A stretch of DNA of 64,000 nt from Vicugna vicugna (lineage: Eukaryota), in the NCBI GenBank assembly GCA_013265495.1, contig MU057801.1:186001-250000 (forward strand). Reading direction: 5' to 3'. A program made the position numbers and the translations under genes. The number at the start of each line of letters is the position of its first letter. The first letter of the stretch is position 1. Positions 1 through 64,000 of the stretch are shown here, piece by piece. Under the pieces are notes generated by a model, which saw only the letters and a list, made by a program, of their open reading frames with translations, made no database searches and was not told the DNA's origin.

Positions 1-449
1 CCAAACTGCCCACCAAAGACTATCAACAAAGATACAAAGAAGCCAGCCGTCCGTATTCCTGAAAGTCAGTGAAAAACAAGACAATACTGTTTTGCTTTCC
101 TTAATTGCCATCAAAATGTGTCTTTCCTCTGAAGAGTATTTTAATTATTTGAAGAAAAAGTATCCTCAAACTCAATTCCTACATATTTCAAAGAGGATGT
201 CAGTGTACATGTATGGGAGTTTTATTTTTTTTAATAGAGAAATGATACTGAAATGTGGTTAGACACCAGAGAGCGTAGTGTGAATAAGAAAGGGGGTTTG
301 AGGTCATTCCGTAGGCATTAAAAGAGTCACAACTACTTTGCTTTTTTTAATGAGCATTCAAGTCTGACTCAAGCTTCAAGATCTAGTGTGACTTGCTTTT
401 ACTTTTTAATTCATAGTTTCGTTTAAACCCTTCAGTTATTATATTACCT

Positions 450-1084
450 GCTTTTCTTTCCTTCCTCCCTTCTTTCTTTCTCTCTCTTCCTTCCTTCCTT
501 CGTTCTTTCTTTCTTTCGTTCTTTCTTTCTTTCTCTCTCTCTCCTTTCTTTCTTTCTTTCTCTCTCTCTCTCCTTTCTTTCTTTCTTTCCTTCTTTCTTT
601 CTTTTCTTTCTTTCTCTCTCTTCTTTCTTTCTTTTCTTTCTTTCTTTCCTTCTTTCTTTCTTTCNNNNNNNNNNNNNNNNNNNNNNNNNNNNNNNNNNNN
701 NNNNNNNNNNNNNNNNNNNNNNNNNNNNNNNNNNNNNNNNNNNNNNNNNNNNNNNNNNNNNNNNNNNNNNNNNNNNNNNNNNNNNNNNNNNNNNNNNNNN
801 NNNNNNNNNNNNNNNNNNNNNNNNNNNNNNNNNNNNNNNNNNNNNNNNNNNNNNNNNNNNNNNNNNNNNNNNNNNNNNNNNNNNNNNNNNNNNNNNNNNN
901 NNNNNNNNNNNNNNNNNNNNNNNNNNNNNNNNNNNNNNNNNNNNNNNNNNNNNNNNNNNNNNNNNNNNNNNNNNNNNNNNNNNNNNNNNNNNNNNNNNNN
1001 NNNNTTCCTTCCTTCCTTCCTTCCTTCCTTCCTTCCTTCCTTCCTTCCTTCCTTTCTTCCTTTCTTTCTTCTTTTTTTTTTTTT
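450..1084. repeat. (CTTT)n/(CCTT)n polypyrimidine microsatellite spanning an assembly gap (N at 665-1004)
   Basis: Direct reading: CT-rich tetramer repeats on both sides of 340 Ns. Confidence 0.95.
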
Positions 1085-3800
1085 ATAAAGAGTTCTGAAA
1101 GTTGTAGCCAGAAAGGCATATTGGTGCGGAGTTGAGACTAAAACTTTGACTCTGCCTTCTGATTGCCTGGAAGGAGTGAACCTCCTTGAATGTTAACAGG
1201 GGTGGGGGGAGGAGAAAGATCGACCTCTTACAGCGTATATATTGTTTTTGAAAATTAGTTTAAATAGAAGCCTACAGCAAGAAGCCCTTCTTTCCCCAGG
1301 GGGCATCATTTGTGGTATAATTTTTACTTAAGGGCGCCGTCATTGGGTTCATTATGTTACGTCAATCAAAAGAAGGGTCACAGCGCTGGAGTTAAGAATC
1401 TCCGGCCAGGCGTCCCGACTCCCTGATGCCCGGAGCCAGGGAGCCGTAGGCTCCGGAATTCACAGGGTGGGTGGGCGTGAATGCGGACGCACGAGGAGGC
1501 GCACGAAGACACCTGCGCTAGGGTGTTTTCTGACTGTGTTCCTAGAATCTTCCAACTTGAGAGAGATAAGCACCTCCTGGACAGGAAACGAGAGGAAGCC
1601 ACGTGGCAACTGAGAGCGTGACCCGAGGCGCACCTGAAGGGCCACACTGACTGGAAGCGTGGGAATCGGATTCTGAAGAGATTTACATCACTCTACTCTC
1701 GACAAAAGGACGGCTCTGATTGGCTGTTTGGCGAGGCCATCATCCCCAAGGGCGGTTCTGATTGGCTGTCTTGGCGAGGCCGGCACCAGGTAGAGGAGCC
1801 CTCGTCCCAGCCGCACGCACAGCCTTGCCGCACTGGCCTGGTCTCCCAACAGGGACCACGTCCTGCAGGCACAGCCCTGCTCCCGCGCAGACACAGCATC
1901 CACCTGGGAGGTTCTCACTTATCGTCCAGGCTCAGGGGCTTCTTTCAGAAGCCAGAAGTCACCGCCCACCTCCTCTGGCAAGTCAGAGTACGTATTAAAT
2001 GCGTCCTGTTTTCAGTCGAGACGCCTGACAGCCCCTGCAGTGGTTCCGGGAACACTGATGCATAAATCCCCTAATGCCTGGGGAGGCCCTGTTTAGTATC
2101 CTCGCTTTTACAGATGTGGAAACAAAGCCGAGCAAGGGCAGGCCAGGATGCAAGGAAGACTCAAGCCAGCTCGTGTGGTGGCTTTTCCTGCGCCCCCCGT
2201 GGCGGCCACCCCTGCACGTAGTGAAGTTCACCCCACGCCAGAGAGCCCTGCCGTCCACGTGACTCAGTGACGGTGTTGCCCTGGATCTCCAGCCCAAGGC
2301 TGAGCTTGCCAGGTTTCTGCCCTATACTCTGTTCTTCGGAAGCAAGCCACTACATGCCAGTCACACTCCAGGGATGAGGGTAGAATTAAGCACCACCTCC
2401 CAGAGGCCAGGAGATCTACATAAATTATGTAGAATTTTTCTGTGAGGAAGATTGGTCTCTTTCCACTGCCTTCAGTTTTACCAGCCGTTTACCAGAAGGC
2501 ACTGAAGTAAGTCTGCCGCGTTTCAAACATAAGGTGTCCTATGAATGTAGTGTATGCTTTTCCGTGAAATGCCCTTCCTTGAAGCCCTCCAAACTGAACA
2601 GAAATAGAAGTGAGTAATCACCACCCCAGTGCCTGTTATTTTTATTTTGGTGTCGCCTCTGCTGGGCTGGTGGGCTCTTCCTTCCAGTGCTAAGGCATCA
2701 TTTATTATTTACTATTGAAGGGCCGAAGCCTGCACTGCTGGCAGTGCTTAAGCAAACCCAGGTCACAGGACATCCCTGCAGGGGCCTCTGCCAGCTGCCC
2801 CACATCCGGGCGATGCGCTCGTCACTAGACTCACACTTTCTGTATTTTGCACGGGTAAGGAGGAGAAACATGATACTCATGTAACCACACAAAGGAAGGA
2901 TTTTCAGTTCAATTCGGAAGTTGCTTCTGGAGCACATGCTACGTATGGGCCTCAGGCTCAGGGCTGCAGACAGCTCAGGTGACTCCCCCCAAGTCTGGTG
3001 TGCAGACGGCTTCTCGAGGAGAGCAGTCAGGTTTGCTCTGTGCGCGGCAGATGCAGCAAAGAACCCCGAGGATGCAGGGATGGGGAAGCCAGCCGTGCGG
3101 GGAGACAGGCAGACAAGGTTTCCCTGGGAATCCCCGTCGGGAAAGGCGAGCAGCCCACCAGACACAGGGAGCAGCGTGTGGAAAGGCACAGAGGCACAGA
3201 TGATTGCTTCCTGTTGGCTTCAGCGAAAGCATAGGCTGCTTGTTTATAGGGATGTGGCGGGAAGAAGGGATGTAGGGCAGGGCAGGGCCGGGGCACATCC
3301 GGTGCCGTCTGAGTCTTCAAGGTGGTGGAGGGCACTTTAGAAAGATCACCCCAGGCAGGGTAAGAGTCAGACTTTTGAACAAGCTCTCTAGCTCAGGTAG
3401 CAAGCCATCAAATCAGATGCTGGCCAACACCGCCTGTGATCTGCATGGTGAGCCAGGGTACCAGGAGCCTGGAGTGGGCGGACATGGAGCAAGGACAGCA
3501 GTGTGTCCCGGGCCTCCCCAGTCAGTGGACCAAAAACCGCTGGCAGTGAACCGAATCCACCTACACGCTTGCTCATCTGAAATGGGGCTGGGGGCTCTCT
3601 GTTCCTGTCGTTCTTAAAGACATACAGCTGCCCTAGATGCTCAGCTTATCTGTGGTTTTGAGCTGTGTGGCGGGGACAGAATGAGGTTGTGACAAAACAC
3701 TGGGAGTTTCAGGGCAGGAAAACCCCAAGGTTCAGATCTTCTTTGTACCTATGGATGGGAGGGGCTGAGGAAGAGTAAGAAGACAGGCGGGAGAAAGATG

Positions 3801-4117
3801 TACAGGAATCCTTTGGTATTTGCCAGGGGAGGGGGGCTCCAGGACCCTTCACGGATACTGGAGTCCATGGATGCTCAAGTCCCTTGTATAAAGTGATGCA
3901 GTGTTTGCATATCACCTACTCACACCCTCCCCTTCACTTTCGATCATCTCTAGATCACTTATAGTGCCCAGTGCACTGTAAATGCTGTGTAAATAGGCTG
4001 TGGGCAGCAAATTCAAGTTTTGCCTTTTGGAATTCCCTGGAATTATTATTTCCAGAATATTTTCAATCCATGATTGGTTGAATCCCCTGATGTGGAAACC
4101 TGCAGATACAGACTGTA
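3801..4117 (+). mobile_element. MER2/MER2B-like non-autonomous Tigger DNA transposon
   Basis: TA-CAG...CTG-TA ends; internal 'ggatgctcaagtcccttgtataaa' and 'ggttgaatcccctgatgtggaaacc' resemble the MER2 consensus (recalled). Confidence 0.75.
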
Positions 4118-4139
4118 CAGAAAGCCAGGCGGCTTTTCT

Positions 4140-4820
4140 TTTCTTTCTTTTTTTAAAATTGAAGTAGAGTTGATTTACAATGTTGTGTTAGTTTCTGGTG
4201 TACAGCAGGATGATTCAGTTATACACATATACATATGTGTATATCTTCAATTTAGGTTATTGCAGGCTATTGAATATAGTTCCCTGTCCTGTACAGTAGG
4301 ACCTTGTTGTTTATCTGTTTTATATATGGTAGTGTATATCTGCTAATCCCAAACTCCTAATTTATCCCTCCTCCCACTTCCCTTGTGGTAACCATAAGTT
4401 TCTTTTCTATGTCTGTGAGTCTATTTATGTTTTGTAAGTAAATTCATTTATGTCATTTTTTTAGATTCCTCCTATAACTGATATCATGAGACATTTTGTC
4501 TTTCTCTGTCTGACTTACTTCGCTTAGCGTGATGGTCTCCAGGTCCATCTATGTTGCTGCAAATGGCATTCTTTCTTTTTTTATGACTGAGTAGTATTCT
4601 GTTGTATAAATATACTACATCTCCTTTATCCAGTCATCTGTCCATGTCTTGGCTCTTGTAAATAGTGCTGCTATGAACAATGAGGCGCATGTATCCTTTT
4701 GAATTGGAGTTTTCTCCAGATGTATGCCCCGGCCCGGCATTGGTGGTATAGTGGTTAGCATAGCTGCCTTCCAGATGTATGCCCAGAAGTGGGATTGCTG
4801 GGTAGGGTAACTCTGTTTTC
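4140..4820 (-). mobile_element. 5'-truncated L1 3' end, interrupted by a tRNA-half insertion
   Basis: T-rich tail at the left end; reverse complement matches the L1 copies at 24615-25428 and 44630-46276. Confidence 0.9.
4730..4773 (+). pseudogene. Tailless retrocopy of the 5' half of tRNA-Gly(TCC) with a 7-nt 5' extension
   Basis: GCATTGGTGGTATAGTGGTTAGCATAGCTGCCTTCCA (4737-4773) matches tRNA-Gly-TCC up to the anticodon loop; flanked by the direct repeat TCCAGATGTATGCCC (4715-4729 and 4770-4784). Confidence 0.85.
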
Positions 4821-5329
4821 AGTCAGGTGGCTTTTCAATTAATCAAACCAAGTAAACCACAGGTAGCACAGGAGAAAAACATAACAGGCCCGAATCAGTA
4901 ATCCTGGAGCCTTTTTCAAAGGCACACACTCCCCATTCAACAGGAGCAGAGGGGACTCGTCAGTGGTCTTTGCCGGCTCGCTGGGTGGCAGGTGCACATG
5001 GGGTGCTCATGGTGTAGATCTCAGCCAGTCCTCCCAGCAGCTCCATCAGGAAGCTGTGAACGGCCCCACTTCACAGATGAGAAGGCAGAGGCTCATCTTC
5101 TCTCACGGCCGCAAGGTAGAAAACCACTCATCTGGACTTCACATCTGCCCAAGGGCCACGGGGACCCTGCGTGGTCTGTCTGCTCTATGAGTAGTTTGCA
5201 CAGAGGAATGGAGAGGAGTGGCTGGGTACTCCTGGGGCCGCCCGGGGTCACACCTCAACTCTGCTGAGAAGGGCGGATACACTTCCTGCTGAGAGGCAGA
5301 AGCCAGTGGTGGTTCAGGGTCAGGGCTCA

Positions 5330-5430
5330 GACTGGACTGAAGTCCCAGCCCGGCTGCCACTCAGCTGTGTGTGCTTGGTCACAGGCCTCAACCCCTCCGT
5401 GCCTCAGTTTCTTCATCTGTAGCAGGGTTA
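5330..5430 (+). mobile_element. MIR SINE fragment
   Basis: MIR core 'gcctcagtttcttcatctgta'. Confidence 0.6.
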
Positions 5431-7206
5431 CCCAACACTGCCATGCACACCCCACGGACTCTCCCTTCCCGCTGGATTTCCACCAGAACCCTGGTCCGGG
5501 GTGATGGAAAGGCTGGGGAGGGAATGCCCAGCCCACCGGCGGGAAGCCGCCCTCAGGCAGAGACCTCCCCGGGCGGACTGGGACAGCTCCGAGGCTGCCC
5601 TGCGCTGTGTCTCTTCCCGGTGGTGACTGCTTGACAGCACGCACGCCCTGGGCTGCCTGCCCCTGTCCGCGGCCTGTGCTCCCAGACGCCCCTCCCCAGG
5701 GAGCTGCTCAGGCCTTTGTCCCTGGGGGCTTTTGGGAGACCCCGAAGACAAACAGGGCTCATGTGCTCGTGTCAGCTGAAGGCTGGTTCAAATACGCATT
5801 AAGCGCGTACACATGCTTGAAAAGCACTGCCGCCCGGTCAGCATCAGTCCGGATCCATCAGCCAGTTACGCGGCCAAAGGAAGTCAGGTGAGCACATAAA
5901 GAAAGAGCCAGCTCGTTCTGCCCTTCCTGTTCGGAGCGAGGCCTGCTGTGCCGTCTCCTGGCTTCACGACCAGGTTCTCCACTGTCCTGGGAAGGTCACT
6001 GGACCTCTGAGCCTCGTGTGGATCTGCAGAACGAGGTGGGACTCGCCCCTCCGTCACAGGGCGAGGCGAGGGCACCCGCCCGGCCCCGCACGACAGGGAC
6101 TGCGCTAGCAGACGGCCCTCCGCGTGAGCGATTGTAAGCGTTTCCGTTTCACAGTGGGAGTTCCCCACCAAGAAGGCCCCCCTCTTGCCATCAGACATGA
6201 GCTTCTATTTCTCCTACTTTGCTTTTTCGAAAAAATAATCAGGATACTAGAACTTGACTAAACCAAGAGGTCAGAGGACCTAACCTCCCCTTGGATCTTT
6301 GTTGAGTAACTTTAGGTCGCAACCTGTGCATTTTGAGCATGTTGTTTAGATTCACTGTTAGAATCTTTGGAGAACACTGAGAGCCTTTTTGTTTTAACCA
6401 TCAGTCGGGTTCAGGCTGTTCCTTCCGTCCTGCCCACTGTGGGCCATGACTGGATGGCATTTCAGAAGTTCAGGCAATGACGGTGAGAAAGGGGTGGTGA
6501 CGGCCAGAGTCACTTAGAAAGAGGGAACTGGGCTGGCTGCCCAGCCTCCTGGTCACCCCTTCCCGAGACCCGCGCCTTCTCCGAACTTCACCTCCGCCTC
6601 TGGGCTCTCGCTTCCCCTTTGGTGGCAGTGGGTGAGCGGAAAGTGTCCTGACCTGGCTGATGAGTGGTCTGTCCTGTGATGGTTCCCTGTCTCCTGTCTG
6701 ACTTTCTCTGGCATCTGTGCTGCTGATGAGGTGAAGTAAGGGACGGCAGGCTTCACAGCACTAGAGCCCAGTGACTGGAACTCGGCTTATAAATCTGTCT
6801 CAGGTCACACTGAGGCAGGAGCCCCAGGCCACTCCACGCCCTGGACTTTGGGACCAGTGGAGAAGATGTCTGTAAATTTTTTCAGAAACTTTATTTCCGT
6901 TTATTTACTCAGTTAGTAGTCGGTGTCTAACACTCAGAATTCTGTACCTCAGACAGTTCTCCAGGATTTTCTTATTTCTCTGTTTGTAGATGGACACAGT
7001 CGCCACAACCAGAGTTCTTGGGTGTGAATCCCCGCCCCCCTGTTTTGCCATCCGCGTGGCATCAATCTCTCTGGGGTTCAGTTTCCTCATCTATAAAATG
7101 AAGAGATAATAGTCCTCCCTCCATGGGTTTGTTGGAGGATGTCCTCACATCTTGAGTGCAGAACAGCATCATTCTTGGATTCTTGGATTTTAAAGCAACC
7201 GGAGGT

Positions 7207-7342
7207 GGGGGAGGGTGTGGCTCAGTGGGAGAGCGACTGCTTAGCATGACGAGATCCTGGGTTCAATCCCCAGTACCGCCATTGAAATAAATAAGTAAAC
7301 CTAATCACGTCCTCCCCACCCCCCAAAATTTTTTTAAATGAA
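7207..7342 (+). mobile_element. tRNA-Ala-derived SINE (vic-1-like)
   Basis: A box and B box (ggttcaatccc), AT-rich tail, approximate TSD taaagcaaccggaggt / taaagcaatcagagat. Confidence 0.85.
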
Positions 7343-8626
7343 TAAAGCAATCAGAGATGATGGAAAATAGCAGATAGTAGTCGTTTACAAGCAATATGAT
7401 AGGTCTGCTCTTTCCTTTTATTCTGAGCTAGCCCACAAGCTGAAAGATTTTTCTGTTCCTTTTGTTCCATAAAATCGTTTTTCCCTCTTGCTTCGGGGGC
7501 AGGACCTGGTTTTCCTATTGGAGAGAACCAGTCGGGGACTTCTTTTTTCCTAGTCATTATGTTTATTAAGGATTTGCAAGGGTGGGGAGGAGTGGTTAGG
7601 AGTTAAGTTCTGAAAAAGAATGCAAAGAGACCAGTCTTTCTTATTTCTAAATTATGGCCTTTAAAAAATGTACTGAAACAATTTTTTTTTCCTTTGGGGT
7701 TTTAAGGGAGTGAGCACACGGCAGTGGGTCCTGGGTTTCAGCTCTCCTAGCAGACTTCCACAGTCCCACCGGTTTCTGAGGGTGGAGTGTACAGTGCAAA
7801 GGCCAGAATCCCTTCCCTGGGGACGAGGGTGAGTTGCACAAGGGACCCTCAGCCTGCTGGTGACCATCTTTCTGCTGCTGCCCCCCAGGCACAGCACAGA
7901 ATCTTTCAGAGTGATTTGTGTGACTGCTCTGGCCCAGAGGTGATCAGTCTGGCTCTGAAGTTAAAAGTCGCCCTTGGGGTTTAAGGTGGAAATCCCAGGC
8001 TGGTCTCCAGCAGGTGCTTTCCGTGGGTTGATTTATCCCGCGGTTATTGAGGGTGAACTTACATCCATAAAGTGTGCAGGTCTCAAGTGCTCACTCAGCA
8101 CGACGATTTTCACACATGTCACCACCACCCAGATCCAGACACAGAACGTCTCCCCCTCCCACAGCCCCGCTTACTCCCAGTCCTGGCTTCTGTCGTCGCA
8201 GGCTGGTTCTTCCCACTCTTGAACTTGGCAAAGATGACGCTCATCCGTGTCCGGCTTCTTTGTCCTCTGAGACTCAGCCAGCCGTGTCTGGAGCTGCAGC
8301 GTGCTCTTCCAGGGAATGACTCTTCCATTGTCTGAACTCAATTTCCTGGATTCCACTGTGCGGATGTGTCCTGGCGCCCATGCCATTGGGAGGGGCCTTT
8401 GCGTTGTCTGCAGTTTGGGGCTATTATGAATAATGCTGCCACCAGCATTCACATGCGTTCCTGATGCACAACGGACGTGATGTTCGTCCCCCCTTGTTGG
8501 CCTCCTTTTAAACAGAGTGGTGATTACCAGGAATGCAGCTTCAGAATCTTTGTGTGGAGGGACCGGTCAATGTTTATGAACTTGAGCTCTAGAACGAAGA
8601 GACCATTTACTTTGAAAAGCAGTAGT

Positions 8627-8780
8627 GGGGAGGGTATAGCTCAGTGGTAGAGCATGTGCTTAGCATGCACAAGGTCCTGGGTTCAATCCCCAGAACCTCC
8701 ATTAGTAAATAAATAAATAAATAAGCCTAATTACCTACCCCCAAAAAAACTATTAAAAAAAGATAAAGACAAAAAAGAAT
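8627..8780 (+). mobile_element. tRNA-Ala-derived SINE (vic-1-like)
   Basis: ggggagggtatagctcagtggtagagc...ggttcaatccccag head, (TAAA)n linker, A-rich tail, TSD core gaaaagcag. Confidence 0.9.
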
Positions 8781-10630
8781 GAAAAGCAGCTTGGTTGGTT
8801 GTGCGTCTTCAAGCAAACCATTACTATCTCCAAGCCTCAGTTTCCTCATCTGTAAAAAGGGCCTAATAGTAGTACTGTGCAAAAATAATAGAGTTGTTGT
8901 TAAGAATTAGATGAGATAATGAGCTAAAGCCCAGCCTGGCTGAGCACTGCGTGTTAATTGCTGTTACCGACTTTTCATCAGAATGACCATTTGGGGTGAA
9001 GTCAGAGACGCTCTAAGACTTTATATAAGTTTGTTAACACGACAGAACCAATGCAGACCAACTAATTTGTTTTAATCCCAGATGTGAACTGAAAATGTTC
9101 TGTTTTTTATCTTACTTAATAACCTCTTTTGCTTCAACCTTGAATGTCTGGAGTGATATAAACCCTGTATTTAAACAAAGAGATCTCCTGATGGGAGATG
9201 TGGAAGTGGAGGAACAAAGGAAACCTTGAGCCAGGAAAGTTGGCTGTCATGGGATCAGCACCAGCTCGCGGCATCAGTTTGAACTTTGGGTTGTGGGACA
9301 ATTTTTTTGGTGTCTGTGTGCCTGGCTTAGATTTATCCTTGTCCCTGACCTTCTAATAATTGGGGATGATTTGGAGTCAATGTGATCTGATGCTGTGTCA
9401 GGAATTCCACAGGCCAGAGGGGGAGCTTGACCGTTCCCACGGATCTGTGGGCTTCCGACATGAAAGGACGTCAAATGTCAGATACTCCGTGTGGCTGTTA
9501 CCCGGCTCACTTTGACGAGCGTGTGAAACATTTGAGACGGAAAAACTAATGTTGAGGAAGCTGAGAGCTTATCTTTGTGCAAACCATCTCCAGCCCAGAC
9601 CTCCTCCAGGTTCACGGTCCCAGTCGCTGTGCTGTCAGCCGTGTGAGCTACTCCCTGGGCAAAACCGTGCAGAGGAAGAGGGGACAGGAAGGCCTCCCGC
9701 ACCTGGGGGCGCCTCCTCGCTCTGAGCAGAGACACGCTTCAGGACTTCTTCAGTGTTTGTTTTGAAATCATTTCAGATGTAGACAAAAGTTGCAAAAAAC
9801 GGTATGAAGAAACCATGTCTGCCCTTTACCCAGAGTCCCCAGTGTTAGCGCTTTGCCCAGCTTGCTTCGCCCCTTGTCTTTCTCTGTTTACACGCACACA
9901 GGAACATGCACGAACGCGCGAGTGCATACACACGCACACACACCTTTTTTTCTGGGCTACTTGCAGGCACTGTGTCCCTTTATCCCTAAATACTCAGTGT
10001 GAACTTCCTGAAAACAGGGCCATTGTGTTACAGAATTGCAGTAAAATTAACACTGCTTCAGTGCGAACAGGATTACCTAACCTGCGGGCTTTATTCAAAT
10101 CTCATCTAATATCCCACTCATGTCCTTTTTGGCAAATGAAATAAAGACTTATATTTGGTCCAGAATCCAATCCAAGATAGCATGTATGTTTAGTTGTCCC
10201 CCCGCCCCAGGAAATGTTTTAAGGGACCTGGATCCCTTGCTGTTAAAAAACCCTGCCTTTAACCTAGTTGCTTATCTGTCAGGTGAATCCTCAGTGGAAG
10301 GGCGAGGTCAAAAGAACGTCTTCGAGAATATTCAGCTGTGTTTACGGGTGTGGGGGTGTAGAAGTTGTTAAAAAAATATGTTCCATTGTACTGATTGTGT
10401 GCAAGGGAGACTGGAACACTTCATTAGGGAATAGTCACTCTTCCTGGCTTTACAGAAAAAAAAAATGTTGGTGTGTGAGTTGGTGCTAAATTCGGTGGGT
10501 TGAGTGCGAAGTTGGGACATGTCTGCCCTCTAACCAGCGGGCGGGGTTGGAGGTGTCCTTTCCGAGAAAGCAGACCTTGCATTTCTCCTTTCTGCGGACC
10601 ATGGTCACATAGCTGCGCTTCCTTTGGCAG

Positions 10631-10936
10631 ATGTGGTGTTGGAGAAAGCCATGCACAAGTGCATCTTGAAGCCTCTGAAGGGCCACGTCGAGGCCATGCT
10701 GAAGGACTTCCACGTGGCTGACGGCTCGTGGAAACAGCTCAAGGAGAACCTGCAGCTGGTGCGGCAGAGGAACCCCCAGGAGCTGGGCGTCTTCGCCCCC
10801 ACCCCTGACTTGGTGGATGTGGAGAAAATCAAAGTCAAGTTCATGACCATGCAGAAGATGTATTCGCCAGAAAAGAAAGTCATGCTGCTGCTGCGGGTCT
10901 GCAAGCTCATCTACACCGTCATGGAGAACAACTCAG
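10631..10936 (+). CDS. RIN2: RIN2 coding exon (DVVLEKAMHK...MENNS)
   Basis: ttggcag| acceptor, |gtgagg donor, 306 nt open frame. Confidence 0.95.
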
Positions 10937-13900
10937 GTGAGGCGGGTCGGGCTTCCTGGCTCCCAGATGCTCACTTTCTGCCTCTACTCCTCTCCACCCG
11001 GGGGCTCACGAAAACACTGTGTACTCCGGCCTCTGGCAAATTAGTCAGCATGCAACAGAGTAATTGCACGAAGAAACTCAGCGCAGGAGGGCAACAGCAA
11101 TGTTGTACGATGCCAATTTTAAGAAGATTTAGTCCCAGGGAGTAGGTACAGATTCAGTCTCTGGAGTCTGAGTTCCAGGCCAAGCTCTGTGCACGGGTTA
11201 GTTAAGTGTGGGACTTGGCCCCCTTCATCAACCTCCCCAGCTGCCGTTTCTGCACCTCTGGTGGGTATGACCCCGTCCTTCTTCAGTGCATGTGCATGAA
11301 CATTAGTGCTTACTCTTGTCATTGGCCCATGAGGGTTTGTGTCAGTGATTTGTAGCATTTGTCAGAAACTTGGAGCGCTCGGCTATGACGTGGCTTCGTT
11401 GCAGCCATGTCATTGGCTGTGGCTTCTTGGCTACAAGCTGAAGCAATGTGATGGGAGTTCACGTACATTTCAGAGCAGGGAGTCAGCTCTTGGGTTTCCC
11501 CTGTGCTGCTTCTTGCAGAGGCAGGGGTTCCCATGATTCATGGGTAATGATCAGCCTTGCGATGTGCCGGGGCTCTGGTGAGCCTTTTTAATTCCGTACA
11601 TGATTCCAACTTTTCCTCTGAAATTGCTTGATGGAGAAGCAACAGAGGGAAAACACAGGCTCTGTTAACCACTGCTGAAGTAGGTAGTCATGTGTGGGCA
11701 CTTTGCAGATCATGGAACAGAGACATTAAGATGTGAGCTCTGAGTGGAGGTGGAGCTCAGGGGCAGAGCACGTGCTTAGCATGCAGGAAGTCCCAGGTTC
11801 AATCCTCAGTACCTCCATTTAAAAATAATAATAATAAATTGAGTTACCTCCCCTCCAGAAAAAGATTAAAAGAAATTAAAAACAAGAGAAAGACCTGAGC
11901 TCTTGGTCTGCTCATAATAGCAGATGAACATTGCCTCTGAGATGTGACACCTACTTCACATACAAGAGGTGCATTTTCTGTGGTTCACAAAGTCATTTGT
12001 GAAGTCTCCAAATTACGTCTGTACGGGACTGTGTCCTTCGGAAGCGCACTTTCTCAGCCTCAGCACTGGCGACATTAAAACCGGAGGATTCTTTGCGGTG
12101 GGGCTGTCCTGCCTCCCGTAGGAAGTTTATGGGCATCTGGATGCCGCGAGCACGCCCACCCTTCAGCCATGACAATGAAAAGTGTCTGCAGACAGTGCCA
12201 GACTCCCCGGGGGGCAAAGTCACCCCGAGCTGAGAATCTCTGTTACAATAGCAGCAAGGACCAGACATTTTTTGCCATATGTTCATTATATGCATCTATT
12301 CAACGCATGCTGAATTAACACATTTAAGTAAATTAAATGTGCGCTCACCTTGAAGACAGAGAAGGAACAGGTTATTCCTTGATTGAGTTTGGTCCTGTCA
12401 TTGTTTATAATTAATTTTTAAATCTTGTTTTTTATTATTTCTTTGAGGGGGGAGGTGATTAGGGCTTGTTTGTGTGTTTTAGTGGACGTGCTGGGGATTG
12501 AACCCAGGACCCCATGCGTGCTAAGCACACGCTCTACCACTGAGCTATGGCCTCCCCGATCTGTTTATAATTAATTTGCACAGCAAACAGGACACAAAGG
12601 ATCAACACAATAAGTAGACACTTTGCAAGTGTTTTATCACATCACTTGCTGAAAGTTAAACTATTTAAAAGTACTCTTGTTCTATTGCACAAGTTGGTGC
12701 AATTCGCAAAAATGGGGAGAAAAATCTTCCCTGTGTTCATTGACTCAGGCATTCGTTCTGAAATTTTGAGTTAGGGTTGGTCCCTGCCAGGAGCAGTGTG
12801 GAGGGGCGTGGGACACAGGGAATTCCAGAAACACCCACCTCTGTTTATAAATAGCACATTTCCCCAGCATGACTCCTCGCTGTCTAATAAAAGCAGCAAG
12901 GAGGATATGAAAGAAAGATGGGTAGAAATCATCCCGTCTCCCCCTTCCCGCCCCCAGGGAGGATGTACGGAGCTGACGACTTTCTGCCGGTCCTGACCTA
13001 CGTCATAGCTCAGTGCGACATGCTGGAGCTGGACGCCGAGGTCGAGTACATGATGGAGCTCCTGGACCCATCGCTGCTCCACGGGGAAGGTAACCGGCTC
13101 TCGGAGAAGCGGGAGGAGCTGGGTGCTTTCTGTCAGTTTCTTTTACATTTTCTTTTTTCTTTTTTAATCGAGGTGAAGTTTATATAACATAAACTTAACC
13201 ATTTTAAAGTGAACAATTCAATAGCATTTAGTCCACTCACAGTTTCGAGCTACCTTCCGCCTCTGTTTAGTACCAAAACATTTTCATCCCCCCAAAGTAA
13301 AACCCCATGCCATTCAGCATCATGTGTGTGCTTTATTTTTTAACTGAACTATACTCGATTTATCTGGTGTACAGCACAGTGATTCAGTTACACACACATA
13401 TATATTCCTTTTCATATTCTGTTTCATTATAGGTTACTACAAGATGTTGACTGTAGTTCCCTGAGCTGTACAGTGGGACCATGTTGTTTATCTGTTTTAT
13501 GCACAGTAGTGTGTATCTGCTAATCCCCAGCTCCTAGTTTATTTCCTCCCCCTCTTGACATCTTAAGGGTTAATGGCCTTTTAATTTTATCCATTTATAA
13601 GAAGGTGCTGGCTTTCTTCTGATTACAAAAGCAAACCATATTCATTGTAGAAAATTTCGGGAAGTCAGAAAAACACACAAAAAATGTAACCCTGCCGTCA
13701 TTATACTCTGCTGAGATTGGTTAATTGCAGTACAAAAACTACCATTCCACAGAATAAACTAAATGCCATTTTTAAAAAGAAATGCCTTCTTTGATTCCAA
13801 GAGGAAGCCGTAAACTCTCATTGGAGAGTATTTCCACTGCCAGAAGAATGGTGAAGGCCTGTCTTTTGTTTTCATCTTTATTTTTGACATTTGGTTTTCG

Positions 13901-16900
13901 AGATGAAAACAGCATTGATTTTCTTTTCTGTTTAAAAGGTATATCTGCCCGTCGTTCAAGTAACCCTGCCGTGGAGCAAGATCCGGGCAGGGTGCTTTCA
14001 GCTGATTGTTGGTCGGGTTTCCTTCCTGTGTCTGCCTGACCCCGACATGTCTTCACAGAGAATCCCCTCCTTATGCACCGGTTAGGAATTTTATCTCAGG
14101 AATCACTGGGGTGTTTGTCACTGTGGTGTGCAGGCTTGAAGAGCAGAAATAACTGGGCTCTTGTGCGAGCTTGTCTCCTTCAAGGGGAAGAGATTGGAGC
14201 CATTGCCGCGTGCATCCTGACTGCCCCTGTCCGTGTGTCCCTGTCGGAGCCCAGATAGACCCCGAGTGGTGAATTGTTGCATAATTTATTTTTCTCCAGT
14301 GAGTTTAGTCTGGGCTTGAGTAAAAAGGTCCACGGCAATGGGGTCCCCCCAGGGAATGCATCATCCTGGGATTTTCCCTGGAGGAAACTTCAATGCACTG
14401 TCACCCCTGGAGCGTGTCCCTTAGTTCCCTAGGTCCTCAGGGCTTGGCTCTCTTCCAGAGGATCGGTCCTCCCGGGCCCCGAGGTCTCCATTCCGCCCTG
14501 TAGGGAGGACACTGACTCGGAATCCTTGATGACTATCTTTCCATTCTGTGATTGAGCCTCTCCATCCTTTTACCTCTCTCCCGCCCCCACCCCTTTAATC
14601 TCCCTTCATTAATATTCACAACACTGGGGCCAGACCTTCTGGGCCCCTAGACCCTGCCTGGAAACCTCCCCCAGGTCCCCACCCCTGCCCTGGGACTTCA
14701 GGGGGCAGGGCAGGGAAGCACGGGGCTTTGTCCAGGAACCAAGAGGAGCGCACATTCAACTCCGTGCTGCGGTCTTCCTTTCTCCCACTGCATTATTATT
14801 ACCATTTTTTATGCATCTGAGGTTTTTTTGAGTTGCAATCATGTTTAATTCTAGTCAGAAGTAGGTTGACCTCTTGGGGCTTTGGGGAAAGTGCATGCCA
14901 GTTTCACTCAGAAAATTACCGCTCTGTTGCTGACAGCGTGTACTTGGGACAGACATATGCTTACATCATGTGGCCTGAGGATCGAGACGGCCACTTCCTG
15001 CCACCTCTTCCAGCCACCTCTTCCAGCGTTTCCCCAGAGTCCAGCACTGCCCTGGGCGTGATGGTGACAGATGGGCAGGTGGCTGTTGTCACGTCTGGGA
15101 ATCAGAGAGAAAGCAAGGACCCGGGGGAGGGTAGAGCTCAGTGGTAGAGCCCACGCTTAGCGAGCACAAGGTCCTGGGTTCATCTCTGCTCCGCCGCCCT
15201 CCCAGCCTTGCAGCCTGCCTGCTGCCCAAAGCGCTCTTTGGTTTGCGGGACCGCAGCCCACGTCTGTTTTCTGCTGTTTAAGTGGGTAGTTTCATTTACG
15301 GAAAAGGCGTCATAGAAAACTTTTTACGTGCACAGCCCTTATGGCAGGGTTGTAGTTTTGCTGAAATTTAAACCTTCCCCTAATTACATCCACGTGTTTC
15401 AAAGTGTGGACAGTTTTGTGCTTCCAGCATTTTGAGTTTCCCCTTAGTGGCCTGAACTGTGAGCCATGGAGTCTAAAATTTGACGTCCAAAGGAAACAGC
15501 TGCCTCCCAGACTCGGCCGTCACTTTACCTCCAAATCCCCTCTCCAGTACTGACACCTCCACAAGCCTCTCTTGAATACTGAAGTCCACATCAAGTCCTC
15601 CTGAAATCCTCTGTGTAGCATTTAAATTCCATACCGCTGAGTTTTCACATTTAATCATCTGATTTGCTCATGAGGCAAATATTTAGTACAAAATCAGCTA
15701 CTCAAAACTCTGTACTACATACAGTGGGGGCTGCCTTGGGAACTTACACCCAGGTGGTGGAGCCGGTAAACTGTTCAAATGACTCTTAACAAAAAGCCCA
15801 GGGGGTGGATATAGCTCAGTGTTGGAGTGCACGCTTAGCATGCATGAGATCCTGGGTTCAACCCCCAGTACCTCCATCAAAAAAAAAAAGCCTGACATGT
15901 GATGTGTTCATGGAAAGTGCACCGCTCAGTAAAAACTAGCCCCCAGATTTCCACCAGGGACCTGGAAACCACAAAAGCATGTTTCTTTCTCGTGCGTCCA
16001 GTGCGATTCTCGGGGCAGGGGTGGAGGGCATTCGGGTTGTGGACAACTAGATGGTGGACAACTTCCCACCTTGAACGTTGTCACTTGTTGACCAGACAGA
16101 GCTCTCTGGGGTCTTGCTTTGGCAGCTAAATTCTTTGGCCGTGAAAGTGATACTTGCACACAAAACTCATTAAACCACAATTAGCTTCTGGTCCCTGCAT
16201 GAATAAACCACCAATGTTTGTTTGCTTTAATACATTTATAAACTTCGGTAGAGCAAAGACTCAGATTCTGCTTCTTTCAAACCCACCCCCTGCTCTGTAC
16301 CTGGCTTCAGCTCACAGTAGAAATTCAGGAGGTATTTGGACAAAGAATGTCTCAGTTGACAACATGCTTTTGCCCAATTAGGGAATTTTTAATAAACATT
16401 TGGGGCGCCCCCTAGTGGTTCTCCAGTGTGGAGTTTACAAGTTCCACCTAAAAACTTGTACTTTTTATAGTTTAGGACTAAACTGTGAACACGTTTATAT
16501 GCCTGGTCAGAGTGTTGTAAGTCTTGTAAACACTCCTCCAAACATAAGAAATCATTCCTAAATGCACTGTCAAAGGCTCACCACTTGCTTTTCCCTGTAA
16601 ATTATTTTTTCCTAAGTGTCGTGTTAGTCCCCAGCCAAGGAAGGGGAGGGAGGAAATCAGGAGGGGGAAGTGATTTTGGAGACCCGCCAGTATTGTGAGC
16701 GCTTGCAGATTGTGTCCGTCTTTCAAAGTATATGGTTGACTTAAAATTGAGAAAATATTAGTCCCTAAAAGAAAAGCCTCAAAGCAAGTATTGCCGGGAG
16801 GCATGTGGACTCCTGTTCCTCAAAGAAAGGGTTCTGGCCTTGGAGCAATGGACCCCGCAGTCCTCCGCCACCTCCTCACCTCCGTCCGCCCCCAACACCC

Positions 16901-18702
16901 TGACCTTTTCTGGCAAAACATTTTCACAGTTGCACTTAAATAGTAGAGATGCTGTGTGCCTCGCCCACTGGAATGGAAGTTCCGTCAGTGAGAACAGGTG
17001 TGCCCAGCCCGGCCCCCAGGGCCCCCAGCGGTGGCGCAGGCCGGGGGCAGCCGTTCCTGGGGACGGATGCAGGAGTGGACGAATGGGGGGTGTGCCTCGG
17101 ACACGCGCTTCTGTGGTCCCTCCAGGAGACGCGTGGGGAGAGACGGAGAAAAAGCAAGGCCTGGCTCCAACTCTGCTGTCCCCTAACTGTTGTCTCCAGA
17201 GGGTGAACCCCCAGCAAACTCACCCTCTGTGCCCTTTCCAGGAGGCTATTACTTGACGAGCACCTACGGGGCACTTTCTCTGATAAAGAATTTCCAAGAA
17301 GAACAAGCGGCAAGGCTGCTCAGCTCAGAGGCCAGGGACACCCTGAGGCAGTGGCACAAGCGGAGGACCACCAACCGGACCATCCCCTCGGTGGACGACT
17401 TTCAGGTATGTGGCCGGCGGTGGCCATGGGGCCCCGCGCTGCGCCCTTGCCCTCAGGAAGCAGAGCAGGCTCCCGGCGCCACGGGCCCCCTTGGTCGGAT
17501 CATCCGGTGGAAAAGGGATGTTTTAAACCACCCTCTGATCTTGTGCTTTCACTTCTCTGTTTTCCTTAAATTAAAAAAAAAAAAACTGTGGATTTGGCCC
17601 AGGTTTTGCTGGGTTTCTCCCAGAACGTTCAGCGTGGATGCTGAGCAGACAGGAAGCCAACAGGAAGGATGCTCCGGGCACAGGGGCAGGTGGGGGACCG
17701 GCCGGGTGGAAACAGGCTCTCTGCACTCAGTCGGCGCATCTCCCCACGTCTTTCTGCGGAGTCCACATTCTCCTCCTGCCGACTTTCCCACGCTGCACTG
17801 GGAGCCACTGGGGACCTCGTGTTGGGTTGAACTGCGTGAAACTGGCTTTTCAGGAGGGGAGGGAAGGCCCACTGTCCGCGGTGTCTTGTGGTCCAGCCTA
17901 ACGCGAGGGCCCTTTGGCATCATACAAAGCAGTCCGCCACGAATGCAGCGTGTGCTCCTGCGTCTACATATTTTAAATCTCCCTCCTGACCACTGGCTCA
18001 GGGTCTTCTGCTGTTCGCTTTCTTTCTCAAGCTGTGAATTAAGCCAGTGTCAGATCTCGTTCCCACCCTTAACCAGGGATTTCTCAGCCGGGCGCTACAA
18101 GGGACTGAAAGATCAGAACAGGGCTGAGCAGACTCCCTGCCTCTTGCATTGAATTAAAATGCAGCAACCCAGTGCATACAGCTGTGCTCCCCACCGTCCA
18201 AATTCAGATCAGCCTCTTTCCCTGTGCTCAGAGTCCTGGTGTCCTGACACTGGAGGTCCCTGCGAGCCGGAGCCCAGGGCGGCTCCCCCGCTCGACCTTT
18301 CCTGGCATCTCATGTGCTCACCTGTGCCACCGTGTTTCCTCCTCTGACCTGTCCCTGCATCTCTCTTTCCACCTGCAGAACTACCTCCGGGTTGCATTCC
18401 AGGAGGTCAACAGTGGCTGCACAGGAAAGACCCTGCTGGTGAGGCCTTATGTCACCACTGAGGACGTGTGTCAGCTCTGTGCCGAGAAGTTCAAGGTGGG
18501 GGACCCCGAGGCATACAGCCTCTTCCTCTTCGTGGACGAAACATGGCAGCAGCTGGCAGAGGACACGTACCCTCAGAAAATCAAGGCTGAGCTGCACAGC
18601 CGACCACAGCCCCACGTCTTCCACTTTGTCTACAAGCGCGTCAGGAGAGACCCCTACGGCGTCATCTTCCGGAATGGGGAGGAAGAGCTCACCGCCTCCT
18701 AG
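10631..18702 (+). CDS. RIN2: Ras and Rab interactor 2, 3' part (VPS9 GEF and Ras-association domains); join(10631..10936,12958..13089,17242..17405,18379..18702); upstream exons lie outside the window
   Basis: Four exons with GT-AG boundaries and consistent phases; VPS9 motif GADDFLPVLTYV; C-terminal RA domain; position next to NAA20 and CRNKL1. Confidence 0.95.
11742..11889 (+). mobile_element. tRNA-Ala-derived SINE (vic-1-like)
   Basis: Diverged tRNA head and tail; TSD aagatgtgagctct / aagacctgagctct. Confidence 0.85.
12045..12242 (+). mobile_element. MER20 (hAT-Charlie) DNA transposon
   Basis: 'ggggctgtcctg...aaaagtgtctgcagacagtgccag...ggggggcaaagtcacccc...tgagaatctctg' resembles the MER20 consensus (recalled). 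Confidence 0.75.
12418..12560 (-). mobile_element. tRNA-Ala-derived SINE (vic-1-like)
   Basis: Reverse-complement SINE; 16-bp TSD tgtttataattaattt at 12402-12417 and 12562-12577. Confidence 0.9.
12958..13089 (+). CDS. RIN2: RIN2 coding exon (RMYGADDFLPVL...LLHGE)
   Basis: cccag| acceptor, |gtaacc donor, 132 nt. Confidence 0.95.
13330..13555 (-). mobile_element. Short L1 3'-end fragment
   Basis: Similar to the L1 3' UTR at 4150-4385. Confidence 0.75.
15123..15182 (+). mobile_element. 3'-truncated tRNA-Ala-derived SINE
   Basis: SINE head that stops within the B box (ggttca); no tail. Confidence 0.75.
15801..15889 (+). mobile_element. tRNA-Ala-derived SINE, short form (tRNA head plus poly-A)
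   Basis: Full tRNA-like head followed directly by an A run; TSD core aaaaagcc. Confidence 0.85.
16404..16419 (-). promoter_or_regulatory. Candidate CTCF site
   Basis: Minus strand reads ACCACTAGGGGGCGCC, matching the CTCF core consensus. Confidence 0.6.
17242..17405 (+). CDS. RIN2: RIN2 coding exon (GYYLTSTYGAL...VDDFQ)
   Basis: tttccag| acceptor, |gtatgt donor, 164 nt. Confidence 0.95.
18379..18702 (+). CDS. RIN2: RIN2 last coding exon (RA domain), TAG stop
   Basis: ctgcag| acceptor; NYLRVAFQEV...EELTAS*. Confidence 0.95.
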   Translation, partial: NYLRVAFQEVNSGCTGKTLLVRPYVTTEDVCQLCAEKFKVGDPEAYSLFLFVDETWQQLAEDTYPQKIKAELHSRPQPHVFHFVYKRVRRDPYGVIFRNGEEELTAS

Positions 18703-20290
18703 GAGACACGCGGGATTTCCCAGCGGTGCATCCGAAAGGGGGTTGGGAACCTGGCCTTCTGACTGCCCCATGCTTGGGAAAGCCACCTCCTTGGGGAGCC
18801 CTCGGTTCAGTGACTAAGCCATTCACAGGCCGATTCGGCCAAGGGCACCTTTTGTCAGTCCCCCAAGCAGGGTAGTTGAGGTTCCTGAAACAGTAGGATC
18901 CGTCCTTCAGAGATGGAGAATTGCATTTGGCAGTTCAGGTGTCCCGAGATCACTGGCTGCCGACCCCAGCCGGGTTCCAGGTCGGCTCACGTGTGTGTGT
19001 GCGCGCACGGAATGGACACGTCCAGGGCAGGCGCTCCTCTGAGGGCAGCAGCAGGAGTTTGGGAGACCGTCCGACGCCGCACATCAGGGACTTCTCAGTT
19101 CTGTGGACACCTCTGTTCTTTCCTTTTTCCTTTTTTTTCTTTCTTTCTTTTTTTTTTTTTTTTTTAAATTTTATATATTTCATAGAAATTTTTATAGCAG
19201 TTGCAGGTAAACTGTCAGGGTTGGTTTTTAAAATATTTTTGTAACTTTAAGATATTCTATAATTATGCATGTGATTTTAACATTTAATATGCAAAAAAAA
19301 AAAAGGAATCTCTTGCTGGATTTGAGAGTATTGTGTCTTTAAAGTCTCTCTCCTGTAACTGGATGTTGCAGTCACTTTGTGGGGAGAGATGGCTGGGTTT
19401 CTTAAAGCGCTGTATGGCTGACACTGGCCACCGAATGCCTTTGGAAATCTGACGTTCTGTTGTTACCTTTTCACGCTTCATGGTGTTGCCCTGTTTTGTC
19501 TTTTAACCAAGTGGTGCTGAGGATCAGGAGAGAAATGAATGTAGAGAGAGGTCGAGAGGGAAATACAGACTAACAACGAACTAAGGCGTGGAGCCTGCTG
19601 GTCCAGGCTCCTGCAGGGAAGCGGGGCGAGGAGTAGAAGGAGCCACCTACGCTGAAGACACTGTAAAGACGCAGTGAGACCTGCAGAGTCTGTCCCGTGT
19701 TACTTGCTTCTGTAAGCAATTTTGAAAACCTCACGAGGGGAAAAAACATATAAGAGCAACACTTTTTTTATTACCCTTTTCCACATAAATCAAAACTACC
19801 AGCATCCAGTATGAGAGAGAAGATAAACGAACCGGTCCACCGGAGCCTCCTGCAGGGAGAAAAAAAAAAAAAAACTAACAGCATCAAATAATTTGGGGCA
19901 GAAACCAAGTCTTGTGTAATGTGACTTTCACTGAGTTAAAGAAACACCATTTGGAAAGGAGTTTGCAGATGCACCAAAAGGCACATTTATGTTGTAAGAA
20001 CGTGCAGTGAAGTTAAATCTCTGTTTGGGGGCACACAAAGGATGAGAGCCTTGTACCAATGTAATGGGTGGAAGTCACACAGACACGTTCCTGTGCTGTG
20101 GAAGGATGCCCAGGCGTCTCATGCGGTTGGCTTTGTACCCTTGTACTTTTTAAAGCTTTTGCTGTACACCTGGAACCCACAGCACGTACCGTGCTGTTCT
20201 TCCTTTTGTAAATGATTTTTTAAATGGAATTTTGCACATAATACAGTGTAATACCGTACGATAATCATGTGTGAAAATAATTCTTGAAAC
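18703..20290 (+). other. RIN2: RIN2 3' UTR (3' end approximate)
   Basis: Follows the stop codon; AU-rich blocks and a TGTA cluster near 20130-20250; end point inferred. Confidence 0.55.
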
Positions 20291-22837
20291 CTTCTTACGT
20301 TGTCTTTTTCTTTTGAGAAGCAGGATGTAATTACGCTCCGCAGAACATTACGTAAACCCAAGAGCCAGGCCAGGGTTTGTGGTTAGGGGGTCCAAAGACA
20401 GAAGACAGAAAAGTTTATGTTTTTCAGCTAGCCCCCGTTCGGGCAAGAGGCCAGAATCAAAGAGCAGGAGGGAAAGATCGCATTCTGCCCTGAAAGGATT
20501 TCCAGTGTTGTCTAGGACGGCCCTTGTCTTGGCTGGACCTAGAGAAAATCACAATTAATCAGAAGGGCCCTGCAGACAGCCCCGCCCTGGTCTTATGTAA
20601 CCTCTGAAGTGCCCCGGCTGAGAGCTCAGGGCTGTTTCAAAATCAAAACGGCAGAGGCTGCCTTCTTTCTGGTGCTCAGAGCCTTGCGCGGCAGATCGCA
20701 GCTGCTCGGTGGGCCCCTGTCGACTGAACGAACTTTCTAATCCATCAGTGGGGTGGATGCTTAGTGATCGGAACTATAGCCGGCTGGACTGCCTGCTTTT
20801 TAATATGTACAATGAGTTCAAAGTGACAATTCAGTCCCTGTAGTTATCCGCCCACTTTCCAAGTTAAGGTCATCACCCTGTCCTGTCCTTAGAAGTCAGT
20901 ACACTGCTGATTCCCAGCAGGGCACAGCATCTGACAGGGGGCAGCCTGGGTCACCTTCAGGGGAATCAGAACAGGACAAGGTAGTGTGAGCAGAAGGGGA
21001 CATCACAAGACGGGCCCTGGTTTTGTCCTGGGGCGACGTTTCCAGGCTGGAGTTTCAGCACAGCATGTGCCTTCACTTTTTCCCCCACGCAGACATTTCT
21101 CACTTCTCAAATTGCCAGGAAACAGATTTTGGTGCAGTTTGGGAGGAGAATAAAAATACACATGCCGGGTGGAGAGCGGAAAATGTATTTCCAAATCTAA
21201 AAATATGTTGCGAAAGTTGAATGCCGGCCAGAGGAAAGGAGATTTTTTTTTTTTTTTTAACGTTATAGGCACTGCCAAACAGCCTCCTTGGGGACACAGA
21301 ACAGAAATAGAAACTGTTCGAGGAGTTCAGTGTCACGTGGAAGTTACGACGTTAGATCTGTAAGAAAACACTCGAGGCGGGAAAGCCGAGCGTGGACGCC
21401 TTCGCTCACAAGCGCGGCTCCACATCCGCTGGCAGCTCTCAGCTCCGCCTCCAGGAGGCCGGAGCTGGGGGAGGGCCCTGATCGTCAGCAGCCCTGCCTG
21501 CTGCCTCCCTGGAAGCCGGAGCCGAACGGTGAGGTCCGTGAGGCACAGGTGGTGTAGTTGCCTGCAGTGTCTGATGCTAAAATCCTAAAAATCATCATCT
21601 TTCAGGCCATATGCAGGATGGTGAACTTGAGACCAAACGTGTTGTGGGTCATCTAGTTACCCCCGATCAAGCTGGAAATAGGGGGAAATTCATGCGACAC
21701 TCCGGAGTCGTAAGCAGGCGCGAAGGAAAACGGAAGCCATGGAAGGAGAAAGATGTTTGGCGGAATAAGTTCTTATTTGAAAAAGATGATCCCCTTCCAC
21801 ATCAGAGGGTGAGCGACAGTTGGCAGAAGCTTTTCCCACAGGAACAGTGACTGTCAGGAGTGTATGCGTGGGAAGTTAAAAAAAGTTATTCCAAGGATTC
21901 TGGGCCAATTGGTTTAATAAGGTGGTAATCAGGGTCTGTCCTCAGACCCCCGCCCAACAGGACCATCTCCGGGGGCAGCTTGGATCAAAGCGAGGCAGTG
22001 GGGTGTCTTGTCTCCAGGCTTAGAAACTAACATTCCAGCGTGGAATTTGCCTGAATTCTGAAATTCTGTCCACCAGAGACAGAACTTAGAATTTCATCCT
22101 GTGAATGAATCTGAGTATTTCCTCCGAGCAAACGCAGGTGCACTGTCGCAGCCCTGGGAAGGGGGCTCAGGGCCCTGGAGAGGGAAGAGGCAATACTGGA
22201 CTCAGCTCGGGGCTGTGGTTTTCTCCGGGTCTGCAGCTCCCAGCCCCCGCAGCCCTGGAGGAGGAGGCCCTGCCTTGGCGCCCTGGGGAAATATCACCTC
22301 GCACAACTGAAGGTATTTTCCCCTCATTTAGCTCCAGTCCTCCCTTCCTCCCACCCCACCCCCCACCGCCCTCGAATCTGGATGGCGACTGTTAGGTTTT
22401 AATGAGCTGAGCTCGGCTGGCTACAAGTCTTCTGGCCAAAAGGCGGGCTCTGACTGGCCGCCGCCTCCAACTGGAGACACCCGAGCCAGAACCAGGCCCC
22501 GTGCCCGACACTGCCCGCCCACCTTGTCTGTCCCCCAGCCCTGTCCTCTGTCCCCAGGCCTGGGTGTTCCTGGTCCGATTCGGGTCATGTTCTCAGCTGT
22601 GTTCGTGCCCAGAATCCGCACTTGGGGCCTCGGCTGCCACTTGTACTAAAACTTCCAAGATGCTGCTGTGAAATCGGGGCTGAGAAATACCAGGAGAGAT
22701 CGAGACGCAGGTCTGCAGACAGAAACACACCTGGGAGAGGTAAGACCTTGAGTACAGCCACTAACACCTAATTCAATAGAGGTTCCTTATCTTACTTGAC
22801 TGATTTCAATGAAAGACACAGAAAATGTACTTGTAGC

Positions 22838-23140
22838 CTAGTGCTATTCCACGGACATAGGAAGCAAGCCACATAGATCATTTTAAATTTTCTAGTAGCC
22901 ACATTAAAAAAAAAGGAAAAAGAAATGGGTGAAACCAAATGAGTGCTATATTATAATATTACTAATTACTAGTTATTTTATTTTAGTAATTGATTAGTAA
23001 TATAATCATGGGGTAACCCCTGATACCCCAAATATAATGTCAACATTTAATCAATCTAAAATTATTAGCTGTATTTTACATTGTTTTGTTTTTTTACATT
23101 GTCTTCGAAATCATGTGTGTGCTGTGCCTTTGAGCACACC
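22838..23140. mobile_element. MER33/MER3-like hAT-Charlie remnant
   Basis: 'aaattttctagtagccacattaaaaaa...aaatgggtgaaa' and 'ttttacatt...gtcttcgaaatc' motifs (recalled consensus). Confidence 0.6.
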
Positions 23141-23316
23141 GCGTTTCCTACCGATACATAATCACACGCAGGACAGACATGCATCACCCATGAACTGAAA
23201 GAATGAAAAAACTGCAAAGAACAGTAAACTGCCAAAGGCTTTACCCAGTCAAAAGTAAATCCATGCGTCCTAGCTAGGACTTTGGAAAGCTCCTGCTTTT
23301 TACAAGCACATGGAAA

Positions 23317-23770
23317 CGAGTGGGAAGCCCCATGAAAGGACCGGCAGGACCCCCAGGCAGGGGCACTGCTTTCTCCCAGGTGCCATCCGGTTCCCTGGCC
23401 TGGCGGCGTTATCTTGCTTATTCTGCTTGTGTAAAAGGGCTTGCTTCTAGGAGAACGGAACTTACCCCTAAGATTCTATTGGTTCCCAGAGCTCACTCCT
23501 GATAGGTCCATTTGTAACACCTTATTTGCATATGACACGAACCTAGCTCACTCCTGATTGGTCCATTTCTTACACCCACTCTGTACATGATGTTGCAAAA
23601 TCTTGACTAGTAGCCTATGAAAGTCTGTGTAAACCTATAGACGGGGTCCAGAGCTTAGAAGTGTTAACACCTCTGGGCCCGCCAGCATAGTAAACCTGAG
23701 TTCTCCAACCCTCCGAGTGTCGGTTGGTCTCTTGCCAGGATTCAGGTTGCTGTAGCTCTTTGCTGTAACA
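23317..23770 (+). mobile_element. Solo endogenous-retrovirus LTR (probably ERV1 class)
   Basis: Ends in TGTAACA; internal direct repeats with CCAAT-like boxes, an octamer, a TATA-like site and an AGTAAA polyA-like signal; possible 4-bp TSD GAAA. Confidence 0.7.
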
Positions 23771-23854
23771 GAAATACAATACTCGGCAAATTGCACAAGC
23801 TCATTTGCTCAAAAAGCAAAATGATTTTGCTGCTGAAAAAGCCATCCATGGACC

Positions 23855-23975
23855 AAGCATCACATCTCCTGGAAACTGGTCAGTCTGAGGCCCTTCCCAG
23901 ACCTACTGACTCAGAACCTGCATTTAACAAGATCCCCAGGTGATCCACGTGCAAGTTACAGTTTGAGAAGTATTA
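23855..23975. mobile_element. MER5A fragment
   Basis: 'ccagacctactgactcagaacctgcatttaacaagatccccaggtgatcc...agtttgagaa'. Confidence 0.7.
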
Positions 23976-24614
23976 GTTCCAGGCGTATTTGGGTCAAGGG
24001 CATTTGTGCAGCCGTTACAATTAAAGGTAGGCGTGCTGCTATTACAATTCTGGAAGAAAGGAGAAGAAAACAGCTTGTGATGCTTGGGGGAGGGGCGGGA
24101 GGCACAACCTCACTTAAAACCGCCTGCCTTATCACAAAAGGCTGAAAATGCAGATGTCAGGAAATGCGTGTTTACTTCAGGGTTTTTACATTACATTCTT
24201 GCTTTTATAGGGAAAGGAGACCTGAAAGGGTTGGGGTAAGACTCTGAAAATAGAGGTGGAGTTGAAGACAAAGTGAATGATTTTGCTGTCTTCTTTTACC
24301 TCCGATTCTGTGAGGGAAAACAGAAGCTGAGTCAGAAGGTCTTTTTCTGTCTGGGCCAGCTGTCTCACGTGTGCACGTATGTGAGTGCAGGGACGTCACC
24401 GTGTAGTCTGGGTGATTACTTAGTCACACTCCCTGCACGTGATGTAGGAAGTTTATGGGCTTTTTTATTTTTCTCCCTTGGACGGACAGCCAAGTTTCTC
24501 TTAAAAGCATTCCATTCCCTGAGAATCTATTACTTGTAGGACCATTTTGCTATTCAATTTTGAAAAACATGAAAGATAAATTTAATTAAAATGTATATGG
24601 TAGCCCTATTTTGC

Positions 24615-25428
24615 AGCCAACAGGCACATGAAAAGATGCTCAACATCGCTAATTATTAGAGAAATGCAAATCAGTACCACAAGGAGCCATCACCTCACAC
24701 CAGTCAGAACGGCCATCGTCAAAAAGTCTACAGATAATAAACACTGGAGAGGGTGTGGAGAAAAAGGCACCCTCCTGCACTGCTGGTGGGAATGCAGTTT
24801 GGTGCAGCCACTACGGAGGACAGTAGAGGCTCTTTAAAAAACTGAAAATTGAGTTACCCTATGATCTAGCAATCCCACTCCTGAGCATATACCTGGAGAA
24901 AACTCTAATTCAAGAAGTTACATGCACCCCAATGTTCATAGCAGCACTATTTACAACAGCCAAAACATGGAGGCAACCTAAATGTCCATCAGCAGATGAG
25001 TGGATAAAGAAGTTGTGTGTATATTATATGTATATGTATTCCAATATATGTGTTCCATTGTGTACGATGGAATACTACTCAGCCATAGAAAAGAATAAAA
25101 TAGTGCCACTTGCAGCAACATGAATGGACCTAGAGATGATCATACTGAGTGAAGTAAGTCAGACAGAGAAAGGCAAATATCATATGATATCACTTACATG
25201 TGGAATCTAAAAAATGACACAAATGAACTTATTTACTAAACAGAAACAGACTCACAGACAGAAAATAAACTTACAGTTACCAGAGGGGGAAGGGGCAGAG
25301 AGGGAGAAATTGGAGTTTGGGGTTAGAAGATACTAACTACTATATATAAAATAGATAAACAAGGTCCTACAGTAGAGCACAGGGAACTGTATTCAATAGC
25401 TTGTGATGGACTATAATGGGAAAAAAAT
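24615..25428 (+). mobile_element. 5'-truncated L1 (end of ORF2 plus 3' UTR)
   Basis: Translates to L1 ORF2 C-terminal motifs [29 protein letters not shown] and MFIAALFT. Confidence 0.92.
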
Positions 25429-26329
25429 GTATTTGGTGACCAAGGAGGGAACGGTTTAAAACGTCTTTGGGAAAGCGAGTGGCACAGGGAAGGGCGGGGA
25501 CCCTGCAGAGCCCTTCCATTCCTCCAGGCAGTGATTCCAGAAAGTCCTGAGGCCGCCTGTGCCTTTCTCTGTGACCTTGGTTCATGCATCTGATCTGGCC
25601 TTTTTTTTTGCTGGGGTGGGGATTTGTTTTTACAAAATAAGCACAACACATAGTTTACAAAGTCAAGTATCTGAAGCAGCGATTCCTGTCCCCTCCCCCA
25701 GCCCCATTTCTGAAGCCTCCTCCCCTAAACAACTTCTCCAGCTCTGCCTTCCATGATTTATCTCCGTATTTCTAAAAGCACTCTTATACTGATGTTTATT
25801 GATTTCTTTTCCAATATTAGGCATTATTACTGAGTCCATATTATGGAAGGTGAGGATTTAAACTCCATATACTATATTCTCTCCTCACCACATACCCATT
25901 CACATGCAATTTTTCTTCTCCAGTCTCCCCTGATAATTATATAACACTTTAGATAAATTCATGTTTTTTGTAATTATGACTGTGTAAATATTGTTCAGAG
26001 TTAAACTACAATGCAACTGTATTTCCTTTTTGTACAACTTTTTGTTTTTCTTGGAGTTAATAATTGCTTCCTTTTTTCTGGTTTGTTTGCTTTTAATGGA
26101 CCTATGACTAATTCATCCTCAACCTCTATTCTGCAGCTGAGGAAGTCCTTTCAATATGACCTCATAATTCAGAATAATCTATCATTTCCTTTTTTTCTTT
26201 TTTCCCCCATTGAGCTGTCCTTCCCATTGGTGGCCAGGACTGCTACACAGCTGTCATCCTGGGAGTTCTCGCTACCATCCCCCAGAGCCAAATGTCCTGT
26301 ATCCTATTTCCTGGATTCTTTTTGGAGAG

Positions 26330-26455
26330 AGGCAGACTTGAGGTTTGTTCCCCCATCTCCTTCCTTGTCTACCTCACAAATAAACCTCCTCTCTGCTGCA
26401 AACCTCGGCATGTCAGCGTTTGTCCTGCTTCACGTCAGGCAAGCAAACCTGGAGC
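26330..26455 (+). mobile_element. LTR 3' (R/U5-like) fragment embedded in old L1 remnants
   Basis: 'aataaacctcctctctgctgcaaacctcggcatgtcag' resembles an LTR polyA/U5 region. Confidence 0.45.
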
Positions 26456-28184
26456 AGGAACAAACCTACTAGATTGAGCTCCTATTTTTTTTTCAAGCTT
26501 TAATTCCTATTTCCTATCTCTTTGTCTTTTCCTTATACTTTCTGGGGCATTGGCTCAATTATTGAATTTTTTTATTTATAATAACGCATTTGCAATTTCC
26601 AAAAATTCTTTATTTCTGAATGTGATGTTTGTAATATTTAGTTCTTTTTTTCCAATTTCTTATCTCTCTGTGGATATTAGTTCTAGCATTATCTTTTAAA
26701 AATTTTTTTAAAAAATTCTCTGTTCATCCCAGTTCTCTTTTCCTGTTTGTTTTATTCTGACCTTTGGGTTAGAGGCTCTAATCAAATGTTCTGTGGCTTT
26801 TAACTAGTCATAATTAAGTGTAAAGCACCACAAAGCTTGTTGGAAGCTGCATGTATTGGGCAGTTTGTAAACTGGTGGTCCTCCCTTTAGGGTGTCCATG
26901 TGGCAACATGGTCATTTTATTGAAGGGCCGGGAAAATCTGTGAATATCTGTTGGCTTTTTCTCTTGGGACAGGAGGCTGCCCCATGAAAAGTTCTCCAAT
27001 ATCCTGCAGGTTTCAGGGTGGGCTTCAATCTAGCTGCCAGCATTCTGGGAACTGCGGAGGGCAGGGGTCTGGGGGGGGTCTGTCTTTCTGTATGCCTGCT
27101 CTTACGTGACCCCAGTTTCCACACAGTGTCTCACCCTCACCCTTTGCTGCCTGAAGTCAGGGACACAGCTTACCATGCCTCTCCGGGGAGTAAGGCTGGC
27201 CTGCTCTCCCTGCGGCCGGGCCTGGCTTGTCTGAACCCTGAGCCTCACCGGATTCTGCACCAGAATCTCTCACCTTTCCTTGGCTTTCCGTCCTAGAGTT
27301 GCTAACCTCTCGGCCTGCTGCTGCCTGCTCAGGGAGCTTACTGCATCCATGACTTGCTGTCAGGTCTCATTGGCTGTTGTCTCCTCCTCCATGCTCTTCG
27401 TTCTTATGGATTTACCCCTTAAAACCTTTTCAAAAAATTTTTTTCTTTAATTCTCATTTTAGTGAGGTGGTGGTGGGGAGCTTGTGTGTGCAGCCCAGCC
27501 CGCTGTGTTTAACTGAAAACTGTAGCCAGCTTTTAACACGAATGGTGAGAAGCTAGTTAACAAAACGAAAAATAACTGATTACATTGATGGCTGGAGTCA
27601 TCTCTCCAGCCCAGTTCTTCTATAAAAACGTCAACTTTTTATCTGAATGCAAGTACCCATGCAAGCTGTTTCACTGACAGGCACGTTCCCAAGGTGTTAT
27701 CAGAACATATGTTCACTGTGCACGTTTGTCTTTTCCACGTGATCTGAAGGAAAAAGAGCAACAACGGATGGAAAGGCCAGCTGTCTGCGCGCTGGGATGT
27801 GGAATTGTGCCATGAGAGCGTGGGTCCGTACTGTTTACAGAAGAGCACATGGTGTTTTGTCTCAATGAGCAGGAAAATGTTTTGTGATAAAATGTGGTAA
27901 AAAGCTTGTAGGTTTTTTTCCCTGCTAAGCAGTAAACGGAAGTACACAATGTAAAATGATAAATGAAAAGCTCTATGAGTCATCTTTAGTGTGGGGAAAA
28001 TGTGCAGCCAGGACAGTTAAAACGGTAAAAATAAGATTGAATGTGCTGAGACAGAAATCAATACAGCGCATCCTAGGACCCCGAGTAACCGTGGGGCCCT
28101 GAGGGGTTTAATGCAGTTTGTGCTTTTTAAATAAAGTTATTGAGGTGGTGGGTTCAATGATGTAAACTATGGTGTTCTATTTTT

Positions 28185-28620
28185 TTTTCAGGCTTATTGA
28201 GGTATAAGTTACATACAGTAAAATTCACTCTTTTCCGTGTACATTCTATGAATTTTGACAGATCATTCAGTAATGGGGCCACGATCACAATCAGTCGTGT
28301 AAAACTCTTAGCTCCCTTCTGCTCCCTGACCCCCGTGCCTGGCAACCCCTGATCTGTTTTCTGTTCCTGTAATTCTTCCCTTTCCAGAATGTCATGTAAA
28401 TGGAATCACACAGCATACAGAATTTTGACTCTGGCTGAAATATTTGTGTACAGGTTTTTGTGTGAACGTAAGTTTTAATTTCTCCAGGATAAATGCCCAG
28501 GCGTGCAGCTGCTGGGTTCAGTGGTAGTTGCCTGTTTAGTTTTTAAAGAAACCACCAAACTGTTCTCCAGAGAGGCTGTACCATCTTATAGTCCCCCTGG
28601 CTGCCTGGGAGTGATTCAGC
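28185..28620 (-). mobile_element. Ancient L1M 3' fragment
   Basis: 'ggcaacccctgatctgttttctgt...ccagaatgtcatgtaaatggaatcacacagcat' and 'aaactgttctccagagaggctgtacc' motifs. Confidence 0.7.
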
Positions 28621-30317
28621 CGTGATGTTCTGTTTCTGTAAATTTCAGTGTTAAAGTGCTGAAATTGTCAGAGACTCACTGAGTTTAAAAGGTAGGTGCT
28701 GTTAAGGATGTTCTGTTTCTGGAAATGTTATGACTAGTCTCACTCCAATACAAAAACTAAGGCATCCGCAAAAGAGAAAACGAAAGGCATGCTGGCCTTA
28801 CTCTTTTCCCCCAGAAACTTTACAAACAGCGGAAAACAATGGAATAATGATGTTTATGCAGTTGGGGGAGGGGTGGGGAGGGGAGAGAACACGGGATCCA
28901 CGAATATTGGGCCAATATTCTAATCAGGCATCTCACAGACTAAGGAGCTCTGGGAACAAGGCACCAGCCCCCCGGGGCCCCTGGAAAACAAAGCAAAACA
29001 AAAATAAAACACTTTATAATGAAATCCAGCCAACCCGTAAATGAATCAAAATGAAGACTGGAATGAGACAATTGTAATCAAAAAATGGCAGTGAGCGTTA
29101 CATCCACTCAATTACAGACATAAATCACAACTGCACAGTCGTAAAACAGGTGGATAGGTTAAGTTCTTAAAAGTAACAGTAATACAAGCAACAATCAAAA
29201 GCCAAGGACAGGGGAGACCAAGGAACGTCGTTAATTACAAAAATGCAAATGCCCTATGTGGAAATTTGTAATAAAAAATGATCTCACGACTTTTATTAAG
29301 ATGTTGAAGACATGCCTGCTATATATGACGTAATATAATATGTACCTTAAGCTTTAAAGGAACCCTTTGGGTACCCACATTTCTTTGGTGCTCAGTAATC
29401 TATTCAGTTTTACTTCAGTTCATTTGGAAATGACCAAAAAAAAAAGAAAGAAAAGATGACTGGGTGTCCTGCCAGGAACATACCCTTCCAGGTTAACTCT
29501 GTAAGCTGCCAAAAATAGCTAGTAATAAAAATGATTCTTGCTCATGGAAATACAAATGCATCACGCGTGTCCAGGAGACGCAACAGATTACTGCTCTGTG
29601 AATACTGACCAGCTGTACATCTGCCTGTAAATGCATTCCTGACTGCCTTGTGCAGTGTAAGTTCTTTCGGCTGGCTGTAATGTCCTACTGGTGTTTTCGT
29701 AATTAATGAGTTAAAACCCTTGTCATATGTTCATTTCGTATTGTGTGAGAATCACAATTTTACCTTTTCTAAAAATCACCTTTTAGCATTCATTTAATGA
29801 GGTACATTAGGTTTTGCTGATAGGAAGTTGCCCCTGAAATCTCTCCTGTGTAAACACCTGGTAGGCAGGTGAGCTCATGAGGTCACAGTCTGCCCTCCTG
29901 GAGTGTTTGCAGAAACTGTGGACCTGAGTTTGTACCCTGGGGACTGTCACATGTGTTTACCTTCACATGCCTGTGCTGCTGGGGTTTTGGAAAGGATGCC
30001 TGGAGCTGAGCGTGGACCTTGAGGTCCTTCTTGGGGGCTACCTCCTCCCTCAGTGGTCCCCTGTCTCTCCTCCTACTGTGCCTGGGTCACAAGTCCGGGC
30101 AGGGGCTGCTGAGATTCCTGTCCAGGAACTGAGTCTAGGAAAACTAGGGCCCCGGGCAGTTAGAGATATGAGGGTCCTGGAATTTAGACGTCTTGAGGAG
30201 TTAGGTGGGTTGGCCTGGCCTCTGGAACCTGTTCCCCAGGACAGACTAATTGCTCAGAGGCTGAGGGCAGAGAACCTCCCAGAGCTGCAGGACATGCACA
30301 TTTCTTAGCCTCTGGAA

Positions 30318-30890
30318 CTGCACTGTCCAGTGTAGGGGCAGCCACTGCCCACGGGGCTGCCGACTACCAGACATGCGGCCAGTGCAACTGAAGAGTGGAT
30401 TTTTTTTTAACTTATTTTTAAATTGAAGTACAGTCAGTTTACAATGTTGTGTGAATTTCTGGTCTATGAAGAACGGATTTTTAAACTTTATTTAACTAAC
30501 TTAAATTTACATTTGAAAACTGATATTCCTTTTGGTTATTTGAAAACATAGCAGGGTTGGAACTGTTTGGGTATGCAAATACACTTTCTTACCGTACATT
30601 TAATAAAATCTGAATACAGAAGAGATACAGAAGAAGACAATTTAGGGTTGAAATATGCTGCGAATATAGAATACACACTAGATTTCAAAGACTTAGTCCA
30701 AATTAAAAAAAGGAAAACATTTCATTAATAATTTTTTTCTATTGATTACATGTGAAATGACATTTTTGAAATAATATATGTATATAATTGCAGTTAATTT
30801 CACCTTTCTTTTTATGTTTTTAAACGGGATGCTGGAAAATCTGGGCTCACACGCACGGCTGGCATCACTCGGATGGGCCACTCTGGACCA
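30318..30890. mobile_element. hAT-Charlie (Charlie1/MER33-like) remnant with a nested ~60-bp L1 tail
   Basis: 'ctgcactgtccag' start and 'acacactagatttcaaagacttagt...ttgattacatg' motifs. Confidence 0.6.
30404..30466 (-). mobile_element. Extremely 5'-truncated L1 insertion
   Basis: Reverse complement matches the last ~45 nt of the L1 ending at 46276; flanked by tgaagagtggatttt / tgaagaacggatttt. Confidence 0.75.
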
Positions 30891-31259
30891 CGAATTCTCC
30901 CTCTCCTCTCCACTTCCTTCCTCACCTGCCCGGGGCACCAGGTGGTCCTGAATCCTGCTTTCCTGCTTTGGTTTTCTAACCCTGGCAGTTTCTTGCCTCC
31001 TTCCTGGGGGTCACACTGCCTCCTTTCCGGAGTCTCCCGCGAGGGGTTTTGAGGTTTGGAGAGGCAAAACCCCGACACTTTACAGGAGCTCCCGACTCTG
31101 GCCGCCAGAGGGAGCTGCGTCGCTGACGCCGTTGCCGAGCAACTCGTGGCCCGGAAGCAGTTCCCCGCTCCGCCCCGCCCCGCGGCAGCTGTGTACGCGG
31201 TGATTTCCGGCGGGGCGGGCGCGCAGTCGCGGCGAACCGGCTTCGGCGGCGGCGGAGCG

Positions 31260-31312
31260 ATGACCACGCTCCGGGCTTTCACGTGCGACGACCTGTTCCG
31301 CTTCAACAACAT
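31260..31312 (+). CDS. NAA20: NAA20 exon 1 coding part
   Basis: ATG at 31260; |gtgagt donor. Confidence 0.95.
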
Positions 31313-34300
31313 GTGAGTGAGGCGCGCCCGAGCCGGCGCTCGTGGCCGCGCCCCCTGACCCGGGCCCCGCCGCCGCCCGCGCGTCCCCGGGGCCGCGGAG
31401 GGGAGGCCGGGCCGGGCAGACGTGCGGGCGCCCCGCCGACCTTGGTCGGGCGCGTAGACGTCACCCCGCAGGCCTGCGCGCGGGCCGGTGCGGGCGCCAC
31501 TCGGGGGAAGCGGGGCCGGTGCGGGAGACTCTCAGGGGAAGCGGGGCCGGTGCGGGAGACCCTGGGGGCTGTCTGGGGCGAAGGCGGGGCGCGGGCAGCC
31601 GGGCGCACCTGGCGGCGAAGACCCCGTGTACCTGCGCGGAGCAGCGCTGGGACCGCGCCTTCCCCAGGCTCGGCTGGTTTTGTGCGTGCCTTTACAGTTT
31701 TTGCGCGCCTCTCCGGGAGGAGTCAGGGCAGGGGGCACCAGCTGGGGGAGGCCCCCTGCGTGCGCTTTCTTTCGGTCGAGTTAAGTTAGGGTCTGTGATT
31801 TGCAGGTATCTTTCTCTCTCCTCTCTCTCAACGTTTTATTGTGAAATTTTCTTAACACTTAAAAGGTTGGCGGAATTGACCGTGAACACCTGTAGACCCA
31901 TCAGCTGCACTCTATCGTTAACACTTCGCTGCATTGGCTCCTTACGTTTATGATCATCCATCCATCCATCCATCTATCCATCCATCTTTCCATCAAACCC
32001 AAATCCACTGTAAAGATCCCCGGGGTAGTTATGTGAAAACTAGGGACCGAGTAGTTCAGATTCAGTTGTCAGGAGGATGGACAGAACTTGAGAGGTGGCT
32101 AGAAACAAAGAGGGGCTGAGCCTTGAAGGGTGGATAGTGTTGATAATGAGGAAGCAGGTGCGGAGGTGAGTGAGCCGGCAGTGGGGCCGACGCCTGGCGG
32201 AGAAGTGTGACTGTAGAGCCGGTTTCTGTAGCGAAAGGTCAGAGACCCAGGTGAGACTGGGCTTCTGCTGCATTGTTGGGGGTTTAGCCTTGAACCTTGG
32301 GAAGGACTTTCCCTGGGGGCTCTCCCAGTCGGAGCTGTGCAACTAAGACGACCTTGTGGAGGGCTGGCTGCGCCTGGCCCCACCCGTTTAATCCTCAGCT
32401 CTCTAAAGCAGGCCCTCCTCTCGCCAGCATTTCCCCTGTAAACGAGGGCCCAGGGTGCTGCCCCAGGCGGTAGAGCTCCGCGAGGGAGGGGGTGAAGCTG
32501 GAGTCGGATTTAAGGAGATTGGCTCCTGGGTGGTGGTTCTCAGAGCGGTCGCTGACCTCCAGGGAACATTGGGGAAATGCCCTGAGCCCCGAGCTCTCCA
32601 CCGCATAGCTGTGTGGAGCCAGGCGGCTGGGGGCGGCGGACCAGCCAGGTGAGCCCTTGAGGAGGTCTTAGCAGCCGCCCAGCGGTGCCGGCCTGACAAA
32701 GGCTCGGGTTTGGGAAGCGCAGGCCTGGGAGGGGACAGTGTGCCTTGAGGTTTCAGGAACAGAGGAGGCAAAAGCCTCCTGGAGAATCATTTTTAACTGA
32801 AGACCAAAGAAGGGCCAACACTTACGTGAAAGCAGACAGAGTAGAAGAGGAATGAGCACTTACTTACGACAGAGCAGTTGATGTCAGAATCCTGGGGCTT
32901 GCTCAGGCCACTTCAGAATGCGCCAGAGGGGGCCCCTCTTCCTCCTCCTCCTCCTCCTCCTCCTCTGTCTCTCCCTCTGATTGGGGCGCTTCCCTCAGGA
33001 GCTCCGAGAGTCTGATGAGGGTGTTGCAGTGGTAACTGAAGGAAGCAGTGGGTGTACAAACACTGCAGTTCATTTAACACATTTAATTCTTGGAAAAATA
33101 TTTCATGCCTACTGTGCACCAGTGCTGAAGACACAGCAGTGAACAGAGCAGGAAAAAAACCTGACCTTTATGAAATTGACATTTTAGAGGGGAAAGCAGG
33201 TGGGAAAATACAACATGTAGAACTTGGCGTTCAGTGCAAAGACAGATTGAGAGCAGGAGAGGGGAATGGGCCGCAAGCGGGGACGGGGCTTTGGGTGAGG
33301 TGTTCAGGGAAAGGGCCACTGCAGAAAGGCCGGGGGCGAGGCTGAGCACGTGGCTGCTGGGGCAGGGAACTTCCGGCAGAGGGAAGAGTGCCCACATTCT
33401 GCTTCAGACGGGGGTTGGGGGGGAGGCCGGTGTGAGTGCGACGTTGGAGTCAAAGGGCTAGACGTTGGAGAGACCATTGGAGGACTCAGGCCCCTGCCAA
33501 GTGCGCTGAGACCCCCAGGCGGAGGAGCCCGTGGGCATCCCCGCACAGGACTCTCAAATTTAGGTCTGGGCTAAGGATAGGAATTTAGGTGTCAGCACTG
33601 CTTAGATGGTGTTCAAACCAGGAGGCTGAGTGACAGCAGTGGTGGATTGAGTGGGACAGAAAAAAGGCTCCAGGATGGCGCTCCAGGGCACCAGGTGTTC
33701 GGGGAAGGAGCCACCATGGCCCAGTGACGAGGGACGAAAACCTGATGGTTGACCTCGGGCTGAGTGAGGACAGCATCTCAGGAGGACAGAGCCGTGAGCT
33801 GTTAAGAGCTGCTGGTGGCTGTGTGTGCAGCACACCTGTACGCTCTTTCAGGGCGGCCAGGTCCCGGGTCCCGAGAAGCGGTGGGATCTGCTCACCAGCA
33901 CTCCCGGCCTGGGTGCCGAGCAGGCGGGGGTGTGGGGTGGACCTTGGTAAAGCTTTCTTCTTACTGTTGCGTTATCTTTGTGAACCGGGAAGCAGCTGAG
34001 ATGGAAGGGGTGGAGAGTTGAGGTGGGGTGAGAGGGTGTCTGGGAGTGGTTCTCCGGGTATGGGCTGGGGCGCCTCAGGGTTAGTTTGGGGATTCTGCAG
34101 GGTCGGGGCTGTTTTCATGATAATACTAAGTGGGGTTTGGTTTTGTTTTGTTTTTGCCTATTTCATTCTCACGAGTACACAGTGGCATTTTCCACACGTA
34201 CAGTCTTGCAACAGCAAGCATAACACACAGAAATGAGAGCCCAGCTGTTTTCTGTTAAATAGCCAGACATAGAGGCCTGTAAAATTGTTAAAACAGGGCC

Positions 34301-37300
34301 ATTCTTGTCACTGTTCTTTCGTGTTTTTGAAAATAAAAACTTTTTGGAAAAAAAGTTAGTTATTAATATGTAACTTATTTATTATTTTAAAGGAACATTG
34401 AAAAAGTTTAAATGTCAATAGATAAAACCCATGTTAAACAGAAGTTCTTTGGGGTCCTCGATAATCTTTGAGTGTAAAGGGGTTCTGAAATCACAAGGTT
34501 TGAAGACTGCTGGGCCTTGTTAAGGATCCCTAGGAATCTTCTGACTGGATGCGCAAGAGGAGGAGTCAGAGTCAGAGTGGCCGCTTGAGGACAGGAGGGC
34601 CGGGGCCGCGCTCTGCCGTGGCAGTGGACAACGGGCTTTCAGATGCACTGCCTTAGGAGTGTGTGCTCGGTCGTGTGTGCTGGCGAGGCGGCGCCAGGGC
34701 CAGGTCGCGTCCCCTCCTCCCAGGACAGGATGGATGTGTGCCAACGGGCAGTGGGGCTGGGCGGCAGGAGTGTGGAAGGGGAGTGGGAGGAACAGCCCGC
34801 GTGGTGAGAGCGCCCGCGAATAGCAGGGACGCGGGAGCGGGGCTTGGCGGGGGGGGGGGGGCAGCCTGTCAGGTGCTCCCAGACTCCTTCCACCCCAGAC
34901 TGAGTCACGTGCCTGGCTGACCCCCTTTCACTAACAGTTTATTGCCGTTTAGAAAATGGTTTTGGTGATGATGTATGGACAGTAAAGTAACTTGTAAAGC
35001 AGCAGCAGCTAAGTGAAAATGTACAGATTTCTTTATTGTGGCGGCAGTGACAGCTCATTACGGCCATTAGGTAGGTAGGTTAAACCGTCGTAGCTCTCAA
35101 GGTGGTTTTAAAGTTGTGGCTGTAGCATGTTCCTCCTGTGGACATTAATGCTCGTTTAGTTGGCTTATTTAAACTGGTTTTGTGAACTGTGCTAACTATT
35201 GACACTTCTCTTGTTTCTTTTAGTAACTTGGATCCACTTACAGAAACTGTATCCTTTTTAAAGAACGTTACAAGAGGGCTTAGTTAGAGTAAGGAAAATA
35301 GAGAAACAACAAGGAAACACAGATTTGAGTACTGAAAAACTTTAAAACTTAGAGGTCAGGAAACATCATAAGCAACAAGGAAAGCAACTAAAAAAAAAAT
35401 CCTTGGAACAAGCATTGTCCTAAATCTGCCTGTCAAGCTGCTACTATAATGACCTCAGAAATCGAGACCAGCACAGTCTGCTGCCCACGCTGCCCTCGGC
35501 GGCGAGCACAGCCGTGAACAGCAGGAAGCAGTGACTCCAGAAAATGGGCGATTTCTGTCTAATGTGCACGAAGTCAGGGGATGACAAGCGGCCCGCGGTG
35601 GTTCTGTGAAGTCACTGGACCCACTGCCCGTCCCCGGGTGGCCCTGCCTCCTGTGCATCGCAGTCGTGTCCTGGCAGGAGAACCAACAGATGGGGTGGGG
35701 GGAGTGTCCTCCCCAGACCCACAGGCACCTTTGGGAAGCAGGACGCAGCCTCTGCTCCACTCGACCAGCACCTGCCTCGCGCCACACTTACCTGTCTGAA
35801 ACATCCTGGGAGTGAGCCAGCTTTAAATTGGGCGTGTTGCTGAAATGCAAAAAGGATTTGGGGTAACAGTTAGTATTTACCATGCTCCCCAATAGAAAAA
35901 TGGGCAAAGCTTTGTGAAATTAGGGTTCTCTGACCCTAACAGACAACCCCCACATTATCAGTGGCTTAAAACACAAAGTTGGATTTCTGGGTTGTACTCC
36001 ACGCCCACTGCAGGGTAGGAGGGTGCTATTAATTGGTAATTTAACAAAGAGGGCATGTAGAAGGCTAATGAGCACGTTAGGAGTTCAGTCTCACCAATCA
36101 AAAGACACATGCATATTAAGGCCAAAATGAGGTGCCATATTGTGTATGTCAGATTATCAAGGACTTTAAATAGTGATGAAACTCAGTCCTCCCACATACC
36201 GCGAGAGACAGAGTCAGCTGCTTGTCTTTCTGGATAAACGTTGGTAATGTAATACCTGTGATGCGTTTTCCTGGAAGCTGAAGATAGTAACATGGAGGCC
36301 AGTGTGTCAGGGCTGGCGCACCGAGGCACAGAGCCGGACCTGGCCCACCGCCTGCTGTTGTGAGTGAGGCTTCACTGGCCCCAGCCCCGGTGGACAGCTC
36401 ACACGCCGTCTGTGGCCTGTCCTGGGGCTCTCGTGGTTGAGGGGTCGCAGCGGGGACCACGTGGCCCACGCTGCCTTGAATGTTCACAGTCTGGGTGGTA
36501 ATAGGAAGTGTTACTGTTCGCCCCGTCAGTGGAGAGCTAGACAGCAGTAAAAACTGACAGTGGGGCTGTGTATCCGAAACAAAGCTAGGTGGAGAAAGCA
36601 AAAAAAATTTTCTCCTGAATTTTCATTTGTATTTTAAAAATGATGACCTATTAAAGATGTCTCCCTGTTTTTGAAAAAGTGAAAGGATTTCGAAGAATTC
36701 TGAATGACAAGGGAAGGTATCAGGATGCAGAGCGGCTTACAGGATGTGCTTCCAGTTACACTTAAAGTTTTCAGCAAAAGCCCCGTCACCCAGCTGAGGC
36801 CGTTTCCGAGTCAGCGGCAGGGCTCCGTGGTCTGTGTGGCGCCGGGGGCCCCCGGTAGCGGTGGCTGCGGTGCGCGTCGGTGTCTGGACGGCGGTGGATG
36901 GCAGGACCACTTGCTGGCCGGCCATGTTCAGCGTTCTGTTTGAAGAGACAGAAGGCTGTCCTTCAGAAGAGAGTTTGAACAATTTACTACTGAACAGATT
37001 TTCCAGGAACTTTAAAAAAAAAAAAGCTATGGATGCTGGTGTCCCTTGCAGAGCTGCAGCAGTGAGCGCACAGCACGGAGAGGCGCGGGAGTGGGCGGGC
37101 CGGCGAGGGCGCTGGGCCAAGGAATTGAGGAATGAGCAGGTTCCTTGGGCGCTCTCTCCAGGTCGGGGTTTTTTGGGGGGCATTACTAGAAATGGAGAAT
37201 TTGAATCAGTGGAGGGGAAAAACTGGGCTTAAGTTGCCTTTGGAAGTACTTATGTTTAAGGTTATTTCATGGTCCTACAGCTGAAGCTAGTGTAGGAGCT

Positions 37301-40300
37301 GCTCATTACTTTCCCAGAGCAGGGGCGGGAGAATAGACGCGCTCAGCATCTGCCGTGCCGAGCACCAGGGACGCAGTGAGCGTGACACTCACGTTGTCAG
37401 GGGGACAGACGGTGAACAGGAGCATCAGGTGGTGACAAGCGCCATGCAGAGACCCGGGCCAGCGCGCTCAGCGGGGAGACCGGCCAGAGCGTGGGTCCTG
37501 GCTCTCTGCTGTCTCCTGAACACTTGTGTAGGCACGCAGTTACGGAAGTCACAGCTTGGGCTGGGATCAGGGAAACAGTACGCTTTTTAAAGGAAACCTC
37601 CTTCAGCACACTGGACTGTCCGTCACTTCCCTGCTCCTTAACGAGCCCCAGTACGGGATCCCCTTCTACCTGCAGTACCTCGCCCACTGGCCGGAGTATT
37701 TCATCGTGGCAGAGGCGCCCGGCGGGGAGCTGATGGGTTACAGTGAGTATCCCACCGCCGGTGCGCTGGGGGAGGCAGGTCAGATGAAAGGAGAGGTTTT
37801 AACTGATTATTTGAGATCAGCTGCAGAGTTGGAATTATAATCATGATATAATCATGATCATTTTATCCCCTTTTCAGCCATTTGACAACTCGCTGATGCC
37901 CTGATGTTTTAGGCGCTGTGCTAGGCCCAGGGCGTACGGCAGTGACTGGGCAGTCTTGGATCTTTTGTTCTGTATTTACATTAAATTTCTACATGATTTG
38001 GTACATAACGCAGAGATTGTACCATCCGCATTGAATTAGTAGCCTTGCTAACAAAAATTTGAGCATACATACTCTGGTTCTGTGTTCAAAATTAGTTGTG
38101 TTTTTAGTATCATTCCTTTAAAACCGTTTTAAAATTCTGATTCTACAATTAGATTTAACATTATATTTACAAGTGAAATTCAAATAAAAGCACTCATAAC
38201 CATCAGCTAGATGACTTTATTACGTAGAAATCAGAACCGTCATTACTTTCTTGTAAATGAGAATGTGCCCACAGTACTTGTCTGTGTGTCCCTCCTGTGT
38301 TGCGTGACTGGTGGTCTCCCGTTGGCAGTCATGGGGAAAGCGGAAGGCTCCGTGGCGCGGGAGGAGTGGCACGGCCACGTCACCGCTCTGTCTGTTGCCC
38401 CCGAGTTCCGACGCCTCGGTCTGGCTGCGAAGCTTATGGAGCTGTTAGAGGAGATTTCAGAGAGGTAAGAGCCGGCTTTTCAAATCATAATTTATGAGCT
38501 CTAACCATTTCATTTTTCTGTTGGTGAACATTTATAAGGTTTTTTTCCTTCAGGCTGAGTATCTGTCATGCTTTCCAGTTTTATAGGAATTTCATTTTCA
38601 GCTTCTAATGATCCTTACAACAGTTCTGTCACACTGGGTGATATTATTGTCCTTTGAGGAAAATTAAGGCAAAGTGAGTGACGTGTCTTGGGCTCATGAG
38701 CTGAGTAATTAGTGGACTCAAAATCTAGCCCTCGGAGGTTTGTCCCTGTGGCACATGGTCCTGTGTTCTCTGTGATGCTGTCCTGGCATCTCTGGTTTCT
38801 CACAGTGCCCTAGGCTGAAAGAGAAGTTTAGTCTTAAGCAGCTGGATCCTAACGGCTTACTAAGTATTTATGGCCTGGCAGGCTGAGATGTCCAAGTAGT
38901 TAAATTCATGGAACCAAAGAGTGGAGTGGTGGCCAGGAGGGGAAGTTACTAGTCAGTGGGCATGAGCTCCCGGTTAACAAGGGAGATAAGCTCTAGAGCC
39001 AGATGCACATCAGACCTACATAGTCAGCACTAATGTACATTTAAAGTTTATTAAAAGAGCGTAGATCTCATAGTAAATGCTCTTGGGACAGTAAGATTGA
39101 AAAATGATAAAAACGTATTTTGTTTACAGGAAATATGTGTAAAGGTTAAAGATACACAAATGTTTAAAATTACTATGCAAGTTCTAACTAAAGGAGCGTG
39201 TATTTAAATTAACAAGTCATATTATAGCAGTAATTACCAGAATGAAAAAGGGTCACTGCATGTTAATAAAAGATTTAATCCATCAGGAAAATAATAAAAA
39301 GTTTTAGGTACCCAGTGACATAAGATAAAAATGCAACAAATGACAAAACTACAAGAAATCAGTCACCTTAAGGGCAGACGTGAACGTGCTTCTTTCTGAT
39401 TGTTAGAACAATCAGGGACCGATCAAGGGTACAGAACAGGGGTCAGCAAGCTCGCTTACTGGGCCACGTAGTAAATACGAGGCTTCACAGGCCAGCTAAG
39501 GTCCCTGCTGTGTTATGTTTATATGTATATATTTTTTATTATAAACAACCCTTCAAAATTGTAAAAAAAACAAACAAAAAACATTCTCAGCTTGACAGCA
39601 GTACAAAAATAGGCTGCAGGTGACCCTTGCCTTAACTAATTTCAGTCAGTACTCAGAAGTCCACAAGGAAAGCTATGGCTTCTCTGGCAAATTTTACCAA
39701 CTATTAATGACTATAAATTCACTTTTACACAAACAAAATGAGGGAACAGTCCTCAACTTTTTATTTTTTTTAAGGCTACAAAACTTCACAAGAAATACAA
39801 GGAAGGAAAATTTGAGGAAAATCTCATGAGAAATAGATTAAATAACAGATTAAAAGAAAACGTTTGATATCTCAGTAAATGTAGAAAAAGCCTTGATAAA
39901 ATCCATTGCTCATTCTTGAATTCTCGATTAAAAACTAGGGAAACAGAAAGGAAACAGAAGGGGATAACTGCCTTAACGTGAAAAAAGAATACTCACTAGA
40001 GATCTGTGTAAGTGTCAGTGGCGATGCAATGAATGCTCCCCTCTGAGACCCGGGCAGGACAGGCCTTCCTACGGTCAGCCTCCCCTCAGTGCTTTACTGG
40101 AAATCCTCGCCCACACAGGAAAGTGAGAAAAAAGACACAGGGATCGAGAAGAAACCAAACTTACTTTGGATAGATTGATCGTACAAATAGGAAGCCTACA
40201 AGAATCTACAAATAACTGTTTAGAATTAACAGAAGTTAAGCAGAGCCGTTGGGTACTATACAAACAGAGACATCTGGAAAAGGATGCTGTCTGCCCTGGC

Positions 40301-42568
40301 AGCCTGCAGTACGCCCTCAGGGAACGTCTGACAGAAGCTGTGCACGGCCTGCCGGAGGCGTAACAGCTCTGGGTACTAAGTAGAGAAGCCACCTCGGCAG
40401 CACACTGGTCATTAACCCCGAGTCAGTGTGACTGCAGTCCAAGTCTCAAGTCTTTTCCTGAAACTTCCAGGGGAATGGAAGGAAGGAGCCAAAAAGGGAC
40501 AACACATTTTGAACACAACAAAACCAGCGGATCTGACACCCCCCCTCCCCCCGGTATCAAAGTGTACCGAGCAGACGCTGGGGTGGCTGTGCAGAGCAGG
40601 GGACAGGGCTGCAGAGCAGGGACACGGATGCGGCCACACCTCGGAGGAGGGGCCTGGGATCAGTGGTGAAGGGTGCGCGTTCCAGTGAAGGTGGTGGCAA
40701 CACTGCACATCCACAGGGAAAATTCTTCCCACACCAGTACCTTCCCACACACACACCTCCAGGTCTGTTAACAGCTAGATGCGAAAAGCAAAGCTAAAAA
40801 GCCCTCTGAAGCGCCTTCAGAGGAGACTGTCTCCATGACCTCAGGGTAGAACAGAACTTCTCAGGCCGTAATAAGTGCTGACTGTACAAGCTCAGGGCAG
40901 TGCAGGGACCGTTCATCAAAAGATGCAGACGACAAGCCACAGACTGGACACAGCGCCGTGCCGTGCGTCACATGACAGTGAGCACGCAGAACGCTCGAGC
41001 GCTTCGGGTGGGGGGGTGCAGCAAGGGCCACACAGAATGAGAAATCGAAATGGCCGACAAGGAGATTCAGCCTGGTTAGCCATCGGGCGCGCCAGCCCAG
41101 GTACCCTGAGATGCCGTGGTATTGTAAGGTTTTCAAACATAAAATTCAGCTGCGCCCAGCCTCCTGCCGTGGGAAGGGGTCTTACCCTTCTGTGGGGGTG
41201 TCAGGTGGCACACACAGGTGGGAGACAGGCGTTACCCGATCAAGCTGAAGATGTCCCTGTGAGCCAGTGGTGACACTCCTGCTGTAGACCTTAGGCACTG
41301 TACTGTGAGACACAATAAAATATTCGTAGCAGCGCAGCTGGTTTATCAGTAGGCCCACGTACGGCCCCTCCGTCCACACGGTGGACCATGAGCCAGGACG
41401 TGGACCACGCAGCTCCGGCCGCCCGGGGCAGGTCACTGGAGAGGAGTCTGCTGTGGTTTACAGGGCGCTCCCACAGAGGACCCAACAGGACAGGTGGGCG
41501 ACCTACAGCAAAAAGCCAGGTGCTGACGATCATACAAGTTAGGACGCGGGGACCTCGGGGTCAGGGGGGCTGGCACTGACCAGGGGGACCTAAGGGCTTC
41601 AGGGTTGTGACCAGTGTCCTGGAGCTACATGGCCACACCGGTGCTTTCTTCAGAATCTTTAAATTGTGCATTTGAGTGGAACTATGTATGTCTAATTGGT
41701 AATCACTATGATACCAAATACACTAATTTTTTAAACCCAGTTTGCAGAATTGTGGTTTAAATAAAATGCTTTAATGTTTATCTTTTAAGTAAGCCCGTAG
41801 GTTTTGAGATGTTAACATGCAGAGTCATCTTCGTGTGCTGCAAAGTGGACACTGCGACGTCATCAGACGCAGGGTCCTGTTCGGCCCCCGACGAACAGTC
41901 AAAGCAGGTATTGTTTTAAAAGAAGTGTTTCCTAGGAGTCATCCCGTTCCTTTGTTTTCCCTTTGTAATTACAGGAAGGGCGGGTTTTTTGTCGATCTCT
42001 TTGTGAGAGTGTCTAACCAGGTCGCGGTCAGCATGTACAAGCAGCTGGGCTACAGCGTGTACAGGACGGTCATCGAGTACTACTCGGCCAGCAACGGGGA
42101 GCCCGACGAGGACGCCTACGGTGAGCCGGCCTCCGGGCGGCGCCCGCTCGCTCTAGCGCTCCGGGAGGGGCCGTGTTTGTGGGACTCAGTACCTGAGTCC
42201 CCCCCAGCCTGCCTTTACCAGCCCACCCTGACTAGCTAGCAGGTGGTCACCTGCCGCCAGCTGTCTTGCTCTGCTGCGGGCATCTGTTAGCTGCCTCCCA
42301 GCGGGGCGTGGTTGGTCTGACTCGTGACTGGGAGTCCAGTCCAGACAGGAATACATCTGTCAGCGTCTGGTGGCAGCCGGGGTCAGGGACAAACCTCTTA
42401 CGGGAACTTCACTGTATACGTTAAATCTGATATAAAATACCCTGCTGTCGGGGTACTTACACCAGACTTTGTGTCCTGACAGACATGAGGAAGGCACTTT
42501 CCAGGGACACCGAGAAGAAGTCCATCATACCGCTGCCTCACCCGGTGAGGCCGGAAGACATCGAATAG
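31260..42568 (+). CDS. NAA20: N-alpha-acetyltransferase 20 (NatB catalytic subunit), 178 aa; join(31260..31312,35224..35248,37652..37742,38329..38464,41975..42120,42483..42568)
   Basis: Exons sum to 537 nt and read MTTLRAFTCDDLFRFNNINLDPLTETYGIPFYLQY...RRLGLA (acetyl-CoA motif)...HPVRPEDIE*. Confidence 0.97.
31481..31566. repeat. 31-bp GC-rich tandem repeat (~2.7 copies) in NAA20 intron 1
   Basis: ggggaagcggggccggtgcgggagac repeated with period 31. Confidence 0.85.
35224..35248 (+). CDS. NAA20: NAA20 exon 2 (25-nt microexon)
   Basis: ttttag| acceptor; encodes NLDPLTET; U12-type donor |GTATCCTTT. Confidence 0.93.
35249..37651 (+). other. NAA20: U12-type (minor spliceosome) GT-AG intron, NAA20 intron 2
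   Basis: 5' site GTATCCTTT; branch site TCCTTAAC at 37635-37642, with the AG at 37650-37651 and no pyrimidine tract between them. Confidence 0.92.
36300..36497. mobile_element. MER58A-like hAT remnant
   Basis: 'ggacctggcccaccgcctgctgttgt...ccacgtggcccac...cttgaatgttcacagtctgg'. Confidence 0.55.
37652..37742 (+). CDS. NAA20: NAA20 exon 3
   Basis: YGIPFYLQYLAHWPEY...ELMGY; |gtgagt donor. Confidence 0.95.
38329..38464 (+). CDS. NAA20: NAA20 exon 4
   Basis: MGKAEGS...WHGHVTALSVAPEFRRLGLA; |gtaaga donor. Confidence 0.95.
38890..41700 (+). mobile_element. Cluster of highly decayed L1 remnants with a nested MER58B-like element (~39438-39630)
   Basis: A-rich degenerate ORF2-like motifs (aaatgtagaaaaagccttgataaaatcc; ctggaaatcctcgccc; ctgtttagaattaac). 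Boundaries are approximate. Confidence 0.55.
41975..42120 (+). CDS. NAA20: NAA20 exon 5
   Basis: KGGFFVDLFVRVSN...EDAY; ttacag| acceptor and |gtgagc donor. Confidence 0.95.
42483..42568 (+). CDS. NAA20: NAA20 exon 6 coding part
   Basis: DMRKALSRDTEKKSIIPLPHPVRPEDIE followed by TAG. Confidence 0.95.
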
Positions 42569-42980
42569 CCACGGGCAGTGGTTCCCAGGCCGAGGCGCTC
42601 CCGGTAGTTTATGGACAATAGGGTTTTCATTAGTTGACCGTGGAGCGCTATTAGGAGAAAAGGGAATCGTTCGGATCGTAAAGACTTCAAGAAAGTACAG
42701 GCTGTAAGCGTATTTTAAATCTCATTTCCAATTAGCAATATCATACCTTCTAAAGCTGTTCATTGTAACAAAAGTCAACCAAAAAGGCAGCTTGGTCAGA
42801 AGGAACGTTCCACTGCCACAGTCCCTACAAGCAGATTCATGGTATGCCGGGGGAAAGCCTGCTCCAGCCTCCTAAATTCTGTGCCTGAGAACCACTGCTG
42901 CATTGATTTTTTTTATTTTGTATTGAACTGTTCATTGAAGCTTTAAAAGCATATATGAAATGTCTAAACCCAAGATGTAT

Positions 42981-42986
42981 AATAAA
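42981..42986 (+). terminator. NAA20: NAA20 polyadenylation signal AATAAA
   Basis: Canonical hexamer ~410 nt after the stop, preceded by TGTA and followed by GT-rich sequence. Confidence 0.8.
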
Positions 42987-43886
42987 ATGCACTGTTGACT
43001 CTGAATGTTTTGTGAAAGTGTGCTGGTCATTTATAAAACTAATCAAGATCGAGGAAGGTCATCATTTAGGATCTGTTGTTTCTCCTGGAGTTTAGTTTAT
43101 ATACGAAGCGTTCTCAGGGTGCGTCCCTGAACGGCCCCTGCCCAGCACACCCAAGCGTCCTCCTCACTGCACAGGGCGTTCTTCCCGCACGCTTGCTTCC
43201 ACACCGCCCGTCTCAGATCCTTGTCTCATCTCTCTGCTTAAATCCTGCCTTTCAAAACATAGGAAGATGCTAAGGTTTATTTAAAGGGGAAAAGAATCCC
43301 AAATTCCTAAAGAAAGGCCACGTCACCAGAGCGCAGGCTCACACGGTTTCCACGTACTTTTCATTACCTGTAGTCTAGTCTGAAAATACCCCACGAGGAA
43401 AAGCAGCAGCTAAAGAAACCCGCAGAAATGGTGACTAAAAACCACCTCCTTTTGAAAGGACTTTGGTGGAGTGGCGGGTGAGAGAAAAGCGAGCTCTTTA
43501 ACTTTCCCTTCCACGCGTTTTCACACCGGCACGCCGCGTGCCTGAGTGGGGCTGGGGTTCACACTGAGACCCTGACTGCTGGTCCTCTGCTCACACGTAC
43601 ATGCCGCGTCAACAGTGGGGTTGTGACCAGTCACTTACAGTAGCATTCTGGCCTGTTTTCACGTGCCCCTGCGCACTTAGCCAGCTCGCATCTCGGTGTT
43701 CCTCCTCACCGGCTGGACAGACCTCGGTCCTTGAAGGTCAGAGCCTGTGACCCCAGGAGCCGACGCCGGCCCGCGGCTGAAGCAGCGAGGCCGAAAGTAG
43801 GTTTGCTTTTACCTGCTGGTCCTCGTCCCTTCTGCCCGCCAACACTTGTACGTTCAAGATACAATTCAGTACCACGCTGACTAGTT

Positions 43887-43892
43887 TTTATT
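43887..43892 (-). terminator. CRNKL1: Candidate distal CRNKL1 polyadenylation signal (AATAAA on minus strand)
   Basis: tttatt on the plus strand, with TGTA upstream on the minus strand; usage is inferred. Confidence 0.45.
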
Positions 43893-44629
43893 CCCCACAG
43901 TGAATACATTTGAAAATCTACTAACAAATTTGCAAATAAAAAATTTCCTAATTCTCCTTACAGGTGAAAAAACATGATACAGTTCTAGTCAAATAGCTTG
44001 GTCAGTGAACAAAACAAAAAACAGGCTTGAGAAATACAGGCCAGATTAAAGGAGACAATCTCTCAGACCGGTTAATTAAGGCCAACGTTTTCTGCTTGAA
44101 CATACAAGTAACATCATCAACCAGCAAATACATCACCCCGCGCGCCGCTGCTTTACTTCGTCACTTAGCACGCTCTGTACCAGGGCTCAGTTTAAGGCAT
44201 CAGGTTTTACGGGCAGGCGGTCTCTGGCGCAGCACTTGGCAATGGTTACCAGTATTCTGGGTGGAAGTGGTTCCCTGTCCACTGAGTTTGGGAAGTTCGG
44301 CCAGCACTGCTCCTGGGGATTCAGTGTCTGGGAGCCTGTCACAGGCTCTGAGAGGCCTAACTATAGAGAGGTCTGTCAACAAGGCCCACCCTTCACCCAG
44401 GGTTTCCCAAGCTCACTGGGGCATGGGACCCGAATCGCAGCTCTTGTATTACTGTTCTTTAAACAAGCCACTACAGAGCTGAGCCAGTCTGGGAAACTGA
44501 TTACAGTATAACTGAAGTTCAACAAAAAGGTTCTTGTTAAAAAGAACTTGTTGAGAAATACAGTCACTGTAACTTTCCAACTAGTGTCTTCAAAAGCACT
44601 TAGTATAAATGGCCATTAAGAGGGCACAG

Positions 44630-46276
44630 ATATTTACCATATTACTCAAGGCAGTCTACAGATTCAACGTGGTCCCTATCAAATTACCCAGGACATTTTT
44701 CATAGAACTAGAACAAACAATCCTAAAATTTATATGGAATCAAAAAAGACCCAGAATTGCCAAAGCAATATTGAAAAAAACAAAGCAGGAGGAATAACCC
44801 TTCCAGACTTCAGATAGTACTACAGAGCTCCAGTCATCAAAACAGCATGGTATTGGCACAAAAACAGACATGGGTCAATGGAACAGAATAGAGCCCAGAA
44901 ATAAACCCACAGACCTATGGCCAATTAATCAACAAAGGAGGCCTGAACATACAATGGAGAAAAGACAGTCTCTTCAGTGAGTGGTGCTGGGAAAACTGGA
45001 CAGCTGCATATAAACCAATGAAGTGAGAACACTCCCTCACTCCATACACAAAAGTAAACTCAAAATGGCTTAAAGACAAAAATAAGACATGATAAACCTC
45101 CTAGAAGAAAACAGGCAAAACATTCTGACACATCTCAGCAGTGTTCTCCTAGGGCGGTCTACCAAAGCAATAAAAATAGTAGCAAAACTAAACAAATGGG
45201 ACCTGATCAAACATATAAGCAAAGGAAACCATAAGCAAAGCAAAATGACAATCTACGGAATGGGAGAAAATATTTCTGTGACAGACAAAGGCTTAATTTC
45301 CAGGATATATAAGCAGCTCATACAACTTAGTAACAAAAAACCACCAACCAATCCCAAAATGGGCAGAAGACCTAAACAAGCAATTCTCCAATGAAGACAT
45401 AGATGGCCAACAGGCACATGAAAAAATGCTCAACATTGCTAATTACCAAAGAAATGCAAATCAAAACTACAATGAGGTGTCAACTCACACCAGTCAGAAT
45501 GGCCGTCATTAAAAAATCACAAACGACAAATGCTGCAGAGGGTGTGGAGAAAAGGGAGCCCTCCTGCACTGCTGGGGGAACGTAGTTTGGTGCAGCCACT
45601 GTCAAAAACAGTATGGAGAGTCCTCAAAAAACTAAAAACAGACCTACCAGATGACCCAGCAACCCCACTCCTGGGCGTATATCCAGCAGAAACTCTAATT
45701 TAAAAAGATACATGCACCCCAGTGTGAGCAGAGGACCAAGACATGGAAGCAGCCTAAGTGTCCACGGACAGATGACTGGATAAAGCAGTTGTGGTACATA
45801 TCTACATGCAATGGAATACTACTCAGCCATAAATAAGAATAATGCATACTGCAGCAACATGGATGGACCTAGAGAGCGTTAGACATTCTAAGTGAAGTAA
45901 GCCAGAAAAAGAAAGAAAAATACCATATGGTATCACTTGTATGCGGAATCTAGAAAAAAGAGAAAGACACTATGAACTCATCTACGAAACAGACAGACTC
46001 AGACATAGTAAGCAATCTTACGGTTATCAGGTAAAGCGGGTGGGAAGGGATAAATTTGGGAGTCTGAGATTTGGCAAATGTTAACTACTATATATAAAAA
46101 TAGATTTTAAAAAAGTTTGTTCTGTACAGCACCGGGAACTATGTTTAGTATCTTGTAATAACCTTCAATGAAAAAGAATATGAAAACAAATATATGTATG
46201 TACATGCATGACTGGGACAGTGTGCTGTAACCAGAAATTGACACACTATGACTGTACTTCAATTACAGAAAAAAAA
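44630..46276 (+). mobile_element. ~1.65-kb 5'-truncated L1 (ORF2 3' part plus 3' UTR)
   Basis: ORF2 motifs [27 protein letters not shown] and MANRHMKKCST; frameshifted; A-rich end. Confidence 0.93.
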
Positions 46277-46906
46277 CCCTGAAAGTAATATAGATAGAGT
46301 CCATGAGGAATGAACGTCTATTTAAAAAAGTGGCTGGGAATGAACACTTTACTGGGCACTTACTCTGTCCCAGGTATATTCTTTTCTACTATAATCTTCA
46401 AAATGCTGTCATTTTATGAGAAGAAACTAAAAATAGAGGTTCGTATCACTAGGTGGCAGAGCTGGGAATGGCACACACGCATGTCAGCGTGACTCTTAAG
46501 ATGTGAGTAAGTTACAGGTTTCAGATGAATGCAGAAAAATATGAAGAAGACAAGTACGAGAAAACTTTACCTTAGAAGTTACTGTGGAATGTAACTTAAA
46601 AACCTCTAGAAAAGGACTTTTTGAAGCCTGTGGTTCCATCTAAAATAGATGCTAAGCATTACCTTAATCAGATTTCCTTATGCACAATGGGGACACAAAA
46701 CAGTTAGACTCAGATAAAGAAATCTAGCAGTTAAAAAAATTCCTTTACTTGCAAACCCCACCCCTAACTAACCCCAGAGCATTTTAAAAATAATTCAAAA
46801 AATAGTTGTCAGAGATTATCAATTCATTATCAGTGAAATATCCAAAAACTTAACACGAATCACAAGAGTTCCAAAATGTAAATTTATAAAAATAATAAAA
46901 AGTCTG

Positions 46907-47092
46907 TCAACAGGGACCAGAAGGCCCGGGTTCACTGTCTGCAGGGTCCTTGTCCGGGTCCTGCTCCCCAGCCTCCTTCTCCTGCTGCTGTTTCTTCCAG
47001 AGCTTGGCCATGGCCAGGAGCCGGAGGTTGGGCTGGTTGGCAGCATCCTCCGGAAAGATGTAATCATAGTATTCTTCCCAGCCTGCGTCAGA
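46907..47092 (-). CDS. CRNKL1: CRNKL1 exon 14 coding part
   Basis: [16 protein letters not shown]...GPC followed by TGA. Confidence 0.92.
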   Translation of the reverse strand, partial: SDAGWEEYYDYIFPEDAANQPNLRLLAMAKLWKKQQQEKEAGEQDPDKDPADSEPGPSGPC

Positions 47093-50000
47093 CTAGAGAA
47101 GCAAGACAGTTAAAAGATGAGCTACCATGTGGCTGAAATGCATTTGACTAGAGTTTTCACTGGGAAACCCAGGGTTCAAATTCAACTTCTCTTCATTTTG
47201 CAAAGTAACATCAAAGTCTACGACAGAAAGAACGAGGGCTGGGCCCGGAAGATCGGGAGTCAGTAACTGCTGTCAAATGGTGCTTCTGAGAGCTAAAAAC
47301 CCAGTGGAAAAAATTCTAAAAATTCAAGCACAGTTCTCCATGGTCAACCAAGGAGGCAGTGGGCGTCTTCAACCCCATCTTGCAGTCTTCCATGTCAGAT
47401 TTTAAATTTCTCAAGATTTACTGAATCTTTACCCAGTGGTGAAGGCCGTACACCTGAGGTTAGTCTGGCTCCCCGCCCTCACATCCCACCTCCAACAGGG
47501 CGCTGAGCTTGCTTCCCAAAGATCGCTCTGGTGCCGGCTCCCACCACCACTTGCTTTGTTTCCAACAGCCTCCCGACAGATGGTCCTCCAACCAAGCCCC
47601 TCAAATCGCCTGCAGGAGACGCCTTGCACTGCCTGCAAAGCCTTCTCTGGATTGGCTCCGACCTAATGGCTGAGTTTTCAGTTCCCTCCACCCTAACTTC
47701 CTGCTTGATGCTCCAGAAACACCAGACTTCAGAGTTCCAGCAGAAGCCTTTGCCAACCTCCCCCTTCCTCGCCCCCTGGGGGGAGCACACACCCAGCTGT
47801 GTCTCCCCCCGACCCCCCGGGGCCTCAGACTGCACGTGGGGACCAGCTCCGGGGGCTCGTCCTTACCCCGTCATCAGCCTGCACCTTTCTTCTCTTCTTG
47901 ACTTTCTCTGGCATGAGCTTGTCGACTCTCTCCTTATCTGACACTGTTCCAAATTCATCTTCAAAGCTTCGCCAAGATTCCAGCAGCATAAGTCTCTCTT
48001 CCTTTTCCTCACAGTTTCGCATGGTTTTGTTCGCCTCTTCGTAGATTTGTCTGCATTTAGCCACGCTTCCTTCTTTCCCTGAAGACAACTCAAACTGTGC
48101 AAAACTGATCCATACCTTTAAAAAAAAAGTACAGAACCAAATTAACCATGTCACCCAGAAAACGATATGATAATAAAGCTAACTTCCTGTTAATGACACC
48201 TGGACACGCTAACGTGTTCATCACTAGTATACCAGACAACATAACACACCGACTACATGCTGCAGCTGAAGCAGCCTGCTGCTTTCTATAGCCAATAAAC
48301 TGGCTGATGTAGTTTTCAAATCCTGAAAGTTTAACTTTTTATTCAACTCTGTAATACCAAAGTTATTCACATGCAGTGTATTGACCAGGTATAAGCTTAA
48401 CATTCCAAAGTCCTCTGAGGCTCACAAGCTCTCTGTAAAAGGAAGGAAGCCATTGAAAATAAATATATGTTACAAAAATTTTTTAAATACAGAAATATAC
48501 TAGTTCTTCAGGACCGCTGACACGAGGGAAATCAGCCCCCCCGCGAAGCAGAGGGTACCTTGACGTGCTGCGTGCGCTGAAGCAGTCGTCGATAAAGATT
48601 CCGGGTTCTCTCAGTTTCTTCCTGCTCGATTTCAAAATCAATGTATGATTTCCAAAGCACCTAAGAAAGAAAACGTCCCATGTCGGCCTCGACATTTAAG
48701 AAGCAACGTGACCCTCTCCAAAACACAGCCTAATAGCACTCCAACTAGGACATCAGGAACCCAGAACTTTCACGAGTTAAGTAAAGAACAGACAGTGTGT
48801 GGATACAGCAAATGACACCGCTGTTTACAAGCTGGACAAAACTGGCCAGGATTCTAGATTATGAGAAAAAAGACCTTGGATTAATTTTTGGATTCTCTTT
48901 TGGAGTTTCTCAAATGTTGGGCTATCAAGAAGAGCAGAGAAACCTACCAGATCTCCCGGGCACTGTCATGACCCTGCACATACAATGAACTTGTGGGGAG
49001 GAAACAGCCCTACATCAGCCAGCACGCACTAGACACACCAGCTTTACCTCCACTGTGACTTCCGTGATGTGTCTGAGCTCAGCTCAACTAGCAGCCACTG
49101 AACAGCTGCCCACTTGCTCAGTACAGCCTGTCAGGGCACAGGGACGAGTAAGCCGTGGCCTGAATGTCAGGGAGCTGCAGTCTGGGGGGGCCTGCAGTCT
49201 GGGGGGATCTGCAGTCTGGAGGGACCTGTAGCCTGGGGGGAGCTGCAGCCTGGGAGGGGAGCTGCAGCATAGGGGAGGAGCTGCAGCCGGGGGACGGGAG
49301 CTGCAGTTGCAGGGTGGGGGCTGCAGTCTGGGAGGAGCCACAGTCTGTGGGAGCTGCAGTCTGGGATGGGAAGCTGCAGCCTAGGGGGGAACTGCAGCCT
49401 AGGCGGAGAGCTGCAGTCTGGGGGGGGAGAGCTGCAGTCTAGGGGGGGAGCTGCAGTCTGGGGAGCAGCTGAGGCCAGCTGGTGGGGCCGGTGACACGTA
49501 AAGCCCTGGCCCACCGCAGTCAGTGGGCCTGGTGAACCATCCGTTGCAGGTGCGCGTTAGTGCAAGGCCAACAAAACGGCTGAGTGAGCTCACTGGTTCC
49601 TGAGGGATTCAAATCGGTCTTAGCTGCCGTCTGGCGCCACCTTGTGGCTTAAGCTTGGCCCCTGCAGGGATGATCTGGGGCCCTGGGGCCACCCAGGACT
49701 CCCCACAGTGACAGCAGCACCTCCAGGAACACCCCGGTTCAGTTAGGGCCTAACCCAGGCAGAGCCGCGCCCGGAGAACCCGGGGACGCGCAGACTCCTC
49801 CTGGGTCTCGCCTGCTCTCCAGGCGGCCTCGGCTGGGCTGCCCCGGCCCGCACCCTCAGCCTTCTGTGTGAGAAAGGGAGGAGCCCGCCACCCACCCGTA
49901 ACACCCACGTCATCCTGGCCTCACAGTGCGGCTCTGCTGTGCTCTGGGACCCGACTGAGGGCTGCTTCCCCCACCTCCTGTCTTAGATGGTCACGTGCGG

Positions 50001-53000
50001 CTAGAAGCCACTTGAGCTCGAGAGCCCCACCTCTGGCATGTCCAGGCGTGGCTGACTGATGGCTAACTCGTAGATCGCCCGTGCTCTCTCGATGTCGCCA
50101 AGGATTGTCTCTAATTCTGCAAATTTAATCCAAGAGGTACAATTTTCAGGTCCAAACTCCAGGAACTTCTCATAAAGCTTCCGGCATCTGTCAAACTCTC
50201 GAAGCTGTAGCTCCAGTTCAATGTAGCCTTTAAACAGCTTGTTCTTCGGACACTTGCCTATGGAAGTTCCCTGGAAAAGAGGACCAACCGCTGTGATGCC
50301 TGCGTGGGTCTGACCTGCGCACAGACACCGCCCGCCTGCCCTAGAAGCAGCTCTCCGCGAGCAGGAGCCTCGGAGCTCGGTAGGCGAGCCCCCTACCCGT
50401 GTGGCATCGGACTGCTCATGCCTGCTCCTGACAGAGCCCGAAGGAAACCTTCCAATTCACTCGGGGGTCAAGAGGCTCTGTGCCCACGGGTGCCTGTTCA
50501 GAAAAGACAGTGTTGCAGAACTGTCTGGAAAGCTAGTTTGAATTTCACTTAGTTTCCCAAGATCTCATAGGGAACGTGGATGAGGGATGGACAACACCTC
50601 CCACAACTGAAGGCTCATCAAGGAACGAACCCTGCCTCACAGCCCACGGCCTGGTGCGTTATCGGAAGGATAACTGCTTCTGCGCCTACCGGGAAGTTGT
50701 AGAGCACGTGTTAAGAGGGAGGTGCATTCAGTGCACCCGAAGTCCTGTAGAGGATCAGACTACCGCAGATCTGATCTGAGCTCTAGCCTAAGATCCCATC
50801 TCTGCAGCCAGAGGAGGACCTGGCAGCTGGAAGGTTCCGGTGCTGACAAAGGACCATCTCAGCATCACTCCTCAGTCTTTCTTCAAAGGCCACGTGTTTT
50901 CTGACGCGTCTCAGGTGACAAGGGCACAGTATTTCTGTTGCCTTCTTAGTACTAACTTGTAAGCACTAAGGTTTCAACTTCCTTCTCAAAGAACTCTACA
51001 GTGCAGCTTGATCCTTTCTTTACTTACCAAAGCTCTCCTGGCAAATGGTAAATTTTTCTGTCTTATTTCAAACTGTGCATATAGTAACCACATTTTGGCA
51101 AATGTGAACTAGAAAATAGAAGCACAAAAATTCAATTAAGTTAAATTTAAATTAACAAAGGCCACAAATTTCCCTGAAACTTCAAAGCTAAGACAGATGT
51201 ATTTTCTTGCTTATAAGCTAAGATGACAATATTTGACAGAAATATGAACAGTAATCACAGAATATCCCCCTCTATCCTAGAAGGTAACTCGATCAATACC
51301 TGTTTCTTGTGCTGGGAAATCTGGCAGAGATCGTCAGCCATTTCTAGAACACACGTGTGTTCCCCACGTCTGCACATGTGCACTGGGGCGCCACCAGACA
51401 CCTGCGGGCTGTTCCTGTGCCCCATCCTTCTGCTCAGTCTACCCCAGTGACCACCCTCCTCTGAAATTCTACATGATCATCTGTGTGGGTCATCTGTCAC
51501 TTAACACAGGCGGTCCCCTCAACTGGATGGTAAGCTGTTTTCAGAGGCGAACAGCGTATCTTGCTTATGTTTTTCGTGGAGGCGAGCACAGGGAAGTCGT
51601 CAATACTGTTTCACTGAACCTGGTCACAAGCAACAGACACAGGATTTCGATGCATCTGGAACAGAACGCTTGGACCAAACGTACCTTTTTATGAGGAATT
51701 AGTTCCAAAGAGGCTTGGTAAACCTGTCTTGTCCTCTCGGGATCCTGCATCAGGGTAAGAAAATTTCACAAAACATTCAGGTCTGTTACTAATGCTGATT
51801 TTACCATTAGTAAAAATGCTGATTTTACCATTAGTAAAAACGTGTAACCCCAACACTGAGTATGTTTCCTTCAGTTTTTATTTTCAAACCCTGATTCTAT
51901 TTATGATCAAAAGTGAACTACCTTTGGCCATCAAACTGTGATCAAAGACTCACCAACAATATAGGCGTCAAGATACCGAGAGTTTCTCTGTGGAAAGGCC
52001 TTTGCCTGAGAGCAGAAACAAAGACGTTCCACAGTCTCATGTACGAGCCAAAGGTTATCTTTTATTAACTTACACACATCCAGTTCCTGACAATTCCACT
52101 TGATCCTTACCAAATGCAAGGATGTGCAATCCAGCTAAGATCCCTATTTCTGAGAAAACCCAGGAAACTATAGATAATTAAACTAAGGGCTGGTTCACTG
52201 TTCCCCTGCAAGTTCCAAGTAATAATCTGGTTGTGCCTCCAGGCTTAAAAGTCTCCACCAAAACTAAGAGCAGCCGAGAGGCGCCCACCACAGGCGTACA
52301 GAGGTGGGGACACTCAGAGGGAACGTGCAGCTACGGGGCCGCGCGGGGAGGAGGGGGGGTGCTGTCAGTCTGGAGGGGAAGCCCCGCCCTAGGACGGAGC
52401 GGGCCCCGCCCACCTTGGCCTCCAGCTCCTCGTACAGCGCGTAGTTGACCCACAGGTAGATGTAGCGCCGCCAGTGCCTCTTCTCGGGCACGGGCGGCAC
52501 GTGTGCGACGGCGCGCTCGTACACCTCCCGCACCGCCTCCGCCTCCGCGTCGCTCTCCACCAGGCGCAGGTAGTCGAACCACGCGTCGTAGTTGTGCGGG
52601 TTGGCCTAGGGAGACAGGTCCAAGGAGTGGAAGCCGGCCGAGGGCTGCGCCGGCGGGGCCCGGGGAGCCGGAGCCGGCACCAGACCGACCTTCTGTATTT
52701 CAGCTGCTTTTTTCTAGATTTCGTGTGCTGTTTCGTTTAAAAAAATGCCATTCTTGAGATGTTATAAATAGAAATGGACAAGGAATATGGAACAGATGTC
52801 CCTCAGCGAAGCGCCTTTCACCTACACCAGCCTACTTCTCTGGACTATGCTAATTTTTAATTTTTGTAAAAGGTATAAATGGAAAAATGACTTAGAGGCA
52901 AATATCTCAAAATCGGTTAATAACTGTTTTTTTTCCCCTAAACGAAGGAGCACCTGGTCATCAGCGAAGACCACTGTTCTGGGCAGCGCCCTGCGACGCC

Positions 53001-56000
53001 TCCCCTACAGAGGGGAAGGGGCCGGCCCCCGCCTTCCCGCCCCCCCGCAGCCACCGCACTGGGCCAATTAAGGAGCCCTGCTCGAGGGTCTGCCTCATCT
53101 GAGCGGGTGACCAGAAGTGAAGCACATTTAGAGCTGGTCCGTGAAGTGGTGTCCATGGGTGGGACAGTCACTCCTGGCCGGACTGAAATGGGACTGTCCC
53201 ACCGCCTGCTTCAGGACCCTCTGCAACTGCCTTGATTCCTGCCTGTCGTCCAAGCCCGGTCCTCCAGCCTCCTGGTGACTCTGTAAACTTCCCAGGATCT
53301 ACGGCTATAAAAACAGACTTCTGTTTCTGTAAGGGTATTTGTTTACATATGTGAGTACGTACATAGCATTATATCTAGATTTAAAATTACAATGGAATTA
53401 TACCAAGCGCACAGTCGCAAAACCAACCTCTTCAATAGTGACACATCTTGAACGTACCCCCACTGACCTCATTTAACACCAGACTTGGTCCTTTGGAGAT
53501 TTCTGAATTAACTGGACCAAGCAGAAGTATTTTTAAATACACAGCAGAAGAGTAAAGAAAAACATTACTACCTTTGAACTCCAATCAAAACAGTACCTTA
53601 CAGACAGAGAAGAGAATGGAACCGTAACTACAATGTGTCTTTTGTTCAAGCAGTTAAGCTAAAGGGTAATGAACAAAAATGGGGTTTTTGGATCAATCTC
53701 TGACTCTTCCACCTTCTTTCAAAAAAAATGAGCTCAAATGGATTCCAGGTTTCTTTTGCTCAATTTCTACAGGACACAACCAGCAACCCATAAAATGACT
53801 TCCAGCATGTGAGGGGCAAACTCCTGTGCGGCCTGCCTGCCTTTTCTACCAGCCCTGCTCATTCCCACCGGCCTGCAGTTGCCACCTGTTTACTGCAGAC
53901 ACGGGATGGAGGGAGTGATCACTGGGAGCCCCGACTCGCGGCACCGCAGCCAGCGCAGGCAGGCAGGTTCGCTCACTGCAGCGTGGCGCGGACCCTGCAC
54001 TCACCTTCACTTCTTCCTCATACTGGAATCTCCGTTTGCTCACAATGATGTCTTCGATGCCCCGCCTGTCACCAAACTTCTTCTCAAAGATGGTGTAGTT
54101 TTTAAAGAGCTCTTGGGCCTCCTGCTTTGAAATCCTGTCCAGGGCGTACTTGTAGATCACTCGCACCCTCTCAAACTGAAAGCAGACGGGACGATGAGCT
54201 TCCAGGACACAGAATTGTCATTCAAGTCATAGCGTGGGAAGTAATCACGACATCAGATGTTACTTCTAAGTAGGAATGTGAGGCCTCAAAACACGACTTT
54301 TCTTCTCCCTTCTGCTGAGCCGCTCAGGCAGGAGGGGCTGCCGCACTCCCCGAGCCTCGCGTGGAGCAGCCTTCCCCGCCCAGGCCACAGACGCCATCCA
54401 CGCATGCACACCTCAGACGCCCCAGCTTGGTGAACCACCCCTGCCACGGGGCACTGGCTCAACCCGAGTCCTCCCAGAGCCCTCAGTCCCACACTCCTTG
54501 CCCCCACAGCCCGGCCACCTCTACCTTCAGCACAGCCCTGCGCCTGCCCCTCCCTGGGCCCCAGCCGCTCCATCTCCACTTCTCCCAGAACCGGTCCAAG
54601 TGTCCCACTTCCGCTCCAGCCCCCTCCCCCTAGGACAACCTCCATCCATCAGCCAGAGGCCCTCCTTACAGCAGGACTGTGTCCCAGCTGCTCCTGCTTA
54701 ATTAAAACCCTCAGTACCTCCACGGGCCTCAGGGCAGAATCGGGGCTCCCTACTGCGACCCGTGCCAGGCCCTGCACTCAGACCTCAGCTGACCCCTCCC
54801 GATCCTGTGTTATTTGAGCTACTTTGCAGGGTCACTTTCTGTATACGCTACCGGAGAAGAGAACTGACTGACTTGTGGAGAAATTCTCTCTGCACTGAGG
54901 CCTCTGGGCTTCTGGTCTCCCAGGTTCACTAGCCGTGAAGCCCTTTGATCAGGACCCCACACGACTCACACAGCTTGTAGATAACATTCTCATTCTCAGC
55001 TGAAAGACTTATTTTTCAAGCAAAGCACGACGAAGTCATGACACTTACGATACTGTCTCTAATCACTCGCTCCCCACCTGCAGCTGAGCCACAAGGTATG
55101 CTGTCTTCCCTGAGAAACCAGGGTCTTGTATCCTGAAACATTTCTCCAAGGGTAAGTGAGCAAGAACATGGGAATGAACACAATGTGCACAAGCAGCACC
55201 TCCTCTAAGCTGTTTTGCAACGTAACCGAGTCCTTTCACGTCTGCTTACTTCTTTCTGATTTTCCTCAAATTTGGCAAAGGCGACGTACAGGTGCTCGTC
55301 CATGTGCTCGTCCCCGAAGAACTCCACGGCCCTCTCGTACACCTTCCGCGCGTGGGCGAAGTAGCCGTGCTTCTCCTCAAAGCGGGCGTACTTGGTCCAG
55401 TTCTTCACGTCGGGGTGCACGAGAACAAGTGGGGAGGGGGTTAAAGAAACACCGGGCAGGATGACGTGGCTTCAAAACAAAAACAAACCCAAAGCCAAAG
55501 CCCCAACGACACACAGCATGGCTAGCGGGTGGTAAGACACATCGAGGCGGAGACCACCCGACCTGGGGCCACCGAGGTCTGGCCTCCTCCAGGGCTCGCT
55601 CAGTGGTCCACGCAGGGGTTTGCAGCCGTGAAAAAGCTGAGCCTTGTTACTAGCCATGTGACGTGGACAAGTCATTTCTCTTCTCTTAGCCTCAGTTTTA
55701 TCATCTAGAAATAGAGAAAAATAATACCAACCAACCCCATCCGATGATCGCCAGCATCAAATGAGAAAAATGTGTGTGAAACTCTTGGCCATTTCTAGCC
55801 AAAAGGACGTGCTCAATGTAGGGCACCTATTACAGCGTTCGCTCAAGAACATTAAAATTTCAAGTAATGACTAAGAAAAACACACGTCACAAAAGGAGAA
55901 CTGCTAACCAGAACCAAGAGAGAAAGCTGTGACTCACCACGTCACTTAACAGGATGTGTCTACTCTGAATCTCCCTGCTTTGAGGAAGTCACTGATTCCC

Positions 56001-59000
56001 AAGTAGCAGCACAGCCAGCAGGGCTGAGGGCTCGAACCCCGCCTCCATCATCCCCCGCCCTGAGACCCCATCCGCTGCGTCGGCGGCGCCCTCTGTAGAA
56101 CACAGCGGTCCCTGCATCGCAGGGCTGTCGTGGGAATGAAATGACAGTACCCGCGCGGTGCTCAGAATGGAGCCTGGCACACAGTGAGCACTGTAAATGC
56201 TTTTGTCAAACTAGTAACATCAAAATGAGCAGTCTTGACCAAGACCTTAAACCTGCAGAGGGAAGGGGAGCCTTGCGTCCCGCAGCGGTCGTGTTCTGTG
56301 AAGTCACGCCGCCACCGCCAGCGGAGAGCACCGAACCACCGCCGCAGGGAGGCGGGGCTCACACGTGCACGTCGCGCATGGGCTGTGGTCCTCAATCCTA
56401 AAGACAGCTAATGCTGGTAGCTTCTACTTCATTTTATAAAAGAGAAAACAAGCTTCAGAAGTCTTCAGTGACTTGCCCGGGGCCACCCACTACGCAGCCC
56501 CCGCCAACTGGCCCCAGAGCCCACGCGTCCTGCTCTGCGCTGCACCACCCCTCCCGTCCCCCGCCCAGGTAACCTCTGCCTGAGAGCAGACAAGACAGCA
56601 GGTGGTCGTTTTGTTTGTCCTCAACTGGGACCATGTGCCTCGGCTGATTCAAGTTTTCTGTCACTCTGAGCTTGTGTGCCAACAACTGCCAATGGGACGC
56701 CAGCACTGATTTTGGGATTACAAATAAGTTTTAGCAGGTAGAAGTCACAGATTATAAAGTCAACCACTTCCACTGCTGCAAGCGCTGTCCCGTGTCATCA
56801 TCCCCTCCTCACAGCCAGCCCGCAGTGGGGGTTTTCACTCCGTCCTTAAAGACGAGGACATCAGGGCACAGGCAGTCACTCCCGACGCGCTGAGGTCCCA
56901 GGCAGTCATCAGCAAACTTCTGGACAGACTCCGGTAAGAGTGCTAATAACATACGTCCCAGAAAAAAGCAGGCCTGGCTGCAGTGGCCAGGGCCCCAGCA
57001 GGTCATCTTCCTCAAGGAACCACAGTGTTAACGCCAAAATACAAACAAACCCAGTCTCCCTGGAAGAGACCCAACTGCCCAGCCCACAGATTTACCCCGC
57101 CCAACCTGAGTCCTAGAACACACGCACGCAGTTCAGGAAGCAGGTGAAATGCACCCCTGACTTCTAGGCCAACATCAAGGACCAGGCGTCGCAGCCAGGA
57201 CCACCCCTCCTCCGAGAACAGCACCCAGGACCCTACGGGCGCCACGCAGCCCTCGTCCAAAGGATATATCGCTCGTAGATGGCACGGGCGCGGTCCACCT
57301 CCTTGTACCGCAGCTCGAAGTTGATGTAGGAGTGCCAGGCCTGCTCCTCCGGCTGCCACTCCATCCAGCGCTCGAACACCTGCCGGGCGCCGGCAACGTT
57401 CCCCAGCATCTCCTCCATGTACGTGTACTTGTACCTTCAACAAACCACCCGCAACGCCCTCCCTGTCAAGATGACCTCAGGAAGAGACGGCCTTTGGCAG
57501 CTTCTAGCTCTGAACTTGTTAACCGTGAAGTAGGTTTAGGGCTGTATCTCCTCTGAAGGTTAAGTCAACACGCTTTCTTTTTAAAATACAAATTCGAAAA
57601 AGATGAATCATTGGAAAATAGGGTACTTTTTTCTCAAAAACTACTTAGTTCCACAAGAAGTTTCTCATGCATAAAAGTTGCAACCAAAATTTTAGGGTTT
57701 TTTTTAAATTTTAGTTTTTTAAATTTTTATTTATGTATTTAATTTTGGGGAAGGGAGGTAATTAGGTTATTTATTTACTCATCTTTAATGGAGGTGCTGG
57801 GGATTGAACCCAGGACCTTGTGCATGCTAGGCACACACTCTGCCACTGAGCTGTACCCTCCCCCATTAATTTTAGTTTTGATGACACAGCTATTACACAT
57901 TGTGATTATGGCTTAACAGACTAAAAGACATTAAAAAGTACTGATAGTATGTTTAAAGACAAACTTGGATATAAGGTTAAAAATATACGATTACAACTAT
58001 GTACATAAAATAAATACACAAAAGCACAGAACTTCATAGTCCTCAAAAGGCCATTTCGTTAGGTCAGAAACTTACCAGAACTGGTTGACCCGAGGCAGAG
58101 TCGTGATGGCCCGGTCCCAGATATTTCGGGCGTGGTTCACCTGGCGATTCTTCATTTCCATTTCTGCATATTTCAGCCAGAGTGTGATATTCCGATAGTC
58201 CACATCCAAAGCACGTTCGTAGATGGATCGAGCCCTTGAGATGCAAGATTTGGAGGGTGTTAAAAGCAGTACGTGCATGCAACACACGTGGCCAATTGTG
58301 TGAAACCGTCTGCGGAGCTCTGCTACTGTCAGCGTTGCCTGTGAGCCGGTTCTGAGTGTGGGGAGGGGAAAAGATGCCACGTTCTCAGGAATCTTACAAA
58401 GACTTAGGGAAGGACTGACATGCACGTCATTGCAATGCGGTGTGACCAACGTTACAGGCAAGACCTACATCAAGTAGAGGGGAAGAAATAAAAATGTCTG
58501 GTGGCAAAGACTAAGCAGTAGGTGAGAACTTGAGGAAAGTTCCAGAGGCCAAGGTGCGTGGGGAGGGTGCTCGCGCCAGGGAGAGAACAGCCAAGGGCCA
58601 GGGGAGGACACAGGCTGTGTTCAGGGAGGCACAGCGAGGGCCAGGTGCACTGGGAGGACGCAGGGAGGCTGGACAACAGGAAGGGTCAGGTCGTGGTTTT
58701 CATCTTGTTGGCCACTGGGTCTCAGTGGATCAATTTTTATTAAAAAAAAAAAATCCCAATATAGAGAAAGCAGATGAACCTGCACCTCTGGCTGTGGAGT
58801 GGGTGCGGGTGGGGAAGCCCAGCCGCAGGGCCTCCAGCCCACCCCCTACCCAGGACAGTCCTCCCACAGTGGTCCCTGAGGTCCCCGAAGGAGCCTTGGG
58901 GTTCCACGGAACAAACTGAGAATTGTCACCTGAGGCTCTTACTCGAGCCTTTTCCATGTTTCTGTATCTGGTGACTTACGAATCTCCACACACACCATCC

Positions 59001-61692
59001 CATGCTGGTTAATCTTACCTCTGAATCTCCTTTAGACTCTCCTCCCATTGTGCGTATTTTATCCAGTTACTAATCACAGTCCTGTTTTTCCTTATGTTAT
59101 CTTCAAAAGTCTGGCAAAAGACAGAGAGTCAAATTAAAAGGAAAATGACTAAAAATGGCATCAGCTTTTGTCTGTTAATCCTTGTACTAAGAAGGTTATT
59201 CATTTTGTTCTTATTTAAAAGAAATCACATCCTGGAATCCTTGAGAAAGAAGAACCCCACTAAAGAAGGTTACAGTCACAAGTGTTTAAAAGTCTTATAC
59301 GCAAACAAAGAGAAAAACTTTAGGTAGAAAGAACGATTAGCAGAATTGTTGATATTTTCTTATTGTCCATAACAAGTGATATTTTAATAGACTCTACACT
59401 TGTTCCTAAGGAGACAACATTTTTGACTACTTAGGTCCTCTCAGTAATTACTCAGAAAGCCAAAGTCTCACTGAGAGGTTTAAAACAACCCCCACCCCAG
59501 GGTGAGGTGGCGGTCAGGTCAGAACCCCAGGTCCTCTTAGGGCTCCTCTGCAGGTTCCACTACTTCACACAGAAGGCGCTACACACGGGGGCACCCAGCG
59601 CGACCTCGCCGTGCCCACCCTCCTCCAGCCGTCAGCTGTTCGGCCTGTTAAACTTCCGCCCATCTTTAATTCCACACTGAAAATCTGTCTCTGGTGGATT
59701 TAATCTCTTTATACTTTAAGACAGACAACTCATGGCAGGTTTTATAAAGTTCAGCAAAATGCAATCATCTGGTAACCAGAAGCTACATTACTCACGTGGC
59801 TAGAACCACTAACCTTTTATCTTACCATCTCTCTAACCAGTGATGACCTTTTCCATCTCTGACCTATGAACTCCCCACCATGTCAACAGACTGATGGATC
59901 CTGCAGTGACTGACCTTCCTCTTCCTGAGTTTGTAATCATTTAATTCTTCTTCATCGGTGATCTTCTGTTGAGGGGGAGGTGGAAGGAGCTCAAGCTCCC
60001 TTTCCTTAGCTTCTCTCAGAAGCTGCTCCGCAGTTATCTGCACCTCAGCGGGGGCTTTGTTTTTCACCTTTTAAGACAGAAGACAGTCCTATTTTTAGTA
60101 GATGCTCTTCACACAAGGTTTAAGAAACAAATGACATTTTTTTTAGGATGTGAACTTTACAAACATTATAACAAGATGTGCTCTTTGCATGACAAGGTCC
60201 CTTTTCTCTATCAAACTAAATATATTTAAAAAATTTTTGTTTTCTATCTTTGTATTTATTACAAAGCCATAGGTAGAAGTCTCAAGAGAAAAGGTAGCCA
60301 AAACAGCAAGTTTTCCCTTTTAGAATTGTATAATGATAAACTTTGAGGCTGCCTAAGGAAAATTCTCACCAGAGGTTCTGTTTTGTCAGGATGTGGGGCC
60401 ATATCTGATCTAGCATTTCAACCTCTATTTACAGAATCCTTCAAATTATGCCCCAGGTAGATAACTGCACTCGATTTTTCATGGCATTTCAAGTCAAGGA
60501 CATATTCAGTAAGTTCCCATCATTAAGACTGTAAGCTTCTTAAGGTCTTAGAGCTGTGCTGTCCAACACAGTAACCATGAACCACATGTGATGAGTCCAA
60601 ACTGGGATCAGCTGTGTATGTAAAACACACACTGGATTTTGAAGGCTTAGTGGGAAAAAAAGAAAAAACTACCTAATCAGAATTTTAACATTGATTACAT
60701 GTTGCAACGCCAGTGTCTTGAATATACTAGGTTAAATAAAATAAATAATTGAAATTAACATCACCTGTTTTGACTTTTTACTGTAGCTTTGAGAGAACTT
60801 AAAGTCACATGTGGCTCACGTTATATTTCTACTGAACCCGTGGAGCCCAATAAAAGTTTATGGAATTGAATTATAAGAAATATTATTTATTGCCCTGTGT
60901 GGAATGATGACGGTAATAATGGTGATAGCTCATGTCTAACGAGTATTAAGTGCCAGGCACTGAGCTATGTGCTTTAAATGCACTATCGCCGGGAGTCATC
61001 TAAATGGTAAGTAAAGGACAGGCTCGAGAGAGCCTTCTGGGCTGCAGAAACGGACCCGAGGGAGAGTAAAGGCTTATTAGCATAGAGCCTGTCATATATC
61101 AAGCACTCGGCAAGTACTAGCCACCGATGGAAAAACCAGATCCTATCAGACTTCTGGTTTAATCAACTTAAACGATGCCAGCACACAGCTCTTGTCATCT
61201 ACTCTCGCTCCTTCCACTCTCAACTGGGCTAACTCCTATTAGCCTTCAAGGGTCAGCTTAACTATCACTTCTCAGCAAAGTGAATCCGGAGACTCCTCGC
61301 TCAAGCCCAGTATCCCATGGCATATTCCACTTGGCCTCACTGGCACTTGGCAAGGCTGCAATTTTACACTTCCTAGTGTCTGATTTGAGAGCTCCCCAGC
61401 GCCTAGCGCGCCGCCTAGCTCAGCTGAGCTGCGTGGAATGACCCGATTCCTGCCGCCGCATAAACACCTGCCCAGACCGCGGACGCGGGGTGCGCGTCCC
61501 ACCCGCTGACCCTCCCCCTCGCGGCCCCGCACGGGGCGGGCAGGCTTCCGGGACCACACGCCCTCCCGCCCCGCGCAACACGGAGGCCGGGCCACCCTCT
61601 CTCCCAGGCCTCCTCCCACAAGGCCCCTCGCCGCCGCCTACCTTGGCCACCTTGGGGATCCTCTGCTTCCCTGCTGCGGTGGAGGCCGCCAT
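46907..61692 (-). CDS. CRNKL1: Crooked neck pre-mRNA splicing factor 1 (HAT-repeat NTC component), 693 aa; complement(join(46907..47092,47867..48115,48559..48660,50031..50270,51028..51108,51685..51744,52414..52605,54005..54175,55250..55428,57268..57434,58076..58234,59019..59110,59915..60067,61642..61692))
   Basis: 14 exons sum to 2082 nt with consistent phases; [36 protein letters not shown]...; HAT repeats ([18 protein letters not shown]). Confidence 0.96.
47867..48115 (-). CDS. CRNKL1: CRNKL1 exon 13
   Basis: [10 protein letters not shown]...VQADDG; AG/GT boundaries. Confidence 0.95.
48559..48660 (-). CDS. CRNKL1: CRNKL1 exon 12
   Basis: [15 protein letters not shown]...TQHVK. Confidence 0.95.
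49169..49469. repeat. G-rich minisatellite (~18-20-bp unit GGGGGGAGCTGCAGTCT, ~15 copies) in CRNKL1 intron 11
   Basis: Direct reading of repeated gagctgcagtct / gagctgcagcct units. Confidence 0.9.
49632..49648 (-). promoter_or_regulatory. Candidate CTCF site
   Basis: Minus strand reads GCCACAAGGTGGCGCCA. Confidence 0.55.
50031..50270 (-). CDS. CRNKL1: CRNKL1 exon 11
   Basis: [14 protein letters not shown]...RLDMPE. Confidence 0.95.
51028..51108 (-). CDS. CRNKL1: CRNKL1 exon 10
   Basis: [27 protein letters not shown]. Confidence 0.95.
51685..51744 (-). CDS. CRNKL1: CRNKL1 exon 9
   Basis: [20 protein letters not shown]. Confidence 0.95.
51791..51838. repeat. Perfect 24-bp tandem duplication
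   Basis: aatgctgattttaccattagtaaa occurs twice in tandem. Confidence 0.9.
52414..52605 (-). CDS. CRNKL1: CRNKL1 exon 8
   Basis: [18 protein letters not shown]...EELEAK. Confidence 0.95.
54005..54175 (-). CDS. CRNKL1: CRNKL1 exon 7
   Basis: [13 protein letters not shown]...YEEEVK. Confidence 0.95.
55250..55428 (-). CDS. CRNKL1: CRNKL1 exon 6
   Basis: (F)[10 protein letters not shown]...ENQKE; preceded by an AC acceptor. Confidence 0.93.
55429..57267 (-). other. CRNKL1: U12-type AT-AC intron, CRNKL1 intron 5
   Basis: Donor ATATCCTTT (57267-57259); branch site TCTTTAAC (55447-55440); terminal AC (55430-55429); this join keeps the frame (YER-F-VLVHP). Confidence 0.93.
57268..57434 (-). CDS. 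CRNKL1: CRNKL1 exon 5
   Basis: [23 protein letters not shown]...AIYER. Confidence 0.93.
57720..57865 (-). mobile_element. tRNA-Ala-derived SINE (vic-1-like)
   Basis: Reverse-complement SINE; TSD core attttagtttt. Confidence 0.88.
58076..58234 (-). CDS. CRNKL1: CRNKL1 exon 4
   Basis: [15 protein letters not shown]...RVNQF. Confidence 0.95.
59019..59110 (-). CDS. CRNKL1: CRNKL1 exon 3
   Basis: [30 protein letters not shown]. Confidence 0.95.
59915..60067 (-). CDS. CRNKL1: CRNKL1 exon 2
   Basis: [15 protein letters not shown]...KLRKRK. Confidence 0.95.
60550..60840. mobile_element. MER33/MER3-like hAT-Charlie element
   Basis: 'gctgtgctgtccaac' start, 'aaacacacactggattttgaaggcttagt' and 'gtggctcacgttatatttctactg' motifs. 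Confidence 0.7.
61642..61692 (-). CDS. CRNKL1: CRNKL1 exon 1 coding part
   Basis: Strong Kozak context [24 protein letters not shown]; |gtaggc donor. Confidence 0.95.
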
Positions 61693-61859
61693 GGCTGTAA
61701 CAGCAGCCCTCGGGCGAGCCCTGGACTCCGGAAATTGACCCTGAGGGCTCGCCCGCTCAGCAAAGCTATCCAACAACAAGAGGGACTCCGAGACCGGAAG
61801 CGGAATTGGCCTCTATGACCTTTGACCTCCTGCGCCGTGACGAGAGCAACGTCGTTTCT

Positions 61860-61927
61860 GTGGTAACCGGGCTGCGCGTCCTCTTCGGAGCAGGAGTTGG
61901 AGCACCGCGTCTGGAGTTGCAGGGGAG
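61860..61927 (+). other. CFAP61: Probable non-coding first exon of CFAP61 (5' end uncertain)
   Basis: Strong donor GAG|GTGAGT at 61927/61928 just after the X-boxes. Gene identity rests on mammalian synteny only; no CFAP61 coding sequence was recognised in the window. Confidence 0.5.
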
Positions 61928-62649
61928 GTGAGTTGTACCGGTTGTCGCGCAAGGAGGCGGGTCGGGTCCGAGGCGGGTCGGGTCCAGGACGTCAGGGGCG
62001 CCTGCCCAGGTAGTCTCCGGGAGGGGGATGATCGTGTGGGGACAAGTGGATCTGTGGAGCCGTGGCACTGGCAAGGGGATCGGAACCGAGCTCCGGTCCG
62101 GATGCCCGAGGGCGGGGAAGAGAGGCAGGCCAGAAAACTACCACTCCCGGCATGCCAAGGGGCGAGCCGTTGTGGTCCTAGGCGGCCCGGCGCCGCGGTG
62201 CATTCTAGGACTTATAGTCTCCGAAGGCCACGCACCCTTGGTTCCTGGACCGTTGTGACCAAATAGCACTAAGGCTAGTAATTAAAAATAACAGAAGGTA
62301 TTTTAAAGCCAAGAAGTAGAAAAAAGTGAAAATAGATCATCAGAGTACTAGCAAATAAGTCAGCCTTGTCAGATAAACAGATTTTTAAACTTTCTGAGAC
62401 TATGTCTTTGTTTCGTAAATTCTCTTAGCCCCAACGCCCTTATCTATAGGACGAAAATAACATCTCACCAGGATTAAAGAGAAAATCCATGTAAAGTGCT
62501 CAGTAAATGTTAGCTGGTATAATTCTTGACCTGCCTTCAAAACCAAAAATTAATTATGTGCATGCAAATGGTAAAAAGAATTTTTTAAAAAAAATGACTT
62601 TATTTTTTTAGATCTTTGGATTTTTTTCACTGAAAAAATTGAATGAAAG

Positions 62650-62812
62650 ATACATAAAATTCCCATTTCTCCTGTCCTCCAGCCCCAGGTGCCCCACTAT
62701 CAATATCCACCACCAGAGTAGTACATTTGTTATAGTCGATGACCCAGCATTGACATCACACATCATCCTCACCCAATGTTCATAGTTTACATAAGGGTTC
62801 ACTCTTTGGTGA
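62650..62812 (-). mobile_element. L1MC-like 3' fragment
   Basis: 'caccagagtagtacatttgttatagtcgatgacc...catagtttacataagggttcactctt'. Confidence 0.65.
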
Positions 62813-63164
62813 GGATGATGTGTGATATATAACTCCCCGAAGTGTGCAGATCATTTCTGATTTACAGATGAGGAAACAGGCACAGCGAGTTTAAGTAACT
62901 TGCTCATACAATTAATAGGCGATAGAAGCTGGGTCCCAGCCCAGGTACTCTGATCCTACAGCCTGTGCTCTTGACCGCAGCCCCATGTAGGGCACCTTCA
63001 GATGGTCAGGCTTTCCAAGTAGTCGGTCTCCAAAGAGAGAGTATGTGAGAGACTTTGCTGTGGCAGGGGTGGAGGCCAACCTCACCTAGGGAAAAGTTTA
63101 ATTATGTCTGCAGAGTGTGAAAAATATTTTGAGCCAATATATTAAATCTTGGAGATGTTATGTA

Positions 63165-63307
63165 TGGTGTTTGTCATTTGTTTGTTTTGTTTTTTGGAGG
63201 GAGGCAATTAGGTTCATTTATTTATTTTTAATGGAGGTACTGGGGATTGAACCCAGGACCTTGTGTGTGCTAAGCACACACTCTATCACTGAGTTATACC
63301 TTCCCCC
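63165..63307 (-). mobile_element. tRNA-Ala-derived SINE (vic-1-like)
   Basis: Reverse-complement SINE; TSD core gagatgttat. Confidence 0.88.
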
Positions 63308-64000
63308 AGAGATGTTATATAAATACTAAGGCTTTCTTCCTTTGCAAAACATGAAGATCTGCCGTTCTGAGCCCACATTTTCCCAAGGCAGCCCCTGGCT
63401 GGAACTGAGGGTATGTGAGTCCCCCTGTTCATCTCCATCACCCTGACAGCAAGGCTGTGAGACAGGGGCCTGTAGCCCCATGAGGTGGAGAGACAGTCCA
63501 CACCACCCTATTCTGTCAGAGGAGAAGAAGTCAGACTTGCTTGTTAACTGTCTGGGCTACAGAAACATCTGGGCTGCCCGCTGTTGGCTTTCCCATCGGA
63601 GATGAATAAACTGGCATGGGAGACTTTCCTCTCAATTTCTGTGAGCTTGGACAAGGCAGGGCCACCCCAAGGGCTGGGTTTGCTTGGAGAGCACTGACAA
63701 ACCTCCTTTTGTAAGCCTGTGAGGTTGAGGGTGGTGTGAATTCATCAAGTAGAAGGCGCTGGGTGAGGGTTCAGCACCTGTCCCCTTCCCTGGCACCCCT
63801 GCATCACCCTGCTCCTTGCACACATACCCACTGAGGACTGCGGTTAATCTGAACACTCTCAGACTGTGAGGGTAGGGGACCCTTACTCCCAGAGGCACCC
63901 TCAGGCCACATACACAGGGGTTGGGGGTGCAGAAGGAGATGCCCAAGTGGACACATGTGACCTGAGACAAGTCACTTCACCTCACAGGCCTCAGCTCCCT

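Follow-up and report, generated by a model that had tools for sequence, protein, structure and literature searches.

Retroposed 3'-truncated tRNAs were described by Noll et al. 2015 (Genome Biol Evol, PMC5322556) as 'processed or unprocessed' sequences that lack an A-tail and are truncated in loops, and they belong to the tailless retropseudogenes, a class whose discovery those authors credit to Schmitz, Churakov, Zischler and Brosius 2004 (Genome Res 14:1911). In Noll et al. 2015 (PMC5322556) the methods require target site duplications (TSDs) of 8–35 nt at an identity of at least 70%, the target is complementary to the terminal 2–18 nt of the RNA and has the consensus TT/WAAAAWW, unprocessed tRNAs are among the templates, and target-primed reverse transcription by L1 is proposed, with internal priming as the favoured route. 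A preprint (bioRxiv 10.1101/2025.02.02.635956) describes tRNA-half/LINE-1 chimeras in which tRNA positions 1–37 lie antisense to the adjacent L1 and near the L1 5' end, and it favours pre-cut tRNA halves as templates. Our own literature search on anticodon-loop tRNA retropseudogenes with LINE1 returned no paper.

Within the 64,000-nucleotide stretch of DNA that was analysed (the window), we examined an insert made of a tRNA 5' part and a short leader that is flanked by a perfect duplication and sits inside an L1 fragment (Table 1). The sequence reads ...gagttttc TCCAGATGTATGCCC cggcccg GCATTGG...GCTGCCTTCCA gatgtatgccc agaagtggg..., and self-comparison of the window finds the identical 15-mer TCCAGATGTATGCCC on both sides of the insert (15/15, spacing 55). 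The tRNA part covers the 5' strand of the acceptor, the D arm, the 5' strand of the anticodon stem and the loop as far as the anticodon TCC and A37, and it terminates ...GCCTTCCA. The insert ends at A37 of the 72-nt tRNA, inside the anticodon loop, with 35 nt absent. No A-run or oligo(A) stands between the tRNA part and the right TSD copy; instead the two overlap by 4 nt, TCCA (4770–4773) being common to the tRNA end and to the right repeat or target site. The initial annotation had proposed a tailless tRNA-Gly-TCC 5' part with a 7-nt leader, a 15-bp TSD and a TCCA overlap, and every one of these elements was recovered where it had been placed.

Table 1. Features of the tRNA-Gly(TCC) insert and its host L1 (positions in the window).
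Feature	Position	Strand	Basis
Host L1 TSD, left copy, AGCCAGGCGGCTTTTC	4123..4138	.	14/16 vs 4821-4836
Host L1 fragment, 3' portion, L1 sense on - strand	4139..4714	-	Sequence and aligned paralogs
Left TSD copy of tRNA insertion, 15 bp, L1 sequence	4715..4729	.	15/15 vs 4770-4784
5' extension CGGCCCG, 7 nt, read as pre-tRNA 5' leader	4730..4736	+	Match to the upstream of the C6656 gene
tRNA-Gly(TCC) positions 1-37	4737..4773	+	97% identity to the L010 gene as query
Right TSD copy, 15 bp, beginning with TCCA, with which the tRNA part ends (4 nt shared)	4770..4784	.	Microhomology
Host L1 remainder, 36 nt, to the 5' truncation point	4785..4820	-	Paralog alignment; L1 end at 4820
Host L1 TSD, right copy, AGTCAGGTGGCTTTTC, then AA	4821..4836	.	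14/16 vs left copy

The assignment to tRNA-Gly-TCC, which had been made from the sequence alone, holds against the genome's own genes. The insert is of the body type with T at position 20, and its 37-mer agrees at 36/37 positions with the tRNA-Gly(tcc) gene of the same body type (L010), the sole difference being G3->A. Searched at up to 2 mismatches, the 37-mer has 66 places in the genome (2.03 Gb), against 0 for the reversed control, so the match is not a chance one. ARAGORN called no tRNA at 4737, and Rfam at E<=10 on 4600–4900 gave no tRNA match and only a noise hit to sR18 (E 9.5); silence of both is expected for half a tRNA and is not evidence against a retrocopy. A functional tRNA gene would form a complete cloverleaf found by tRNA finders, and here the 3' half is missing.

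The tRNA insertion is nested in, and later than, an older 5'-truncated L1 fragment. This host L1 spans 4139–4820, with its A-tail visible in antisense as a poly-T or T-rich run at ~4139–4155, and it has its own 16-bp TSD (14/16) that ends TTTTC and then AA. A genome search with window 4560–4830 gave 5036 first-look candidates, and among the best 40, which were scored, the paralogs are 73–85% identical. These paralogous L1 copies in the same genome supply the view of the empty site: none of the 29 examined carries the 44-nt insert, the homolog of the 15-mer is single-copy in 29/29, and 25/29 pass straight from that homolog into the homolog of 4785–4801, the other 4 ending or deviating there. 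The insert is therefore not L1 sequence, and the possibility that its 44 nt are part of the L1 subfamily consensus, which would have undone the initial reading, is contradicted. Within the window itself, the sister L1 (sense on the + strand) has one diverged copy of the site at ~24878–24905, 12/15 to the 15-mer by eye, in agreement with the claim that the site there is single-copy. The two nested TSDs (inner 15/15, outer 14/16) show that the tRNA part entered an L1 already in place, in an event of its own; the inner duplication has no mismatch, and at 2 of the 44 inserted positions the candidate source discussed below has another base. Twenty sequencing runs share sequence with window 4640–5240 (19 from organism A and 1 from organism B, word share 0.84), a measure that is uninformative on the insert.

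We also observed that 4730–4746 (CGGCCCGGCATTGGTGG, the leader and the tRNA 5' end) agrees at 10/17 positions with 4785–4801 (AGAAGTGGGATTGCTGG, the L1 to the right of the TSD), and for this reason BLAST extended the alignments of L1 paralogs by 17 nt, into the insert. The resemblance is probably due to chance, although it could reflect homology that was used at the 5' junction.

To place the insert among other copies, we searched the genome with both ends of the tRNA. The 5' 28-mer occurs at 138 places with at most 2 mismatches, and the 3' 35-mer at only 5, all of them full-length genes (reversed controls 0 in both searches); copies of the 3' half only were thus not found anywhere in the genome at <=2 mismatches with the 35-mer. 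Flanks were read at 101 places (for the 28-mer search, the 100 places listed out of 138), of which 99 are independent after dropping L006 and L013, which duplicate L003 with identical flanks. Among these 99 independent places there are 5 full genes and 94 5' parts that end in, or just before, the anticodon loop. The tRNA identity of the 94 parts stops at linear positions 31–39, a TSD was found by script at 91 of them (mostly 14–18 bp), and 83 of these 91 stop at positions 36–39, so that Gly-TCC halves with the same end region, whose presence elsewhere in the genome the initial annotation had left to a scan, are many. The TSD overlaps the tRNA end by at least 2 nt in 77/91 copies.

The targets reconstructed as they were before insertion and set on tRNA coordinates carry C at C36 in 80/90 copies and A at A37 in 82/91, with T at U34 in 52/88, A at A38 in 59/91 and A at the next position in 62/91, after which they are A-rich. 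In the unselected target positions 42–49, taken as a control, C occurs in 10–21 of 69–91 copies (11–27%), and from these counts it follows that the class does require the nicked target to pair with the loop. With its 15-bp TSD, its overlap of 4 nt and its end at A37 the insert is typical of these copies. The exception is its target, in which no A-rich sequence follows CA. The CpG at C2-G3 has been lost in 22/91 sister copies (16 GCA, 5 GTG, 1 GTA); decay after insertion therefore suffices to account for G3->A in the insert, and this is the best read of that difference.

Two observations on particular copies stand beside this survey. The places L003, L006 and L013 (G000:C381, C2580 and C9118) hold one Gly-TCC half with identical flanks (25 nt upstream, 60 nt downstream), which could result from either a recent segmental duplication or assembly redundancy. 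At L137 (G000:C4540:4441988-4442260) there is a full-length Gly-TCC copy, at ~positions 101–173 and ~90% identical, which has a short 5' extension, ends in the 3' trailer gtttt and lies between the repeats aaaatgtaaaaacca / aaaatttaaaaaacca. Here a primary transcript seems to have been retrocopied in its entirety and without a tail, the only full-length case among the places examined.

For comparison we turned to genes of Glu-CTC and Asp-GTC that neighbour Gly-TCC genes. A BLAST search with the 72-nt Glu-CTC gene gave 65 candidates, and the best 40 of them, which were scored, comprise 13 full or nearly full copies, 4 that cover positions 8–72, 22 5' parts ending at 36–39 and one gene cut by a contig end. 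All 19 of the 22 halves that were fetched (L139–L157) stop within the anticodon loop, at CTCTC/CTCTCA or little beyond, and have TSD-like repeats, and 7/19 carry the extension GACGC, which is the exact upstream of the Glu-CTC gene in L034. The Glu-CTC halves show the same pattern as the Gly-TCC ones, and the phenomenon is therefore not specific to Gly-TCC. For Asp-GTC there were 13 matches, only 2 of them halves. The yield of halves differs strongly between these clustered tRNAs, with 121 first-look candidates to 5 genes for Gly-TCC, 65 for Glu-CTC and 13 matches for Asp-GTC. A tRNA call of ARAGORN in the window, 'tRNA-Ala(agc)' at 8629–8701, was dropped as a control tRNA because it appears to be a copy of a tRNA-derived SINE and no tRNA gene: it runs into ...ccattagtaaataaataaataaat, that is, into a (TAAA)n tail. 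Further ARAGORN calls in the window lie at 15805–15876, 57789–57860 and 63232–63303.

The insert can be set apart from two other kinds of tRNA-derived sequence. Like tRNA-derived SINEs such as the copy at 8629–8701, it is tRNA-related sequence spread by LINE machinery; SINEs, however, have both Pol III boxes, a body and a repeat tail and are self-propagating, whereas the insert is half a tRNA, tailless and non-propagating. The 5' tRNA halves or tiRNAs have their 3' end in the anticodon loop and start at the mature +1 position. They share the 3' extent of the insert, but the insert starts 7 nt upstream of +1 and does not correspond to a tiRNA in this respect. With tailless retropseudogenes, on the other hand, it has in common a small-RNA origin, a complete 5' end, a 3' truncation (at least 10 nt) in a single-stranded loop, the lack of oligo(A), flanking TSDs (15/15 in the insert) and a target complementary to the end of the RNA. 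It differs from the class as given by Noll et al. 2015 (PMC5322556) in having no A-rich TT/WAAAAWW target and in a leader of 7 nt, which is longer than the 5-nt 5' overhang that their 'perfect' filter allows. The tRNA-half/LINE-1 chimeras of bioRxiv 10.1101/2025.02.02.635956 resemble it in tRNA extent, orientation and position near the L1 5' end; unlike them, the insert is bounded by a TSD that consists of L1 sequence, a second TSD bounds the L1, and the two insertions are nested and sequential. The insert is thus a tailless retropseudogene and a further, ordinary case of a described class that has ~100 or more Gly-TCC copies in this genome, so the rarity and interest implied by the initial annotation were overrated.

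The sequences between the left TSD and G1 inform on the templates. At least 3 extra nt are present there in 54/91 copies, and several of these extensions equal the upstream sequences of extant genes: GAG/ACGAG extensions match the upstreams of L020 and L038, and CAT/AT extensions match that of L051. Extensions ending in GCA occur in 20/91 copies (19 of them exactly (T)GTGCA/TGCA/AGTGCA) and match positions -7..-2 upstream of gene L045 (ctgtgcg), the copies having A and the gene G at -1. The commonest leader in the halves is thus GTGCA where gene L045 (G000:C7228) has GTGCG, and -1 differs in every copy (~20, e.g. L027, L036, L048, L059 and L103); this mismatch could mean either that the master gene has since changed or that it is absent from the assembly.

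For the insert, a genome-wide search with the leader and the first 18 tRNA nt at <=2 mismatches found five places, namely the insert itself (0 mismatches), the L010 gene (1 mismatch, CGGCTCG) and three retrocopies with GGCGCG-type leaders (2 each). No gene with exactly CGGCCCG upstream was found by this search of leader plus tRNA start, and the agreement with CGGCTCG upstream of L010 is 6/7. By our own arithmetic the chance of a match of at least 6/7 is 22/16384 per gene. L010 (G000:C6656, called tRNA-Gly(tcc) by ARAGORN) is also the only one of the 5 full-length genes with T at position 20, and, judged from leader and body type, it is the most likely source of the insert (G000:C6656:4730470-4730541(-)). 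Six other copies with the T20 body carry GGCGCG-type leaders, none of which matches a gene in the assembly, and because such leaders have no extant gene, the true source could be a lost or unassembled paralog. The leader search that the initial annotation had proposed thus came out in its favour: a gene of the same body type agrees at 6/7, and none agrees exactly. Two other candidates were set aside as sources. Upstream of L045 the string CGGCCCG is present 9 nt further out, but L045 as the source would imply that 9 nt were skipped, and its body type differs. The full-length match at C4540 (90%) is no gene but a retrocopy, and it has the other body type.

We read window 4730–4773, with a probability of about 0.78, as a dead-on-arrival tailless retropseudogene, that is, an L1-mediated copy of a 5'-unprocessed pre-tRNA-Gly(TCC) primed in the anticodon loop. 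The template would be a tRNA-Gly(TCC) transcript with a 6–7-nt 5' leader that RNase P had not yet cut, since the 6–7-nt leader is retained, and the L1 machinery would have inserted it by target-primed reverse transcription into the older 5'-truncated L1. A nick on the L1-sense strand between window 4714 and 4715 would free an end ...TCTGGA-3', which could pair with UCCA (U34 C35 C36 A37) of the single-stranded anticodon loop; cDNA would then be made from the loop to the 5' end of the transcript, with no A-tail and nothing 3' of the loop copied, and the 15-bp duplication would result from a further nick at a distance of 15 bp and the fill-in after it. Counting against this course of events, the implied nick on the primed strand, 5'-TCTGGA/GAAAAC-3', is not the canonical TTTT/AA of the L1 endonuclease, and the target lacks the A-run after CA that most sister copies have. 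The target, TTTTC/TCCAGATG, is T-rich upstream with no A-run and so departs from the L1 target consensus TT/WAAAAWW, which is a consensus and not a strict requirement. As for later activity, the B box sits in the 3' half of a tRNA, and the insert is without that half; it is therefore expected not to be transcribed by Pol III and to have no function, and should be a neutral fossil.

The main question for this reading is whether the RNA was whole when it was copied or had been cut in the loop beforehand. Had an RNase (angiogenin, RNase T2 or RNase L) produced a 5' tRNA half, L1 could have annealed at its 3' end and copied it with no internal priming. In germ cells, Gly and Glu tRNAs belong to the principal sources of 5' halves, which speaks for such a template, as does the fact that the prolific sources here are Gly-TCC (94 halves among 99 independent places) and Glu-CTC (22 halves among the best 40 of 65), compared with 2 of 13 matches for Asp-GTC. 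A half derived from mature cytoplasmic tRNA begins at +1, however, and it follows that leader-bearing templates are unprocessed nuclear pre-tRNAs; the insert has its 7-nt leader, and the extra 5' nt of the 54/91 sister copies match gene upstreams. The confinement of the 3' 35-mer to the 5 genes at <=2 mismatches also counts against pre-cut halves. The end point at 36–38 does coincide with the loop cleavage sites invoked for tRNA 1–37 with LINE-1 in bioRxiv 10.1101/2025.02.02.635956, which favours pre-cut halves as templates, whereas the insert has a leader; Noll et al. 2015 (PMC5322556) report no A-tailed truncated copies and no matching truncated RNAs for 5S and U2 and argue from this for internal priming. 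Taken together, these points make a pre-cut half unlikely, and a possible variant of it is a leader-bearing pre-tRNA cut in the nucleus, which would fit the present data as well as internal priming on a full-length pre-tRNA does. The leader on the insert, together with the gene-matching leaders of its sister copies, favours a 5'-unprocessed pre-tRNA as template, so that where the initial annotation had offered a 5' tRNA half or an internally primed pre-tRNA, the latter is preferred and a mature half is disfavoured.

The weight given to the leader depends on its being templated. Extra bases are common at the 5' junctions of L1-mediated insertions, and the 7 bases might be untemplated or acquired by template switching, for example from CCCGGCC of the tRNA T-arm, the template being a 5'-processed RNA: the junction string gCCCCGGCCcg contains CCCGGCC, which is also found near the 3' end of the gene. 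Such an origin is quite improbable, as the 7 nt directly precede G1 and agree in register, at 6/7, with the sequence upstream of the same-type gene, a T-arm origin would leave two bases (CG) unexplained, and the leaders of sister copies are found repeatedly, in insertions that arose independently, and have the sequence that lies upstream of genes. For the outermost C (4730) an untemplated addition is nevertheless quite plausible, because a purine start at -6 is more usual for Pol III. A single chimeric insertion of tRNA half and L1 by twin priming or template switching, in place of two successive events, would fit the antisense position of the tRNA part, which no more than 36 nt and the TSD copy separate from the L1 5' truncation point, an arrangement that recalls the 21 human tRNA/LINE-1 chimeras, mostly half-length (1–37) and antisense, reported in bioRxiv 10.1101/2025.02.02.635956. 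It would, however, join the tRNA straight to the L1 5' junction and leave a single TSD that encloses both, whereas here L1 of the same orientation flanks the tRNA part on both sides, 15 nt of L1 are perfectly duplicated, and another TSD, 16 bp of host sequence (14/16), encloses the L1. Template switching on the first strand would moreover give the tRNA and the L1 the same orientation, not opposite ones, and the sister copies likewise appear to stand alone, judged by a loop end in 94/94 and a TSD at 91. The two nested TSDs already contradict a single-event chimera, and we regard it as very improbable indeed.

Copying of a 5'-unprocessed pre-tRNA primed in its loop may have been repeated often enough to build a family. 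We tentatively suggest that the Gly-TCC halves, and less so the Glu-CTC halves, could be a lineage-amplified, SINE-like 'tailless' family that stems from two or three master tRNA genes, with L1 capturing nascent leader-bearing transcripts in the nucleus and the loop YCA (35–37) acting as a specific internal priming site; this is a possible rather than a likely account. If it is true, the fossil leaders would record the Pol III start sites of the master genes, the assembly would lack the masters with GTGCA and GGCGCG leaders in their former state, and the leader-bearing majority would settle the dispute over internal priming and pre-cut halves, and would do so against mature tRNA halves.

With its perfect TSD and known empty-site sequence, the locus is a clean presence/absence marker for the dating and phylogeny of close relatives. 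The insert and its ~90 sister copies bear on a disagreement in print, between the internal priming of Noll et al. 2015 (PMC5322556) and the pre-cut halves of bioRxiv 10.1101/2025.02.02.635956, and since most copies begin upstream of the mature 5' end, their templates were unprocessed nuclear pre-tRNAs. The leader ties the retrocopy to a specific tRNA gene and suggests at which position of that gene Pol III starts.
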